A stretch of DNA of 64,000 nucleotides from an uncultured delta proteobacterium (GTDB taxonomy: Bacteria > Desulfobacterota > Binatia > UBA9968): NCBI GenBank assembly GCA_963755715.1, contig CAVWLW010000001.1:64001-128000 (forward strand), read 5' to 3'. Under the pieces are notes generated by a model. It was not told where the DNA came from. It did no database searches and saw only the letters and a program-made list of their open reading frames with translations. The stretch's first letter is position 1; each line of letters opens with the position of its first letter. Shown one piece after another: positions 1-64,000 of the stretch. A program made the position numbers and the translations under genes.

Positions 1-1
1 C

Positions 2-643
2 CGGGTCGAAGACCTGCGCGGCAAAGTCATCGGCATTGGCCGCTTCGGCGCCGCCGCCGATTGGGGGCTGCGCTTGATCCTCAGGAAGCTCGGCATCAAT
101 GAGAATAAGGATGTGCAAATTATCCAGGCCGGCGGCGGCGGTCCATCCACACGCCTCGCCGCGATGGAGGCCAAGAAGCTCGACGCCACCGTGCTCGATT
201 CGCCGCAGACCGTGCAGGCTCGCCGTTTAGGTTTTCGCGCTTTAGCCGACGGCGTCGAATTGGGTATTCCGTTCTTGCAGGGCGGTTTAGTGACGCGGCG
301 CGCTTACATTCAAGCTCATGAGGATACGATCCGGCGGCTCGTCCGCGTCATCGTCGAAGCGATTCATTACGCCAAGACCAATCGGGAAGCGGCGCTCAAG
401 ATCATGCAAAAGTACCTGCGCGTGCAGGATCGCGAAGCTCTCGAAGACGCCTACGAATCTTTCGTGCTCAAACAGTTTCCGCGCGCTCCGTACGCGGTGC
501 CCGCCGCCGTCCAGATTATCTTCGATCTAGCCGGCGCGCGCGACCCGCGCGCAAAAACCGCCGACCCGCAGGGATTCATCGATATGCGTTTCGTGCGTGA
601 GATCGAGCAGAGCGGCGCGATCGACCAGCTGTACGGACGTTGA
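2..643 (+). CDS. ABC-type solute-binding protein, NMT1/SsuA/TauA-like (5' partial)
   Basis: Open frame from the window edge: RVEDLRGKVIGIGRFG...RLAAMEAKKLDATVL...FIDMRFVREIEQSG, typical of NMT1/SsuA-family binding proteins. Confidence 0.85.
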   Translation, partial: RVEDLRGKVIGIGRFGAAADWGLRLILRKLGINENKDVQIIQAGGGGPSTRLAAMEAKKLDATVLDSPQTVQARRLGFRALADGVELGIPFLQGGLVTRRAYIQAHEDTIRRLVRVIVEAIHYAKTNREAALKIMQKYLRVQDREALEDAYESFVLKQFPRAPYAVPAAVQIIFDLAGARDPRAKTADPQGFIDMRFVREIEQSGAIDQLYGR

Positions 644-739
644 GGACCGCCGTAAAATCCACCTGCTTTTGCGAAATGCTTATGCGAAAATTAGAGTGGC
701 ACAACATCGACGGTCGCGATTGTCGATCCACGCTCGATG

Positions 740-1069
740 AGCCGTACATCGGTTGGCTGAGCGCTGGGCGGCGGCAACGTCGCCATTTCGTAAAAAATTC
801 TGGCGCCAGCGGCGTTTCCGGTGCCTTGACGCTCGACGAACTCGGCCACATCTTCGAGATTTTGGCAAAAAATGAACTGCTCACCTCTGGCGAGGACGGG
901 CACGGTGCGCACGCCGAGTTTAAACAGCTGCGCGCGCCCGGCAGTATCGTTCAGACATCGACGCCGCTGAAGGCGATGCTCCTTTTTTCGAAAGAAACTC
1001 TTTCGTTCCGAGGCAACTGCTTCAACCCGGTTGAGTGAACAAAACAAATTGATCGGCGCCAATTTCCAT
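740..1069 (-). pseudogene. Degraded glutaredoxin/NrdH-like selenoprotein (UxxC motif)
   Basis: AGGAG RBS, ATG at 1069, MEIGADQFVLFTQPG-TGA(1024-1022)-SSCLGTKEFLSKKG. Continues after frameshifts as IAFSGVDV / LNDTAGRAQLFKLGVRTVPVLARGEQFIFCQNLEDVAEFV (Grx cis-Pro motif TVP). 3' boundary approximate. Confidence 0.7.
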
Positions 1070-1266
1070 ATCGATTCCGCTCCTGTCGAACACCTACCAA
1101 TGACTTCCGTAGCTTGCAAGTCCAATCCTCATGGGAAATTTTGCGCCGGCATGAATGCTTTTCGCACTGGATAATAAATTTGACCTCCAATGCCGGTCTC
1201 CGATAGGATTTCCTGTCAAAGCAGCGTCGGCAACAATTGTCTAGGCGATCACGAAGGAGTTGCGAG

Positions 1267-2217
1267 ATGAAGCGCACAGGATCAGTGAGCGTTATTCTGT
1301 TGGCGATCAGTCTGTTATTACCTGGAATCACACCCGCAGCCGAGAGCCTCCAGAAAATCCGCGTCGGCCTGCCATCGCTCGCGTTGACCTACATGCCCTA
1401 TTACGTTGCCCAAGAGAAAGGCTTGCTTAGAAAGTCGGGGCTCGAAGCCGAATACATACAGATGAATTCGGGGATCCAGCCGCAAGCGGTCATTGGCGGC
1501 AACATCAATTTTTTTCCATCTTTGTCGACAGGGATCTCAGCCGCGGTTTCCGGCTTGCCATTGGTGGTGGTGCTCAATTTCTACAATATGACGCCGTGGA
1601 TGCTGGTAACCACCAAAGAAGTCAACAAACCGCAGGATCTGATCGGCAAAAAGCTCGCCGTCTCGGGCATCCGAACCTCGCCGCATCAATTCTTGATGGC
1701 GTGGTTCAAAAAGATCGAGTTCAACGAGAAAGACGTCGGCTTTATTATGACCGGCGGCACCGCCTCGAGCTTCGCGTCGCTCGCCAGCGGCCAAGTCGCC
1801 GGCGCCGTGCTAACACCACCCTTCGATGACAAGGCGGTAAGCCTCGGCTTTAAGAAATTCGCGCTTGTCGGCGACCTCGTCGATATTCCGACTTCGGGAT
1901 TGATCGCTTCCCGGGCGGAAGTCACCAACCAGCGCGATCGGGTTCAAAAAACCGTTGCAGCGCTCCTCGAAGCCGTAGCTTGGATACGCGCCAACCGCGC
2001 CGAGTCCGTAAAGATGATCGCGGAGAAGTTTAAGATCACGCCGGCCGAAGCCGAACGCACTCACGAAACCTTCGTCGGCACGTTCAATAAAGACGGCCGC
2101 TTGCCGCTGAAAGTGGCCCGCGGCTATTTGGACTTGCTGCGCCAGGAAAGACCCGTGCCGGCGGATGTCGACCCGCAAAAGTTCCTAGACTTTTCCCTGC
2201 TGCCGGGAGCGAAGTAA
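1267..2217 (+). CDS. ABC-type solute-binding protein, NMT1/SsuA-like
   Basis: AAGGAG RBS, signal peptide, YMPYYVAQEKG and DLIGKKLAVSG motifs. Confidence 0.88.
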   Translation: MKRTGSVSVILLAISLLLPGITPAAESLQKIRVGLPSLALTYMPYYVAQEKGLLRKSGLEAEYIQMNSGIQPQAVIGGNINFFPSLSTGISAAVSGLPLVVVLNFYNMTPWMLVTTKEVNKPQDLIGKKLAVSGIRTSPHQFLMAWFKKIEFNEKDVGFIMTGGTASSFASLASGQVAGAVLTPPFDDKAVSLGFKKFALVGDLVDIPTSGLIASRAEVTNQRDRVQKTVAALLEAVAWIRANRAESVKMIAEKFKITPAEAERTHETFVGTFNKDGRLPLKVARGYLDLLRQERPVPADVDPQKFLDFSLLPGAK

Positions 2218-2287
2218 GCAGGTCGACGGGATTCGCAATCCATCGCCTAGAGGCCAACACCATGCGTTCCCGCGCCATAAAGGTTAT

Positions 2288-3232
2288 ATGAAAAATTTCC
2301 TGCCGGCTTTATTCTTGTTGCTATCCGTTTGCCAACTCGCCCGCGCGGCGGAAGTTCAAGTGGTCACCGTCGCTTTGGTGTCGCCGAGCTGGAATACCGG
2401 CTTACCCACTGCGGTTGCGCGGGGCGCCGGCTTTTTTAAGGAAGAAGGTTTGGATGTCAGACCCGTAACGCTGTCCAGCAGCGGCCCGATCATGATGGCG
2501 CTGCTCATGAGCGGTCACGCGGACTTAGTCATAGCCGGCGCGGTAGCGATCTTGCGCGGCATCTCGCAAAACGCTCCTGTGGTGGTGGTCAGCGGTCATC
2601 TGAATCGAATGAGCTACGCGCTCATGAGCGCCAAGGACTTGAAGACGGTGGCGGATTTGCGCGGCAAGACCATCGGCATTACCGGCATCGGCGGCATGGG
2701 AGAATTTACCGTGGTCGAGTCGTTGCGCCGCAGCGGCTTGGTCAAAGATCGGGATTTTACCGTACTGAATATTGAAGGCGGGCCGGCAGCGCGAATTGCC
2801 GCGCTAAAAACCGGCAAAGTGCAGGCAGTGCCGCTGACACCGGGACAACGCGTGCAGATTGAAAACGAAGGATATCCCGTGCTCTTGGATACCCGCGAGT
2901 CGCTCCCGGAGATTCCTTCGACGATCATCGCGTCGACAAAGGAATTCACCAGCTCCAGCCCGGATAAGATCACGCGTTTTTTACGCGCGCTGTCGAGAGC
3001 GATGGAGCTGATCCGCCGGGACAAAGACAAGGCGATCGCGCTCGGCAAGAGCCAGGGATTGCGCGGCGATCTTGCGCTGGAACGCAAAGCGCTGGACTAT
3101 TACGCCGACGACCTCGACATCCGTCTTAAGAAGGAAAACATCGCCGCGCTTTTGAAACCGATCGGGATTTCGGAAGCGCCGCAAAAATATTTCGATGAAA
3201 GCTTCTTGACGCGGGCCACCGGGCTTCGTTAA
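2288..3232 (+). CDS. ABC-type solute-binding protein, NMT1/SsuA-like
   Basis: Signal peptide, GFFKEEGLDV and DLRGKTIGITGIG motifs. Confidence 0.88.
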   Translation: MKNFLPALFLLLSVCQLARAAEVQVVTVALVSPSWNTGLPTAVARGAGFFKEEGLDVRPVTLSSSGPIMMALLMSGHADLVIAGAVAILRGISQNAPVVVVSGHLNRMSYALMSAKDLKTVADLRGKTIGITGIGGMGEFTVVESLRRSGLVKDRDFTVLNIEGGPAARIAALKTGKVQAVPLTPGQRVQIENEGYPVLLDTRESLPEIPSTIIASTKEFTSSSPDKITRFLRALSRAMELIRRDKDKAIALGKSQGLRGDLALERKALDYYADDLDIRLKKENIAALLKPIGISEAPQKYFDESFLTRATGLR

Positions 3233-3268
3233 GAAAGAATCAACATTGTCATGACTCGGAGGTTTCCA

Positions 3269-4003
3269 ATGGACTCAGAACGGACAATCGAACTCGCCGC
3301 GGAGCGCACCGGTCTGATCATCGTCGATATGCAGGCTGAAGGCTGCGCAAGGCACGGACCGGGACTCAAACCGGTGATCAAAAATATTCGCTCTTTATTG
3401 GACCGTTTTCGCGAGGCCGGTGGCAAGATCATCCATATTCAATCGGTCAGGGCGAAAGATCATCCCGAGTTCACTTTCTTTGGCAAGCCCTACTCTCTTC
3501 TCGACAACAGCCCCGCCGTGGAGTTTGTCGACGAATTGAAACCTGATCCGAGCGAGGTCGTCGTCAAAAAATACTCCCATGACTGTTTCTATCAAACGAC
3601 CCTGGAAGATCGCCTCAAAGAGCTCGATCTTCGCCCTTGCAGAGACCACGTGGTCGTCACGGGAATCGGCTCGAACAATTGTGTTTACCACGCGGTTATC
3701 GGCTTTCACATTCGCAACTACATCATCCACGTCCCGGAAGATTGCATCCATGCGAGCCAAGCCGAGGGCCAGCAGTTTGCGCTGAGCCAGTTCCGCTCAC
3801 CCGCATACAATTACAACGTGGGTGTTACCACGATCGGAAAACATCAAGCTTTCGGCAGTCATGGATCGAGCGGCGGTCAATCTTTAAGATCGGCTTCGAA
3901 TCGCATCGTTAGCTCGTTCTTGCGCTGGATTAAACCAAGCATACGCTCCAGACTGCGCTGGGCGTTTCCAATGGCCAAGCAAAATCGAGATCCTTTCCCC
4001 TGA
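3269..4003 (+). CDS. Isochorismatase-family cysteine hydrolase
   Basis: LIIVDMQ, VVKKYSHDCF and GIGSNNCV give the Asp-Lys-Cys triad; GGAGG RBS before 3269. True stop may be TAA at 3885-3887 via a +1 frameshift near 3833. Confidence 0.8.
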   Translation: MDSERTIELAAERTGLIIVDMQAEGCARHGPGLKPVIKNIRSLLDRFREAGGKIIHIQSVRAKDHPEFTFFGKPYSLLDNSPAVEFVDELKPDPSEVVVKKYSHDCFYQTTLEDRLKELDLRPCRDHVVVTGIGSNNCVYHAVIGFHIRNYIIHVPEDCIHASQAEGQQFALSQFRSPAYNYNVGVTTIGKHQAFGSHGSSGGQSLRSASNRIVSSFLRWIKPSIRSRLRWAFPMAKQNRDPFP

Positions 4004-4034
4004 AATCAGTATCCTCGCAACGATCGTCCGGCTT

Positions 4035-4043
4035 TGCTACGAT
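4035..4043 (+). promoter_or_regulatory. Extended -10 element (TGcTACGAT) 8 nt upstream of thiD ATG, leaderless-type
   Basis: Sequence match to TGnTATAAT; no Shine-Dalgarno between it and the ATG. Confidence 0.5.
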
Positions 4044-4051
4044 GCCGCTCG

Positions 4052-4849
4052 ATGAAAGCCATCCGTAAAGCGTTGACGATCGCCGGTTCCGACTCCGGCG
4101 CCGGCGCGGGCATTCAAGCCGATCTGAAAACTTTTGCCGCCCTCGGCGTCTACGGCACTTCGGCGCTTACCGCGATCACCGCGCAGAACACGATCGGCGT
4201 AACCCAAGTCTTGGCGTTACATCCGGATCTCGTCGCGGCTGAGATCGACGCGGTCATTTCAGACATCGGCGCGCATGCGCTTAAGACCGGCATGCTGGCC
4301 AATACGGCGATCATTCAAATGGTCGCCAAGAAAATTCAACAGCATCGCTTGAAAAATCTCGTCGTCGATCCGGTGATGGTGGCGACTTCCGGCGACCTGC
4401 TGATCAAAAAAAATGCCGTCACGGCGCTTCGCTCGATTCTAATTCCGCTCGCCGCCGTGGTAACGCCCAATATCCCGGAAGCGGAAGAGCTCACGGGTTT
4501 AAAGCTGCGCACGCCCCAAGACATCGAAGAGGCGGCGCGGCGCATCGTCGAGATGGGCGCTAAGACGGTCGTGATCAAAGGCGGTCATCGCCGCGGACCG
4601 GCGGTGGATTTATTTTTTGACGGGAAAAAATTTCGCTCGCTGCACGCGGCCCGCGTTCGCACCAAGAATACGCACGGCACCGGCTGCACTTTTTCGGCGG
4701 CGATCGCCGCCTACCTCGCTAAAGGCGAAACATCGGCAAGAGCCGTTTCATTGGCCAAGCAGTACATCACCCGCGCCATTCGCGCCGGCTTTGTCGTCGG
4801 CGCCGGTCATAGCCCGGTGCATCATTTTTATCGGTTTTGGAGAAACTAA
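4052..4849 (+). CDS. thiD: Hydroxymethylpyrimidine/phosphomethylpyrimidine kinase
   Basis: TIAGSDSGAGAGIQADLKTF, VVDPVMVATSG, NTHGTGCTFS. Confidence 0.95.
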   Translation: MKAIRKALTIAGSDSGAGAGIQADLKTFAALGVYGTSALTAITAQNTIGVTQVLALHPDLVAAEIDAVISDIGAHALKTGMLANTAIIQMVAKKIQQHRLKNLVVDPVMVATSGDLLIKKNAVTALRSILIPLAAVVTPNIPEAEELTGLKLRTPQDIEEAARRIVEMGAKTVVIKGGHRRGPAVDLFFDGKKFRSLHAARVRTKNTHGTGCTFSAAIAAYLAKGETSARAVSLAKQYITRAIRAGFVVGAGHSPVHHFYRFWRN

Positions 4850-4854
4850 AGGTG

Positions 4855-4905
4855 GAAGATAGAGGATTGAGAATCGCGATCTTCGATCCTCTATCCTCGA
4901 TTCTC
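4855..4905. repeat. 7-nt-period palindromic repeat (GAGGATA-like units and their complement) between convergent thiD and pyrF
   Basis: gaagata gaggatt gagaatc gc gatcttc gatcctc tatcctc gattctc forms a long imperfect hairpin. Confidence 0.75.
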
Positions 4906-4952
4906 ACCTGACATCGACTATCGAAATAGGGCAAATTTAAGACTACCCAGAA

Positions 4953-5708
4953 TTACTTGCCACCGTCTTCCATGTCAGCGACGATCGCGCGCGCAGCGCC
5001 GACTGGATCTTTGGCTTCGAGGATCGGCCGGCCTACGACTATATAATCGACGCCGGCCCGGATCGCTTGGGACGGCGTCATCACCCGCTGCTGATCATTG
5101 CGGTTGGCTTCGGCCGGCCGGATACCCGGCGTCACGATTACGAAACGGCGGCCGCAGGCGGCGCGAATATCAGCAACTTCGTGCGGCGACGCGACCACGC
5201 CGTCCATCCCCGCCTCTTTAGTCAAAAGCGCCAGGCGCACGACTTGATCCGCGACTTTGTGTTCCACCCCGACGCGTTGCAAATCGTCTTGGCCCAGACT
5301 CGTCAACACCGTCACCGCCAGCATGATCGGCCGGCGCAGCTTTGTCCGGCGACAGACGCGCTCCACGTCTTTGGCTGTGGTGCGCATCATCTCGAGACTG
5401 CCCGAGGCGTGGACGTTAAACATCTTGACGCCCAGTCGGGTTGCCTCGATGGCCGCTTTGGCGACCGTGTTGGGAATGTCGTGAAATTTCAAGTCGAGAA
5501 AAATCTCGCCGCCGAGATGCTGAATCAAACGCACCGCCTGCGGCCCGGCATGGGTAAAGAGCTGCTTGCCGATCTTGAACATGCCGACTTCGCGGGCAAG
5601 CAGGCGGACCAATTCTTCCGCTTGTTCGAGATTGTCAACGTCGAGGGCAACGATCAATCGCTCGCGCATGGACCCGTGTCGACGAACCAGCTCGAGCTTG
5701 GAAGCCAT
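4953..5708 (-). CDS. pyrF: Orotidine-5'-phosphate decarboxylase
   Basis: LIVALD, IFLDLKFHDIPNTV, VTPGIRP, IVVGRPI. Confidence 0.97.
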   Translation of the reverse strand: MASKLELVRRHGSMRERLIVALDVDNLEQAEELVRLLAREVGMFKIGKQLFTHAGPQAVRLIQHLGGEIFLDLKFHDIPNTVAKAAIEATRLGVKMFNVHASGSLEMMRTTAKDVERVCRRTKLRRPIMLAVTVLTSLGQDDLQRVGVEHKVADQVVRLALLTKEAGMDGVVASPHEVADIRAACGRRFVIVTPGIRPAEANRNDQQRVMTPSQAIRAGVDYIVVGRPILEAKDPVGAARAIVADMEDGGK

Positions 5709-5711
5709 GTT

Positions 5712-7439
5712 TTACGCCTGCAGCGCCTGGTTGACGATCGCGCGAATTTTTGTTGCGCCGTCGGCGACCGGCACCTCTTCGGTCTTGCCCTCGCGGCGCG
5801 AGCGCAGCTCAAGACAACCCTTTTCCAGACCTTTGGCGCCGATGGTGACGCGCAAGGGAATGCCGACCAAGTCGGCGTCCTTGAACTTCACGCCGGGGCG
5901 CTCGTCACGGTCGTCGAGCAAAACTTCCACACCGTGCTTTTGCAGCTCGCCGTAGAGGTTGTCAGTGGCTTCGCGAATCGACTGGTCTTTGTAATTGATC
6001 GGCAACAGTAAGACTTGAAATGGCGCGACGGAAAACGGCCAGATGATGCCGTTCGCGTCGTGATTTTGTTCGATGGCGGCGGCAACTAGGCGGCTCACGC
6101 CAATGCCGTAGCAGCCCATCTCGATCGGCCGTTCGCGTCCCTCGGCGTCGAGATAGGTAGCGCCCATAGCGACGCTGTATTTTGTGCCGAGATAAAATAC
6201 TTGGCCGACTTCGATGCCGCGATGCGCTTCGAGCCGGCCGTGCTCACAGCGTGGGCAGGGATCGCCGGCGATCGCGAGTCTCAGATCCGCGAACACCGTC
6301 GGCGTAAAGTCACGCTCCTGATCGACGTTGATGAAGTGGGCGTTGGGCTCGTTGGCGCCGGTGACCGCCGCGCGCATACCGTGCACCGAGAGGTCGGCCA
6401 GGACGCGGAGCTTTAAGCCGATCGGCCCGAGAAATCCCGGTGCCACGCCGATGGCCGTGGCGACTGAAGCTTCATCCGCCAAAGCAATCTCGCGACAGCC
6501 TAAAACCGTCTTGAGCTTGAGCTCGTTGACCTCGTGGTCGCCGCGCGCGAGAACGGCGACGAACTCGCCGCTATCGGTCCTGTAGACCAGCGTCTTGATA
6601 AAATTTTCGCTCGGCAGCTTGAGATACTCGGCCACTTCGGCGACGCTTTTCTTTCCCGGCGTGGAAACTTTTTCCAGCTTGGGCGACACTTCGGCGATGT
6701 CGCGCCCGGTGGGGCGAGCGGCTTTGACTTCCGCCTTTTCCACGTTGGCGGCATAATCGCAGGTATTGCAGCTTACGATGGCGTCTTCGCCGGACTCCGC
6801 GAGCACTTGAAATTCATGGGATTGACTTCCTCCGATCGTGCCGGTGTCGGCTTCAACGGGCCGAAAGCGCAAACCGCAACGGCTGAAGATCCGCTTATAG
6901 GTTTGGTACATGTTGTCGTATTCCCGGCGGCAGTCTTCGACATCCGTGTGAAAACTGTAAGCGTCCTTCATGATGAATTCGCGACCGCGCATCAAGCCGA
7001 AGCGGGGCCGTGGTTCGTCGCGAAATTTTGTTTGAATCTGATAAAGATTGAACGGCAGCTCGCGATAGGAGCGCACGGAACGGCGCACCAAATCGGTGAC
7101 AATTTCTTCGTGGGTCGGACCGAGACAGAAGTCGCGCTCATTGCGATCTTTGAAACGCAAGAGCTCTTTACCGTACATCTCCCATCGGCCGCTCTCCTGC
7201 CAAAGTTCCGCCGGCGCCGTGATCGGCATGAGCAGCTCCTGGGCGCCCGCCCGGTTCATTTCCTCTCGGACAATTTGCTCGATCTTGCGAATGACGCGCA
7301 GCGCCAAAGGAAAGTAGTCATAGACGCCGCGGCTCACTTGCCGAATAAAGCCGGCACGGACCAGAAGCTTGTGGCTGATGACTTCGGCGTCAGCCGGATC
7401 TTCTTTGAGCGTGGGTATGAGGATTTTGCTCCAACGCAT
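5712..7439 (-). CDS. proS: Proline--tRNA ligase
   Basis: LGPTHEE, KFRDEPRPRFGLMRGREF, MGCYGIGVSR, INS editing domain. Confidence 0.98.
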   Translation of the reverse strand: MRWSKILIPTLKEDPADAEVISHKLLVRAGFIRQVSRGVYDYFPLALRVIRKIEQIVREEMNRAGAQELLMPITAPAELWQESGRWEMYGKELLRFKDRNERDFCLGPTHEEIVTDLVRRSVRSYRELPFNLYQIQTKFRDEPRPRFGLMRGREFIMKDAYSFHTDVEDCRREYDNMYQTYKRIFSRCGLRFRPVEADTGTIGGSQSHEFQVLAESGEDAIVSCNTCDYAANVEKAEVKAARPTGRDIAEVSPKLEKVSTPGKKSVAEVAEYLKLPSENFIKTLVYRTDSGEFVAVLARGDHEVNELKLKTVLGCREIALADEASVATAIGVAPGFLGPIGLKLRVLADLSVHGMRAAVTGANEPNAHFINVDQERDFTPTVFADLRLAIAGDPCPRCEHGRLEAHRGIEVGQVFYLGTKYSVAMGATYLDAEGRERPIEMGCYGIGVSRLVAAAIEQNHDANGIIWPFSVAPFQVLLLPINYKDQSIREATDNLYGELQKHGVEVLLDDRDERPGVKFKDADLVGIPLRVTIGAKGLEKGCLELRSRREGKTEEVPVADGATKIRAIVNQALQA

Positions 7440-7532
7440 AACGTTGTCTGACGATTCGTAAGATTGACTGCGGCTTGCGCACTTTGTTTAGCGCCGGTTC
7501 CTAGCGCTGCGCTTCGTCAATGAAGTCAGTGT

Positions 7533-7645
7533 TTACCACAAAACGCACAAAGGACGCGAAGGTTTCGGATAAAAAGAAGTTTGGCCTTCGTGCCATTGGC
7601 GATAAAAACTTCCGTCTTGTTCCTCGGCCGCGGCGCCGCCGCGCG
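7533..7645. repeat. Degenerate 9-nt-period REP-like palindrome plus GC-rich mini-hairpin
   Basis: accacaaaacgcacaaaggacgcgaagg ... ccttcgtgccattggcgataaa, followed by gccgcggcgccgccgcgc. Confidence 0.5.
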
Positions 7646-7678
7646 ATATCGAGCTGATTGGGAAAGGGAAGAGAGCAA

Positions 7679-8776
7679 TCAGGCGTCGGCCGCCGCCGCT
7701 TGTTCCAATTTTTTTTCGGCAGCGAATTTTTCGACTTCTTCCATCAACGCGTCGACGATTTGCGCTTCGGGGACCTTGCGAATGATTTCACCGCGCTTGA
7801 AGATCAGGCCGATTCCCTTACCGCCCGCCACGCCAAGATCGGCCGCACGCGCTTCACCGGGGCCATTCACTTCGCAGCCCATCACCGCCACGTGAATGTC
7901 GAGGTTGCTATAAGGCAGCATTCTTTCTTCGACGGTTTTGGCCAATCCGACGAGATCCACGTCGGCGCGGCCACAAGACGGACAGGCAACGAAGGTCAAG
8001 CCTTCCTTTTTGAGCCCGAGCGATTTGAGGATTTCTCTACCGACGCGCACTTCTTCCACCGGATCGGCGGCCAGCGAAACCCGAATCGTGTCGCCGATAC
8101 CCTCGGCGAGCAGGGTGCCCAAACCGACGGCGGATTTGATCGTGCCGATCGACGGCGTGCCCGCCTCGGTGACGCCCAAGTGGAACGGATACTCGACCTG
8201 CTCGGCGAGCATGCGATAGGCTTCGATCATCATCAGCGGATCGGAGGCTTTGAGCGAAATCTTGATTTCGTTATAGCCGACGTCTTCGAGGATACGGATA
8301 TGGCGCAGGCCACTTTCGACCATGCCCGCAGCGGTCGGTCCGTCGTATTTTTGCAGCAAATCTTTTTCCAGCGAGCCGGCGTTGACGCCGATGCGAATCG
8401 GGATCTTGCGCTCGGAGGCGGCACGCACCACCTCTTCGACGTATTTGCGCGCGCCGATGTTGCCCGGATTGAGGCGCAAGCCGTCGACTCCCTGCTCGAT
8501 CGCGATCAGCGCAAGTTTATAGTTGAAGTGAATGTCGGCGACCAACGGGATGCGGATTCTCTTTTTTATATCGCCCAACTGCAACGCGGCTTCGCGCACC
8601 GGCACGGCACAGCGAATGATTTCGCAGCCGGCCGCCTCGAGATCCCATATTTGCTGCACCGTGGCGCGCACGTCGCGCGTGTCGGTCTTGGTCATCGACT
8701 GCACGGTGATCGGCGCGTCGCCGCCGACTTTGACTTTGCCGAGCTGGATGGGTCTGGTTTTACGGCGTTGTATCAT
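7679..8776 (-). CDS. ispG: 4-hydroxy-3-methylbut-2-en-1-yl diphosphate synthase (flavodoxin)
   Basis: VQSMT, LVADIHF, RLNPGNIG, ACPSCGR, VMGCEVNGPGEA. Confidence 0.98.
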   Translation of the reverse strand: MIQRRKTRPIQLGKVKVGGDAPITVQSMTKTDTRDVRATVQQIWDLEAAGCEIIRCAVPVREAALQLGDIKKRIRIPLVADIHFNYKLALIAIEQGVDGLRLNPGNIGARKYVEEVVRAASERKIPIRIGVNAGSLEKDLLQKYDGPTAAGMVESGLRHIRILEDVGYNEIKISLKASDPLMMIEAYRMLAEQVEYPFHLGVTEAGTPSIGTIKSAVGLGTLLAEGIGDTIRVSLAADPVEEVRVGREILKSLGLKKEGLTFVACPSCGRADVDLVGLAKTVEERMLPYSNLDIHVAVMGCEVNGPGEARAADLGVAGGKGIGLIFKRGEIIRKVPEAQIVDALMEEVEKFAAEKKLEQAAAADA

Positions 8777-8782
8777 TTGTCC

Positions 8783-8811
8783 ACTATAGAGAACCGACAG
8801 CGGCGGGTCAA
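8783..8811 (-). promoter_or_regulatory. sigma70 promoter TTGACC-17-TATAGT, 6 nt before ispG ATG (leaderless-type)
   Basis: Direct consensus match with 17-bp spacer; no room for a Shine-Dalgarno. Confidence 0.65.
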
Positions 8812-8859
8812 CAAACTGAAATGGGCGGACGGATGGCGGCCCGGCGCTTGTTGATCATC

Positions 8860-9672
8860 CTACTCATCGTCCTCGGACTCCGCAGTTGCCGGCGTTTTGC
8901 CGCCGCTCGATAGGGACGGCGCCGCCTGTTTTTCGGCTTGCGCTGGTTCGCCTTCCTTTTTTCTGCGGTCCCCTTCGGGAATGATCAAAAGACGCCGATA
9001 GGAGCCTTGGCCAAGGCTGCGGGTCGAGAGCCAAGGGTCGTCTTGCAAGGCGGCATGAACGATCCGACGGTCGGCGGCGCTGAGCGCATCCACGGTGACC
9101 GTCTTTCTCTGCCGTTTGGCTTTTTCGCCGAGGCGTAGTGCCATATCTTCAAGGGTTTTGCGCCGTCGTTCGCGATATTTTTCGATATCGATGACGATGT
9201 GCGGGCCTTCGCCCGCGAAGCGTTCGCCGGCGATCCGGCTGACGAGATATTGCAGGGCTTCGAGTGTCTGGCCTTTGCGTCCGATCAGTAAGCCGCTGTC
9301 ATCGGCGCGGATCTCGAGAATGGTTTCTTCGCCGTTGGCCGAAGCGCTCTGCGTCACCGTCGCCTTCACTCCCATGAGATTTAAGATTTCCTGTAACGCG
9401 GCTTGGGCCTTTTCCGTCATCGCGGAGTTATCGATCGGCGCTGCGGCCAGCTCGCCGCTGACTGGCAGCGGCTCTGCAGTGATTTTATGCTCGAGTGGCG
9501 ATTTTCGCAGTTCGGCGCGAACGCGCGCTTTCTGCGCGCCGAAGCCTAGTATTCCCTTGCGTCCTTCGGCGATAATATCGACCGTGATCTTGTCGCGTCC
9601 GACGCCGAGTAACTTGAGCGCGCCTTCTATCGCCGCGTCTATGGTGTCGCCCTCGGTTTCCACGGAATCCAT
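8860..9672 (-). CDS. jag: RNA-binding protein Jag/KhpB/EloR (Jag_N, KH, R3H)
   Basis: EGRKGILGFG, LIGRKGQTLEALQYL, DRRIVHAAL; located after yidC. Confidence 0.93.
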   Translation of the reverse strand: MDSVETEGDTIDAAIEGALKLLGVGRDKITVDIIAEGRKGILGFGAQKARVRAELRKSPLEHKITAEPLPVSGELAAAPIDNSAMTEKAQAALQEILNLMGVKATVTQSASANGEETILEIRADDSGLLIGRKGQTLEALQYLVSRIAGERFAGEGPHIVIDIEKYRERRRKTLEDMALRLGEKAKRQRKTVTVDALSAADRRIVHAALQDDPWLSTRSLGQGSYRRLLIIPEGDRRKKEGEPAQAEKQAAPSLSSGGKTPATAESEDDE

Positions 9673-9696
9673 AAGTCAAACCTCTGCAAAAGGGGC

Positions 9697-11326
9697 TTAT
9701 TTCACACTGCGGTTGATCCAATACTGCTGACCGATGGTGAGAACATTATTGACCAGCCAATAAACAGTTAATCCTGCCGGAAAAGACACGAACATGAACG
9801 TAAACATCAAAGGCATCAGCATCATCATCTTACGCTGATTTGGATCCCCCGCGGTCGGCGTCATCCATTGTTGCAAAAACATGCTGGCGCCCATGAGAAT
9901 TGTCAGCACTGGAATACCCGAAGGCAAGGCAGAAGGCCACCATGTGGGGACTGCAAAAGGCAACGACTGCCAATCGGGCCGCGAAAGATCTTTGATCCAC
10001 AAAAACGACGCGTGGCGTAATTCGATAGGCGTGCTCAAAGCGTTGTAGAGCCCGATAAAGACCGGAAACTGCAGCACCATCGGCAGACAACCGCCGAGCG
10101 GATTGACGCCGTTGCGCTTGTACAGCTCCATAATCTCTTTATTGAGCTTTTCCTTGTCGTCGGCGTAGCGCTCTTTCAACCGCTCCATCTGGGGTTGCAG
10201 CTTTTGCATTTGCTTCATCGACACGTAGCTCTTATGCGTCAACGGCGCCAGCAGAAGTTTAATCAGCACCGTCAGGATGATGATATCGAGGCCGTAACTC
10301 CCCGTGAAGCGATTGAAAAAATGCAGGACATATAACAGGGGCTTCGAGATAAAGCCGAAGTAGCCGAAGTCGATCGCGCGTTCGATGCCTTTGCCGACCG
10401 ATTCTAATATATTGATTTCCTTCGGGCCGATGAAGATCGTGTATCGCTCGCTCGCGCTCGGCCCGCCGAGCGCGCTTACCAGAGCGGCGCCGGCCTGTCG
10501 CACCGAGACTTTGTGCCCGGCACCGTTCTCGGGGAGCAACGCGAAGAGAAAGTAGGTGTGGCCAAACCCGGCCCAGGAAATATCGCCAGTAAATTCGTGT
10601 CCCTTTGCGGCTTCGGCCGGTGGTTCTCTTTTGATTTTGCCATCGACCAATGCGATGAATCCCTCAAATGGAGCATCGTGATTAGGCACCGAATCGCTCT
10701 GATCTGTAAGTAAAATTTCCGGAGCCGGCGCCGTTCCGTCCGCGGTTTTCACAGAAACTTCGAACTGAATCGGATAAGACGAGCCTGAGAAGGTGAAAGA
10801 TTTTGTGATGACCGCGCCGTTGCCACTTTGTCCCTGGAAAGCCAAGCTCCCTTTGCCGTCGCCGCTTAGCTTGAGATCGTTTCCCTGTACCGAATAGACG
10901 ATCTCGCTGTCTTCGAATGGCGTCGGCGCCTGCCAGCGAACACCCAACGGTAAGGGCACGCCGGGCGCCGTGCGAACGATCTCAAATGGCGGGCTGTGCT
11001 CGTCGACCGAGCTGCGATATTTTTTGAATTTAAAGCTCTTGAGCCGCGCCCCCTGGGTCGTAAATACGGCGATGTAGTGATCCGTTTCGACCGTAATTTC
11101 TTTGGCCGATTTGGCCGGAGAAAGCGTTGCCGGGGTAGCAGCCGGCAATGCGGCTGACGGCGCGGCGGCGCTTGGCGCCGCCGGCACAGCTTTTTCCGCC
11201 TGACTCGTCTCCGTTTCAGGGATTGGAGCGGACGGGTGGCGGGCCGTAAAAGTGCGTCACCAATTGTTGATAGACAACCAGCACGAGTATCGAGAGAGCG
11301 ATGCCGATGAGTGCGCGCTTATCCAT
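9697..11326 (-). CDS. yidC: Membrane protein insertase YidC (frameshift near 11220-11235, probable sequencing error)
   Basis: MDKRALIGIALS start at 11326; IDFGYFGFI, GVNPLGGCLP, AGLTVYWLVNN. Confidence 0.95.
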
Positions 11327-11333
11327 GGAAAAT

Positions 11334-11555
11334 TTACTTCACTGGGTCGTATCCGCCGGGATGCCAAGGATGGCAACGGAGGATCCGGCTAATTCCGCTG
11401 GCAACTCCTTTGCGGATTCCGTATCTGCGAATGGCTTGTTCCGTGTAAGCCGAGCAACTTGGGTAGAAGCGGCACGCTGGCGGCAAGAACGGCGAGAGCG
11501 CTTTGCGATAGCTGAAAATGAGCCAGGCCAAAACTGTACGCGCCATCCGATTCAC
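11334..11555 (-). CDS. yidD: Membrane protein insertion efficiency factor YidD
   Basis: CRFYPSCSAY, RILRCHPWHPGGYDPV. Confidence 0.96.
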   Translation of the reverse strand: MNRMARTVLAWLIFSYRKALSPFLPPACRFYPSCSAYTEQAIRRYGIRKGVASGISRILRCHPWHPGGYDPVK

Positions 11556-11932
11556 TATTTGCGCCGTTGGCCTTGACCCACCAGAGCCCGTTGCAGTTCG
11601 TCCGCGACGATGTTAGCCCCGGCTGCGGCGCTTTTGCGCGCGATGACGAGGATATCGGTTGCCGGCGGCAGATCGGCGCGGTGGCGCCGAAAGTATTCGC
11701 GAATCCGTCGCTTGATGCGATTGCGCGTCACCGAGTTCCCGACCTTGCCGCTGACCGTTACCCCTAATCGATTCTCTGACCCGTTATTGGCCCGGGTGAT
11801 GATCACGAAATTGGCCGTCTGGGTTTTAACACCGGTCCGCGACAGCTTTAGGAACTCGGCTCGTTTTCTTAAGCGCGCCGTTTTCGGGAACTGCTGCGAG
11901 CCTGCGAGCGACATGCGCTCGGTCGCGATCAA
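11555..11932 (-). CDS. rnpA: Ribonuclease P protein component
   Basis: [25 protein letters not shown]. Confidence 0.95.
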
Positions 11933-12090
11933 GTCCGCGCGCGTTTCGGCGGCACGGTCACCGTCAATCGCTTTCGCCCCTTAGCGCGGCGCCGCCTGAG
12001 CACGTTGCGGCCACCGGGCGTTGCCATGCGGGCGAGAAATCCATGCGTTCGCTTTCTCTTAATGTTGCTGGGCTGATACGTTCGTTTCAT
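11929..12090 (-). CDS. rpmH: 50S ribosomal protein L34 (not in ORF track)
   Basis: Manual translation [53 protein letters not shown]. Confidence 0.97.
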
Positions 12091-12132
12091 AAAAAGAAGA
12101 CTCCCTCGGGCCTTTTAAAGGGCCAAGTGTTT

Positions 12133-12162
12133 ATTAGAATCATACCAACTTATTGTTGTCAA
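12133..12162 (-). promoter_or_regulatory. Candidate rpmH promoter TTGACA-18-TCTAAT
   Basis: Perfect -35 and a 5/6 -10 in the AT-rich gpsA-rpmH gap. Confidence 0.5.
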
Positions 12163-12164
12163 TT

Positions 12165-13178
12165 TTAGCCGGCTTCAGGCTTGAGCGAGCGCAGCATTAA
12201 ATCACGCACCGCGTCGGCCGGCTCCTTGCCCGCGTAAAGCACCTGATACATTTGCCCGACGATTGGCATATCGACGCCAAGCCGCTCCGCCAAAGCGTAC
12301 AGCGAACGCGTATTGCGCACACCCTCGGCCACGGTCCGGGTCGATGCGGTAATCTCGTGCAAGCTTCTACCGCGCGCGATCTGCAATCCAACAGCTCGAT
12401 TGCGGCTCAAATCACCCGTGCAGGTAAGAATCAAATCACCCAGACCCGGCAGCCCGGCGAGCGTCAAAGGGTCGGCCTTCATGCGCACGGCTAAGCGGGT
12501 CATCTCGGCGAGACCGCGGGTAATTAATGCCGCGCGAGCGTTGTGGCCCAAACTCAAACCGTCGCTGATACCAGCGGCAATCGCGATCACGTTTTTTACC
12601 ACGCCGCCAATCTGAACGCCGATCACGTCGGCCGACGTGTAAACTCGGAAATTTTGGGTGCTGAGAATCTGTTGGATGGATTTGGCGATGCTTTCATCGG
12701 CGGCGGCGACGGTTACCGCTGCGGGAAGCATTCTGGCGACCTCGAGAGCAAACGTCGGTCCGGAAAGAAAAGCGAGATTTTTTTTGCGCCCGGCGCCAAG
12801 CAGGTCGACAAAAAGCTCGCCCATCGTTTTCAGACTTCCCTCTTCGAGGCCTTTCGTGCCGCAAAGAATCATTGTCGTCTGGGCAAGGTCGTCCATGGCT
12901 CTGGAAAACACTTCTCGAACCACGTGCGACGGCACCGCGCAAATCACCAGGCGCTTGTTCGAGACGGTTTCACCGAGCGACTGCGTCACTGTGAGCTCGG
13001 CCGGGAGGGAAATACCGGCGAGGTAAGCGCGGTTTTCCCGCGTTTCGACAATTTGGCGGAAACTATCGGCGCCATGACACCAGAGCGTTACCCGTTCGCC
13101 TGTGTCAGCGAGAATTTTGGCGAGCGCGGTGCCCCAGCCACCGGCTCCCACCACTCCGATATCACTGGACATGATCAA
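12165..13178 (-). CDS. gpsA: NAD(P)H-dependent glycerol-3-phosphate dehydrogenase
   Basis: VGAGGWGTALA, LSGPTFALEV, KNVIAIAAG, GLGDLILTCTGDLSRNR. Confidence 0.96.
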   Translation of the reverse strand: MIMSSDIGVVGAGGWGTALAKILADTGERVTLWCHGADSFRQIVETRENRAYLAGISLPAELTVTQSLGETVSNKRLVICAVPSHVVREVFSRAMDDLAQTTMILCGTKGLEEGSLKTMGELFVDLLGAGRKKNLAFLSGPTFALEVARMLPAAVTVAAADESIAKSIQQILSTQNFRVYTSADVIGVQIGGVVKNVIAIAAGISDGLSLGHNARAALITRGLAEMTRLAVRMKADPLTLAGLPGLGDLILTCTGDLSRNRAVGLQIARGRSLHEITASTRTVAEGVRNTRSLYALAERLGVDMPIVGQMYQVLYAGKEPADAVRDLMLRSLKPEAG

Positions 13179-13237
13179 TATTGAGAGAAGTCATGTTGGC
13201 GAGGCCCAACAGCGCCCGCGCCGCCGAAGACTGCCGA

Positions 13238-15701
13238 TTATTCGTCGGTCTTCTCTTCCTCGTCCTCTTCTTCTTTTTCTGCCAGGCGCGCCACCGACAC
13301 GACTCGCTCGCCTTCTTCGAGCTCGATCAGCCGCACGCCCTGAGTGTTGCGGCCGATCACTCGGATATCCTTGATGCGCAGGCGAATGATTTTCCCTATG
13401 TTGGTAATCATCATGAGCTGGTCCTCTTCGGTCACGAGCTGAACGCCGATGACACGACCGGTTTTGTCCGTCGTCTTCATCGTGATGACGCCTTTGCCGC
13501 CGCGCGATTGCAGGCGATACTCGTCCATCGCGGTGCGCTTGCCGTAGCCGCCTTCGGCAACGGTCAGAATATCGACGCCAAGGCTGAGAATTTCCATGCT
13601 CACGACCTTATCTTCAGGGTCGAGTTTCATGCCCACGACCCCGAACGTACCGCGACCCGTCGGACGCACCTGCTCCTCTTTGAAGCGGATCGACTGCCCT
13701 TCTGCCGTCGACAAGATAATCTCCTGATTGCCGTCGGTGAGGCGCACGCCGATCACCTCGTCGCGTTCTTCGAGACCGATGGCGCGAATTCCCGACGCGC
13801 GCGGATTGGCGTAGGCCATTAGCTCGGTCTTCTTGATCAAGCCGTTCTTGGTGGCAAACACGATATAGCGCCCTTCCTGGAACTCTCGCACGGTGAGAAA
13901 GGCGGAAACTCTTTCACCGGGCTCAAGACTGAGCAGATTGACGATCGGTTTGCCCCGCGCCGCCCGGCTCGCCTGCGGCAGCTCGTGCACTTTGATCCAG
14001 TAGACTTTTCCTATGGTGGTGAAAAAGAGGATGTAGGAATGCATCGACGCGATAAACAGGTACTCGACAAAGTCTTCCTCTTTCGTCGTCGTGCCGATCT
14101 TGCCCTTGCCGCCGCGCCGCTGCGCGCGATAAAGGGTGACCGGATTGCGCTTGATGTAACCTTCGTGGGAGATCGTCACCGCCATGTCTTCGTCGACCAT
14201 GGTATCTTCTATGGAAATCTCGTCGGAACGATCAACGATCTGCGTGCGGCGTTCATCGCCGTACTTTTTCTTGATCTCCTTCAGCTCCTCGACGATGATT
14301 CTGTAGATTTCCTTTTCGTCGGCGAGGATGGCGCGGAGCTTACCGATCAACTCGACGGTCTCGCGGTGCTCCTCCATGATTTTGTCGCGCTCTAAACCGG
14401 TCAAGCGCTGCAACCGCAAGTCCAAGATCGCCTGCGCTTGGATGTCGCTCAAGGCAAAGTTCGACATCAAGCCTTCTTTGGCGACCCTCGGATCCGAAGA
14501 ATTCCGGATCAGGGCGATCACGGCGTCAAGATTGTCGAGAGCGATCCGATAGCCTTCCAAAATATGCAGCCGTTCTTCGGCCTTGCGCAGATCGTAGGCC
14601 GTGCGCCGCGTGACGACTTCTTTGCGATGATCGAGGAAGGCTTTGAGCGCCTCTTTGAGATTCAGCAGTCTCGGGCTTGCCGTCGACGATTGCGAGCATA
14701 TTGACGCCGAAGGAATCCTGCAGCGCGGTGTGCTTGTAAAGTTGATTGATGACGATCTCGGCGACCGCGTCGCGTTTTAGCTCGATGACGATGCGCATCC
14801 CTTCGCGGTCGGATTCGTCGCGCAGGTCACCGATGCCTTCGATCTTTTTGTCGTTGACCAGGTCGGCGATTTGCTCGATCAGACGCTTTTTATTGACCAT
14901 GTAGGGGATTTCACTGATGATGACTTGTTCTTTCCCCGTACGCTTGACGGTCTCGGTGAAGGCCTTGCCACGCATCTGCACGATGCCTTTGCCTTCGTGG
15001 TAAGCCTGCACGATCGGCTCTTTGCCGTGAATGAATCCCGCAGTGGGAAAATCCGGCCCCGGAATATGCCGCATCAATTGCTTAATCGTGATATCGGGAT
15101 TTTCGATCAACCCGATCAAGCCGTCGATGACTTCGCTCAAATTATGCGGCGGAATGTTGGTCGCCATGCCGACGGCGATTCCCGCGGAGCCATTGATCAA
15201 GAGATTCGGAATGCGCGACGGCAAAACCGCCGGCTCTTTGAGCGAATCGTCATAGTTCGCAATGAAGTCGACGGTTTCCTTTTCGATATCGGCGAGCATT
15301 TCCTCGGCCAGTGGCGTCATGCGAATTTCCGTATAACGCATCGCCGCGGGATTATCGCCGTCGATGGAGCCAAAATTCCCCTGGCCGTCGACCAGCGGAT
15401 AACGCAGGTTAAAATCTTGCGCCATGCGCACGATGGTATCGTAGATCGCCGTATCGCCATGGGGATGATATTTACCCATGATATCGCCGACCAGGCGGGC
15501 GGATTTCTTGTACGGCTTATCGGAAGTATTGCTCGCGTCGTACATCGCGTAGAGCACGCGCCGATGCACCGGCTTTAAGCCGTCGCGCACATCGGGCAGA
15601 GCGCGGCTGATGATAACGCTCATGGCGTAAGCCATGAACGACTCGCGCATCTCTTCTTCGATGTAAACGGGTACCTTTTGCGGTCTACTTGTCGCTTCCA
15701 T
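13238..15701 (-). CDS. gyrA: DNA gyrase subunit A (split by a +1 frameshift at ~14673, probable sequencing error)
   Basis: YHPHGD, AAMRYTE, GyrA-box QRRGGKG; removing one base joins the two ORFs ([10 protein letters not shown]). Confidence 0.97.
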
Positions 15702-15750
15702 GAATTGCTCGCCTGTCAGGATTGCTGCAGGATTTTAAAGTGCGAATGTA

Positions 15751-15774
15751 TTGAACCGATTGAACGGTTTGAAC
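15751..15774. repeat. Short 9-nt-period tandem repeat (TTGAACNNN x ~2.7), single arm
   Basis: ttgaaccga ttgaacggt ttgaac in the gyrB-gyrA gap. Confidence 0.45.
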
Positions 15775-15785
15775 TCTTTTATCTT

Positions 15786-18221
<2,436 letters not shown>

Positions 18222-18285
18222 CTAGCGCCGAGTTTTAAATTTTCCTGTAATCTTAGAGAGTTAGGGAGACTTATCAGCACTCTGA

Positions 18286-18314
18286 ATAATACCGGAAAGG
18301 GGACGAAAAGTAAA
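18286..18314 (-). promoter_or_regulatory. Candidate gyrB promoter TTTACT-17-TATTAT
   Basis: Near-consensus hexamers with a 17-bp spacer upstream of gyrB. Confidence 0.55.
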
Positions 18315-18329
18315 GCGCAAAGCGATCTA

Positions 18330-18342
18330 TAAACCATTGATT
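18330..18342. promoter_or_regulatory. IHF consensus site (YAANNNNTTGATW) with flanking AT-rich tract
   Basis: TAAACCATTGATT followed by tatttaaataatttaa, between the divergent gyrB and cobS-like genes. Confidence 0.5.
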
Positions 18343-18453
18343 TATTTAAATAATTTAAGCATTTTTGACAGTTGCGCGCGGGTTTGACTAAAAACCTGTT
18401 TCGCAGTGAGAAACCGATTGACAGCCTGGGGTTCGTGAGCGAAAAGGAATGCC

Positions 18454-19163
18454 GTGCAAAAACTCTTTACCGCAGTTAAATATTTGACGATTTGGCGCAA
18501 TTTTGCCGCCGTTCAGGCGATCTCCGGCAGCGCTCGGCGCATCAATGATCTATTTTCCGGTGATTGGCTTGGCATTGGGACTCTTTCTTGCGCTGATCAA
18601 TTACTTGCTCGCACCGTATCTGGCTCCGGAAATCCTCAGCATGATTCTGATTACCGCGTTGGTCGTCCTGACTGGCGGCAACCACCTCACCGCGCTCAAA
18701 AATAGTTTTGCCGCCGGCGCAGTTGGGACATCGGCGAAAAAAGACGACTGCGGCGAAACGCTGGGATTTATCGCGATCGTTCTGGTGATTTTATTCAAAG
18801 CCGCTGCCGTCGACAGCATGGATGAAAAGCTGTCTTTCAGCTTGTTGCTGGCCCCGGTTCTCGCGCGCTGGGGAGTACTGATCTTCGTTTACGGTTATCA
18901 AGATCGCTGCGATGAAATCTTGCGGCCTTCTGCCGAGCAGGTGAAATTTTGGCATCTCATGTTAACGACGTTAGGCACTCTGGCGCTGGGTTTCTATGGC
19001 TTGGGCAAGCGCGGATTCTGGATCGCTCTCGCGCTTTCGCTTTTTGTTTTGTCGGCGAGAAGTCTGCTGTGTCGTCTCCGTGCGAATCTTACCGTCCCAC
19101 GATCTCGGCGCCATGATCGAGCTCGGCGAAACGCTCAGCCTCATCCTGCTCGCCTCGCTGTGA
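18454..19163 (+). CDS. Divergent CobS-like membrane protein lacking conserved acidic motifs (two frameshifts)
   Basis: AVKYLTIW, YFPVIGLALG, LTGGNHL, LLAPVLARW and LGAMIELGE align to CobS; frameshifts near 18520 and 19095. Confidence 0.7.
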
Positions 19164-19187
19164 ACAACGCCGAATCGTTTCGTCGCA

Positions 19188-20064
19188 ATGGAAATTTTTA
19201 CAGCCGCTCGCGCCCGTCATTCCGGTTTTTCTGTTGATCGCCGCCGGATTTGTTTTTGCCCATTGGAAAAAAATAAACCTGACTTCGGTGACCGAGATCA
19301 TCGTTTATTTGGGCACGCCTTCGTTGGTATTTAGCTCGCTTGCCGGAAAACCGCTCTTCGCCACTGATATAGCCGTGCTTTCGGCCGGCATCCTGCTGAT
19401 TTTCGCCATTGTCGGTTTTTTTATACGGTTTTATTTTTTTGTTTCCGGTTTCAGCTCGCGCGGCTTTGCCTTGCCGACTTTGTTCATGAATGCCGGCAAC
19501 ATGGGTATTCCATTAGCGTTGTTCGCCTTCGGTCAAGCCGGTCTGCAACGCGCGACGCTGATGTTTGTGATCATCACTTTTCTGCAATATTCGCTGGGAA
19601 TTTATATTTTAAACGGCCGCAGCAACTGGACTGAAATATTTCGTCTGCCGTTGATTTATGCGGCGCTCGCCGGCCTGTCCGTAAATCTCGCACAAATCAG
19701 TCTGCCCGAAGTATTGCTGCGGCCGATCATTATGCTCGGGCAAGCCACAATTCCGATCATGCTGATCAGCTTGGGCTACCGCTTGCATGAGGTCGAATCC
19801 CTCCAGTGGGGCCACGCTCTGGGCGGTGCGCTGGCACGCATTGGTGGCGGCTTTGCTGCCGCGAACTTAGCGGTGCATTTGATCGGCGCCGAAGGCGTTA
19901 ACCGTCAAGTCCTGCTTCTCTACGGCGCCCTGCCGGCAGCCGTCGTCAACTTCGTTCTAACCGAAAAGTATCGACAGGATCCCGCGCTGGCGGCATCAAT
20001 CGTCGTGATCAGCACGTTCATTTCGATTTTTACCATTCCGGTCGTCTTCTGGCTGATACTTTAG
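19188..20064 (+). CDS. AEC-family (auxin efflux carrier-like) transporter; frameshift near start
   Basis: PVFLLIAAG, FMNAGNMGIPL, IPIMLISLG, LPAAVVNF. Confidence 0.88.
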
Positions 20065-20159
20065 CGCTGGAGTGTTGCTTGAATCGGACGCTTTAGCGCA
20101 AAACAAAATAGAAGCCTTGACAGCTTAGATCGCTCGTTGTAATTTCCGCCTACATTTTG

Positions 20160-20352
20160 TTCACAGCTCTGGGTTCCTAGGGAAGTCCGGTGTAAATCCG
20201 GCGCGGTCCCGCCACTGTGATGGCTACGAAAGCCGCAAGACAGCCACTGTCCTGAGTCAAGCGAAGGATGGGAAGGCGCGGCGAGTAGAAAAAAGCCTAA
20301 GTCAGGAAACCTGCCCAGAGTCGTTTTACCGGCCTCTCCGGAGAAGAGAGAA
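20160..20352 (+). promoter_or_regulatory. Cobalamin riboswitch 1 (AdoCbl class) upstream of tonB
   Basis: aGGGAA-ccGGTG.AAATCCgg-GCgg.CCCGCCACTGT...GCCACTG...GGGAAGGC...B12 box AGTCAGGAAACCTGCC; P1 ctctggg/cccagag. Confidence 0.93.
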
Positions 20353-20401
20353 AGGTGTTTCGTTCTTTCCCTGCTCACCTTGAGGCCACGCATGGGCGAA
20401 C

Positions 20402-21178
20402 ATGAGATTGGCCTCTTTCTTTTTGATATCCGTGACTCTGCACGCGCTTGCGCTGGTCTATCCGGTTTCGTTTGCAGACCCGAAACAGGCCCAGCTTATT
20501 CGGGTGATGATTCTGCCGGTAGAGCACGAGACGTCCGGCGCCAACGGGCAAGACGGCGGTAGCGGAAGTCGTGCTTCACGCGCCGGCGCCAAAGCGCCCG
20601 GACACGCAGCGCGCGCCCTTCAAAGTCTCGTTCAATCAAACCAGACCGGCAGCCCAGAGCCGCGACCTCAATTTGGCGAAGCGCCAATAGATTTAAACGA
20701 AAACAACAGCGCTGCGCTCGTTTTTGTACCGTCAAAATCTGGCGAGGCCGACGGCGCGGCAAAAATTCCTTTAGCGGGCGATGACGGCAATGGCTCCGAC
20801 AAGGGTGCGATCGGAAACGGCGCGAATGGATTCGGATCATCTGGCAGCGGTGCGGGACTCGGCAACGGTCAAGGTTCATCGGGGAATGGCGCCGTTTTGA
20901 TTCAAGCGCGCTATAGCGAAACGCCCAAACCGGTTTACCCGGAGAGCGCTCGAAGCGAGGGCCGTGAAGGGCAGGTAATTCTGCGCGTTCTGGTTGACGA
21001 TCAAGGTCGATCGAAACATGTGGAGATCAACCGCAGCTCCGGCAGCGAAGCGTTGGACCGAGCCGCCGCTGAAGCGATCAAGCGGTGGCGATTTATCCCG
21101 GCGCGCTACGGTGACAAGGCCGTTGAAAGTTGGATTCGCATTCCCATCGAGTTTCGCCTCGCCGACGCGAAACCTTAG
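20402..21178 (+). CDS. tonB: Energy transducer TonB
   Basis: N-terminal TM with SxxLH; C-terminal PVYPESARSEGREGQV...SSGSEALDRAA...WRFIPA. Confidence 0.9.
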   Translation: MRLASFFLISVTLHALALVYPVSFADPKQAQLIRVMILPVEHETSGANGQDGGSGSRASRAGAKAPGHAARALQSLVQSNQTGSPEPRPQFGEAPIDLNENNSAALVFVPSKSGEADGAAKIPLAGDDGNGSDKGAIGNGANGFGSSGSGAGLGNGQGSSGNGAVLIQARYSETPKPVYPESARSEGREGQVILRVLVDDQGRSKHVEINRSSGSEALDRAAAEAIKRWRFIPARYGDKAVESWIRIPIEFRLADAKP

Positions 21179-21245
21179 GAAATTTTTTAGGAGGTCATCA
21201 AGGCAAGTATTATTAACCGCAGACGGATGTAAGGGAATGGGGTGA

Positions 21246-21325
21246 CTCCGAAAAGGATAAAGGCGGAAGGCAAAAGGATAAATGAAAGTTTTATCCTTTA
21301 GCCCTTATCCTTTAGCCTTTCCGAG
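21246..21325. repeat. 7-nt-period palindromic repeat (AAGGATA / TTATCCT units) inside riboswitch loop L4
   Basis: aaggata aaggcgg aaggcaa aaggata ... ttatcct ttagccc ttatcct ttagcct. Confidence 0.8.
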
Positions 21326-21424
21326 AATTCCCCTGCTGCCCCGCAACTGTAGGAGCCACGAAAGCCGCACGAATAGCCACTGTCCTCGGCCCGAGCGACG
21401 GATGGGAAGGCGCGGCGAGTAGGT

Positions 21425-21505
21425 AAAATCGTGATCGTCACTCGTGATCGTGTTCATTGGAAGGAATTTCCGAGCACGAGACACAGGCGAGAACACGAAC
21501 TAGAC
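21425..21505. repeat. ~6-nt-period palindromic repeat (ATCGTG / CACGAG units) inside riboswitch 2
   Basis: atcgtg atcgtc actcgtg atcgtg ... gagcac gagacac aggcgagaacacgaac. Confidence 0.65.
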
Positions 21506-21571
21506 GCTCGAGCCAGGAGACCTGTCCATCTGTTTTCAACATTCCCCTTTCGCGGGAAAAGGAGAGGTTTT

Positions 21572-23487
21572 ATGGTTTTCTTCTGTGTTCTTCTATTTTT
21601 TATTTTGTTTCCAAGCTTTTCCCAGGGCGCGGACCCTGCGCCAGAACAAAGTCTTCCTCCGGTCGTTGTGACGGCCACACGCACGGAAGTTCCCCTCAAT
21701 CAGCTCACAACATCTCTGACCGTAATCACGAGTGAGGAAATTCGCGAGCGGCAAGCGGAACTCGTATCGGAGGTCCTGCGCGACGTCGCTGGCGTCAATG
21801 TCGTTCAAACAGGCTCCATGGGAACGGCCACTTCCGTTTTCATTCGTGGCTCCGACATCAAATCAGGTGTTGGTTTTGGTCGACGGTGTTGAAATAAACA
21901 GCACGACCACGGGTGCCTACGACTTCGCTAACCTGACCACCGAAAGCGTCGAGCGCATCGAAGTCCTCCGCGGCGCCGGTGGAACTCTTTACGGCTCGCA
22001 AGCCATCGGCGGCGTGATCAATATTATTACCAAAAGAGGACAGGGGCCGTTGGATGTGGGGGTATCCGCGCAGGGCGGCAACGGTTGGACCAACCGTCAA
22101 GTCGCAACCCTGAGAGGCGGCCTGGGTAAACTCGGCTATGCGTTCAGCGTAGGCCATATCGGGAGTCAAGGCTTCAGGAGCGTCAACGATGATTATCGCA
22201 ACCTCTCGACGTCGGCGCGGCTGGACTATCAACTGACAGAGAATGCCAGCCTCAAGGGTATCTTCCACTATATCAACAGCGATGCGGGGCTGTTCAATAA
22301 CAACAACTTCGCCTCCACACCCGACCCCAACGCTCGCCAGGCCACGACTCAATACGTGGGCAAACTCGAGTGGGAACAAAAAATCCTGGCGAACTGGGAT
22401 TACCGAATTTCCGGATCCATCTTCAAAGAGCATGACAAGTTTAGCGACGATGTCGATTCCTGCGTCTCTTTCGGCTTCCCCTGCGATTCGCGCACCCGCG
22501 ATTTCTTTCGCCCGCAAATCGTTAGCGGGGAATTTCAAACCAACTACCGCCTTGAGGATTGGAGCACTGCGACTTTTGGCGTCCAATACAATCGGAGGTC
22601 GGCCAGCACCAACGGTGGAATCGACGAAACCATCGGCAATGTCGGCTACTACCTGCAACAACAATTTCAGTTTCTCGATCGCAGCCTGATCATGATCCCG
22701 GGAATCCGATCTGGACGATAATCAACAGTTCGGCACCGCATGGACGCCATCGTTTTCCGCGGCCTATTTATTCAAGGAGATCGGCACCAAGTTGAAGGGT
22801 GGCTATGCCAGCGGTTTTAGAGCGCCGTCGTTGAACGAGCTGTTTTTCCCTGCGGGCTTCGGTTGCCCGGCCTTCGGTAATCCGAACCTAGGTCCGGAGA
22901 AAAGTTGGGAAATAAACTTCGGCGTCGAGCAGAGCCTCCTCGCCGAGCGACTTACAATGGGTGCGAACTATTTTCATCGCGAGGTGAAGGACCTCATCGA
23001 AGGGAGACCCATTCCCGGAGACCCATTTGGTTGTTTCCGCGCCGAGAATGTGGGGCGCGCACGTTTCGACGGCGTCGAGTTGACTTTGGGAATAAAGCTC
23101 TTCGAGGGCCTCACCTTGAACGCCAATTACACCTATCTCGACTGGGATACTGCGGATGGGACACTGCCGCGCCGGCCGCGCAATAGTGGGAACGTGATCC
23201 TGAATTATCTGCAGGATGCTTTGAACGTCAACCTCATCGTCAATATCGTCGGCCTCCGCGATGATTTTCGTGCCGCCTCGCCGTTTGGCAACACGGTCAC
23301 GGCCGGTTATGGGATTGTTGATCTGGCTTCATCCTATAGGCTTCCCTGGCGAAATTCCCTCGTAAAGGAAATAAGCCTGATTGGCAGGATCCAAAACCTG
23401 TTTAATAAAAGGTACGATCAAGCGGACGGGTTCCGCGCCCCGCCGTTAAACTTTTTGCTCGGCTTTCGCACTACTTTCGGGAGCTAG
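21572..23487 (+). CDS. btuB: TonB-dependent cobalamin receptor BtuB-like (frameshifts at ~21860 and ~22710)
   Basis: VVVTATRTE TonB box, plug motif VERIEVLRGAGGTLYGSQAIGGVINIITK, GFRAPSLNEL, NLFNKRY; directly below a B12 riboswitch. Confidence 0.88.
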
Positions 23488-23536
23488 AGGTTTCGATCTC
23501 CGGCGTTGCGGTGGACCCTCGACGCTGGAGAGAGCA

Positions 23537-23857
23537 TTGGAAAAACAGATGATCGAAGTCACGGTGACCATCGACTTTGGACCGGCTGGTAAGCAACCGT
23601 TCGAAGCGATGGTCACTGTTTCCGAAAAGAGCACGGTACTCGAAGTCTTGTTGGAACGGCTGCCGGTAACGACGGCCCCTCGATATGGGATGGAACATTT
23701 CGTCGAGGAAATTGATGGAGTCAGAAACGACTTTGCCGCCGACTGCGGTTGGCGCTTTCAGGTTAACGGCCGTGGATCGAATGTTCCTGCCGAGCGCTAT
23801 CTCGTAAAGAACGGTGACTGGATCAAATGGCTCTACGTCGCCGGCTCCTGCTCTTAA
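23537..23857 (+). CDS. DUF4430 / transcobalamin C-terminal-like putative cobalamin-binding protein
   Basis: TVLEVL...FVEEIDGVRN...GWRFQVNG...VKNGDWIKWLY pattern. Confidence 0.8.
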   Translation: MEKQMIEVTVTIDFGPAGKQPFEAMVTVSEKSTVLEVLLERLPVTTAPRYGMEHFVEEIDGVRNDFAADCGWRFQVNGRGSNVPAERYLVKNGDWIKWLYVAGSCS

Positions 23858-23872
23858 ACGCGAATAACAGAA

Positions 23873-25473
23873 GTGAACGCACCCCGACCCAAAAATGCTC
23901 TGATGATCCTCGGCACGGCTTCCCACGTCGGCAAATCGATTCATTACGGCAGGCCTTGGGCGCGTGTTCGCCGACGACGGCTATCGGGTCGCGCCTTTCA
24001 AGGCGCAGAACATGTCGCTCAATTCCGCCGCAACATCCGGACGGTGGCGAGATCGGTCGTGCGCAAGCGCTGCAAGCCGAAGCCTGCCGCGCCATGCCTT
24101 GCGTGGAAATGAATCCCGTCCTGCTCAAACCTTCGACAGACACCGGCGCCCAGGTGATTTTATTGGGAAAGATCTGGGGACAAGTCACGGCGTCGGATTA
24201 TCACACCCGGCGCGTCGAGCAGCTTTTTCCCGAGGTGCTCGCCGCCTATAAACGGCTATACGCTAATTATGACCTAATCTTGCTCGAAGGCGCCGGTTCG
24301 CCGGCGGAGATCAATCTGCGCGAGCACGATATCGTCAACATGCGCATGGCCCATGCCGCCGATGCCGCCTGCTTGCTGGTCGGCGATATCGATCGCGGCG
24401 GCGTTTTCGCATCCCTACTTGGCACGCTGGAATTGCTCGAACCCGAAGATCGCGCCCGCATTCGCGGCTTTATCATCAACAAATTTCGCGGCGATGAATC
24501 GCTGCTGCGGCCGGGCGTCGCGATGATCGAGCAACCGCCTTGGCTTGCCTTGCGTCGGCGTGGTGCCCTTTCTTCCGATCTCGGCCTCGACGAAGAGGAC
24601 GGCGTCGCCTTGGAAGATCGCGCTTCAGCGGCGCGCCGCTGGAGAAATTTGGAATCGGGACCGGCGCGCGCGCTGCGCATCGGCGTCATCGCGCTGCCGC
24701 ACATGGCGAATTTTACCGACTTCGACGCGTTGGCACTGGAGCCTTCGATCTCGCTCGCATTCCTCGAAGCGCCCGAAGAAATGGCCGCGGCTGATCTACT
24801 CATTTTACCCGGCACCAAGCAGACACTTGACGATCTACACTGGCTTGAGCGGCGCGGTTTTGCCCAAGAGCTTCGGCGGCTCACTGAAACCGGTGTCCCG
24901 ATCGTCGGCATCTGCGGCGGCTTTCAGATGCTTGGAGTTTCCATCGATGATCCTCAGGGTATCGAGAATCAGGAGGAGCCCTGTAGCCGAACGGCGCTCG
25001 GTCTTCTGCCGGTGCGAACCGTACTGCACGCCGAAAAAACCGTGCGGCGTGTGCACGGCCGCTTGCGACAAAATTTTTTCCGTAGTGGCTCACCCGAGCA
25101 AGTTGCATTTGAAGGCTACGAGATCCACGTCGGTGAAACGCTCTACGAAACCGGAGCGTTTCCGCTAACCGATATTGAGCGCCAAGAAGCAACGGAACTT
25201 GTTCCCGACGGCGCCGTCAGCAAATCAGGCCGCGTCTTTGGCACCTACGTTCACGGCTTCTTCGACAACGACGATTTTCGTCATGGGTTCATCCAAGCCG
25301 CGCGCGCCGCGGTCGATCTCGCGCCCGCGGCCTCGTACGTGAATATCAACGCGGAGCGCGACGCGCGCATCGATCGCCTGGCAGATCACCTTCGAAAATC
25401 GTTGGATATGAATCTGATCAAGAGTTGGATTGTCGATCCATCCGCTGCGACAGTAGAAAAGTGGCGAGCTTAA
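23873..25473 (+). CDS. cbiP: Cobyric acid synthase CbiP/CobQ (several frameshifts)
   Basis: [56 protein letters not shown]. Confidence 0.93.
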
Positions 25474-25478
25474 GGCTA

Positions 25479-26162
25479 ATGGCACGACCGATGAGGGCGC
25501 CATTCGCCACTCGCGTTGATCAAGATGCATTGATTGTGAGTTTTCTCGCGCCGGCTCGCGCTTTGAGCTGGGCTGTTCTCAACGGCGGATACTGTCACGC
25601 CGATCATGTCATCAATCACCATGTCAGTGGCGACGATCGCTGGTTCTGCGCCGAACCGCAGCGATGGCTGGAAAAATCGGCTTCGCGGCTCGCGCTCCAA
25701 GGCACGGTCGTCGCGATGGCCACTGCCGTGGAGATAAAAAACCTAGTCGAAGTTTCTCTCTTCGGCGGCGGCAAGAGAGTCACATGCTTCGCGACTGTAG
25801 GCTGCGGCAATGCGCTTTCGGTTGGTGACCCCGCATCTGTGGCAATCGAACAAACAGCGCCGTCGCCGCTCCACACCATCAACCTGATACTGACGATTCA
25901 ACCGGGACTGCGCGACGAAGCCTTGGTGGAAGCGATCCAGATCGCCACAGAAGGCCGCGTGCGCGCGCTCTATGAAGCGGGTATCCAGAGTTCGCTGTCC
26001 CATCTCGCCGCCACGGGCACGGGCACCGATTGCATTGCCGTCGTTTCTCTCGGTGCCGAACGTGAACGCTACTGCGGCAAGCATACTCAGCTGGGCGAAT
26101 TGATCGGCCTGGCGGCATACACTGCCGTTGGAAAAGGAATAGCAGCAACCTTTCACTCGTAG
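25479..26162 (+). CDS. cbiZ: Adenosylcobinamide amidohydrolase CbiZ
   Basis: LSWAVLNGG, ATVGCGNA, TINLI, ATGTGTDCIAV, YCGKHTQLGELIG. Confidence 0.88.
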   Translation: MARPMRAPFATRVDQDALIVSFLAPARALSWAVLNGGYCHADHVINHHVSGDDRWFCAEPQRWLEKSASRLALQGTVVAMATAVEIKNLVEVSLFGGGKRVTCFATVGCGNALSVGDPASVAIEQTAPSPLHTINLILTIQPGLRDEALVEAIQIATEGRVRALYEAGIQSSLSHLAATGTGTDCIAVVSLGAERERYCGKHTQLGELIGLAAYTAVGKGIAATFHS

Positions 26163-26173
26163 AAGTTGTCTTT

Positions 26174-27142
26174 ATGAATTCGCAAGTTTTTTGCAGTTCC
26201 TCGGCAGCGCTCCTGATCAGCGCGTTTCTCTTGGATCTCGCCGTCGGCGATCCACGCTGGTTGCCACATCCGGTCGTCTTGATGGGGAGATTTATTTCCC
26301 ATGGCGAGACTTTGCTGCGAAGTGGCAATCCACGTCGCGATTTCATCGCCGGCATGGCGCTGTCTTTTTTCGCGATCGCCATCTCGGTGTCAATCGCATG
26401 CGCACTCGTAGTGCTTTGTCGTTTGCTTCCTGATTGGCTGTTTTTTATCGCCACCTCTGCGCTGGCGTCGACCACACTCGCGACGCGGGGTTTAATTGAT
26501 GCCGTAAGGCGGATCGAAGCGCCGCTCCGCACCGGCGACCTAACGATCGCGCGCGAAAAACTCTCGCACATCGTTGGGCGTGAGACAGCTCATTTGAGTC
26601 AAGACAAAGTGCTGCGCGCCAGCCTCGAATCTTTGTCGGAAAGCACCTGCGACGGCATCGTGGCGCCGCTCTTCTATCTATTTCTCGGCGGTGTCCCGCT
26701 CGCGATGGCCTACAAAGCCGTCAGTACACTGGACTCCATGATCGGATACCGCACGGAACGGTATTTCTACTTTGGCAAGTTTGCCGCGCGCCTGGACGAC
26801 GTGATGAATTTTATCCCGGCGCGACTTACCGCTTTGTTCATCGTCATCGCCACGCTGGTGCTTCGTTTGACTCCGGCGCGCGCCTTGCGCGTCACATGGC
26901 GCGATCACGCTAACCACCTGAGCCCCAATGCCGGCTATCCCGAGGCGGCGCTGGCAGGCGCCTTCGGCATCCGACTGGGCGGTCCAAGTATTTACTTCGG
27001 CAAAGAAGTCCATAAACCTTACCTGGGCGACGACTCGACGCCGGTCAAAATCGAAATGCTAAAGGAGGGACGGATTTTATGTCTGGTCACGGCGATTCTC
27101 TCGCTCGCGACTTTCGTCCTACTGGCGATCGCGCGCTGCTAG
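26174..27142 (+). CDS. cbiB: Adenosylcobinamide-phosphate synthase CbiB
   Basis: GDPRWLPHPV, IVGRET, TLDSMIGY, SPNAGYPEAA. Confidence 0.95.
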   Translation: MNSQVFCSSSAALLISAFLLDLAVGDPRWLPHPVVLMGRFISHGETLLRSGNPRRDFIAGMALSFFAIAISVSIACALVVLCRLLPDWLFFIATSALASTTLATRGLIDAVRRIEAPLRTGDLTIAREKLSHIVGRETAHLSQDKVLRASLESLSESTCDGIVAPLFYLFLGGVPLAMAYKAVSTLDSMIGYRTERYFYFGKFAARLDDVMNFIPARLTALFIVIATLVLRLTPARALRVTWRDHANHLSPNAGYPEAALAGAFGIRLGGPSIYFGKEVHKPYLGDDSTPVKIEMLKEGRILCLVTAILSLATFVLLAIARC

Positions 27143-28230
27143 CGCCACGCCTCGACAGAACTCACGGCGGCAATGTCGACGCCTGGGCGCGTAGCTCCGG
27201 CGTCGAAGTCGGCGAGCTGCTCGATTTCAGCGCCAGCATCAATCCACTGGGACCACCCTCTTCAGCACGCGAGGCTTTTGTGGAAAGCTACGCTGAAATC
27301 TTGCGCTATCCCGATCCCTATGGCGACAAACTGAAGGAAGCTTTAGCTGAACGCCATGGGTTGAGCCCCGCGGAAGTCCTTATCGGCAACGGTTCTACCC
27401 AACTTATTTATCTGTTATGCGCCGCCCTGCGCCCGCGGAACGCATTGATTGTTGGTCCGGCATTTTCCGAATATGCCAATGCTCTGACGCTCATCGGTGC
27501 CAAGGTCGCTTCGTTCAATCTTTCCCCCGATAATGGTTTCCAATTCTCAACGAAGCGGTTGAGCGCAGCTTGGGACAAAGATTGCGACATCGTCTTTCTC
27601 GCCACGCCCAATAGTGTCACGGGACAGATGATTCCCAAAGTCGAAATTGAAAAGGTTGCGCACATCGCTTTGGCGAGAAAAACTATACTCGTCATCGATG
27701 AAGCCTTCGTCGATTTTGTCGAGACGGAATCGATCAAAGCGCTGGTGCGGCGGAATCCCTATCTAATAGTTTTGCGCTCGCTTACAAAGTACTATGCCCT
27801 GCCGGGACTTCGGCTCGGCTATTTGCTCGGGGAAACCGGCCAAGTCGCCGAGCTCGCGGCTTATCAAGAACCCTGGTCCATCAATGGCCCAGCATTGAAT
27901 GTGGCGCTGGCGTCGCTTAAGGACTCGAGCTTCGCGACCAAGACCGAGCGTTGGTTGGAACGGGAAAAAAAGTTTTTGTTTGAGCGTCTGACGGCGCTCG
28001 AAGGATTGCATCCCTTGGCATCGAGAACCAACTTTTTGCTCGTCAAGATCGAGCGCGGCCACGGTGACGCCCTTCGGCTTCGTTCGTTTCTCCTGCAGAA
28101 AAACATACTCATCCGCGCCTGTGATACCTTTGGCCTCGGAGTCAACTATTTCCGCATTGCGATCAAACAGCGAAAAGACAACCAACGGCTCCTGGCGGCG
28201 CTTACCGAATGGACGTCATTGAGCGGATAG
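27079..28230 (+). CDS. cobD: L-threonine-O-3-phosphate decarboxylase CobD (start may be ~27136)
   Basis: HGGN, DFSASINPLG, IDEAFVDF, RSLTKYYALPGLRLGY (PLP Lys). Confidence 0.92.
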   Translation: MSGHGDSLARDFRPTGDRALLAPRLDRTHGGNVDAWARSSGVEVGELLDFSASINPLGPPSSAREAFVESYAEILRYPDPYGDKLKEALAERHGLSPAEVLIGNGSTQLIYLLCAALRPRNALIVGPAFSEYANALTLIGAKVASFNLSPDNGFQFSTKRLSAAWDKDCDIVFLATPNSVTGQMIPKVEIEKVAHIALARKTILVIDEAFVDFVETESIKALVRRNPYLIVLRSLTKYYALPGLRLGYLLGETGQVAELAAYQEPWSINGPALNVALASLKDSSFATKTERWLEREKKFLFERLTALEGLHPLASRTNFLLVKIERGHGDALRLRSFLLQKNILIRACDTFGLGVNYFRIAIKQRKDNQRLLAALTEWTSLSG

Positions 28231-28234
28231 TGGC

Positions 28235-28771
28235 ATGGCCAAGCAAATTATTTTAGTTACCGGCGGCGCGCGCTCTGGAAAGAGCAGATACGCCGAACAG
28301 CGTTCCACAGAGCTAGGCTCGCGGCGGCTCTATGTCGCCACGGCCGAAGCCAAAGACGAAGAAATGGCGCAACGCATCGCCGAACATAAAAAGCGGCGTG
28401 GCGATGAGTGGATTACCATCGAAGAAAGCGTGCAATTAACCGAAGTGCTCTTGGCGCAGCGCGGCCGGACAGATTGCGCGCTAGTGGATTGCATCACCCT
28501 TTGGCTGAGCAATCTTCTGCTCCGGCGCGATACAAAATATGCGGAGGAAAAAGTCGAAGAACTGCTGAAGATACTGCCGCGGCTGGATTTTCATCGCGTT
28601 CTTGTCACCAACGAAGTGGGCTGGGGCATCGTGCCGGACAATCCACTGGCGCGGCAATTTCGTGACCTCGCAGGCTGGACAAATCAACGACTCGCGGCGA
28701 TCGCAAACGAGGTAGTGTTTACCGTTGCCGGAATCCCCATGATCGTGAAGCAGGCAACTTCATGTCCCTAG
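28235..28771 (+). CDS. cobU: Adenosylcobinamide kinase/adenosylcobinamide-phosphate guanylyltransferase
   Basis: VTGGARSGKS, LVDCITLWLSN, VTNEVGWGIVP. Confidence 0.96.
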   Translation: MAKQIILVTGGARSGKSRYAEQRSTELGSRRLYVATAEAKDEEMAQRIAEHKKRRGDEWITIEESVQLTEVLLAQRGRTDCALVDCITLWLSNLLLRRDTKYAEEKVEELLKILPRLDFHRVLVTNEVGWGIVPDNPLARQFRDLAGWTNQRLAAIANEVVFTVAGIPMIVKQATSCP

Positions 28772-29817
28772 ACGAGACACTCAAGCAAATCCGCCCGTTG
28801 GCTCTATCCATCGAGCGCGTTGCGCAGGAGCGGCTCGACTCATTGACCAAGCCCCAAGGAAGCCTTGGAAAGTTGGAAGAGATCGCGCGCCGCATCGCTG
28901 TTATCCAAGGAAGAGTCCCGCCGCAGCTCGGTCGAAAACTTTTGTTCGTCTTTGCCGCGGACCATGGGATTACGCAGGAAGGCGTCAGCGCCTATCCGAA
29001 AGACGTCACGGCGCAGATGACTTACAATTTTCTCAACGGCGGCGCGGCGATCAATGTTTTAGCGCGCCATCATGGCGTCGAAACCGAAGTCGTCGACGTC
29101 GGCGTCGATTACGAATTTAAAGACGCATCCGGCTTGCGTAACCGCAAGTTGCGCCCCGGCACGGCGAATTTCGCACGCGGACCGGCGATGACACGCGATG
29201 AGGCGATACGTTCTGTGGAGCTCGGCATTGAGCTGGTTAAAGAGGCGGCTGCGAAGAGTCTTTTTCTCCTCGGTGCCGGTGACATGGGCATCGGCAACAC
29301 CAGCAGTGCCGCAGCCATTCTTTGCGCTCTGACTGGCGCCGCGCCCGCCGACGCGACCGGCCGAGGCGCGGGCATCAACGATGCGACTCTAAAAATAAAA
29401 ATCGCGGCGATCCAAAAGGGTCTCGATGTAAATCAACCCGATGCCAATGATCCCATCGACGTTCTCGCCAAGGTTGGCGGCTTGGAGATCGGCGCCATAA
29501 CGGGAGTTATTTTAGGCGCGGCGGCATTTCGTATCCCAATGGTGCTCGATGGCTTCATATCCGGCGCCGCGGCGCTGCTCGCGCAAAGATTTAATCCGCT
29601 CGTCCGAGATATTCTCTTCGCCTCGCATCTTTCCGCCGAAAGAGGCCATCAGTTGATGCTCGACCAGCTCAAGCTTGCGCCTGTCCTCGATCTTGAGATG
29701 CGCCTCGGCGAGGGCACCGGCGCTTGTTTGCTCATGGGTTTGATCGAAGCATCGGTAAAACTCATCGGCGAGATGGCGACCTTCGAATCCGCCGGCGTAA
29801 AAGAGAAACTTTCGTGA
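28762..29817 (+). CDS. cobT: Nicotinate-nucleotide--dimethylbenzimidazole phosphoribosyltransferase
   Basis: LTKPQGSLGKLE, FAADHG, GDMGIGNT, MRLGEGTGA. Confidence 0.96.
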   Translation: MSLDETLKQIRPLALSIERVAQERLDSLTKPQGSLGKLEEIARRIAVIQGRVPPQLGRKLLFVFAADHGITQEGVSAYPKDVTAQMTYNFLNGGAAINVLARHHGVETEVVDVGVDYEFKDASGLRNRKLRPGTANFARGPAMTRDEAIRSVELGIELVKEAAAKSLFLLGAGDMGIGNTSSAAAILCALTGAAPADATGRGAGINDATLKIKIAAIQKGLDVNQPDANDPIDVLAKVGGLEIGAITGVILGAAAFRIPMVLDGFISGAAALLAQRFNPLVRDILFASHLSAERGHQLMLDQLKLAPVLDLEMRLGEGTGACLLMGLIEASVKLIGEMATFESAGVKEKLS

Positions 29818-30547
29818 GCTCATTTTTCGCCGCGCTGCAGTTTTTGACCATTATTCCATGGCCTAGGCGCGCGGAACTGTTCAGCTGATGAATTAGGACG
29901 AGCGACGATTTTCTTTCCCGTGATCGGCTTCTTGCTGGGTCTGACCTTAGTGTCTGGTGAATGTGTCGTTGAAATCGTTTGCCAGCCCAGTGCTCTCGAG
30001 TGTGGCGCTCGTAACCCTACTGGCTTGGCTGACACGCGGCCTGCACTTGGACGGCCTCGGCGATACTTTCGATGGCCTAGGCGCCGGCGGCGACCGTGAA
30101 CACATGCTGCGCGTCATGGACGACAGTCACACCGGCGCGTTTGGTGTGATTGCAATCGTTTTGCTGTTGTTCTTCAAAATCCACGCAATCGAGGCCATCG
30201 ACAGCGAGCGCTGGCGCGCATTGCTCGCCGTGCCGGTCCTCAGCCGTTGGGCGATGGTGCTGCTCGCCTACCGTTCCAAAGCGGCAAAGGAGGGACTGGG
30301 TTCGACTTTAATACATCACTTGTCGACGAAACATTTTTTCATCTCCACGTTCGTCACACTGCTCTTGGTTGCAGCAGTTTTGCGCGGTACCGGTGTCTTC
30401 ATGATGGCGTGGGTCGCCATCTTCAGCTTGGCGAGCAAGAATTATTTTCAGCGCCGCTTGGGTGGTGTGACTGGCGACACTTTCGGCGCCGTTGGCGAAT
30501 TGAGCGAGACCTCGGTATTCGTTTTCTTGGCTTTGGGCGCTAAATGA
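29814..30547 (+). CDS. cobS: Adenosylcobinamide-GDP ribazoletransferase CobS (frameshifts in the 5' part)
   Basis: ALQFLTIIP, GLHLDGLGDTFDG, MDDSHTGAFG, GGVTGDTFGA. Confidence 0.92.
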
Positions 30548-31461
30548 AACACTTTCAACGGCTGATTACTCTTCATCTACTGACCGTAAGCTTGTTCGTC
30601 TTGTGCAATTCCGCTTTTTTCGCGCATGCCGCATCTGCGCCCCGCTCGCAGAGAATCGTTTCCCTCGCGCCCAGCGTGACCGAGACCTTATTTGCATTGG
30701 GTTTCGGCAATCGTGTGGTCGGCGTGACGACCTACTGCGATTATCCCGCCGAGGCGCGTAAGCTTCCCAAGATCGGCGGCTTTATGAATCCCAGTCTCGA
30801 AGCGATCGCCGCAAAGCGACCGGACTTCGTGATCGGCGTCAGCAGCGCCACCGACCCGGTGAAGGCGCGGGAGATGGAACGCTTGGGTCTCAAAGTGACT
30901 CTGATCTCACTGGCGAGCGTGAACGACATTTTGAGCTCCATTAAAAGCATCGCGCGCTTGTTAGGAAGCCCCGAAGCGGGCGAAAAACTCGTCGACAAAA
31001 TCACCCTCCAATTCGACGAAATAAAAAAGCGCGTTGCTTCGGCGCCGCGTCGCACAACTTTATTGGCCGTGGGGCTACGCCCGCTGGTCGTAGTCGGCGG
31101 CAAAAATTTTATTAACGAGCTGATTTTTCTTGCCGGCGGTGAAAACATCGCCGGCAATGCCGATCAACCGTGGCTCAATCTACCGGACGAATATGTCGTG
31201 GCCAAAGCGCCGCAAGTGATCATCGAGGCCGGCATGGGATCGGAGCGCGGTGATTCCGCCAAACATTGGGGCGATCTCAAGTCCATTCCCGCTGTCAGGG
31301 AACACCGAGTTTACGCTTATCAGTCGGACAAGATTCTTCGGCCCGGGCCGCGCATCGGTGAAGGACTGGAAGAAATCGCTCGACTCGTTCACCCGGAGTG
31401 CTTCGCGGAAGCTAAACGCGGAGTCAATAAAGGAAATGGTTGTGAAGGTCCTCGACCGTAG
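30544..31461 (+). CDS. btuF: Cobalamin ABC transporter substrate-binding protein
   Basis: RIVSLAPSVTETLFALG, VGVTTYCDYP, RPGPRI. Confidence 0.88.
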   Translation: MKHFQRLITLHLLTVSLFVLCNSAFFAHAASAPRSQRIVSLAPSVTETLFALGFGNRVVGVTTYCDYPAEARKLPKIGGFMNPSLEAIAAKRPDFVIGVSSATDPVKAREMERLGLKVTLISLASVNDILSSIKSIARLLGSPEAGEKLVDKITLQFDEIKKRVASAPRRTTLLAVGLRPLVVVGGKNFINELIFLAGGENIAGNADQPWLNLPDEYVVAKAPQVIIEAGMGSERGDSAKHWGDLKSIPAVREHRVYAYQSDKILRPGPRIGEGLEEIARLVHPECFAEAKRGVNKGNGCEGPRP

Positions 31462-32479
31462 GAAGATGATTTTCGTCAATGGCGTGCTGCTCGCGCTTTT
31501 GACGCTCTCGATGGTCGCCTGCACTCTTCTTGGACCAGTGCACCTCGATCTATCGCGAGCTCTGCGTGATTTATCTTTCGCGAATCCGGACGCGGAAATA
31601 CTTTTTCGTGCGCGTCTGCCGCGGGTGCTCCTGGGCGTCGCCATCGGCGGCGGGATGGCGGCCTGCGGCGTGGTGCTGCAGGCTTTGCTCGGCAATCCGC
31701 TCGCTTGTCCGCAGATGCTCGGTGTGTCGGGCGGCGCTTCCTTGGGCGGAATTTTGGGACTGATTCTTTTCCCCAATTGGCTTCTGCCCATCGCCGGCGG
31801 GCTGCTCGGTGAAATCTCCTGGGTCCCGTTGGCGGCGTTTCTCGGCGCGCTGTGCAGCATGACGCTGGTCTACCGCTTTTCTCTGTTCCATGGGCGGCTG
31901 CATCCCTATCACTTGCTGCTTTCCGGCGTGATTTTTAATTCCTTTATTGCCGCCGTGATCATGTTTCTCAACTCGATCATTGATTTCTATCAAGCGCAGG
32001 GGCTGCTCTTCTGGCTCATGGGCAGTCTATCGACCCGCGCTTATCTCACCGTCGCTTTCATCTGGGCATACATCAGCTTTGGTTTTCTCTGGCTGTGGGC
32101 GAAAGGCCTTTCGCTGAACCTGATCACCCTTGGCGAAGAAGCAGCCATGCAATTGGGCGTTGAAACCGGCGCGCTGCAGCGCCAGATTTTCATTGCGTCG
32201 TCGTTGATGATCGGCGCCATGGTTTCGGTCAGCGGCATGATCGGTTTCATCGGCCTGATGATCCCGCATGTCATGCGCTTGATCGTCGGCAGCGATCACC
32301 GGCTGCTGCTGCCCGCATCGTTTCTCGCCGGCGGGATTTTCTTGTGTTGGGCGGATACTCTCGCCCGCGTTCTGCTCGCTCCCGCCGAGCTGCCGGTGGG
32401 AATCATCACCGCATTCTTCGGTGGCCCATTCTTTTTATTCTTGCTTTACCGCGAAGGCAGAAAAGCCCTGACTTTATGA
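31436..32479 (+). CDS. btuC: Cobalamin/iron ABC transporter permease (FecCD family)
   Basis: RLPRVLL, QALLGNPLA, LGEEAAMQLGV, ELPVGIITA. Confidence 0.88.
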   Translation: MVVKVLDRRKMIFVNGVLLALLTLSMVACTLLGPVHLDLSRALRDLSFANPDAEILFRARLPRVLLGVAIGGGMAACGVVLQALLGNPLACPQMLGVSGGASLGGILGLILFPNWLLPIAGGLLGEISWVPLAAFLGALCSMTLVYRFSLFHGRLHPYHLLLSGVIFNSFIAAVIMFLNSIIDFYQAQGLLFWLMGSLSTRAYLTVAFIWAYISFGFLWLWAKGLSLNLITLGEEAAMQLGVETGALQRQIFIASSLMIGAMVSVSGMIGFIGLMIPHVMRLIVGSDHRLLLPASFLAGGIFLCWADTLARVLLAPAELPVGIITAFFGGPFFLFLLYREGRKALTL

Positions 32480-33257
32480 ATCCGGCAATCCAAACTCGCG
32501 ATCTGTCATTCGCTTATCAAGACCGGTTAGTGCTTCACGACGTGTCACTGTCGGTCGATCGCGGTGAAATGATCGGCATCCTCGGTCCCAACGGCTCGGG
32601 GAAAACAACCTTGCTCAAGATATTTTCGGCGGTGTTGCATGGGCAAGGCGCGGTCAAGATAAACGATAGGGACATCGAAACCTATGGCCGGCGGGACTTG
32701 AGCAAACTTTTTGCCGTCGTAGCGCAAGAAAGCCGCGTGAATTTTCCTTACACCGTTGCCGAAGTCGTCTTAATGGGGCGAGCCAGTTATCACAGCGCCT
32801 TCGCTCTCGAAGGAAAAAAAGACCTTGAGATCGCCCGGGCGAGCATGGAACTGACCGATTGCTTGCTCTTCGCCAATCGTTATCTCCACGAGTTGAGCGG
32901 CGGCGAAAAACAACGTGTGATAATCGCGCGCGCCTTGGCGCAGGAGCCAGAGATACTTTTGCTCGACGAGCCCTCCGCCTTTCTCGATCTCAAACATCAG
33001 ATCCAGGTCTTCGAGCTTTTGTGCCGACTCAACCGCGAGCGCGGCCTGACCATCGTCGCCGCGTTGCACGATCTCAACCTCGCTTCGCTGTTCTTTCCCC
33101 GTTTAGTGATGCTAAGGGATGGGAAAATCTACCGCGACGGATCGCCGCAAGAAGTGCTGACCGAGGCGACCATCGAGGAAGTGTACGGCATTCGCGTTCG
33201 ATCGAACACGATCCCGTCAGCGAGAAACCGCAACTGTTCATTTGCCCATCTTTGTAG
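32476..33257 (+). CDS. btuD: Cobalamin/iron ABC transporter ATP-binding protein (frameshift near 3' end)
   Basis: GPNGSGKTT, LSGGEKQR, LLLDEP, ALHDLN. Confidence 0.88.
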
Positions 33258-33265
33258 ACCCAGAC

Positions 33266-34420
33266 CTACGACCGATTCGCCTTTCGATATCCCAGCGCAT
33301 CCTGCGCGATGATCATCTTCTGCACGTTCGAGGAGCCTTCGACGATCTGGTAGGACTTGGCGTCACGATAGTAACGCTCGACGGGAAATTCAGTGGAATA
33401 ACCGTACGCGCCGAGAATTTTCATCGCCGCGTCGGCAGCGAAGTTGGCGGCCTCCGCGGCGCTGTATTTGCCGATAGACGTTTCTAAATTGTTGGGTTGC
33501 TTCTGATCTGCGAGCCAGGCAGCGCGATAGACGAGCAGGCGCGCCGCTTCTTCGTGGGCGATCATCTGCGCGATCAGATCCTGATTCATCTGAAACTCGC
33601 CGATCTTCTGGCCAAATTGAACCCGCTGATTGCAATAACTCACCGCGGCCTCTTTGGAGGCGCGCGCAACTCCTAACGCGCCCGCGGCGCAATTGAGCCG
33701 GGTTTGATTGAGCTGCCACATGCAGATTTTGAAACCGTCGCCCTCGTTGCCGAGCCGGTTCGTCACGGGAATTGGAAAGTTGTCGAAGATCATTTCGCCG
33801 ATCGGCGAGCAATGCGCGCCCATGGTTTCGAGCGGCTTGCGGGTCAAACCCGGTCGATCCCAGTCCGCATAAAAAGCGCTCATGCCTCGATGTTTTTGCG
33901 ATCGGTCGGTGTAAGCGTAAACCAAGCCACCATGGGTCACCGGCGCATTGGAGATCCAGAGCTTGCTGCCGTTCAGCAAATAGCGTTCACCGTCCTTCGT
34001 CGCTGTCGTGCGCAGCGCCGCCACGTCGGAACCGGCGTCGGGCTCGGTGATCGCGAAGCAGCCGATTTTTTCACCGGCGACGAGCGGCGGTATAAATTTT
34101 TTCTTCTGCTCTTCGCTGCCAAATTGCAGCAGCGTGAGTGCCGGACCGATTTGCATGTTGATGGCAACCCGCATGGCGCTGTGGGCGCGCGCAATCTCTT
34201 CGGTGACCAGCACCATGGCGAGAAAGCCGAGACCGTTGCCGCCGTACGTTTCCGGAATCATCGTGCCGTAAAAACCCAGCTCGCCCATCTTTTTTATCAG
34301 GTCAGGACGAAAATTCTTTTCTTTATCATCCTTGGCGGCGCTCGGCGCGATCTCCTTCTCGGCAAATTCGCGCGCCAGGTCGCGCACTGCGATGAGCTCT
34401 TCCGATAATGCAAAATCCAT
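33266..34420 (-). CDS. acd: Acyl-CoA dehydrogenase, non-decarboxylating glutaryl-CoA dehydrogenase-like
   Basis: ITEPDAGSDV, FQMNQDLIAQM, LGAYGYSTE, IVEGSSN, C-terminal LGYRKANR. Confidence 0.75.
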   Translation of the reverse strand: MDFALSEELIAVRDLAREFAEKEIAPSAAKDDKEKNFRPDLIKKMGELGFYGTMIPETYGGNGLGFLAMVLVTEEIARAHSAMRVAINMQIGPALTLLQFGSEEQKKKFIPPLVAGEKIGCFAITEPDAGSDVAALRTTATKDGERYLLNGSKLWISNAPVTHGGLVYAYTDRSQKHRGMSAFYADWDRPGLTRKPLETMGAHCSPIGEMIFDNFPIPVTNRLGNEGDGFKICMWQLNQTRLNCAAGALGVARASKEAAVSYCNQRVQFGQKIGEFQMNQDLIAQMIAHEEAARLLVYRAAWLADQKQPNNLETSIGKYSAAEAANFAADAAMKILGAYGYSTEFPVERYYRDAKSYQIVEGSSNVQKMIIAQDALGYRKANRS

Positions 34421-34432
34421 TGTGCCTCCAAA

Positions 34433-34510
34433 AATAGGCAATAGGCACGCGGCAACAGGCAATAGTCCCCACTCCCCAACTTTTGCCTATTGCCTATTGC
34501 CTGTTGCCTT
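34433..34510. repeat. 7-nt-period palindromic repeat (AGGCAAT / TTGCCTA units)
   Basis: aataggc aataggc acgcggc aacaggc aatag ... ttgccta ttgccta ttgcctg ttgcct; overlaps the last codons of the upstream ACAD gene. Confidence 0.85.
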
Positions 34511-35678
34511 GAGTAGTTCTCGCGCAATGATAAGCTTCTGGATCTCCGAAGTGCCTTCATAGATCCGCAACGCGCGCACGTCGCGATATAGCCTTTCCAT
34601 AATGCTGCCTGCGATCAAGCCATTGCCGCCGTGGATCTGCAGTGCCTGATCGACGATGCGCTGCGCCGCTTCCGTGGCGTAGAATTTGGCCATGGACGAT
34701 TTCCGTTTGGCGTCATCGTCCGCACAATCGTGCGCCCAGGCGGCTTGGTAGACGAGCAAACGCGAGGCTTCGAGCTCCGTCGCCATTTCCGCGAGCTTGA
34801 ACTCGATACCTTGAAACTCAGCGATCGGCCGGCCGAACTGCCGGCGGGTTTTGCTGTACTGAACCGCTTCGTCCAAAGCTCTCTGCGCCAAGCCGACCGC
34901 GGCGGCGCCGACGCTGCACCTCAGGAGATCGAGAGTCGCAAAGGCGATTTTCAGTCCTTCGCCCTCTTTGCCGAGCAGCGCGTCTTCACCCACGACGCAG
35001 TCGGCAAATTCGATCACGCCGATCGGATGCGGCGCGAGCACCTCAGTTTTTTCTTTGATGAGCAGTCCCGGCGTATTGGCCGTAAGCAAAAAAGCGCTGA
35101 TGCCTTTGGCTTTTTTTTCCGGCGCGGTGGCGGCGAAAACGACGTAGTTGTCGGCGATGCCCGCGTTCGAGATGAACCGCTTCGTGCCCGTCAAGCGGAA
35201 TTCATTTCCGTGGCGCTCCGCGCGAGTTTGCAGGGACGCCACGTCAGATCCAGCGTCAGGCTCGGTAATAGCGAAGGCTGCAATACATTCGCCTCGTGCG
35301 ATCGCTGGTAGGAGACGGCTTTTTTGCTCGCCATTGCCGGCAAGTGAGATCGGGTAGCTGCCCAGAGCCTGCATCGCAAACATGGTGTCGCTCAACGCAT
35401 CGCCGCGCGCCAGCTCTTCGCGCAAAATGCACAAGTCGCGGGCCTGGACTGTAGCGCGAATGCCGCCGAATTCTTCAGACACCGTGTACTTAAGAAATCC
35501 GCCAGCGCCAAGCTCGCGCACCAAGGCGATAGCGCGTTCCTCCAAAATTGCCGTGGTGCCGGCTAAATGAAAGGCCCTTCTCGTCGACCCAACGCCGCGT
35601 GCGCTCGCGCAAAATTAAATGATCCGGTTTGAAGAACGGCAACATGCAATCTTGATCCGGGAATTTTGAATTCGCCAT
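34487..35678 (-). CDS. Acyl-CoA dehydrogenase (frameshift near 35560)
   Basis: FAMQALGSYPI, FAITEPDAGSDV, RLYRDVRALRIYEGTSE. Confidence 0.9.
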
Positions 35679-35679
35679 G

Positions 35680-36459
35680 CTAAACCATTACCGCGCCGCC
35701 ATCGACGTTCACGGCTTGGCCGGTCATGGCGCTGAGTTTTTCCGAGGCGATCAGGACGGCGAGCGAGGCCACTTCAGCGGGAGCGATCAAGCGATTCTGC
35801 GGTGCGCTGGCGGCGAACAGATTAAGAATCTCCGCCGCGCTCTTGTCGGTTTTTCCAGCCATGATTCTTGCGTTCTCGCGGGTGCGCTCGTCGTCAACGT
35901 AGCCGGGACAAATCGCATTAACAGTGATTCCCTGCCGCGCCGTTTCCAACGCCAGCGATCGGGTCAACCCGAGCAGCCCATGTTTCGACGCGGTATAAGC
36001 CGTCACGTAGGGATAGCCGACTTTCGCGGTGGTCGATGCGATATTGATGATGCGGCCCCATTTGGATTGAATCATCCCCGGCAAAAAAACCTTGCAGCAA
36101 TTGTAGGCGCCCGTCAGGTTTGTTTCCAGAGTCTCATCCCAGAGGTCGTCGGCCATGTCGAGAAAGCGCGCGGCGCGCGCGATGCCGGCGTTGTTGATCA
36201 GAATCTGCGCGGCACCCCAAGCGGCGATAATTCTACCGGCGAGTGCTTGCACCTGGTCTCGGCGGGCAACGTCACACGCCAAGGCGAGCACTTGGCCGCC
36301 TTCCCGGGCAATTCTTGCCGCGCTCACATCGAGCTTATCCTGATCACGAGCGGTGAGAACGACACGGCAATCCTCCGCCGCGAAAGCTTCTGCGAAAGCC
36401 GCACCCAAGCCGCCGCTGCCACCGGTAATGATAACAATTTTCCCCGCCAAGCCGGCCAT
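35680..36459 (-). CDS. SDR-family NAD(P)-dependent oxidoreductase (3-hydroxyacyl-CoA/3-hydroxybutyrate dehydrogenase-like)
   Basis: TGGSGGLG, NNAG, YTASK, NAICPG. Confidence 0.9.
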   Translation of the reverse strand: MAGLAGKIVIITGGSGGLGAAFAEAFAAEDCRVVLTARDQDKLDVSAARIAREGGQVLALACDVARRDQVQALAGRIIAAWGAAQILINNAGIARAARFLDMADDLWDETLETNLTGAYNCCKVFLPGMIQSKWGRIINIASTTAKVGYPYVTAYTASKHGLLGLTRSLALETARQGITVNAICPGYVDDERTRENARIMAGKTDKSAAEILNLFAASAPQNRLIAPAEVASLAVLIASEKLSAMTGQAVNVDGGAVMV

Positions 36460-36575
36460 ACCCACCGAGAATAACACATCCCTCAGCTTCAAGCGCAATC
36501 GGTAATTCTGCGGCGCTTGTCCTCGGAAAAGTTTTTCGATAAAGGAAACGCAGTCAAGTTACCGGAGGCTAAGCC

Positions 36576-37646
36576 GTGATGCGCTCGATCATCTTTGTCA
36601 TTATTCTTTTTGCGGTCTCGTCATCCCTGGCGTCGGCCCAACTCAAGCCGAGTTCAACCTCGCCTTTTACCTGGCGCGAAGCCCAGGCGTCAGAAGATTC
36701 GGAGCTGGATCGGTTAAATCGCGCGTTCGTTCAGTTGGCCGACCATGCTCGTCCCGCGATCGTACAGATCCGCGTGACCACGCAGGACGCAAAAGGCAAC
36801 CCGGCGCCGCCTCTCGGCAGTCGCGGCTCCGGCTTCATCATCGACGCGCACGGTTACATCTTGACCGCTCAGCACGTGGTCGAAAAATCCAAAGAGATTG
36901 AAATCCGGCTCGCCGACTCACAACGGCTGCCGGCGCAGGTCATCGCCACAGATAGCCAGATCGACGTGGCCATTCTCAAAATCACCACCGAGCGAGAGTT
37001 GCCGACTTTGGCGTTCGGCAATTCCGATACGATTCACGTTGGCGATCTGGCCGTCGTCTTCGGTTATCCCTTCGGTCGCGAAAGCTCGATGAACTTGGGA
37101 ATTGTCAGCCGTTCGGGGCGAAGTTATCCCGATTCGGCGAGTTATGATTTTATTCAAACCGATGCCGGCGCCTACCCCGGCGGCAGCGGCGGCCCGCTGC
37201 TGAATAGCAAAGGGCACGTGATCGGCATGATCACGATGGCGGCAGAACGGGGCAATATGGGATTCGCCACGCCGATCAACGCCATCAAGCGGATCCTGCC
37301 TCGTTTGGTGAAAGGAGAGAAATTTACCTGGGGCTGGCTCGGGGTCCAGATGTCGGATATCTCGCTCGAACAGGCAAAGATACTCGGACTTCATCCCGTG
37401 AAAGGGGTAGTGGTCAGTTCCGTGCTGCCGGGACAGCCCGCCGCGCGCGGCGGCATTCAAAAACAGGACGTGATTTTGTCGGTCAACGAAACCCAAGTCG
37501 ATAGCCCGCGCGATGTCTCGCGCATGATCGGCGGCTTAGAAGCCGGCCGAGTCGTCCATTTGACCATCCTGCGCAAGGGTAAATCCATGCAGCTTTCCGT
37601 TCCGCTGGGTATTCGCCCCGAATCGACCAAGGCGCGCGAGGGTTGA
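36576..37646 (+). CDS. HtrA-like trypsin serine protease with one PDZ domain
   Basis: Signal peptide, GSGFII, TAQHVV, IDVAIL, QTDAGAYPGGSGGPL, GWLGV. Confidence 0.88.
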   Translation: MMRSIIFVIILFAVSSSLASAQLKPSSTSPFTWREAQASEDSELDRLNRAFVQLADHARPAIVQIRVTTQDAKGNPAPPLGSRGSGFIIDAHGYILTAQHVVEKSKEIEIRLADSQRLPAQVIATDSQIDVAILKITTERELPTLAFGNSDTIHVGDLAVVFGYPFGRESSMNLGIVSRSGRSYPDSASYDFIQTDAGAYPGGSGGPLLNSKGHVIGMITMAAERGNMGFATPINAIKRILPRLVKGEKFTWGWLGVQMSDISLEQAKILGLHPVKGVVVSSVLPGQPAARGGIQKQDVILSVNETQVDSPRDVSRMIGGLEAGRVVHLTILRKGKSMQLSVPLGIRPESTKAREG

Positions 37647-37655
37647 TTTTTACTT

Positions 37656-40109
37656 CTATTGGGCCGTGTCCGCTGATTTCTCGCCGCCCGATGCCGCCAT
37701 GTGTTTTTGCTGTTCGGTGAATTGCTGCAATTTTTTCTGCACCCGCTCGTTGACCGTTCCCTCGACATAATTACCCGCCGAGTCGCGCGCCCCGGCGGGC
37801 ACGCCGGTCAACACTTCAATGCCTTCATCGATGGTGCCGACCGCGTAGATATGAAACTTATTCGCTTTAACCGCGTCGACCACGTCCGGTCGCAACATCA
37901 AATGGCGCAGGTTGGCGCGCGGAATCATCACGCCTTGGGCGCCCGTCAGTCCTTTCAGCCGGCACACGTCATAATGACCTTCGATTTTTTGATTGACGCC
38001 GCCGATCGCCTGAACCTCGCCGTTTTGATTGACCGAGCCGGTGACGGCGATGCCTTGTTGGATGGGGATTTCCGATAAGCTCGACAGGAGTGCGTAAAGC
38101 TCGGTAGATGACGCGCTGTCGCCGTCGACGCCGTCGTAGGATTGCTCGAAACAAACCGTGCTCGATAACGAGAGCGGCGTCTGCTGCGCATATTTACCGC
38201 CCAAGTAGCCGCCGAGAATCAGCACGCCCTTGTCGTGGCTCTTGCCGCTCATCTTCGATTCGCGCTCGATATTGACGATGCCGCCGCGCCCCATAAAAGT
38301 CTTGGCGGTGATGCGCGACGGCTTGCCGAAGCTGAAATCGCCCATTTGATAAACGGCCAGTCCGTTGACCTGGCCGATCGCCGCGCCCTCGACGTCGACC
38401 AGAATGGTTCCCTCGGTGATCAACTCTTGGAGACGCTTCTCGATCAAATTGAGACGAAAGTTTTTTTCGACGATCGCGCGCTCGACGTGCTTTCCGGAAA
38501 CCAGTTCGGCCTGATCTTTTCCTGCCCAATAATTCGACTCGATCAGCAGATCGACCATATCGCTGAAGCGGGTCGAAAGCTTGTTCTGATCCTCGATCTG
38601 TCGAGCCGCTTGTTCGATGACACGCGCTACGGCTTCGGAATCTAAGTGGCGCAAGCCCTCGCGGTTACAATAATCGCTGATGAAGCAGGCGAACGCCGTG
38701 ATATTTTCTTGCGTGCGATCGACTTCGAAATTGAAATCGGCCTTCACTTTAAATGTCTCGCGGAAATCCGGATCGGCGGCGGCCAAGCTTCGATACAACG
38801 TCGGGTCGCCGATCATGATAATTTTGGTATCGGTCGGAATCGGCTCGGGGCGCAGCCCCTGGGGCGGCACAAAGCCGAAAAACGCGCTCGGCTCCTCGAT
38901 CCTGAGCTCGCGGTTTTTTATCACGCGCTGTAGCGCCTCCCAGACTCCCGCGTTCGACAACACGTCGCGGTCGTAGAGGACCAAATAACCGCCGTTGGCC
39001 TTGCTGATCGAACCGGCCTTGATCATCGTGAAATCGGTCACGTAACCGCCGACCATAGGTTTCTTTTCAATGACGCCGAACACGTTGTGATAAGTCGGAT
39101 TGGTTTCAACGATGATCGGCGGGCCGTGAGTGTCGCTGTTGTCGACGAATACGTTGATTCGATAGGGCAAAAACGGATCGGTGGGCGGCTCACCGAATTG
39201 CATCGGTCCCAGCGCCGCCGCACTGGGCGCGCCCTCGGCGCCTTTGAAGCGTCCGAGATTTTTGAGAATATGATCGCGCACACCGTCGAGATAGGCGACG
39301 ACTTTGGGATATTCGCGGTATTTTTCTTTGAGATCGGCAAGCGGCATGCGCACGAGATAGTCCGCCGCCCGGGTTTCCGCTTCTTCGAGCTTCTCGCCGA
39401 TCTCCCGTTCGAGTTTTCTTCCTTCGCGCATCGCATCTTCGACTTTTTTTTCGATCTCGCCGCGCGTTTCCTCCAGCCGTTTCTTTTCCGCCGTCGGCAA
39501 AGCGAGATAGTCCGCCTCCTGCATCGGCTTGCCGTCCTTCGTCGGCAGCAGCACGATGCCCGATGGCGTCATGCGCAAAGTAAATCCACCCCTGTTGGCT
39601 TCCTCGATCAGCCCTTCCATCGTCTGCTGTTGTTTTTTCTGGATTTGCTCGACCATTTCCTGGCGTTGATGCGCGTATTCATCGCTCTCGAACATTTTTT
39701 TGGCTTCGCGCTGCACGCTTTGGACGAATTGTTCCATATCGGCTTTGAGCACTTTCCCCCAACCTCGACGGATTCTCAGCGCCAGCGGCCGATCGGCATC
39801 GGTAAAATTGTACACGTAACACCAATCTTCAGGCACCGGCGAATCAGCCACGGAAACCATTTGCCGGTTGGTAATTTTCTTGAGAAAGGCTTTGATGATA
39901 CTGGTTTTGCCGGTGCCGGTAAGTCCGGTGACAAAAATATTGAAACCGGGCTTGTTCACGCCCAGACCGAATTCGATCGCGCGGATCGCGCGGTCCTGGC
40001 CGATAAAATCTTCCAGCGGCGTCATCTCCGCGGTACAGCTGTACGGCAGAAAAGACAAATCGCAGCGCCAGGCGAGTTTCTCTGCTGGAACTTCGAAGCG
40101 TGTGGACAT
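37656..40109 (-). CDS. Lon-like protease (LonC type, S16 family)
   Basis: IGQDRA, GLTGTGKT, long coiled-coil insert, DGDSAS (catalytic Ser), IGGVNQKIEG (catalytic Lys). Confidence 0.92.
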   Translation of the reverse strand: MSTRFEVPAEKLAWRCDLSFLPYSCTAEMTPLEDFIGQDRAIRAIEFGLGVNKPGFNIFVTGLTGTGKTSIIKAFLKKITNRQMVSVADSPVPEDWCYVYNFTDADRPLALRIRRGWGKVLKADMEQFVQSVQREAKKMFESDEYAHQRQEMVEQIQKKQQQTMEGLIEEANRGGFTLRMTPSGIVLLPTKDGKPMQEADYLALPTAEKKRLEETRGEIEKKVEDAMREGRKLEREIGEKLEEAETRAADYLVRMPLADLKEKYREYPKVVAYLDGVRDHILKNLGRFKGAEGAPSAAALGPMQFGEPPTDPFLPYRINVFVDNSDTHGPPIIVETNPTYHNVFGVIEKKPMVGGYVTDFTMIKAGSISKANGGYLVLYDRDVLSNAGVWEALQRVIKNRELRIEEPSAFFGFVPPQGLRPEPIPTDTKIIMIGDPTLYRSLAAADPDFRETFKVKADFNFEVDRTQENITAFACFISDYCNREGLRHLDSEAVARVIEQAARQIEDQNKLSTRFSDMVDLLIESNYWAGKDQAELVSGKHVERAIVEKNFRLNLIEKRLQELITEGTILVDVEGAAIGQVNGLAVYQMGDFSFGKPSRITAKTFMGRGGIVNIERESKMSGKSHDKGVLILGGYLGGKYAQQTPLSLSSTVCFEQSYDGVDGDSASSTELYALLSSLSEIPIQQGIAVTGSVNQNGEVQAIGGVNQKIEGHYDVCRLKGLTGAQGVMIPRANLRHLMLRPDVVDAVKANKFHIYAVGTIDEGIEVLTGVPAGARDSAGNYVEGTVNERVQKKLQQFTEQQKHMAASGGEKSADTAQ

Positions 40110-40178
40110 GATGAGCTCCTTGGAGTCGTAATCGAGTCGAGAATAGGGACTCGGTCGGCGCTCGTCAACTGCTTGCCA

Positions 40179-40207
40179 TTGCTACGGCCGAGCATAATTC
40201 CTATAAT
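40179..40207 (+). promoter_or_regulatory. sigma70 promoter TTGCTA-17-TATAAT, 6 nt before the M48 gene ATG (leaderless-type)
   Basis: Perfect -10 with a 17-bp spacer. Confidence 0.6.
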
Positions 40208-40213
40208 CCGTCG

Positions 40214-41635
40214 ATGATTGGCCAAGGCGTCACGCGCCGGCCATGGCACGGCCATTGTGCATGGTTGCTTTCAGTCGCTCTACTGCTCAGCAGTTGCAGT
40301 TCCGGGTTGGCCCCGGTTATTCCTTCAGTCAGTCCGCCAAGTGAAGACGAAGAGAGCAAAATCAGCCGCGAGTTTCGCCGCGAAGCAAAAAAATTTTTGA
40401 AATTCCCTAGCAATCCGGAAGTCGAGCGTTACATCGATCGCATTGGCCGGCGCATCCTTGCCGCCACCGGACCGCTGTCGTTTGACTATCGATTCTTTGT
40501 CGTCGAAGACGACCAGCTCAACGCATTTTCCGTTCCCGGCGGATCGATCTACGTATACACCGGACTGATCGAACGGGCGAAGAGCACGGATGAACTAGCC
40601 GGAGTATTGGGACACGAAATAACGCATGCCAAAGGGCACCACATGGCACGCTCGTCGGGGCCCGACGCAATTTCGATTCTGAGCCTGCTGGCGATGGTAG
40701 CGCTGGCAAGAAGTGGCAGCGGTGGGCAAGCAGCAGGCATAGTCGGGCAAGCCGTCTCGGCGACGCGCCAGTTGGCCTTCAGTCGCCAACTCGAAATGGA
40801 AGCCGATACCCTGGGGACACGATACATGGCGGCGGCCGGTTACGATCCGAAAGGGACGATCGCGTTTCTTAAAATGCTGGACCAAGAACGGGCGCTGAAC
40901 CCGATCGACGTTCCGGCCTATGTTATGAGTCATCCGATTACCCAGGAACGAGTCGCTAACGCCGAACTGGTGGTCAAATCACTGACACCGCGCGAATTGC
41001 GTTCCGAAAGTCCTGAGGCGTTGAAGAAAGTCCAGATCGTGATCCGCATGGATCGCCCTGGCCGCGAGGCTGTGGTGAACGAGTATGAAAAGCTGGTGCA
41101 AAAAAATCCGCAGGATGCCCAACTCCGCCATCTCTTAGGATTTGCCGAACAGCTGCAAGGGCAGTTGCCACAGGCGCGGCAAAATTATGAAAAGTCCCGG
41201 CAACTGCAGCCTGAGAATCCAGGCTTGGAACGTGACTTGGGCCGTTTGTATGGCGAAATCGGCGACTTTAACGAGTCGCGAAATGCTTTTGACCGTGCTC
41301 TAGCGCTCGAGCCCAACGAATCTCTGACCTACCTTTACTTAGGAGATATGCTGGAAAAATCAGGGGATTTGCGCGGCGCCGCCGGCGCTTTTCTGAACGC
41401 GCAAAACCTTGCGCCGTTCTGGGACCGACCGCCGAATCGGCTCGGTATGGTGTATGGAAAACTCGATCGGCCGGGGGATGGTTATTATTACATCGGCCGA
41501 TCGTTTATGCTCCAGGACGAAGATGAAAAAGCAATCTCCAGCCTTGAGCGAGCAGTCAAAATCATCGGCGCCGATACGCCGCGCGGCAAAATCATTCAGG
41601 ATGAGCTAAATAACTTAAAAACCAGAAGAAGATAG
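40214..41635 (+). CDS. M48 metalloprotease with TPR repeats (BepA/YfgC-like lipoprotein)
   Basis: Lipobox LLSSC, NAFSVPGG, HEITH, EMEAD, SHP, C-terminal TPRs. Confidence 0.9.
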   Translation: MIGQGVTRRPWHGHCAWLLSVALLLSSCSSGLAPVIPSVSPPSEDEESKISREFRREAKKFLKFPSNPEVERYIDRIGRRILAATGPLSFDYRFFVVEDDQLNAFSVPGGSIYVYTGLIERAKSTDELAGVLGHEITHAKGHHMARSSGPDAISILSLLAMVALARSGSGGQAAGIVGQAVSATRQLAFSRQLEMEADTLGTRYMAAAGYDPKGTIAFLKMLDQERALNPIDVPAYVMSHPITQERVANAELVVKSLTPRELRSESPEALKKVQIVIRMDRPGREAVVNEYEKLVQKNPQDAQLRHLLGFAEQLQGQLPQARQNYEKSRQLQPENPGLERDLGRLYGEIGDFNESRNAFDRALALEPNESLTYLYLGDMLEKSGDLRGAAGAFLNAQNLAPFWDRPPNRLGMVYGKLDRPGDGYYYIGRSFMLQDEDEKAISSLERAVKIIGADTPRGKIIQDELNNLKTRRR

Positions 41636-41636
41636 G

Positions 41637-42011
41637 CTACGGCTGCCCGCCCATAGCAGCCAGGGAAAACACTCTCTGGCCGAGCGGCTTGACGTATTTA
41701 TTTTCTCGCTTAAGCAGCACATCGCGCAGGTATTGCGGGTCAAAGCCCAATAAATCGCAGATGTTGGTAAAGGAAAATAGCCAATCGGTACCGTTATCCA
41801 TCACCCATTCAATCGCGTTTTCATAATTGCTCCGCGCTACACTGTTCCTCGACCCGCGGTATTTTTCCAAACATTCGACCGCATCCTTTAAAACCGCGAT
41901 CATGAGGCGTTTTTCACCTTCCAGTTTACGTGACAAACCTCCCGAACCGTAAAACTGCGAAGGTAAAAAAATATCGGGTTCAAGAATCCTTGCTAAAAAA
42001 TCATCGTACAT
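41637..42011 (-). CDS. Conserved hypothetical protein (paralogue of 50480-50935)
   Basis: GAGGAG RBS; PDIFLPSQF, EKRLMIAVLKDAV, WLFSFTNICDLLGFDPQYLR. Confidence 0.8.
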   Translation of the reverse strand: MYDDFLARILEPDIFLPSQFYGSGGLSRKLEGEKRLMIAVLKDAVECLEKYRGSRNSVARSNYENAIEWVMDNGTDWLFSFTNICDLLGFDPQYLRDVLLKRENKYVKPLGQRVFSLAAMGGQP

Positions 42012-42042
42012 TGCAACCAGTCTCCTCGTTAATTTGAAACGC

Positions 42043-42073
42043 ATTCTATAACATACACGCTAATAGCGTGCAA
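42043..42073 (-). promoter_or_regulatory. Promoter TTGCAC-19-TAGAAT with a perfect dyad CACGCTA-A-TAGCGTG (42056-42070)
   Basis: Palindrome overlaps the -35 and spacer; alternative -10 TATAGA at 17 bp. Confidence 0.5.
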
Positions 42074-42258
42074 GAATAAAATCCACCCAACCTGTGGTGT
42101 AAGAGAATTCCTATCTAGCCAGCAAATTTAGCTACTTAACGACCTGTTGATAAAATCCCTACCGTGAGCTGGATCGGAAGAATAGGCGTGGCCCGAAGAA
42201 GCCTCAAAGCCAGCAGGCCGAGATCCATTTGGTAGAGGTAGTTAAGGAAGCTCTATGG

Positions 42259-42969
42259 CTAAATATCGTCCATCAACCCGGCCAGCTTGGTTTTGGCGGC
42301 GTTGTGGTCCCAAACCTTTTGCACGACGGAATCTTTGCGCCGCTGTTTCATCACCCGCTGCGTTTCATCCTCGCTGTAAACCAAAACCGGACCGAGCAAA
42401 GAAGCTTTATAAAACCGTGCTGCGGCTTCTTCCAAGTCGACACAGCCGGCAAATACCCATTCGATCGAATGCGCCACGACCATTGAGCCATGCCCACGCA
42501 GCATAACCGCGTCGGCATTGCCCAGAGCTTTTGCCACCGCGTCGCCTTGCTCGATCGTATGGATAAGCGCCGGATCCATATATTTCGGTAACGGCCCCGG
42601 CCCGAAAAAGGCGCCAGGATTAGAAGTTGCCGGGTAAAAGGGCTTATCGACCATCGATAAGGTAGCCACCATATGGTTATGAAGGTGGGCCACGCTCTGG
42701 ATGTCGCTGCGCGCTTTATACGCCCGCGCGTGCATATTGACCTCCGACGGCGCTTTGTATTTGCCTTCGATCACTTTACCTTCAAAATCAGTGATCACCA
42801 TATCGTCGGGCTTAACTGTCGCGCGGCTCACCGGATGAGGCAAGATCAGCAGGTGATCTGAACCAGGGATGCGCACGCTGATATGCCCGCTGTAATCTAC
42901 CAATCCGGCATTAAATAACATGCGCGAAGACATGGCGAGTTTGGTTTTAAGTTCTGATAAATCCGACAC
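42259..42969 (-). CDS. Class II aldolase/adducin family protein
   Basis: SGHISVR, PSEVNMH, VAHLH, MLRGHG. Confidence 0.9.
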   Translation of the reverse strand: MSDLSELKTKLAMSSRMLFNAGLVDYSGHISVRIPGSDHLLILPHPVSRATVKPDDMVITDFEGKVIEGKYKAPSEVNMHARAYKARSDIQSVAHLHNHMVATLSMVDKPFYPATSNPGAFFGPGPLPKYMDPALIHTIEQGDAVAKALGNADAVMLRGHGSMVVAHSIEWVFAGCVDLEEAAARFYKASLLGPVLVYSEDETQRVMKQRRKDSVVQKVWDHNAAKTKLAGLMDDI

Positions 42970-43167
42970 AAAAATTCTCCTCTCTCTGGTAGGCTAATAT
43001 TTTCGTGCTATATCTTTCATCGCGTCAGAGTTCAACCGCGGCCCGCAGTCTGTGTCAGTCGACGGCTCAAATAACTTGATTATCGCGAGTATAAACCGCG
43101 CCGGAAAAAGACTCCGTGGCCCTACCCGCCGCTCAAAAGCGGCGGCCTTGGAAGGAATGCAAGGGCA

Positions 43168-44955
43168 ATGACTACAAATAGCGCCGAAGGCATCCGATGG
43201 GATCTAAGCGATCTTTACGCAGCGCACGACGATCCGCGCATCGACCTGACGATTAAGGATTGTTATGCCCGCGCCGAGAGATTTGCCGATCGTTTCCGCG
43301 CCTTGATGCAAGACCATGAAACGCTCACGGCCGAGTCCCTTCTTCAGGCACTCAGGGAATTGGAAGTCATTTATGAATCCTTGGGCCGCGTCGGCAGTTA
43401 CGCCGGACTGCTCTACGCGGCCGATACGGCAAAGCCGGAATATCAAGATTTGACGCAACGAGTCGAGCAGCGCTCGACTGAGGTTCGCAACCTGCTGCTA
43501 TTTTTCGAGCTGGAATGGCTCAAATTCGATGACACGATCGCGAGTCGGCTCATGGCGGACCCTACATTAGAAGCTTACCGTCATTATCTCATAAGCCTGC
43601 GCCGCTACCGGCCGCATACGCTCACCGAGTTGGAAGAAAAGGTCATCAACGACAGAGACAACACCGGGCGCAATGCCTTCGGCCGGCTTTTTTCCGAGAT
43701 CACGTCGTCGCTGACATTCGCCTTCGAAAAGCCAGGCGAAAAAGCAGACCTCAATCTCAGTCAGATTCTCTCACTGCTCCACGAATCCGACCGCGCGCTG
43801 CGGCAGAGCGCCATGGAGACGCTCTATCAAGGTTTGTCTCAGCAGGGCCAAGTGCTGACGTTCATCTATGACACGCTCATCCAAGATCAGTTGACCATGG
43901 ACCGCCTGCGCAGTTATCCCGATCCCATGGCCCAGCGCCATCTGTTCAATGAAATCGACGGCGCGGCCGTGAAAACGATGATGGCGGTGGTGGAGGAAAA
44001 CTACGGTTTGGCGCAGGACTACTTTCGTCTAAAAGCCAAACTGCTTAAGCTTCCGCGTCTTGCGCTCTATGACCAGTACGCGCCAGTGGGTAAAGAAGTT
44101 AAACCATTTCCGTACCATCAAGCGCGCCAAGTGATTCTCGCAGCGTTCGACGCTTTCGATCCGAAGTTTCGTCAAATCGCCGCGGAATTTTTTGATAAAA
44201 ATTGGATCGATGCCGAGATTCGCAAAGGCAAACGCGGCGGCGCCTTCTGCGCTTCGCCTTCGCCGCAGTTACATCCGTACATTCTGTGCAACTACGATGA
44301 CAACCTGCGTGACGTCATGACCGTCGCCCACGAGCTCGGCCACGGTCTGCATGGCTGCTTAAGCCGTAAGCAAAGTTATTTCAATTACGACACGCCGCTC
44401 ACCACCGCCGAGACCGCTTCGGTGTTCGGCGAAATGCTCGTCTTCGATTACTTGCTGGAGCATCAAACCGATCCGGAAGTGCAAATCGCGCTGCTCGCCG
44501 GCAAAATCGAAGACATCTTCGCCACCGTATTCCGTCAAAACGTGCTCACCCGATTCGAGGAAAAGGCGTTTGCCGCAAGAACCGAAAAACGCCTTACGCC
44601 CGACGCGCTCGGAACTCTTTGGCTCGAAGCCAACGGAAAATACTACGGCGATGCGGTTGAGATACCGGATGGCTACCGTTGGGGCTGGTCGTATATCCCG
44701 CACTTCATCCATTCACGGTTTTACTGCTACAGCTATGTCTTCGGCCAGCTCTTGGTCCTCGCGCTTTATCGAATGTACAAAGACGAAGGAAAGAGTTTCG
44801 TGCCGAAATATCTCGCGTTGCTCGAAGCGGGCGGTTCGGATACACCCGAAGCACTGCTCAAGCCGCTTGGTGTGAACACTCGCGCCGCAGAATTTTGGCA
44901 GAAAGGGTTTGAAGAGATCCGTGCACTAACTGCTAAACTACAAACATTGATATAG
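43168..44955 (+). CDS. pepF: Oligoendopeptidase F (M3B family)
   Basis: WDLSDLY, GKRGGAFC, AHELGHGLH, AETASVFGE, FYCYSYVFG. Confidence 0.93.
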   Translation: MTTNSAEGIRWDLSDLYAAHDDPRIDLTIKDCYARAERFADRFRALMQDHETLTAESLLQALRELEVIYESLGRVGSYAGLLYAADTAKPEYQDLTQRVEQRSTEVRNLLLFFELEWLKFDDTIASRLMADPTLEAYRHYLISLRRYRPHTLTELEEKVINDRDNTGRNAFGRLFSEITSSLTFAFEKPGEKADLNLSQILSLLHESDRALRQSAMETLYQGLSQQGQVLTFIYDTLIQDQLTMDRLRSYPDPMAQRHLFNEIDGAAVKTMMAVVEENYGLAQDYFRLKAKLLKLPRLALYDQYAPVGKEVKPFPYHQARQVILAAFDAFDPKFRQIAAEFFDKNWIDAEIRKGKRGGAFCASPSPQLHPYILCNYDDNLRDVMTVAHELGHGLHGCLSRKQSYFNYDTPLTTAETASVFGEMLVFDYLLEHQTDPEVQIALLAGKIEDIFATVFRQNVLTRFEEKAFAARTEKRLTPDALGTLWLEANGKYYGDAVEIPDGYRWGWSYIPHFIHSRFYCYSYVFGQLLVLALYRMYKDEGKSFVPKYLALLEAGGSDTPEALLKPLGVNTRAAEFWQKGFEEIRALTAKLQTLI

Positions 44956-45013
44956 GTTCGATAGCGAATAATCTGATCGGCAAGGCAAGCCGACAGCCGT
45001 CTTTTCTTTGATT

Positions 45014-46456
45014 TCACTTCATCCTAAAACTCGGCGGCACGACTTCGTCAATTCCCTTTCCCGTCCAATGCCATTTGGGTACGCTGTCCCAGACTTGTTC
45101 GCCCTTGGCTTGGACTTTGTCGAGCAGCTCTTGCTCGTCGAGACGGAGATACTTGCCGTTATCGACCAGCGTTTCGCCGTCGACGATAACCGTGCGCACG
45201 TCGCGGCTCACCGCAGTTTCCATGAGCGAGCGGATCGGATCACGCACCGCGCCGAAGGCGATGTCTCGCAGGTTGACGATCGTGATGTCGGCCTTGGCGC
45301 CTCTTTGCAGCCGGCCTAGGTCGTCACGCCCGAGCATCTTCGCGCCACCTAAAGTGATCGCGTTGAAAACATCGCGCGGGTGGCCGGCGAGAAAATTCTT
45401 ATCAGCGACGCGCGACGCGATCGCCGCGTAGCGCATGTCGGAGAGAATGTCTTTGGGAAAGGTATCCGTGCCGATACCCATGTTGATGCCCGCTTGACGA
45501 TATCTATCGAAGGACTCCATGACGATGCCGAGCTTTAAATACTTTAGCGGGCTGTAAGCCACCGACGCGCCGGAGTCGGCGATAATTTTGAGATCATCGC
45601 CGTAGGGATAGGCGAGCCAACTATGGCCGCTGATAAAGATGCAGTGCGACAGCGATACTTCCGGATCGAGAAAGCCAATCTTTTTCAGCAACTCGATCGG
45701 TGTGCAACGTTCGCGCTGCAGCACCGTGTGAAACTCGAAAAGATTGATCGTTGCGTGGATTTGAATTCTCACTCCCGCGTCCTTTGCCGCTTTCTTGGTG
45801 TCTTTCAACAACGCCGGCGTGCACGAATCCACATGGCCCGGATAGAGCAACGCGCTCATGCGGCCGCTGCATGCGCCGTCAAATTTCTTGGCGAAGTCGA
45901 CGGCGGTCTTTAGTCCTTTACTGCCGCGCTCGTCGTCCCAGTCGTACTCGAGCCGACCTTCGCGATCATGAAAGAAAGATACGTTCTTATAACTCGGACC
46001 GGCGGCGCAACGAATGCCGACTTGATCGACCATGTCGACGTACCGCTCCGGCTCGCCGCCGGCACCGCCGATGTCGAACGTCGTCGTCACGCCGCTCTTC
46101 AAAACATGGACGAGCGAATACCGCTGGCCGATGTCGACATCTTTTAAATGCGCCGAGTGCGCGCCCTCGCGAGTCGGGCCACCGTGGGCCAAATAGTTGG
46201 AAGCAAAAAAATCGGTCTTGGTCGAATCGTTAAGAATGTAATCGCTGGCATTGATGCCCGAGTGAAAGTGCGTGTCGATGAAGCCCGGCGAAACCAGGCA
46301 ACCTTTGGCGTCGATCTTTTTGTCGACGGCTTGTGCATAATCCTTGCCGACGAACTCAACCCGATTACTGTCGAAGACGACCACGCCATCTTTGATAATT
46401 TCATGTTCTTTGCCGTCGAAGCCGACCACGTAGCCGCCCTGGATCAGTGTTTTCAT
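45014..46456 (-). CDS. Metal-dependent amidohydrolase (chlorohydrolase/deaminase-like)
   Basis: PGFIDTHFH, QIHA, SHC, GIGTD, GAKADI. Confidence 0.88.
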   Translation of the reverse strand: MKTLIQGGYVVGFDGKEHEIIKDGVVVFDSNRVEFVGKDYAQAVDKKIDAKGCLVSPGFIDTHFHSGINASDYILNDSTKTDFFASNYLAHGGPTREGAHSAHLKDVDIGQRYSLVHVLKSGVTTTFDIGGAGGEPERYVDMVDQVGIRCAAGPSYKNVSFFHDREGRLEYDWDDERGSKGLKTAVDFAKKFDGACSGRMSALLYPGHVDSCTPALLKDTKKAAKDAGVRIQIHATINLFEFHTVLQRERCTPIELLKKIGFLDPEVSLSHCIFISGHSWLAYPYGDDLKIIADSGASVAYSPLKYLKLGIVMESFDRYRQAGINMGIGTDTFPKDILSDMRYAAIASRVADKNFLAGHPRDVFNAITLGGAKMLGRDDLGRLQRGAKADITIVNLRDIAFGAVRDPIRSLMETAVSRDVRTVIVDGETLVDNGKYLRLDEQELLDKVQAKGEQVWDSVPKWHWTGKGIDEVVPPSFRMK

Positions 46457-46547
46457 CGCTGAGACCTTTCAGAATTGGAATAGAGCTGGTTTCACTCGGA
46501 TTAACGAACGGGCCGCGCACGGTTTCAGCATGGTTGGCTAGCGCTCC

Positions 46548-47609
46548 TCACTTGCCCCAAAGCTCTCTCAGAAAACCGCTCTTGTCGAGATTGTTCACAA
46601 AGGAATTGTCGTAAAGGTCGTCCGCCTTTCGTTTGATCGGCGTGCCCAAGCTCCGCTGCAGTTCCACAGACTCGGCAACCACTTGCGCCGGCACGATCAT
46701 GTGCCGATCGACGATGTCTTTGGTGTAGACGCTATAGGCAACTTGCAGTGCTTCTTCGTCCTTCACGCGCATGACTTTGGCGATGGCCGCTTTGGCTTTG
46801 GCGGGATTTCGATCGGAGAAACTGATCGCTTCAGCGAACGCCGCAACCATGCGTTGCACCGTTTCCGGATATTCGCGAATCGTCCGCGAACTGGCATGCA
46901 GCGAGCTGTAGATGAAGGGAATATCCAGATCGATCAATCGGTAGGCGACATTATAACCGTCGTTTTTTGCGCGCACGTCGAGCGGCGGGGTGATGACGAC
47001 GCCCTGAACGACGTTGGCGATCATCGCTTGATAGCGTTCGGTCTGGCTGCCGCCGATCGGCCGCATGGTAACGTCAGGAACATTAAGTTTTTTTACGAGC
47101 AAACGCGACAGCCGATCGCTCAGATCGCCGGCGCGGGCCACGCCCAACGACTTCCCCTTCAAATCCTCGACGCGGCGGATTTCTTTCCGGGTGACAAGCA
47201 CATAAGGGAGCTTGATTAGCGGCGCCGCGACCAGCTTCACGTCGACGCCGGCCGCCAGCGCCGGCAGCGTGGCGTCCGCGGCGCAGTAAAGAAATTGAAT
47301 CTCGTCCGCCATCAGCGCCGCCAGCGAGGCGCTGCTGCCGCGGATAAAAACATGCTCCATCTTGAAACCGTACTTGTCGAAAAGATGATTTTCCAAAGCG
47401 GTGTAAAGGTGCGCGAAGCCGCCGGAGACGGCGCACGTCGCGATGCGGATATGGGTCGAGCGCTCGCCGGGTTTCGCAAGATAAGGATTGGCAAGGACGG
47501 GAGAATAATTTGCGCCGAGGAAAATCGCCGCGAGCAACCAGATCCTGATCAATGCCCACGCTAATGGCGCGCGACCCTGTTGCGCTGGGAAAAGCCCGTT
47601 TTGCCTCAT
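46548..47609 (-). CDS. ABC-type solute-binding protein, NMT1/SsuA-like
   Basis: Signal peptide, DLKGKSLGVARAGD, DNSFVNNLDKSGFLRELW. Confidence 0.85.
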   Translation of the reverse strand: MRQNGLFPAQQGRAPLAWALIRIWLLAAIFLGANYSPVLANPYLAKPGERSTHIRIATCAVSGGFAHLYTALENHLFDKYGFKMEHVFIRGSSASLAALMADEIQFLYCAADATLPALAAGVDVKLVAAPLIKLPYVLVTRKEIRRVEDLKGKSLGVARAGDLSDRLSRLLVKKLNVPDVTMRPIGGSQTERYQAMIANVVQGVVITPPLDVRAKNDGYNVAYRLIDLDIPFIYSSLHASSRTIREYPETVQRMVAAFAEAISFSDRNPAKAKAAIAKVMRVKDEEALQVAYSVYTKDIVDRHMIVPAQVVAESVELQRSLGTPIKRKADDLYDNSFVNNLDKSGFLRELWGK

Positions 47610-47716
47610 GAGAAGATCCTTCGAATCTCAAGCCGCGCGGATAATAGTCTATTTCATTCGGCCACTCAAACGCGCCACCGAACTAGCTCATGGGGACAAT
47701 TCCATGGGAACAAGAG

Positions 47717-48752
47717 TTAGACGGCGAAGCGAAAGTGGATGATGTCGGCATCCTTGACGAGATACTCTTTGCCTTCGAGCCGGAGTTTGCCGGCTTCCTT
47801 GCATTTTGCTTCGCTGCCGTAAACGATGAAATCCTCGTAGGCGACCACCTCGGCGCGAATAAAGCCGCGCTCGATGTCGCTATGTATTTTGCCGGCGGCT
47901 TTTTTGGCGACGGTGCCTTGGGTGATCGTCCAGGCGCGCACTTCGTCTTCGCCGGCGGTAAAAAAACTGATCAGATTGAGCAAGGCGTAAGAGGCGCGGA
48001 TAAAGCGCTCGCGCGCCGGCTCATCGATGCCGATCTCCTTCAAAAACCCCGCCCGGTCATTTTCATCGAGCTGGGCGATTTCCATTTCCACCTTGCCGGC
48101 GAGAGCGAGCCCCTGCAGGCCGCGGCGATTCAACTCCTGCTGGTAAGCAGGATCGAGCGGCTTGCCGGCCTGTTCTTCGGGCTCATTGAAAATCACCAGT
48201 AAAGGCTTGCGGCTGAGAAATCCGAATCCGGACGCGAGACTCTCTTCATCCGCGCTGAAGCTCAACGCGCGCAGGCTTTGCTCGCTTTCCAGCGCTTCGA
48301 GCGCAGCGCGCGAGCAATGCCTCTTCTTGAGGGCGCGCCTTTTCTTTTTTTAGACGGCTGCGCCGGTTCTCGACCACGGCGAGATCTGCGAGGATCATCT
48401 CCGTCATCAGGTCCGTTAGCTCTTTGATCGGCTTGGCGCCGGCGCCGAAATCGCGCAGTACGAGAGTGATGGCGTCGACTTCGCGCATTTGCGTCACCAG
48501 CGCCTGATTCGACTTGAGGTTTTCCTCTCCCTCGCTCGGCGGAAAATCGGTGAAGCGGATTTCAGCGTAGGTGGTTTTCTTCGGTTTGAAGATCGCCGAC
48601 AGCTTGTCGATCCGCGCATCGGGAACCTTGATGACGCCCAGGTGAATCTCTTCTTTGCCGCCAAAGCCGCCGGTCTGGGCCTGAAGGCCGGTCAGCATGT
48701 TGAAAATCGTCGTCTTCCCCGCGCCCCGATGGCCGATCAATCCCACTTTCAT
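47717..48752 (-). CDS. Divergent YchF-like P-loop NTPase with C-terminal TGS/DUF933 domain (frameshift ~48300)
   Basis: VKVPD-like IKVPDARID, ISFFTAGEDEVRAWTI, AGKIHSDIERGFIRAEV, RLEGKEYLVKD. Confidence 0.88.
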
Positions 48753-48865
48753 CTTTGGTACATTCTCCTCACGCAGCAACTCAGGGAAAGCAATCTAGCA
48801 GGAAACACCGAGCGAATAAATCTTTGGCGCGCGCTAGAATGGCGGGATTGCCGTGATGAAAACAT

Positions 48866-48910
48866 CATCGCCCAGCTCCCGACACCGTAAGGCGCCGAAG
48901 CTGGGCGATG
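48866..48910. terminator. Strong hairpin downstream of degP, possible terminator or REP-like element
   Basis: catcgcccagct...agctgggcgatg 12-bp inverted repeat. Confidence 0.5.
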
Positions 48911-48934
48911 TTTGGAAGCATTAGAAAAGCGCGG

Positions 48935-50426
48935 CTATTTTTTTAACGCGAGAAACACGCTCTCCTGGCCGCGCTTGACGAGTAACAAGACTGATTTACC
49001 TTTCTCGCTGCCTGCCATTTCACGGTTGTAGTCCGCTAGGTTTTTCACCGGGTGGCGGTTGATCTGAGAAATCAAATCGCCCGCGCGCAACCCCGCTTCG
49101 TCCGCGGCACTGCCCGGCGTGACCTCCGTGATCACCAAACCCTCGGCGCGTTCTAACCCTAAGCTTTGGGCTATTTCCGGCGTCACCGGTTGCACGGCCA
49201 GACCTAAACCGCCCTCCGCACTCGAGGCCGCGACTTCGTTCTCTTTCATTTCGCCCACCCCGATCGGCAGCGAAATCTCTTTGCCGTCGCGCATCACCTT
49301 AAGCGGCACGGTCGTTCCCGGCGCAACCCGCGCCACCAATGCCGGCAAGTCACTCGAGTCTTTGATATCTTTGTTATTGAATGCAACGATCACGTCGCCG
49401 GTTTTGATCCCCGCGCGTTCGGCCGGGCTGCCCTTCATGACATCGGCGACCAAAGCGCCGCGCCCTTCTTTTAGACCCAGCGAGTCGGCGATTTCAGGGG
49501 TAATTTTTTGCACCGTGGTGCCGAGATAACCGCGCACAACCTTGCCCTTGTCTTTGAGTTGCGGCAGCACTTCTGTGATCGAATTCGTCGGAATGGCAAA
49601 GCCAATGCCGATATTGCCGCCTGACTGGCTAAAGATCGCGGTGTTGATGCCGACGACTTCGCCGCGCAAATTGATCAACGGGCCACCCGAGTTGCCTGGA
49701 TTGATCGAGGCGTCGGTTTGAATGAAATTATCATAGGGACCCGGCGCCGATCTGTCTGCCTTTAGCGCTGACGATCCCCGAAGTGACCGTGTGATCGAGA
49801 CCGAAAGGATTGCCGATCGCCATGACCCATTCGCCCACTTCGAGTCGATCGGAATCGCCGAGGGTGACCGCAGGCAGATCGTGCCCCGCATCGATTTTTA
49901 CCATCGCGATATCGGTTTTTTGATCTTTGCCGATCACTTTGGCGTCGTAACTTTTTCCGTCCGATAACGTGACCGAGATTTTTTGCGCGCCATCGACCAC
50001 ATGATAGTTGGTGAGAATCGTGCCATTGCGGTCGATGATAAATCCGGAGCCGAGCCCGTTTTGCCGTTGCGGCCCACGCGGCCCGCGCCCGCCAAAAAAT
50101 CTTTGCCAGAACTGGCTCATCGGATCGTCATCATCAAAAGGCGACGGGCCGCCTTGGGCGGCCTTGCGAATCTGAGTCGTCGAGACGTTAACAACCGATG
50201 GGCCTACTCGCTTCGCCAGAGTGGCAAAGTCCGGAAGACCTTGCGCAACGACGGGTGTCCCGGCAGCGCCGACAGGCACGATCCGCCCGGCCGTAGAGTA
50301 GCGCTCGATGGCACCGCTGATACCGGCCCCCGCCAGCAAACAAAGGATGCTACCGAAAATTAGCGAATAAACCGCTATGTTTTTTTTCTTGGTTAAATCG
50401 TTGATCATTTTTCTCACCTCCACCAT
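48935..50426 (-). CDS. degP: DegP/DegQ (Do-family) serine endoprotease, two PDZ domains (frameshift ~49738)
   Basis: [33 protein letters not shown]. Confidence 0.92.
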
Positions 50427-50479
50427 TTAGACATGGCGGCCCACTTTTCCGTTCACGTTTATTTTTATAAAAGATCAAA

Positions 50480-50935
50480 CTAGTTGGCCCACGACTTTTT
50501 ACTTTCCCTTTTCCCCTGGTTTTCCAAGACCGCTTCCTTCCACCGCAATAGTCCCTGTCTCATATAGCTGGCATCATAGCCCAAGGCTTCGCAGATGTTC
50601 TCGAAAGAGAAAGGATAAGAACGGTCGTCGTTAGTAATCCATTCGGCGGCATCGAGATGCATTGTTTGTTTGCGTTTGCACGTAGCCTTTACGTTATCTT
50701 GGAAGCAAACCACGGCGTCTTGTAACACCGCAAGCATCAGCACACGTTCGGGATCGAGGTGAAAACGTCGACGATAAGTAGATTGATATTGATGTTCGAT
50801 CAAAATGTCGGGTTGAAACACCGAAAGAGCCCGCTCTTCAATCGGCGCTCGCGGCTGACCGTTGTTTTTCACCCAAAACGGCGAGCGCCCCCGGAGCCGG
50901 GACTCGCGGACTGTAGCTAATTTTTTTTCGACCAT
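50480..50935 (-). CDS. Conserved hypothetical protein (paralogue of 41637-42011)
   Basis: GGAGG RBS; FQPDILIEHQY, ERVLMLAVLQDAV, YPFSFENICEALGYDASYMRQGL. Confidence 0.8.
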   Translation of the reverse strand: MVEKKLATVRESRLRGRSPFWVKNNGQPRAPIEERALSVFQPDILIEHQYQSTYRRRFHLDPERVLMLAVLQDAVVCFQDNVKATCKRKQTMHLDAAEWITNDDRSYPFSFENICEALGYDASYMRQGLLRWKEAVLENQGKRESKKSWAN

Positions 50936-51110
50936 GGAACTACCTCCCTTTGGATTAGACAAGCCATCGACTGGCATTGTTCCAAATTTTTGGCGCGACG
51001 CGCGCCGGCCCCCGTGATGGGCATAGAATTCTAAAAAAGTCGGTCATGCCCAGGGCCCTGGTGATGCAACCCCGGGATTGGTGTAAACAAAATTAACTGG
51101 CGCGGGAGCT

Positions 51111-51461
51111 TTAGATCAAAAGAATCGAATCGAGCATGTGGCGAGAAATTTTGGGCACATAGGGGCCGCCGTAGGCGGCGAACACACCGGCACGAATCGC
51201 GGGTGGCGCTGCAAAAAGACGACCCGCCTCCGGAGTTTTTGCTGAGGGAGTTGGTACATCGCATGTTTCCCAGTCCAAGCTGACCCAGCGTGACTGAGGC
51301 GCGACATGGGCAATTTTGTTCGATCCCTCAAGATCTACTTTGACGCTGTAGACAAATTTGCCCGGGACGGTTTCATGAGCCAAACCAACCGCAAGGCTGC
51401 CGAAGAAAAAAAACAGTATCAGCCCGCCGACGAACAAGGCGGTCTTGAATTGGTTTAGCAT
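51111..51461 (-). CDS. Hypothetical exported or membrane-anchored protein
   Basis: N-terminal hydrophobic segment; no recognisable family. Confidence 0.4.
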   Translation of the reverse strand: MLNQFKTALFVGGLILFFFFGSLAVGLAHETVPGKFVYSVKVDLEGSNKIAHVAPQSRWVSLDWETCDVPTPSAKTPEAGRLFAAPPAIRAGVFAAYGGPYVPKISRHMLDSILLI

Positions 51462-51652
51462 TATAAATCCAAAAAATACGCTAACACCGAGGGACCGAAA
51501 GTCAACAAGAGCGAAACCGGCCACGATTCTGTACATCCCTGCTAGGGAATGTCTCGCCGGGATAAATGCTCGATGTCGGCTCAAGCAAGACTCGGGCGCG
51601 CGCTTTGACTCGCCAGTTGACGACACGGGTCAAGATGGTAGATTACCTGGCC

Positions 51653-52831
51653 ATGCCACTAGCAACTATCGAAGCGGCGATCGCCGATATTCGCCGCGGT
51701 CAAATGATCATTCTGATGGATGATAAAGACCGCGAGAACGAAGGCGATCTCTGCATGGCTGCCGAGAAAGTCACTCCGGAAGCAATTAATTTTATGGCGA
51801 CCCATGGCCGTGGGTTGATCTGTTTGCCGCTCACCGAAGAGCGCGTCCGACAGTTGGGTATCTCGATGATGGTGTCGGACAACACCTCTCCCTTCGGCAC
51901 TGCGTTTACGGTATCGGTGGACTCCGCCACCGGCATTAGCACCGGCATTTCCGCCGCCGATCGAGCTAAGACCATTCTCGATGCAATTGCAGATGAAGCC
52001 AAACCACAGGATCTGGTTACCCCCGGCCACATATTTCCGCTGCGCGCCCGCAATGGCGGCGTCCTGGTGCGCGCGGGACAAACCGAAGGCTCGGTCGACT
52101 TGGCCCGTTTGGCGGGGCTCAAGCCGGCCGGGGTTATCTGCGAAATTATGAAAGACGACGGCACGATGGCGCGACTGCCCGACCTCATGCGCTTCGCCAA
52201 AAAGCACAAATTGAAAGTGGTGACAATCGCTGATTTGATCCAACACCGATTGAATTATGACCTTTTGGTCTACAAAGCGGCGTCCGCGCCCCTGCCGACC
52301 CGAGTTGGCGGTCTCTTCCAAGCCATCGTCTACAACACCCATGTCGATCAGAGCGAGCACCTCGCTTTGATCAAGGGCGATATTTCGCCTAAGCAAGAGA
52401 CTCTGGTGCGGGTCCACACCAAATATGTCCCCGGCGATGTCTTTGGTTTCGAATTGCTGAACACCAATGCGGTGATCCAGCGTTCCATGGAAATCATCGC
52501 CAAAGAAGGCAAGGGCGTGATTCTTTATCTGCAACCGAAGCGCAAAGGACTGCACCCGGCAATGGTCACCTACCCGAGACTGGAAGGAAAGCAGCAAAAG
52601 GAGATGAACCGCTCGTTCGTTTACCAGGCCGATTTCAAAGAATACGGCATCGGCGCGCAAATTCTGCGCGACCTAGGCGTGCGCAAAATGCGCCTGCTCA
52701 GCAATAACAAGAAACATCTGGTTGGACTGCGCGGTTACGGCTTGGAAATCACTGCCCTCGAACCAATCGCACGGGATAATCCGCTGCGCGACGCGGTTAA
52801 ACAAAAAAAGCCTAAAGCGCAAGGCGCTTGA
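51653..52831 (+). CDS. ribB: DHBP synthase RibB fused to a degenerate GTP cyclohydrolase II domain (RibBX type)
   Basis: DDKDRENEGD, TAFTVSVD, PGHIFPL, GVICEIM; the C-domain lacks the Zn-binding cysteines. Confidence 0.9.
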   Translation: MPLATIEAAIADIRRGQMIILMDDKDRENEGDLCMAAEKVTPEAINFMATHGRGLICLPLTEERVRQLGISMMVSDNTSPFGTAFTVSVDSATGISTGISAADRAKTILDAIADEAKPQDLVTPGHIFPLRARNGGVLVRAGQTEGSVDLARLAGLKPAGVICEIMKDDGTMARLPDLMRFAKKHKLKVVTIADLIQHRLNYDLLVYKAASAPLPTRVGGLFQAIVYNTHVDQSEHLALIKGDISPKQETLVRVHTKYVPGDVFGFELLNTNAVIQRSMEIIAKEGKGVILYLQPKRKGLHPAMVTYPRLEGKQQKEMNRSFVYQADFKEYGIGAQILRDLGVRKMRLLSNNKKHLVGLRGYGLEITALEPIARDNPLRDAVKQKKPKAQGA

Positions 52832-52885
52832 TTTAAATCAAAGCACGGTTCGTATAATTCCGCGCTCAGGTAACGCCGAGGATCT

Positions 52886-53095
52886 ATGCCAATATTTGAA
52901 TATCGCTGCCGCGGCTGCAACGCTTATTTTGAAACCATCGTGCTTTCGCCGCGCGAGAAAATCACTTGCCCGCACTGCCAGGGCGGCGCCGTGGACAAAC
53001 AGCTCTCGGTTTTCAGCGCGCCGGCGGCCGCGAAGGACGCCAGCGCACCAGCCGGGGGCTGCGGCTGCACGCCGCAAACTTGTGGCTGCCATTAA
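52886..53095 (+). CDS. FmdB-family zinc-ribbon protein with Cys-rich tail
   Basis: MPIFEYRCRGC...CPHC...GGCGCTPQTCGCH. Confidence 0.88.
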   Translation: MPIFEYRCRGCNAYFETIVLSPREKITCPHCQGGAVDKQLSVFSAPAAAKDASAPAGGCGCTPQTCGCH

Positions 53096-53616
53096 GACTT
53101 TTCAGGCGGGCTAAAATAGCGCGGCAATTCGGCGCGAATGCGTTTCAGAGCCTCGCCGACATTGCCGTAAACGCGCTCTTCCACCAATTGGCCGTGGACC
53201 CAGCAGTCCAACGACGGCGCGTCGGTAAAATTAATATCGACGTAGCGTTCGCCGATCGGCTCGCCGGTGATGATCACGCGAACTGAATAGCCGGCATCGA
53301 CGACAATCCCTCGGGCGCCGGGCGGGAGCGGTAACCCGCTTTTGATCTTGGCCAGCTTTTCCTGCGGATACTTGCCGATTTCCAGTGAGTAATAACCCCA
53401 GTCGCCGGGGCCGACGGATAAACCGTTGAGGAGTTTGGTGTTGATGTCGACAAGGTTTTTGGCCGCTTGATCTTGATTATAGTTTTTGAGCAGTTCGTAA
53501 GCCCATTTCTCGATGATACCCTTGATCGGCTCCGCGGCTTTTTCCCGCTCCTTGACCGGGCCACGATCAATCCACCACTTGGTCTCTTCGAATGTGGAGG
53601 TTTTTTCTTCCGCCAT
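53092..53616 (-). CDS. Hypothetical protein
   Basis: 174-aa ORF with protein-like composition and a -10 box 8 nt upstream. Confidence 0.7.
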   Translation of the reverse strand: MAEEKTSTFEETKWWIDRGPVKEREKAAEPIKGIIEKWAYELLKNYNQDQAAKNLVDINTKLLNGLSVGPGDWGYYSLEIGKYPQEKLAKIKSGLPLPPGARGIVVDAGYSVRVIITGEPIGERYVDINFTDAPSLDCWVHGQLVEERVYGNVGEALKRIRAELPRYFSPPEKS

Positions 53617-53655
53617 AATGACAAATACTACGAAGCAGCGTTGAGTCCGCGTTGT

Positions 53656-54651
53656 TTAAATTTTGAATTCCTCCAGCGTGCTTTTCGCGAACAGCGAATC
53701 AACTTCGGGACGCTTGCTGATCAGACCCTGCTCATGGGTGTACTGCACCAACGTCTCCAGCACGTGACGGTTCGCTTCCAAGCCGTAAGCCCATGGGTCC
53801 GGGCCGAGAACTTCACGCTCTTTTTCCATCTCATCGATCGACCAAGCGAGCATATACTTGAGCGCCGAGAACTCATACATCGCTTCCTGGCAAAGGCGCT
53901 TCGATTCATCGAACGCCTTAAACAGACTTTGAGCAATCCAGGGATGCTTCTCGTAGACTTCTTCGCGGATCACGATCGTGTGCATGATGGGAAAAATTTT
54001 CGTGCGGCGAAAATAATCCTGCTCCACTTCGCGGAAATTGGCAATCAACCGTTGAACCTTGGGGTGGCGGTGCTTGAACGGCGACGGCATGTGCGCCGAG
54101 ATCATCGCGTCGATCTCGCCGCTTGCGAGCATGGCGGAAAGAGTTTGATCGTCGGGAATCGGCTGAATATTGATATTGGGCGGCAAATTATGTTTGACCT
54201 TGTCCTGGCGCCCGGGATGTTCTTCGCCGCCGGTGAACCACTTCATTTGTTCCGGCAATACGCCGTATTCATGCTGTAAGATACCGCGCGCCCAAGTCGC
54301 CATGGTGATTTGATATTCAGGTACGCCGACACGTTTACCCGCCATGTCGGCCGGTTTTTTAATGCCCGAGTCGGTATTGATGTAGATACAGGAATGGCGA
54401 AAAGTCTTGGACGGAAACACCGGGATGCCGATCAGCCGCGGCGCGCCTTTGTCGCGCGACATGAGGAAAGAGCCCGTCGACATCTCGGCGACGTCGAACT
54501 CGCCGTAGCGCAGCATGCGCCAAAAAGTCTCCTCTACGCGCAACGGCAAATAGGTGAGATCCACGCCCTCGACTTCGACCCTGCCGTCTTGCAGCGCGCG
54601 CGTACGGTCGTAATCCCAGCACGCCAAAGTCAAACGAATTCTCCCCATCAT
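53656..54651 (-). CDS. 4,5-dihydroxyphthalate decarboxylase-like protein (periplasmic-binding-protein fold, no signal peptide)
   Basis: LTLACWDYDRTRAL, FDVAEMS, FRHSCIY, GVPEYQITMA, IFPIMHTIVI, PWAYGLEANR. Confidence 0.8.
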   Translation of the reverse strand: MMGRIRLTLACWDYDRTRALQDGRVEVEGVDLTYLPLRVEETFWRMLRYGEFDVAEMSTGSFLMSRDKGAPRLIGIPVFPSKTFRHSCIYINTDSGIKKPADMAGKRVGVPEYQITMATWARGILQHEYGVLPEQMKWFTGGEEHPGRQDKVKHNLPPNINIQPIPDDQTLSAMLASGEIDAMISAHMPSPFKHRHPKVQRLIANFREVEQDYFRRTKIFPIMHTIVIREEVYEKHPWIAQSLFKAFDESKRLCQEAMYEFSALKYMLAWSIDEMEKEREVLGPDPWAYGLEANRHVLETLVQYTHEQGLISKRPEVDSLFAKSTLEEFKI

Positions 54652-54692
54652 GGACTCCCCTAGACCTGACGAAATTGTTCTCGGCGAGTCAG

Positions 54693-54893
54693 TTAAGCCT
54701 GCACGCCGGCAAGAAATTGATTAGCGCCGATGACGAACTGTTCCTTTTCGCTCTGCAAGACAACGGCCGCCTCGCCGGAGGCGAGCGTCGTGCGCCGTTG
54801 TAGGCTATACGGTTTGCCCTTGAACGTGACCCGCTGACCGAGAGCAAACCGGCTTAGTTTTTCGTGATCGCTCTGTGGATCAATTTTTTCCAT
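54693..54893 (-). CDS. Small hypothetical protein
   Basis: 66-aa ORF (MEKIDPQSD...) filling the intergenic gap, with an extended -10 upstream. Confidence 0.6.
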   Translation of the reverse strand: MEKIDPQSDHEKLSRFALGQRVTFKGKPYSLQRRTTLASGEAAVVLQSEKEQFVIGANQFLAGVQA

Positions 54894-54942
54894 CGCCTGG
54901 TTTAATACCATATCGGCGCTTAAAGCTTAAACCGCCGTCAAA

Positions 54943-54971
54943 TTGACATCACCGACACCCGAGAATAAAGT
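54943..54971 (+). promoter_or_regulatory. Candidate panE promoter TTGACA-17-TAAAGT
   Basis: Perfect -35 with a 17-bp spacer. Confidence 0.55.
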
Positions 54972-54993
54972 ACCGCGAAACGGCACAAACATC

Positions 54994-55923
54994 ATGCGTA
55001 TCGCGGTCATCGGCACGGGCGCCGTGGGCGGCTATTTCGGAGCGAAGCTGGCTGCGGCCGGACATGAGCTGGTTTTCATCGCCCGCGGCAAGCATCTCGA
55101 TGCCCTGCGCCGCGACGGTTTGCACATCGTCAGTTCGAGCGGCAATCGGCACGTGCGCAATGCCGTGTTTACCGCCAGCGCCGCCGCGATCGAGAGTGTC
55201 GAGCTTGTGCTATTTTGCGTCAAGTCCTACGACACCGAAACGGCGGCAAAAGCTTTCGCGCCGCTGATCGGCGCGCACACAACGATTCTCTCACTCCAAA
55301 ACGGCATCGATAATTCGGAAAAGCTCGCCGGATTGTGGGGCGATGATCGCACCCTCGCCGGCGTGGTTTATATCGGCGCGCAAATCGATGCTCCGGGCGT
55401 AATCCACCACGCCAACGGCGGCAAAATTGTCTTCGGTCGACTCGACGGTAAAACTAAAGAAGGCGCAAAAACCGTCGAGCACGTACTAGCGGCGGCGGAA
55501 ATCCCGTGCGAGCTCAGTGACAACATTCAAAAGATCCAATGGGCCAAGCTCCTTTGGAACGCGCCTTTTTGCGCCATCAGTTGCCTCGCTCGCGCCAACG
55601 TCAAACAAATCGTCGAGTCCGAAGCACTGACCGATCTCGCCATCGCCTGCATGATGGAAGTGCATGGCGCTGCGCTCACGCGCGGCATCGATTTGCACCG
55701 CTCCCTTTTCGACGACACCATCGCTTTTTCGCGCGGCTTGGGCGAGTTCAAGCCTTCCATGCTGCAGGATCTGGAAGCGCGTAAGCCCCTCGAATACGAA
55801 GCCTTCAACGGCATCGTCATCAGGGTCTTGCGCCAAGCCGGCCAAACGGCGCCGGTCAACCAAACCTTTTACGCTCTACTCCAGCACTTGGACAGAAAAT
55901 CTCGCGAGGAGGCCGCGCCCTAA
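54994..55923 (+). CDS. panE: 2-dehydropantoate 2-reductase (ketopantoate reductase family)
   Basis: IGTGAVGGYFG, CVKSYD, LQNG, WAKLLWN, SMLQDL. Confidence 0.9.
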   Translation: MRIAVIGTGAVGGYFGAKLAAAGHELVFIARGKHLDALRRDGLHIVSSSGNRHVRNAVFTASAAAIESVELVLFCVKSYDTETAAKAFAPLIGAHTTILSLQNGIDNSEKLAGLWGDDRTLAGVVYIGAQIDAPGVIHHANGGKIVFGRLDGKTKEGAKTVEHVLAAAEIPCELSDNIQKIQWAKLLWNAPFCAISCLARANVKQIVESEALTDLAIACMMEVHGAALTRGIDLHRSLFDDTIAFSRGLGEFKPSMLQDLEARKPLEYEAFNGIVIRVLRQAGQTAPVNQTFYALLQHLDRKSREEAAP

Positions 55924-55926
55924 ATC

Positions 55927-56838
55927 ATGTCGCTCTTAAATTCAATTCGCGCATCGATCATCGGCTCGATCAGTCTTGTCGGAGCGATCGTGCTGTTGCA
56001 AAGCTTCGCCCACGCCCAAACCGGTAATAAAGAACAGATCGCCAAGGGCCAATACATTTTCGCTTTGGCCGGCGGGTGCGCCTGCCATACCGTGCCGAAA
56101 GGAACGCCGCACGCAGGCGGGCGCGCTTTTCCGATCCCATTCGGAACGGTTTACAGCACCAACATTACTCAGGATAAAGAGACCGGCTTGGGCGATTGGA
56201 CGGATCAGCAAATTCACGATGCCATGACGAAAGGGATCCGGCGCGACGGCAGCCGAATTTTGCCGGTAATGCCTTACGAGAAATACTCCGGCATGGCGCA
56301 AGCGGATCTGCAAGCGCTGATCGCTTATTTGAGAACGATAAAGCCGGTCAAAAAAGCGACGCCGGAGTTAAAAACCTGGGCGCCGTTTGCGCGCAGCCTC
56401 GGTACGCCGATTTTTTTAAAAATCTTTGGCCGTTTCAGCAACGCGTCGAGCGCGGCGCCGCAAAGTGGCGTCGAGCGCGGCCGTTACTTGGTTGATCATG
56501 TTTCCTTGTGCGGCGATTGTCATACGCCGCGCAATTCGATCGGCGTGCCGAAACAGTCTTACTACTTGGCCGGGGCGAGCGAAAAGGCCGGACCTCTCGG
56601 CCAAGCGGTGGCGAATATTACGCCCGACAAAGAAACCGGCATCGGCGAATGGAAACGCGAAGACATAGTCGAGTTGTTACACTCCGGAACCAAGCCCGAC
56701 CTCGATAACGTGCAAGGGCTCATGTACGAAGTGATTCAAGGAATTTCCTACGGCTATAAAGACATGACAAAGCAAGACGCCCTGGCGATCGCCGATTATT
56801 TGAAATCTACCCCGCCAATCAAAAATAAGGTCAAATAG
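55927..56838 (+). CDS. Diheme cytochrome c (related to gluconate/alcohol dehydrogenase cytochrome subunits) with CXCH and CXXCH motifs
   Basis: Signal peptide, AGGCACHT, PFGTVYSTNITQDKETGLG, PVMPY, CGDCHTPRN. Confidence 0.88.
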   Translation: MSLLNSIRASIIGSISLVGAIVLLQSFAHAQTGNKEQIAKGQYIFALAGGCACHTVPKGTPHAGGRAFPIPFGTVYSTNITQDKETGLGDWTDQQIHDAMTKGIRRDGSRILPVMPYEKYSGMAQADLQALIAYLRTIKPVKKATPELKTWAPFARSLGTPIFLKIFGRFSNASSAAPQSGVERGRYLVDHVSLCGDCHTPRNSIGVPKQSYYLAGASEKAGPLGQAVANITPDKETGIGEWKREDIVELLHSGTKPDLDNVQGLMYEVIQGISYGYKDMTKQDALAIADYLKSTPPIKNKVK

Positions 56839-56848
56839 TTTTACGCCG

Positions 56849-57853
56849 CTAATTTCGCGGCACTTTTTTGATGACGTCGCCGAGCACCTGGTCGGCGCTG
56901 ATGTTCTCAGCTTCGGCTTGAAAGTTGAGGATGAGCCGATGGCGCAGCGCCGGGAAAATAACTTTCTCGACGTCTTCGTAGCTCACATGAACCCGGCCCT
57001 CGGCGAGGGCGTTGCCTTTCGCGCCGAGGATGATCGATTGGGCGCCGCGCGGGCTCGAGCCAAAGCGAATGTATTGCTTGACCGATGTTTGCACCGGACC
57101 GCCGTTTTGCGCTTCGGCTTGAGTCGCATGAACCAATCGAACCACGTAGTCTTCGATCGGCGGCGCGATCATCACTTGGCGCAGTAAATATTTCATTTCG
57201 TTAACCGTTCCGCTATCGTCATCCGGCAGCACTTTGGTCGCATCGCCGCTTTCTATGCCCGTTGTCCGTTTGAGTATTTCGCGCAACTCCGCGGGCGCCG
57301 GCGGCGCCACCAAGAGCTTGAAGAAAAACCGATCGAGCTGCGCCTCCGGCAACGGGTAGGTGCCCTCGAGCTCGATGGGATTTTGCGTGGCAAGCACGAT
57401 GAAGGGAGAGGCGAGAATATGCGACTCGCCGAATACCGTGACTTGCTTTTCTTCCATCGCTTCGAGCACTGCCGATTGGGTCTTAGGCGTGGCTCGGTTG
57501 ATCTCGTCGGCGAGAACGACATGAGCGAAGATCGGGCCCTGCTTGAATTGAAATTCCCGCCGGCCGTTGGTGTCGGTCAGCACTTCGGTGCCGACGATAT
57601 CCGATGGCATCAAGTCGGGAGTGAACTGAATCCGTTTGAATGACATGCCGAGAGCGCGGCTCAAGGACTTCACCAGCAGCGTCTTGCCTAAACCCGGCAC
57701 GCCCTCGAGTAAAACATGTCCACCCGCAAAAAAGGCGATCAGGACTTTTCTAATCAGATCGTCGTGACCGACGATCACTTTTTGCACCTCGGTTTGCAGG
57801 CGCTTAAAAATTTCGCGAAACTGCTCCGGCTCCATCACTTCCCCTTTCCCCAT
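56849..57853 (-). CDS. moxR: MoxR-family AAA+ ATPase
   Basis: LEGVPGLGKT, RIQFTPDLMPSD, LADEINRATPKTQSA, ATQNPIE, YPLPEAQLDRF. Confidence 0.95.
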   Translation of the reverse strand: MGKGEVMEPEQFREIFKRLQTEVQKVIVGHDDLIRKVLIAFFAGGHVLLEGVPGLGKTLLVKSLSRALGMSFKRIQFTPDLMPSDIVGTEVLTDTNGRREFQFKQGPIFAHVVLADEINRATPKTQSAVLEAMEEKQVTVFGESHILASPFIVLATQNPIELEGTYPLPEAQLDRFFFKLLVAPPAPAELREILKRTTGIESGDATKVLPDDDSGTVNEMKYLLRQVMIAPPIEDYVVRLVHATQAEAQNGGPVQTSVKQYIRFGSSPRGAQSIILGAKGNALAEGRVHVSYEDVEKVIFPALRHRLILNFQAEAENISADQVLGDVIKKVPRN

Positions 57854-59235
57854 CAACGGATCATGCCGCGATATTCAATCGGCACCTGCTGCTTTTCGCT
57901 CGGCGCATTAGGAACATGGGCGGGCAGCGGAACATTACTGACGGGCACCTGGGTTCGCGCTCGGCTGCCTTTGGATTCTTTGGTGGCCCGGCTTTCGCCT
58001 TTGCCGTCGGCCGCAATTTCCTCGGGTAATTGTACCGTCACATAGCGCGCGTTTTTGATGCCTTCCTTACCTTCGCCACCCTTGTAAAACCGTTCTGCGG
58101 GAGACACGCCTTGAGGCGGCGGCTCCTCCGATGATTTTTCTTTGCCGGCACCATCTTTCGAACCGCCCTCGGTCTTGCCCATTTGCTCTTTGTTCTGTTC
58201 TTTGCCGGACCGACTCGGGTCGGGTTGATTATCTTGCTTGGCGTCGCCCGGCTGCTGATTTTTTTCCGAACCCGGTTCCTTCGGATTTCCCTGGGCGGTC
58301 TTTCCTTGCTGCAATTCCGTGCTCAATTGCGCGCTCGAATCTCCTTTGCTGTCACCACTACCACCTTGGCTTTGCTCGCTTTTCCCTTGTCCTTGTTGGC
58401 GCACATCGCTTTGAATGCCGCCGCCGCCTTTTTGTTCGTCCTTTCGCTCCTGGCCGCCTGCTTGTTGCTGTTCCACGCCCTCAAGCGCGCTCGCTGCCTG
58501 GCCGAGCAAGTCGCGATTGTCCTTTTGTTCTTCCTTCTTTTGCTGTTCCTCGATTTCTTTTTTTAACTCCTGGGCCTGTGCCTGTTTTTCTTCGCGCGGG
58601 ATTTTTGGCTCGTCGAGCTTTGCCGCGAGCGCTAGGAGATCTTTACCGACTTTCTTGAGTCCCGGTTTTAGCGCCATCTCTTGGCCTAAGGCACGAAGCC
58701 GATCTTGAAGCACGCCGGGGCGAGCCACAGACGCGGTCAAAGGCAATAAAAAACTGATGAGTATCGCTGCGAGCAACGACAAGCCGAACGACCAGTAAGC
58801 AGAGGATTTGAGCCGATAGGGAAAGTCGCGTTTGAGCTCGACTCTGTGACTGAAGCCGCTGGTTTCGCGCCGCAGCCGAGACAAGAACGATGCCGGCCAA
58901 TCCGCCGGCTTTACGGTCGCTAAGGTGAGAAAATGATCTTTCGCAGCCGCCTGCCGATCGAGCAATTGCGCCGCAGCCGAGACACTTGGAGCTGCAGGCC
59001 GGTAACGCAAAACTACGGCGAAGCAACCTAAAACCATCACGAGCGCGGCGCTCACGAGCATGGGAATCTGGCCCAGCCAAGCCGCGCCGAACAGCACAGC
59101 GATGATATAAATTGCCGCGCCTACCGGCGGGCTAAAAATAAGTAATGAATCCAAAAGCGCCTGGTGGCGCAGTTTTGCCGCCAAACGATAGATTAGTTTT
59201 TCCGGGCGCTCCCCTTCATCCGGCTCGGATTGCAT
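57853..59235 (-). CDS. Membrane protein with coiled-coil and Q/G/K/E low-complexity C-terminus, translationally coupled to moxR
   Basis: Three hydrophobic segments, long polar tail ending VPIEYRGMIR; TGATG overlap with moxR. Confidence 0.8.
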   Translation of the reverse strand: MQSEPDEGERPEKLIYRLAAKLRHQALLDSLLIFSPPVGAAIYIIAVLFGAAWLGQIPMLVSAALVMVLGCFAVVLRYRPAAPSVSAAAQLLDRQAAAKDHFLTLATVKPADWPASFLSRLRRETSGFSHRVELKRDFPYRLKSSAYWSFGLSLLAAILISFLLPLTASVARPGVLQDRLRALGQEMALKPGLKKVGKDLLALAAKLDEPKIPREEKQAQAQELKKEIEEQQKKEEQKDNRDLLGQAASALEGVEQQQAGGQERKDEQKGGGGIQSDVRQQGQGKSEQSQGGSGDSKGDSSAQLSTELQQGKTAQGNPKEPGSEKNQQPGDAKQDNQPDPSRSGKEQNKEQMGKTEGGSKDGAGKEKSSEEPPPQGVSPAERFYKGGEGKEGIKNARYVTVQLPEEIAADGKGESRATKESKGSRARTQVPVSNVPLPAHVPNAPSEKQQVPIEYRGMIR

Positions 59236-59284
59236 GGCAGCAAACTATAACATGTCGGCGCTGACGGCTTAAGCGGATAAAGTC

Positions 59285-60316
59285 CTAACGCGGCACCGGG
59301 GACTTGCCGCGGGTCGCGGGCTCGCGAACCGGTTGGTAGACTTTCACGGCGTGGTTGTGGGCCTCGATGGTAGCGGAAAACAGATGGGTGCCATCGTTTT
59401 TTGACACGAAGTAAAGATACGGCACATCCGCGGGCTGAAGCGCAGCGCGAATCGAAGATAGACTCGGATTGCAAATAGGGCCGGGAGGCAGCGCGGCAAT
59501 GCGATAGGTATTATAGGGGTTGGGGTCATTCAAGTCTTTGCGCGTCAAATTGCCGTTAAAATCTTTAAGTCCGTAGATGACCGTCGGATCGCTTTGCAGC
59601 GCCATTTGGCGCTGCAATCGGTTATGAAAAACCGCAGAGACGAGTGGACGTTCACTTTCGACACCGGTTTCTTTTTCGATGATCGAGGCTAGGGTGAGAA
59701 TTTCGTGGGCAGTCAATTTGCTGTTCCCTTCGCGCTGGGCCAACAGCGGTAGTGAAACCTTACGAAACTGCTCGGCCATCGTCAGAATGATGTCCCGTTC
59801 CGGCGTCGAGGGAACGAAATGATAGGTGCTCGGAAACAAGTAGCCTTCAATCCCCTTGTCTTGCAAGCCGAGACCGGCCAGTAAATTCGGATCGGCAGCC
59901 GCCGCAAGAAATTTTTCTTTGTTGGCAATCTGCATATTTTCCAGCAACACGGCGATTTCGCGCACGGTCAGCCCTTCGGGAATCGTCACGGTTTGGAAGA
60001 TCCCCTTGCCCATAACCAAGCGCTCTAAAACATCGCGCGGCGCGACCCTCGTTTCAAAACGATAGAGCCCCGGATGGATCTTCTTTTCAGCGCCGCTCAA
60101 GCGCGCCAAGAGCGAAAACAGAAAGCCGTTCGAGACGATCTTTTGATCGCCTAGTTTGCGCGCGACGGTGGCCAAAGATTCGCCCTGCTCGACGCGGATT
60201 TCTGCCGGCAGCGGTCCTTCGCCAGGCAGCGCATAAAAAATGTAATAGAGAAATAGGCCGGCCGAGAGCGCGATCCCCATGACCCCGACGAGGAGAATAG
60301 TGCGTAAAGCTTTCAC
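59285..60316 (-). CDS. mltG: Endolytic murein transglycosylase MltG
   Basis: TIPEG, EGYLFPSTY, LASIIEKE, LQSDPTVIY, PYNTY, LPPGPICNP, YLYFV. Confidence 0.96.
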   Translation of the reverse strand: MKALRTILLVGVMGIALSAGLFLYYIFYALPGEGPLPAEIRVEQGESLATVARKLGDQKIVSNGFLFSLLARLSGAEKKIHPGLYRFETRVAPRDVLERLVMGKGIFQTVTIPEGLTVREIAVLLENMQIANKEKFLAAAADPNLLAGLGLQDKGIEGYLFPSTYHFVPSTPERDIILTMAEQFRKVSLPLLAQREGNSKLTAHEILTLASIIEKETGVESERPLVSAVFHNRLQRQMALQSDPTVIYGLKDFNGNLTRKDLNDPNPYNTYRIAALPPGPICNPSLSSIRAALQPADVPYLYFVSKNDGTHLFSATIEAHNHAVKVYQPVREPATRGKSPVPR

Positions 60317-60379
60317 GATCGCGCGTCGGAAGAGGAATAGAAGGATGAGCGAGCGCGGGTTTCAGAAGGGAGCGGCAAG

Positions 60380-60949
60380 CTAGTTTTCCGTGATATTGAC
60401 CTTGATCCAGCCTTCGACTTGACGCATGAATCCGGCAAACGGATCTTCTCCGGGAGCCGATGCAAAATAAGCCTTGCGCGTGTAATCGAGCGCACCGGAA
60501 TAATATTCGAACTTCTTCGAAAGTTCCTGGTAGAGAAAGTACCCCGTACGGTAGAGCGAGAGGTCGAGCTCGGAGACAGTCCAGTAGGAGCGGCTGCCTT
60601 CCTGGATATAGTAATCGAGCGAGCCGCTTCCCTCGACGTGCTTGCGAAAAATGCCGCTCATGAACAAAGCGTAATCGCCGACGTACTTGCGCAAGGATCG
60701 TTCTTTGAGAACGTCGCTTTCGGCCGCTCCAGCGGCCGGTTGGCGCGCCAGCATTTCGACCACGCTATCTTCTTTGCGACCGGCGCGGCCGCGAAATTTG
60801 TAAAGTGCATCACTGCGGGCAAATTCCGCAAGGACATCGGCCACATATCCAGCAACCGTGGCGTCGTAGATACCCAGTTGCCAGAAGCTTTCCCGCACTA
60901 TTTTGAGAAAATAGCTTTGTAACTTGTTGTCGGGACCGCGGGTTTCCAT
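60380..60949 (-). CDS. Conserved hypothetical all-alpha protein
   Basis: YVADVLAEF, RKYVGDYALFMSGIF, YYIQEGSRSY, YQELSKKFE motifs recalled from an uncharacterised family. Confidence 0.75.
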   Translation of the reverse strand: METRGPDNKLQSYFLKIVRESFWQLGIYDATVAGYVADVLAEFARSDALYKFRGRAGRKEDSVVEMLARQPAAGAAESDVLKERSLRKYVGDYALFMSGIFRKHVEGSGSLDYYIQEGSRSYWTVSELDLSLYRTGYFLYQELSKKFEYYSGALDYTRKAYFASAPGEDPFAGFMRQVEGWIKVNITEN

Positions 60950-61247
60950 CGTTACGTTCAAATGATAGCAAAGTTGCCATGGCGTGAAAAGGTTCTTTTT
61001 CAGATTTGCCGCGAAGCACATGTGGATCGGCGCGCCGCGTCTGGCGAATTTTCCCACCGCGGCTATATCGCCACGGTTGGTAAAGAAGCTCTGGTTTGGA
61101 GGTGCCAAGATGGCAAGACAGCTGAAGGAAGATTTTGTCACCTGATGGCGCCTGGGCGTCTTTTGAGCTCATGACGATCCGCAAGCATGACGATTATCTC
61201 AAGTCGTTCCGGGTGCGCCGAGGACGCCGTAGAAGGCGTTGCGCCGA

Positions 61248-62077
61248 ATGGTAGTCCACATCACGCTAGGTTGGCCTGCTTTTTGGCTTACGGCAATCTC
61301 CCTGATGGCTGTCTCTTGCCGATTTGAAGATCGAGTGATTTTCCAACCCAGCGTCACGATCGACCAATCGCCTCGAGATGTCGACCTCGACTTCGAGAAT
61401 CTGGATTTCAACGCGCGCGGCGGTGTTGTTCTAAACGGTTGGTTTATTCGCCATCGCGAAGCGCGCTCCACGCTGGTTTAGTTTCACGGCAACGCAGGCG
61501 ACATCGGCCATCGCGCGGGAACATCAAGCTGCTCCATGAAAAAACCCGAGTCGATATTTTCATCCTGACTACCGAGGCTATGGGCGCAGCGCCAGGCGCG
61601 CCCTCGGAGGAAGGCACTTATCTCGACGGTGAAGCGGCGCTCGACTTTGCGCGCAATCCGTTGGGCATCGATCCGGCGCAAACGGTTCTCTTCGGCCGCT
61701 CCCTCGGCGCCGCCGTTGCTGCAGAGATGGCAACCCAGTTCGACAGTCAGGCGTTGATTTTGGAAAGCCCGTTCGCATCCATTCGCGCCATCGCCTAGCC
61801 ATGTTTTCATTTCTGCCGATCGGACCGCTCCTCGGCACCCGTTACGATGTTCTGGAAAAAATCCGCGCCGTTAAAACACCGCTATTGGAGTTGCACGGCG
61901 ATCGCGACGAAGTCGTGCCCTTCGACCAAGGCAAGCTGGTTTTCGCTGCGGCACCGCAACCAAGAAATTTATCACGCTCGCTGGCGCGGGCCACAACGAT
62001 ACCTATCTGGTCGGCAGCGACCGGTATTTTGAACAATTGAGACAATTGATCGAGGAAACGGCGCCGCCGCGCCGCTG
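61248..62077 (+). pseudogene. Alpha/beta hydrolase (ABHD13/YfhR-like) pseudogene
   Basis: FHGNAG, LFGRSLGAAVA, LHGDRDEVVP, GHND, interrupted by in-frame TAG at 61479-61481 and 61796-61798 plus frameshifts. Confidence 0.8.
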
Positions 62078-62132
62078 ATCGCCTTGAAAAGGCCGAGACC
62101 AGGAGTTCGGCTCAGAGAGGCTAAGCTAAAGT

Positions 62133-63842
62133 TTACCCGGCCCGCGCGCTGGCGTCGGCGTAGGCGTTTTTGACGTATTGGCAGAGCATGCGCTGGGTGT
62201 TGAAATAGGAACCGTTGAAGGCGATGGCGGAGCGCATCACTTGGGCAAAACGGTCAGGCTCTCTGTAATAGAGTGGCAGGATGACATTTTCGAGCTTTGT
62301 GTAAAGCGACAATGCTTCGCTGGCGGTATCGTTCTCGTTCGCGTCACCGATCGACCAACCGGTCACTCCTTCAACATGGCCTTCGACCCACCAACCGTCG
62401 AGCACGCTGAAACTTGGCACACCGTTGAGCGCCGCCTTCATGCCGCTGGTGCCGGAAGCTTCTTGCGGCCTTAGCGGGGTATTGAGCCAAACATCGACAC
62501 CTGAACAGAGCAGCTTGCCCAAGGCCATATCGTAGTTTTCCAAATAAATTACCCGCACGTCGTCAGCCAGGGCCGCCGCTGCTTCGAAGATGTGGCGAAT
62601 GATCGCCTTGCCGCTTTCATCGCGTGGATGGGCTTTGCCGGCGTAGATAAGTTGTATCGGTCCGACTTGTCGGGCGATCTGCTGGATGCGCTCGCGGTCG
62701 GTGAAAATCAAGTCGCCGCGCTTGTATCCCGTGGCGCGACGCGCAAAGCCGAGAGTGAAGACTTTCTCGTCCAGTCGCGTCCCGGTGAGCCAACGAACTT
62801 GCTGGAATAACTCTTTCTTGGCGTTCCCATGTGCTTGGCGAATCTCGGCCAGGGGGATGCCCACCGCATAACGCAGATAACAATTGTCACGACGCCACCC
62901 GGGCGCAAACCGGTCGTACAGAGACGCAAACGGCGCGCTCGTCCAAGTCGTCGCGTGCACGCCGTTTGTGATCGCTTGAATGTTGTGGTTCGGGAACATC
63001 GCGCGCGATATGTCGCGGTGGCGCATGGACACGGCATTGACGAAGCCGGACAGCCGCAGCGCCAGCTCGGTCATATTGAGGAATCCGTTCAGGAGCTGCA
63101 TTTGCGCCAAAGCCGTCGCCCGGCCGTTGCCGAGGATTCGGTAGACCAACTCGGCATTGAAACGATCATGGCCGGCCGGCACCGGCGTATGCGTGGTAAA
63201 AGCGCACCGGTGTCGAACCGTTTCGATCTCCACCTCCGAAAATTCCCGCTCCGGCGAAGATCGCGATTGCTCTTCTAGAAGAGCGAGAGTTGCGAAGGCC
63301 GAGTGACCCTCGTTCATGTGAAACATGCCGATATCGTCGTAGCCGAGCGCGCGCAGCATCGCCACGCCGGCCAATCCCAATATTACTTCTTGGCACAGGC
63401 GGTAGCGTTCATCGCCGCCATAGAGAAAATCCGTCAGACCGCGATCGGCGGCGGTATTCTCCGGCAGATCTGCGTCGAGAAAAAACAGCGGCACCGTGTG
63501 GCCGGTGATGCCCTGAAACAAGTACTTCCAGGCGCCCACGCGCACTTCTCGATTTTCAATTGAAACCGTCACTTTGGTCGGCAGACGCACGAGATATTCT
63601 TCGGGTGTCCACTTGGCCGGACTTTCCAACTGGTTGCCGCGTGAGTCAAGGTGCTGATCGAAGTAACCTTTTCGGTGGATTAGAGAAACGGCGACCATGG
63701 GCAGCTCCAGATCGGCCGCCGAGCGCAACATGTCTCCAGCCAAAACACCTAAGCCGCCGCTGTAAGTTGGAATTTTAGAATCGACGGCGATGTCCATGGA
63801 AAAATAGGCGACGGTCCCGATAGGGGGCGATGCATTCTGCAT
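62133..63842 (-). CDS. glgP: Alpha-glucan (glycogen/maltodextrin) phosphorylase, short form
   Basis: YSGGLGVLAGD, HMNEGH, FTTHTPVPAGHD, ITNGVH, EASGTSGMKA (PLP Lys). Confidence 0.93.
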   Translation of the reverse strand: MQNASPPIGTVAYFSMDIAVDSKIPTYSGGLGVLAGDMLRSAADLELPMVAVSLIHRKGYFDQHLDSRGNQLESPAKWTPEEYLVRLPTKVTVSIENREVRVGAWKYLFQGITGHTVPLFFLDADLPENTAADRGLTDFLYGGDERYRLCQEVILGLAGVAMLRALGYDDIGMFHMNEGHSAFATLALLEEQSRSSPEREFSEVEIETVRHRCAFTTHTPVPAGHDRFNAELVYRILGNGRATALAQMQLLNGFLNMTELALRLSGFVNAVSMRHRDISRAMFPNHNIQAITNGVHATTWTSAPFASLYDRFAPGWRRDNCYLRYAVGIPLAEIRQAHGNAKKELFQQVRWLTGTRLDEKVFTLGFARRATGYKRGDLIFTDRERIQQIARQVGPIQLIYAGKAHPRDESGKAIIRHIFEAAAALADDVRVIYLENYDMALGKLLCSGVDVWLNTPLRPQEASGTSGMKAALNGVPSFSVLDGWWVEGHVEGVTGWSIGDANENDTASEALSLYTKLENVILPLYYREPDRFAQVMRSAIAFNGSYFNTQRMLCQYVKNAYADASARAG

Positions 63843-64000
63843 AACGGCTCTTGTTAGACGAAGTTTAGAATCAAGCGCTTTAGCGGATTACCGAAGAGAT
63901 CGAATGGACGAGCGAGCATTCTGAAGTCGTGCGAATCTTGAGTAGCCATAGCATAACGTCGGCTCCCGGGCAATTAATCGACATAGAGAATTTCACCTTA

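Follow-up and report, generated by a model that had tools for sequence, protein, structure and literature searches.

Heptamer-array hairpins at the hairpin tips of a cobalamin riboswitch from a soil bacterium

The L4 loop of cobalamin riboswitches is a T-loop, a conserved module that is described as directing the global fold and docking with J6/7 or L6 (PMC6158498, PMC7367189). In the leader of a btuB-like gene of an uncultured soil bacterium, this loop is interrupted by an 80-nt palindrome made of 7-nt units, which raises the question of whether a helix at such a position is a functional part of the RNA or a repeat that the riboswitch merely carries. The window analyzed here is a 64,000-nt stretch of one contig from a genome (G000) of 7.41 Mb in 76 contigs. 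An Rfam cmscan over the window yielded two RF00174 aptamers, of which the second carries the palindrome, in the following context:

20154-20332, + strand: cobalamin riboswitch 1 (tonB leader), with a compact L4 (RF00174, 98.3 bits)
20402-21178, + strand: tonB-like gene (PF03544 TonB_C, 84 bits)
21208-21543, + strand: cobalamin riboswitch 2 (btuB-like leader), with two heptamer hairpins (RF00174, 62.6 bits, full model 1-189)
21239-21245, + strand: P4 5' strand GGGG (21239-21242) and T-loop nucleotides 1-3, UGA (U21243, G21244, A21245), from model alignment and fold
21246-21325, + strand: palindromic heptamer array of the AAGGNNR family between T-loop nucleotides 3 and 4, without a gene, from alignment and fold
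21326-21333, + strand: T-loop nucleotides 4-7, AAUU (A21326, A21327, U21328, U21329), and P4 3' strand CCCC (21330-21333), from model alignment
21425-21505, + strand: second heptamer hairpin, TCGTGNT family, on the 3' strand of the P6 extension ("site 3"), from a model-alignment insertion and fold
21546-21567, + strand: candidate P13/L13 hairpin with a GGG loop, its 3' strand overlapping the ribosome-binding site, read from the sequence
21572-23487, + strand: btuB-like TonB-dependent receptor (Plug and beta-barrel) in three frames (21572-21892, 21732-22721, 22792-23487)

Riboswitch 2 scores above the RF00174 gathering threshold (62.6 vs 31.5 bits) and aligns over 189 of 189 model positions; the alignment is interrupted by 80 inserted nucleotides, which fall between consensus positions 3 and 4 of the L4 loop. 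The 7-nt loop is split as UGA^AAUU with 7/7 loop nucleotides retained, and the insert is closed by CUC...GAG. A sequence-only reading of this DNA had placed an insert with this closure inside L4 at 21246-21325, with intact flanking nucleotides, and model alignment and fold now confirm it. The same reading had described arrays of AAGGATA and TTATCCT, which holds in part: two AAGGATA words lie on the 5' arm and two TATCCTT words on the 3' arm, along with a 14-nt tandem pair (21291-21318), but the arms are degenerate 7-nt units (RAAGGNN / NNCCTTY) and not perfect heptamers. For positions 21239-21333, the predicted fold consists of P4, 3 nt, a single long imperfect hairpin, 4 nt, and P4 again (-36.9 kcal/mol, z -4.33; 0 of 200 shuffles equally stable), and the hairpin ends in a 7-nt apical loop, with no PF05635 open reading frame (ORF) between its arms. 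As in intervening sequences (IVSs) of rRNA, the insert is a long stem of inverted 7-nt arrays at the tip of a structured-RNA helix. In G000 and G019, the sequence of the hairpin's apical loop (UGAAAGU) would by itself pass for a T-loop signature; other species do not conserve it, and we treated the match as a coincidence.

L4 of riboswitch 2 fits the T-loop signature of U1, G2, N3, R4, and A5 plus two bulged nucleotides, although the helix between nucleotides 3 and 4 separates the five U-turn nucleotides that T-loop criteria take to be contiguous (PMC6158498, PMC12641257). Across 69 distinct filled orthologues (a count that excludes G012-like sequences, which have UAA or UGA at nucleotides 1-3), the loop was strongly conserved around the split, with U1 in 69/69, G2 in 63/69, A3 in 69/69, A4 in 66/69, and A5 in 69/69; the C or U found at position 2 in 6/69 of these sequences is unusual for T-loops. 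An interrupted five-nucleotide T-loop core is also described for L2 of the yjdF riboswitch (PMC12641257), where one extra nucleotide lies between positions 4 and 5, as opposed to a helix of ~35-145 nt between positions 3 and 4 here. According to that 2025 paper, core T-loop insertions are otherwise unobserved in biological RNAs, the single yjdF nucleotide excepted (PMC12641257).

Next, we evaluated how widely the L4 insert occurs by searching for the region in 40 relatives, 24 from the same genus and 16 from two sister families. Within the genus, 16 of 24 genomes yielded riboswitch 2, while the remaining eight lacked a match, reached a contig end, or were not fetched; from the sister families, it was fetched for 12 of 16 genomes. 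An L4 insert was found at exactly the same place in G000 and in 16/16 genus relatives with a recovered riboswitch 2 (15/15 when G005, an unpublished genome, is left aside). All 16 of these L4 regions fold as a single long hairpin, five of them with the same 3-nt/4-nt loop. The filling itself differs by species, being of the AAGG type, of an ATTTT/AAAAT type on a GC-rich basal stem, or a GC-rich stem alone (G011). In the sister families, 12/12 genomes have a compact 7-nt L4 loop. Metagenome contigs searched with a 30-nt core pattern gave at least 120 matches, and DNA was fetched for 80 of these. Among the matches listed, with insert types as we defined them and counts from word-based typing, occupancy was as follows:

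L4: 79 assessable; 3 empty (UGAAAUU), 39 AAGG, 33 ATTTT, 4 other
Site 2 (terminal loop after GCCACUG): 73 assessable; 31 compact, 4 AAGG, 29 ATTTT, 9 other, at least 5 of them GTTCAAC-type
Site 3 (as 21425-21505): 69 assessable; 57 compact, 0 AAGG, 0 ATTTT, 11 TCGTG-type, 1 other

An L4 extension was thus present in 76/79 metagenomic orthologues among the matches listed, and the empty loop UGAAAUU equals the filled loop minus the helix. Together, the site counts indicate that three hairpin tips of one riboswitch are variably occupied. Site 3 of G000 is filled by a second hairpin of ~80 nt (21425-21505) that was absent from the sequence-only reading; its 99-nt fold reaches -33.4 kcal/mol (z -3.16), it is missing from 15/16 genus relatives and shared with G022, and its TCGTGNT word family has further inverted copies in the G000 genome. 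In the sister families, L4 is compact in L022 and L023 (G025 and G027) and site 2 holds TTCGTTA-type hairpins; in G029 the type is ATTTTGG. The colonization of riboswitch tips therefore extends past one genus. Riboswitch 1 had been proposed as a natural empty-site control, together with an alignment of relatives for empty and filled sites. The alignment provides both forms; riboswitch 1, however, is a paralogue in the tonB leader, and the true empty sites are those of the 12/12 sister genomes and of 3/79 metagenomic loci among the matches listed.

We then examined the turnover of the insert on trees of ~630-970 columns from which the three variable tips had been cut out. On this flank tree, whose flanks possibly recombine themselves, grouping the inserts of the ATTTT/GC-only type in one clade was rejected by an AU test (delta lnL 496, p-AU 2e-9), and at least five changes of insert type are needed among 17 genomes; monophyly of the genus was not rejected (p 0.15). 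In an 86-row quick tree, the empty L4 forms were basal or grouped with outgroups, and the filled L194 grouped with the empty L172 and L192 with strong support. Empty (L172, L192) and filled (L194) alleles are therefore found at one site in related genomes, and L194 and L192 align as a filled/empty pair at L4 and likewise at site 2. Over ~190 nt upstream and ~400 nt downstream, L197 and L236 hardly differ, but their similarity breaks exactly at the L4 loop, and their L4 inserts are unrelated. Differences are also seen at the level of single units: unit order differs between the G000 and G017 inserts, AAGG-type inserts range from 63 to 92 nt, and the L4 extension as a whole from ~35 to ~145 nt across orthologues. 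These comparisons show that the filling has been repeatedly exchanged between arrays of the AAGG type and arrays of the ATTTT type that sit on a GC-rich stem. A target duplication, also suggested as something to look for among relatives, could not be found in unambiguous form: the pairwise alignments contained only a 2-nt GA ambiguity (L194 vs L192) and none fitting G000.

Several lines of evidence bear on whether riboswitch 2 is a working RNA in front of a working gene. The order riboswitch 1 - tonB - riboswitch 2 - receptor recurs in relatives, and the ATG of the btuB-like gene lies at 21572, 3' of the ribosome-binding site that the P13/L13 hairpin overlaps. The GGG of the P13/L13 loop could pair with the CCCC of L5, a putative arrangement that resembles the usual L5-L13 kissing-loop expression platform, and the P13/L13 stretch is conserved in L192, L194, L197, and L236. 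In soil metagenomes from at least eight studies, 73-80% of the region's sampled words were present. We compared contigs of four runs with the window for assembly support, and contigs of two soil DNA runs from different studies cross both inserts gap-free: X1 record 2 spans 21143-21535 with two differences, X3 record 27 spans 21179-21341 with one difference, and X3 record 28 covers the remainder. No joint or empty form of the inserts was seen among the contigs of the four runs. In the window, the Plug domain of the receptor is split at profile position 54/55, and at both breaks of the btuB frame (~21854-21856 and 22709-22711) the covering contigs are one base shorter than the window. This single-base difference at each break indicates that the gene is intact in the population and that the frameshifts of the window are assembly or strain indels. 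A further single-base difference from covering contigs lies at 21533, and the end of a cobS-like ORF (18503-19237) and the N-terminus of cobQ (23827-25473) also appear frame-disturbed; the frame disturbances in this region suggest indel errors in the assembly. Given the retained T-loop nucleotides and the intact btuB of other assemblies, the host RNA would seem to be under continued selection. RNA-library contigs also cross the hairpins (X16 record 22, 21180-21388, for the L4 insert; X15 record 11, 21302-21528, for the site-3 hairpin), but we did not count them as proof of transcription or cleavage because they carry no strand, ends, or level and the libraries possibly contain DNA.

Hairpins of this kind are dispersed through the genome. 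Clusters of the AAGGATA family (at least two words within 60 nt) were found at 22 places in the 7.4 Mb, 12 of them with both orientations, and a tandem-repeat scan of G000 revealed many further 7-nt word families. A strong inverted repeat accompanied 57 of 199 period-7/14/21 loci, compared with 10 of 300 random segments, and inspection of the inverted-repeat loci left ~50 true two-armed heptamer arrays from at least 10 word families. A profile search for PF05635 (23S rRNA intervening-sequence protein / Avd-like) detected three intact genes in G000, all outside rRNA:

C34:108790-109104: intact PF05635 gene
C29:15412-15726: intact PF05635 gene
C14:35855-36121: intact PF05635 gene

All three (3/3) are bracketed by inverted heptamer arrays, each with a different word, and the gene-carrying form of the same kind of repeat thus appears to be two arms around a PF05635 gene. 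A truncated PF05635 copy (C5:43-195) adjoins CACGA- and GGCAACA-type arrays. Heptanucleotide repeats of the STRR type occur in helix P12 of the RNase P RNA of heterocystous cyanobacteria; in G000, the RNase P RNA is of normal length (369 nt for a 367-position model), the 23S rRNA gene (3003 nt) contains no period-7 array, and the only cobalamin riboswitches found in the genome are the two described here. Beyond this genome, a degenerate three-unit AAGG pattern, for which we estimate a chance expectation of ~2 matches, matched at least 120 stretches of a species-representative genome collection, in MAGs assigned by their labels to more than 15 higher taxa. An inverted partner lay within 200 nt in 24 of the 80 loci with DNA among the matches listed, and in a Planctomycetaceae MAG, AAGG-type arms surround a PF05635 ORF. 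The L4 insert thus belongs, as a form without a gene, to a class of heptamer-array hairpins that is very widespread, although the sharing of words across phyla could reflect convergence instead of transfer. The counting of genome-wide copies that had been proposed therefore yields 22 word clusters and ~50 two-armed hairpins. The idea that self-folding periodic palindromes settle at tolerated tips of functional RNAs is likewise borne out, as they are dispersed and are gained, lost, and exchanged at three tips.

From these observations, we propose that the insert, a gene-less heptamer hairpin at the tip of P4 in an AdoCbl-type riboswitch that is otherwise complete, is probably a tolerated, ratchet-like passenger that would not be needed for B12 sensing. 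A hairpin would have come into the apical loop at the DNA level at about the base of the genus, either through an insertion process directed at hairpins or loops or through recombination across the conserved core of the riboswitch, and its filling would since have been replaced or recombined through the same highly conserved core. The arrays would grow, shrink, and homogenize at the DNA level, with unit slippage as the source of variation. The hairpin may be tolerated because it projects outward from the apex of the T-loop and disturbs neither the seven nucleotides of the loop nor the B12-binding core or the platform for expression control; position 3 is the exposed apex of the turn under published criteria (PMC6158498). 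Its persistence may reflect that nothing short of a precise deletion would bring back the 7-nt loop. By analogy with rRNA IVSs (PMC4990558), RNase III might cut the long stem after transcription. Near-fixation in the genus indicates that the G000 copy is an old resident with turnover of its content and not a recent insertion. As an outcome that would speak against a mobile repeat, the sequence-only reading had named a fixed extension conserved in all relatives and without other genomic copies: the extension is indeed almost fixed in the genus, but many other copies exist. The stems offer a further hint on the level at which pairing is kept. Among 1x1 stem mismatches in 60 distinct inserts, G.U was not in excess (21 G.U vs 16 A.C), so that pairing is not visibly maintained at the RNA level; this fits a DNA-level palindrome and is silent on RNA function, and the palindromy of the inserts accordingly looks like a DNA-level property, as far as mismatch counts can indicate.

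Near-fixation and invariant loop nucleotides fit a selected structural extension equally well, and the most serious alternative, which we nevertheless regard as unlikely, is that the P4 extension is a selected, lineage-specific part of the riboswitch (possibly an RNase III entry site that sets the half-life of the btuB mRNA, a platform that binds proteins, or an element acting in folding or pausing) in which only the hairpin shape is constrained and the sequence is replaceable. Such a role would agree with the presence of the extension in G000, 16/16 genus relatives, and 76/79 of the metagenomic orthologues listed, with no reversion to a compact loop within the large filled clade, and with the conservation of the CUC...GAG stem base and the loop nucleotides. 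Between G000 and G019, an A-U pair is replaced by G-C with the apical stem retained, and an rRNA IVS is described as being cleaved by RNase III at its heptamer repeats (PMC4990558). However, the sister families and three related metagenomic lineages function with a compact L4 within the same gene arrangement, and the stem varies from ~35 to ~145 nt with content unrelated between close relatives. The same repeats also lie at ~50 unrelated loci and, by presence and absence, at two other tips of this riboswitch, the mismatches lack a G.U excess, and a ratchet in which precise deletion alone restores the 7-nt loop would likewise lead to near-fixation.

Alternatively, no mobile element may be involved at all, the arrays having arisen and diversified locally as simple 7-nt repeats, seeded in a P4 hairpin that was already there, slipped during replication; their resemblance to arrays elsewhere would then be convergence. 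Unit-level differences between orthologous inserts (unit order in G000 vs G017, the 63-92 nt of the AAGG type) and the attribution of heptamer over-representation in bacteria to polymerase slippage (PMC4692102) are in line with this, but we consider it improbable as a full account, since it leaves unexplained the swap of an AAGG-type insert for an unrelated GC-stem plus ATTTT-type insert between near-identical flanks, the same composite ATTTT-type insert in lineages that are apart on the flank tree, the near-identical multi-unit arrays across many phyla, and the arrays flanking PF05635 genes. Finally, the three btuB frames and the disturbed cobS-like end and cobQ N-terminus could point to an assembly artefact or to a decaying pseudo-riboswitch before a dead btuB gene. 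This seems hardly credible for a locus whose two inserts are spanned gap-free by contigs from two studies, whose btuB breaks each come down to a single-base difference, and whose riboswitch core, matched by the full model at 62.6 bits, is conserved across the 79 metagenomic orthologues listed. A passenger hairpin with exchangeable content thus remains our preferred reading. More tentatively, and with more doubt than confidence, this reading might be extended to heptamer-array hairpins in general as pan-bacterial, tip-seeking, mobile or exchangeable DNA, gene-less relatives of S23p cassettes that would swap within the apical loops of any structured-RNA gene, here within a cobalamin riboswitch that still works although a helix separates nucleotides 3 and 4 of its L4 T-loop, a topology reported to be absent from solved RNA structures.

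Parts of this pattern have counterparts in known systems. The IVSs of 23S rRNA that carry an S23p/PF05635 ORF, such as one in helix 45, are likewise inserted at a helix tip of a structured RNA while the host RNA keeps working; the helix-45 IVS is described as having a stem of terminal inverted repeats, tandem heptamers that vary between strains, and an S23p ORF, and as being cleaved by RNase III (PMC4990558). Here, by contrast, the host is a riboswitch in an mRNA leader, this copy has no ORF, and RNase III excision is a prediction. In Nostoc, the tRNA-Leu(UAA) group I intron also has 7-nt units on both sides of its P6b stem, with unit insertions and deletions, and two repeat classes have repeatedly replaced each other there (PMC4476775), similar to the class swaps at L4. 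The present case differs from the Nostocales repeats in its phylum and host RNA, in that a conserved tertiary-contact T-loop is affected and not an already variable peripheral stem, and in its empty-site relatives and cassette-like exchange. Intergenic inverted heptamer arrays are described for Xanthomonas (GGGAATC; PMC4692102) and, as heptanucleotide-repeat families, for Geobacter metallireducens (PMC2700814), and like those of G000 they are dispersed, mostly intergenic, often convergent stem-loop pairs that vary between close species. Unlike here, these two reports place no array in a riboswitch or other structured RNA and link none to PF05635. REP/BIME elements and MITEs are also short, dispersed, hairpin-forming, and non-coding, but the present hairpins show no defined terminal inverted repeats with an unambiguous target duplication, and their arms are degenerate tandem arrays from many word families.

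The suggestion of an undescribed class of elements consequently needs to be narrowed, as heptamer arrays, heptamers in structured RNAs, and heptamers in IVSs are already in print (PMC4692102, PMC2700814, PMC4476775, PMC4990558). What is distinctive here is the split T-loop, the three colonized tips, and the clean series of empty, filled, and exchanged sites; our literature searches returned no relevant report of a heptamer or repeat insertion in a riboswitch. Overall, it appears from the comparisons above that small hairpin repeats can colonize the hairpin tips of a working regulatory RNA in a soil bacterium. For RNA structure, ~70 distinct natural sequences keep the T-loop nucleotides around the split, with empty-loop relatives as controls. 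This leaves two options: the T-loop accommodates a topology that solved structures do not show, or a tertiary docking contact can be given up despite its conservation. To our knowledge, heptamer repeats have been reported since 1990 without an explanation, and three tips that are empty, filled, or exchanged across more than 90 orthologues, along with gene-carrying PF05635 forms, offer a compact system in which to study how such repeats move. For annotation, inserts of this type cut covariance-model scores (from 98 to 63 bits here) and may hide structured RNAs.

A few additional elements were observed in the course of this work. A hairpin of ~25-30 nt with the core CTGAGC...TCGAAG is nested centrally in some ATTTT-type hairpins, whether these lie in riboswitch tips or elsewhere (L002:1253-1406, with the centre at ~1325-1355; L226, L233, and L163; and G000 C12:21487 and C8:34044), and a loose pattern of this nested hairpin matched 133 places in the genome, chance matches among them. 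A short GC-rich palindrome (GTAGGGGCG...) recurs beside heptamer arrays at C25:5765-5792 and C46:4645-4672 and is possibly a REP-like family. Elsewhere in the window, positions 51752-51853 on the - strand match the Rfam family V_AS9 ("Vibrio RNA AS9") with 60.1 bits against a threshold of 50, in what is a soil bacterium; this match probably reflects a conserved structured or coding stretch in common with the Vibrio locus.
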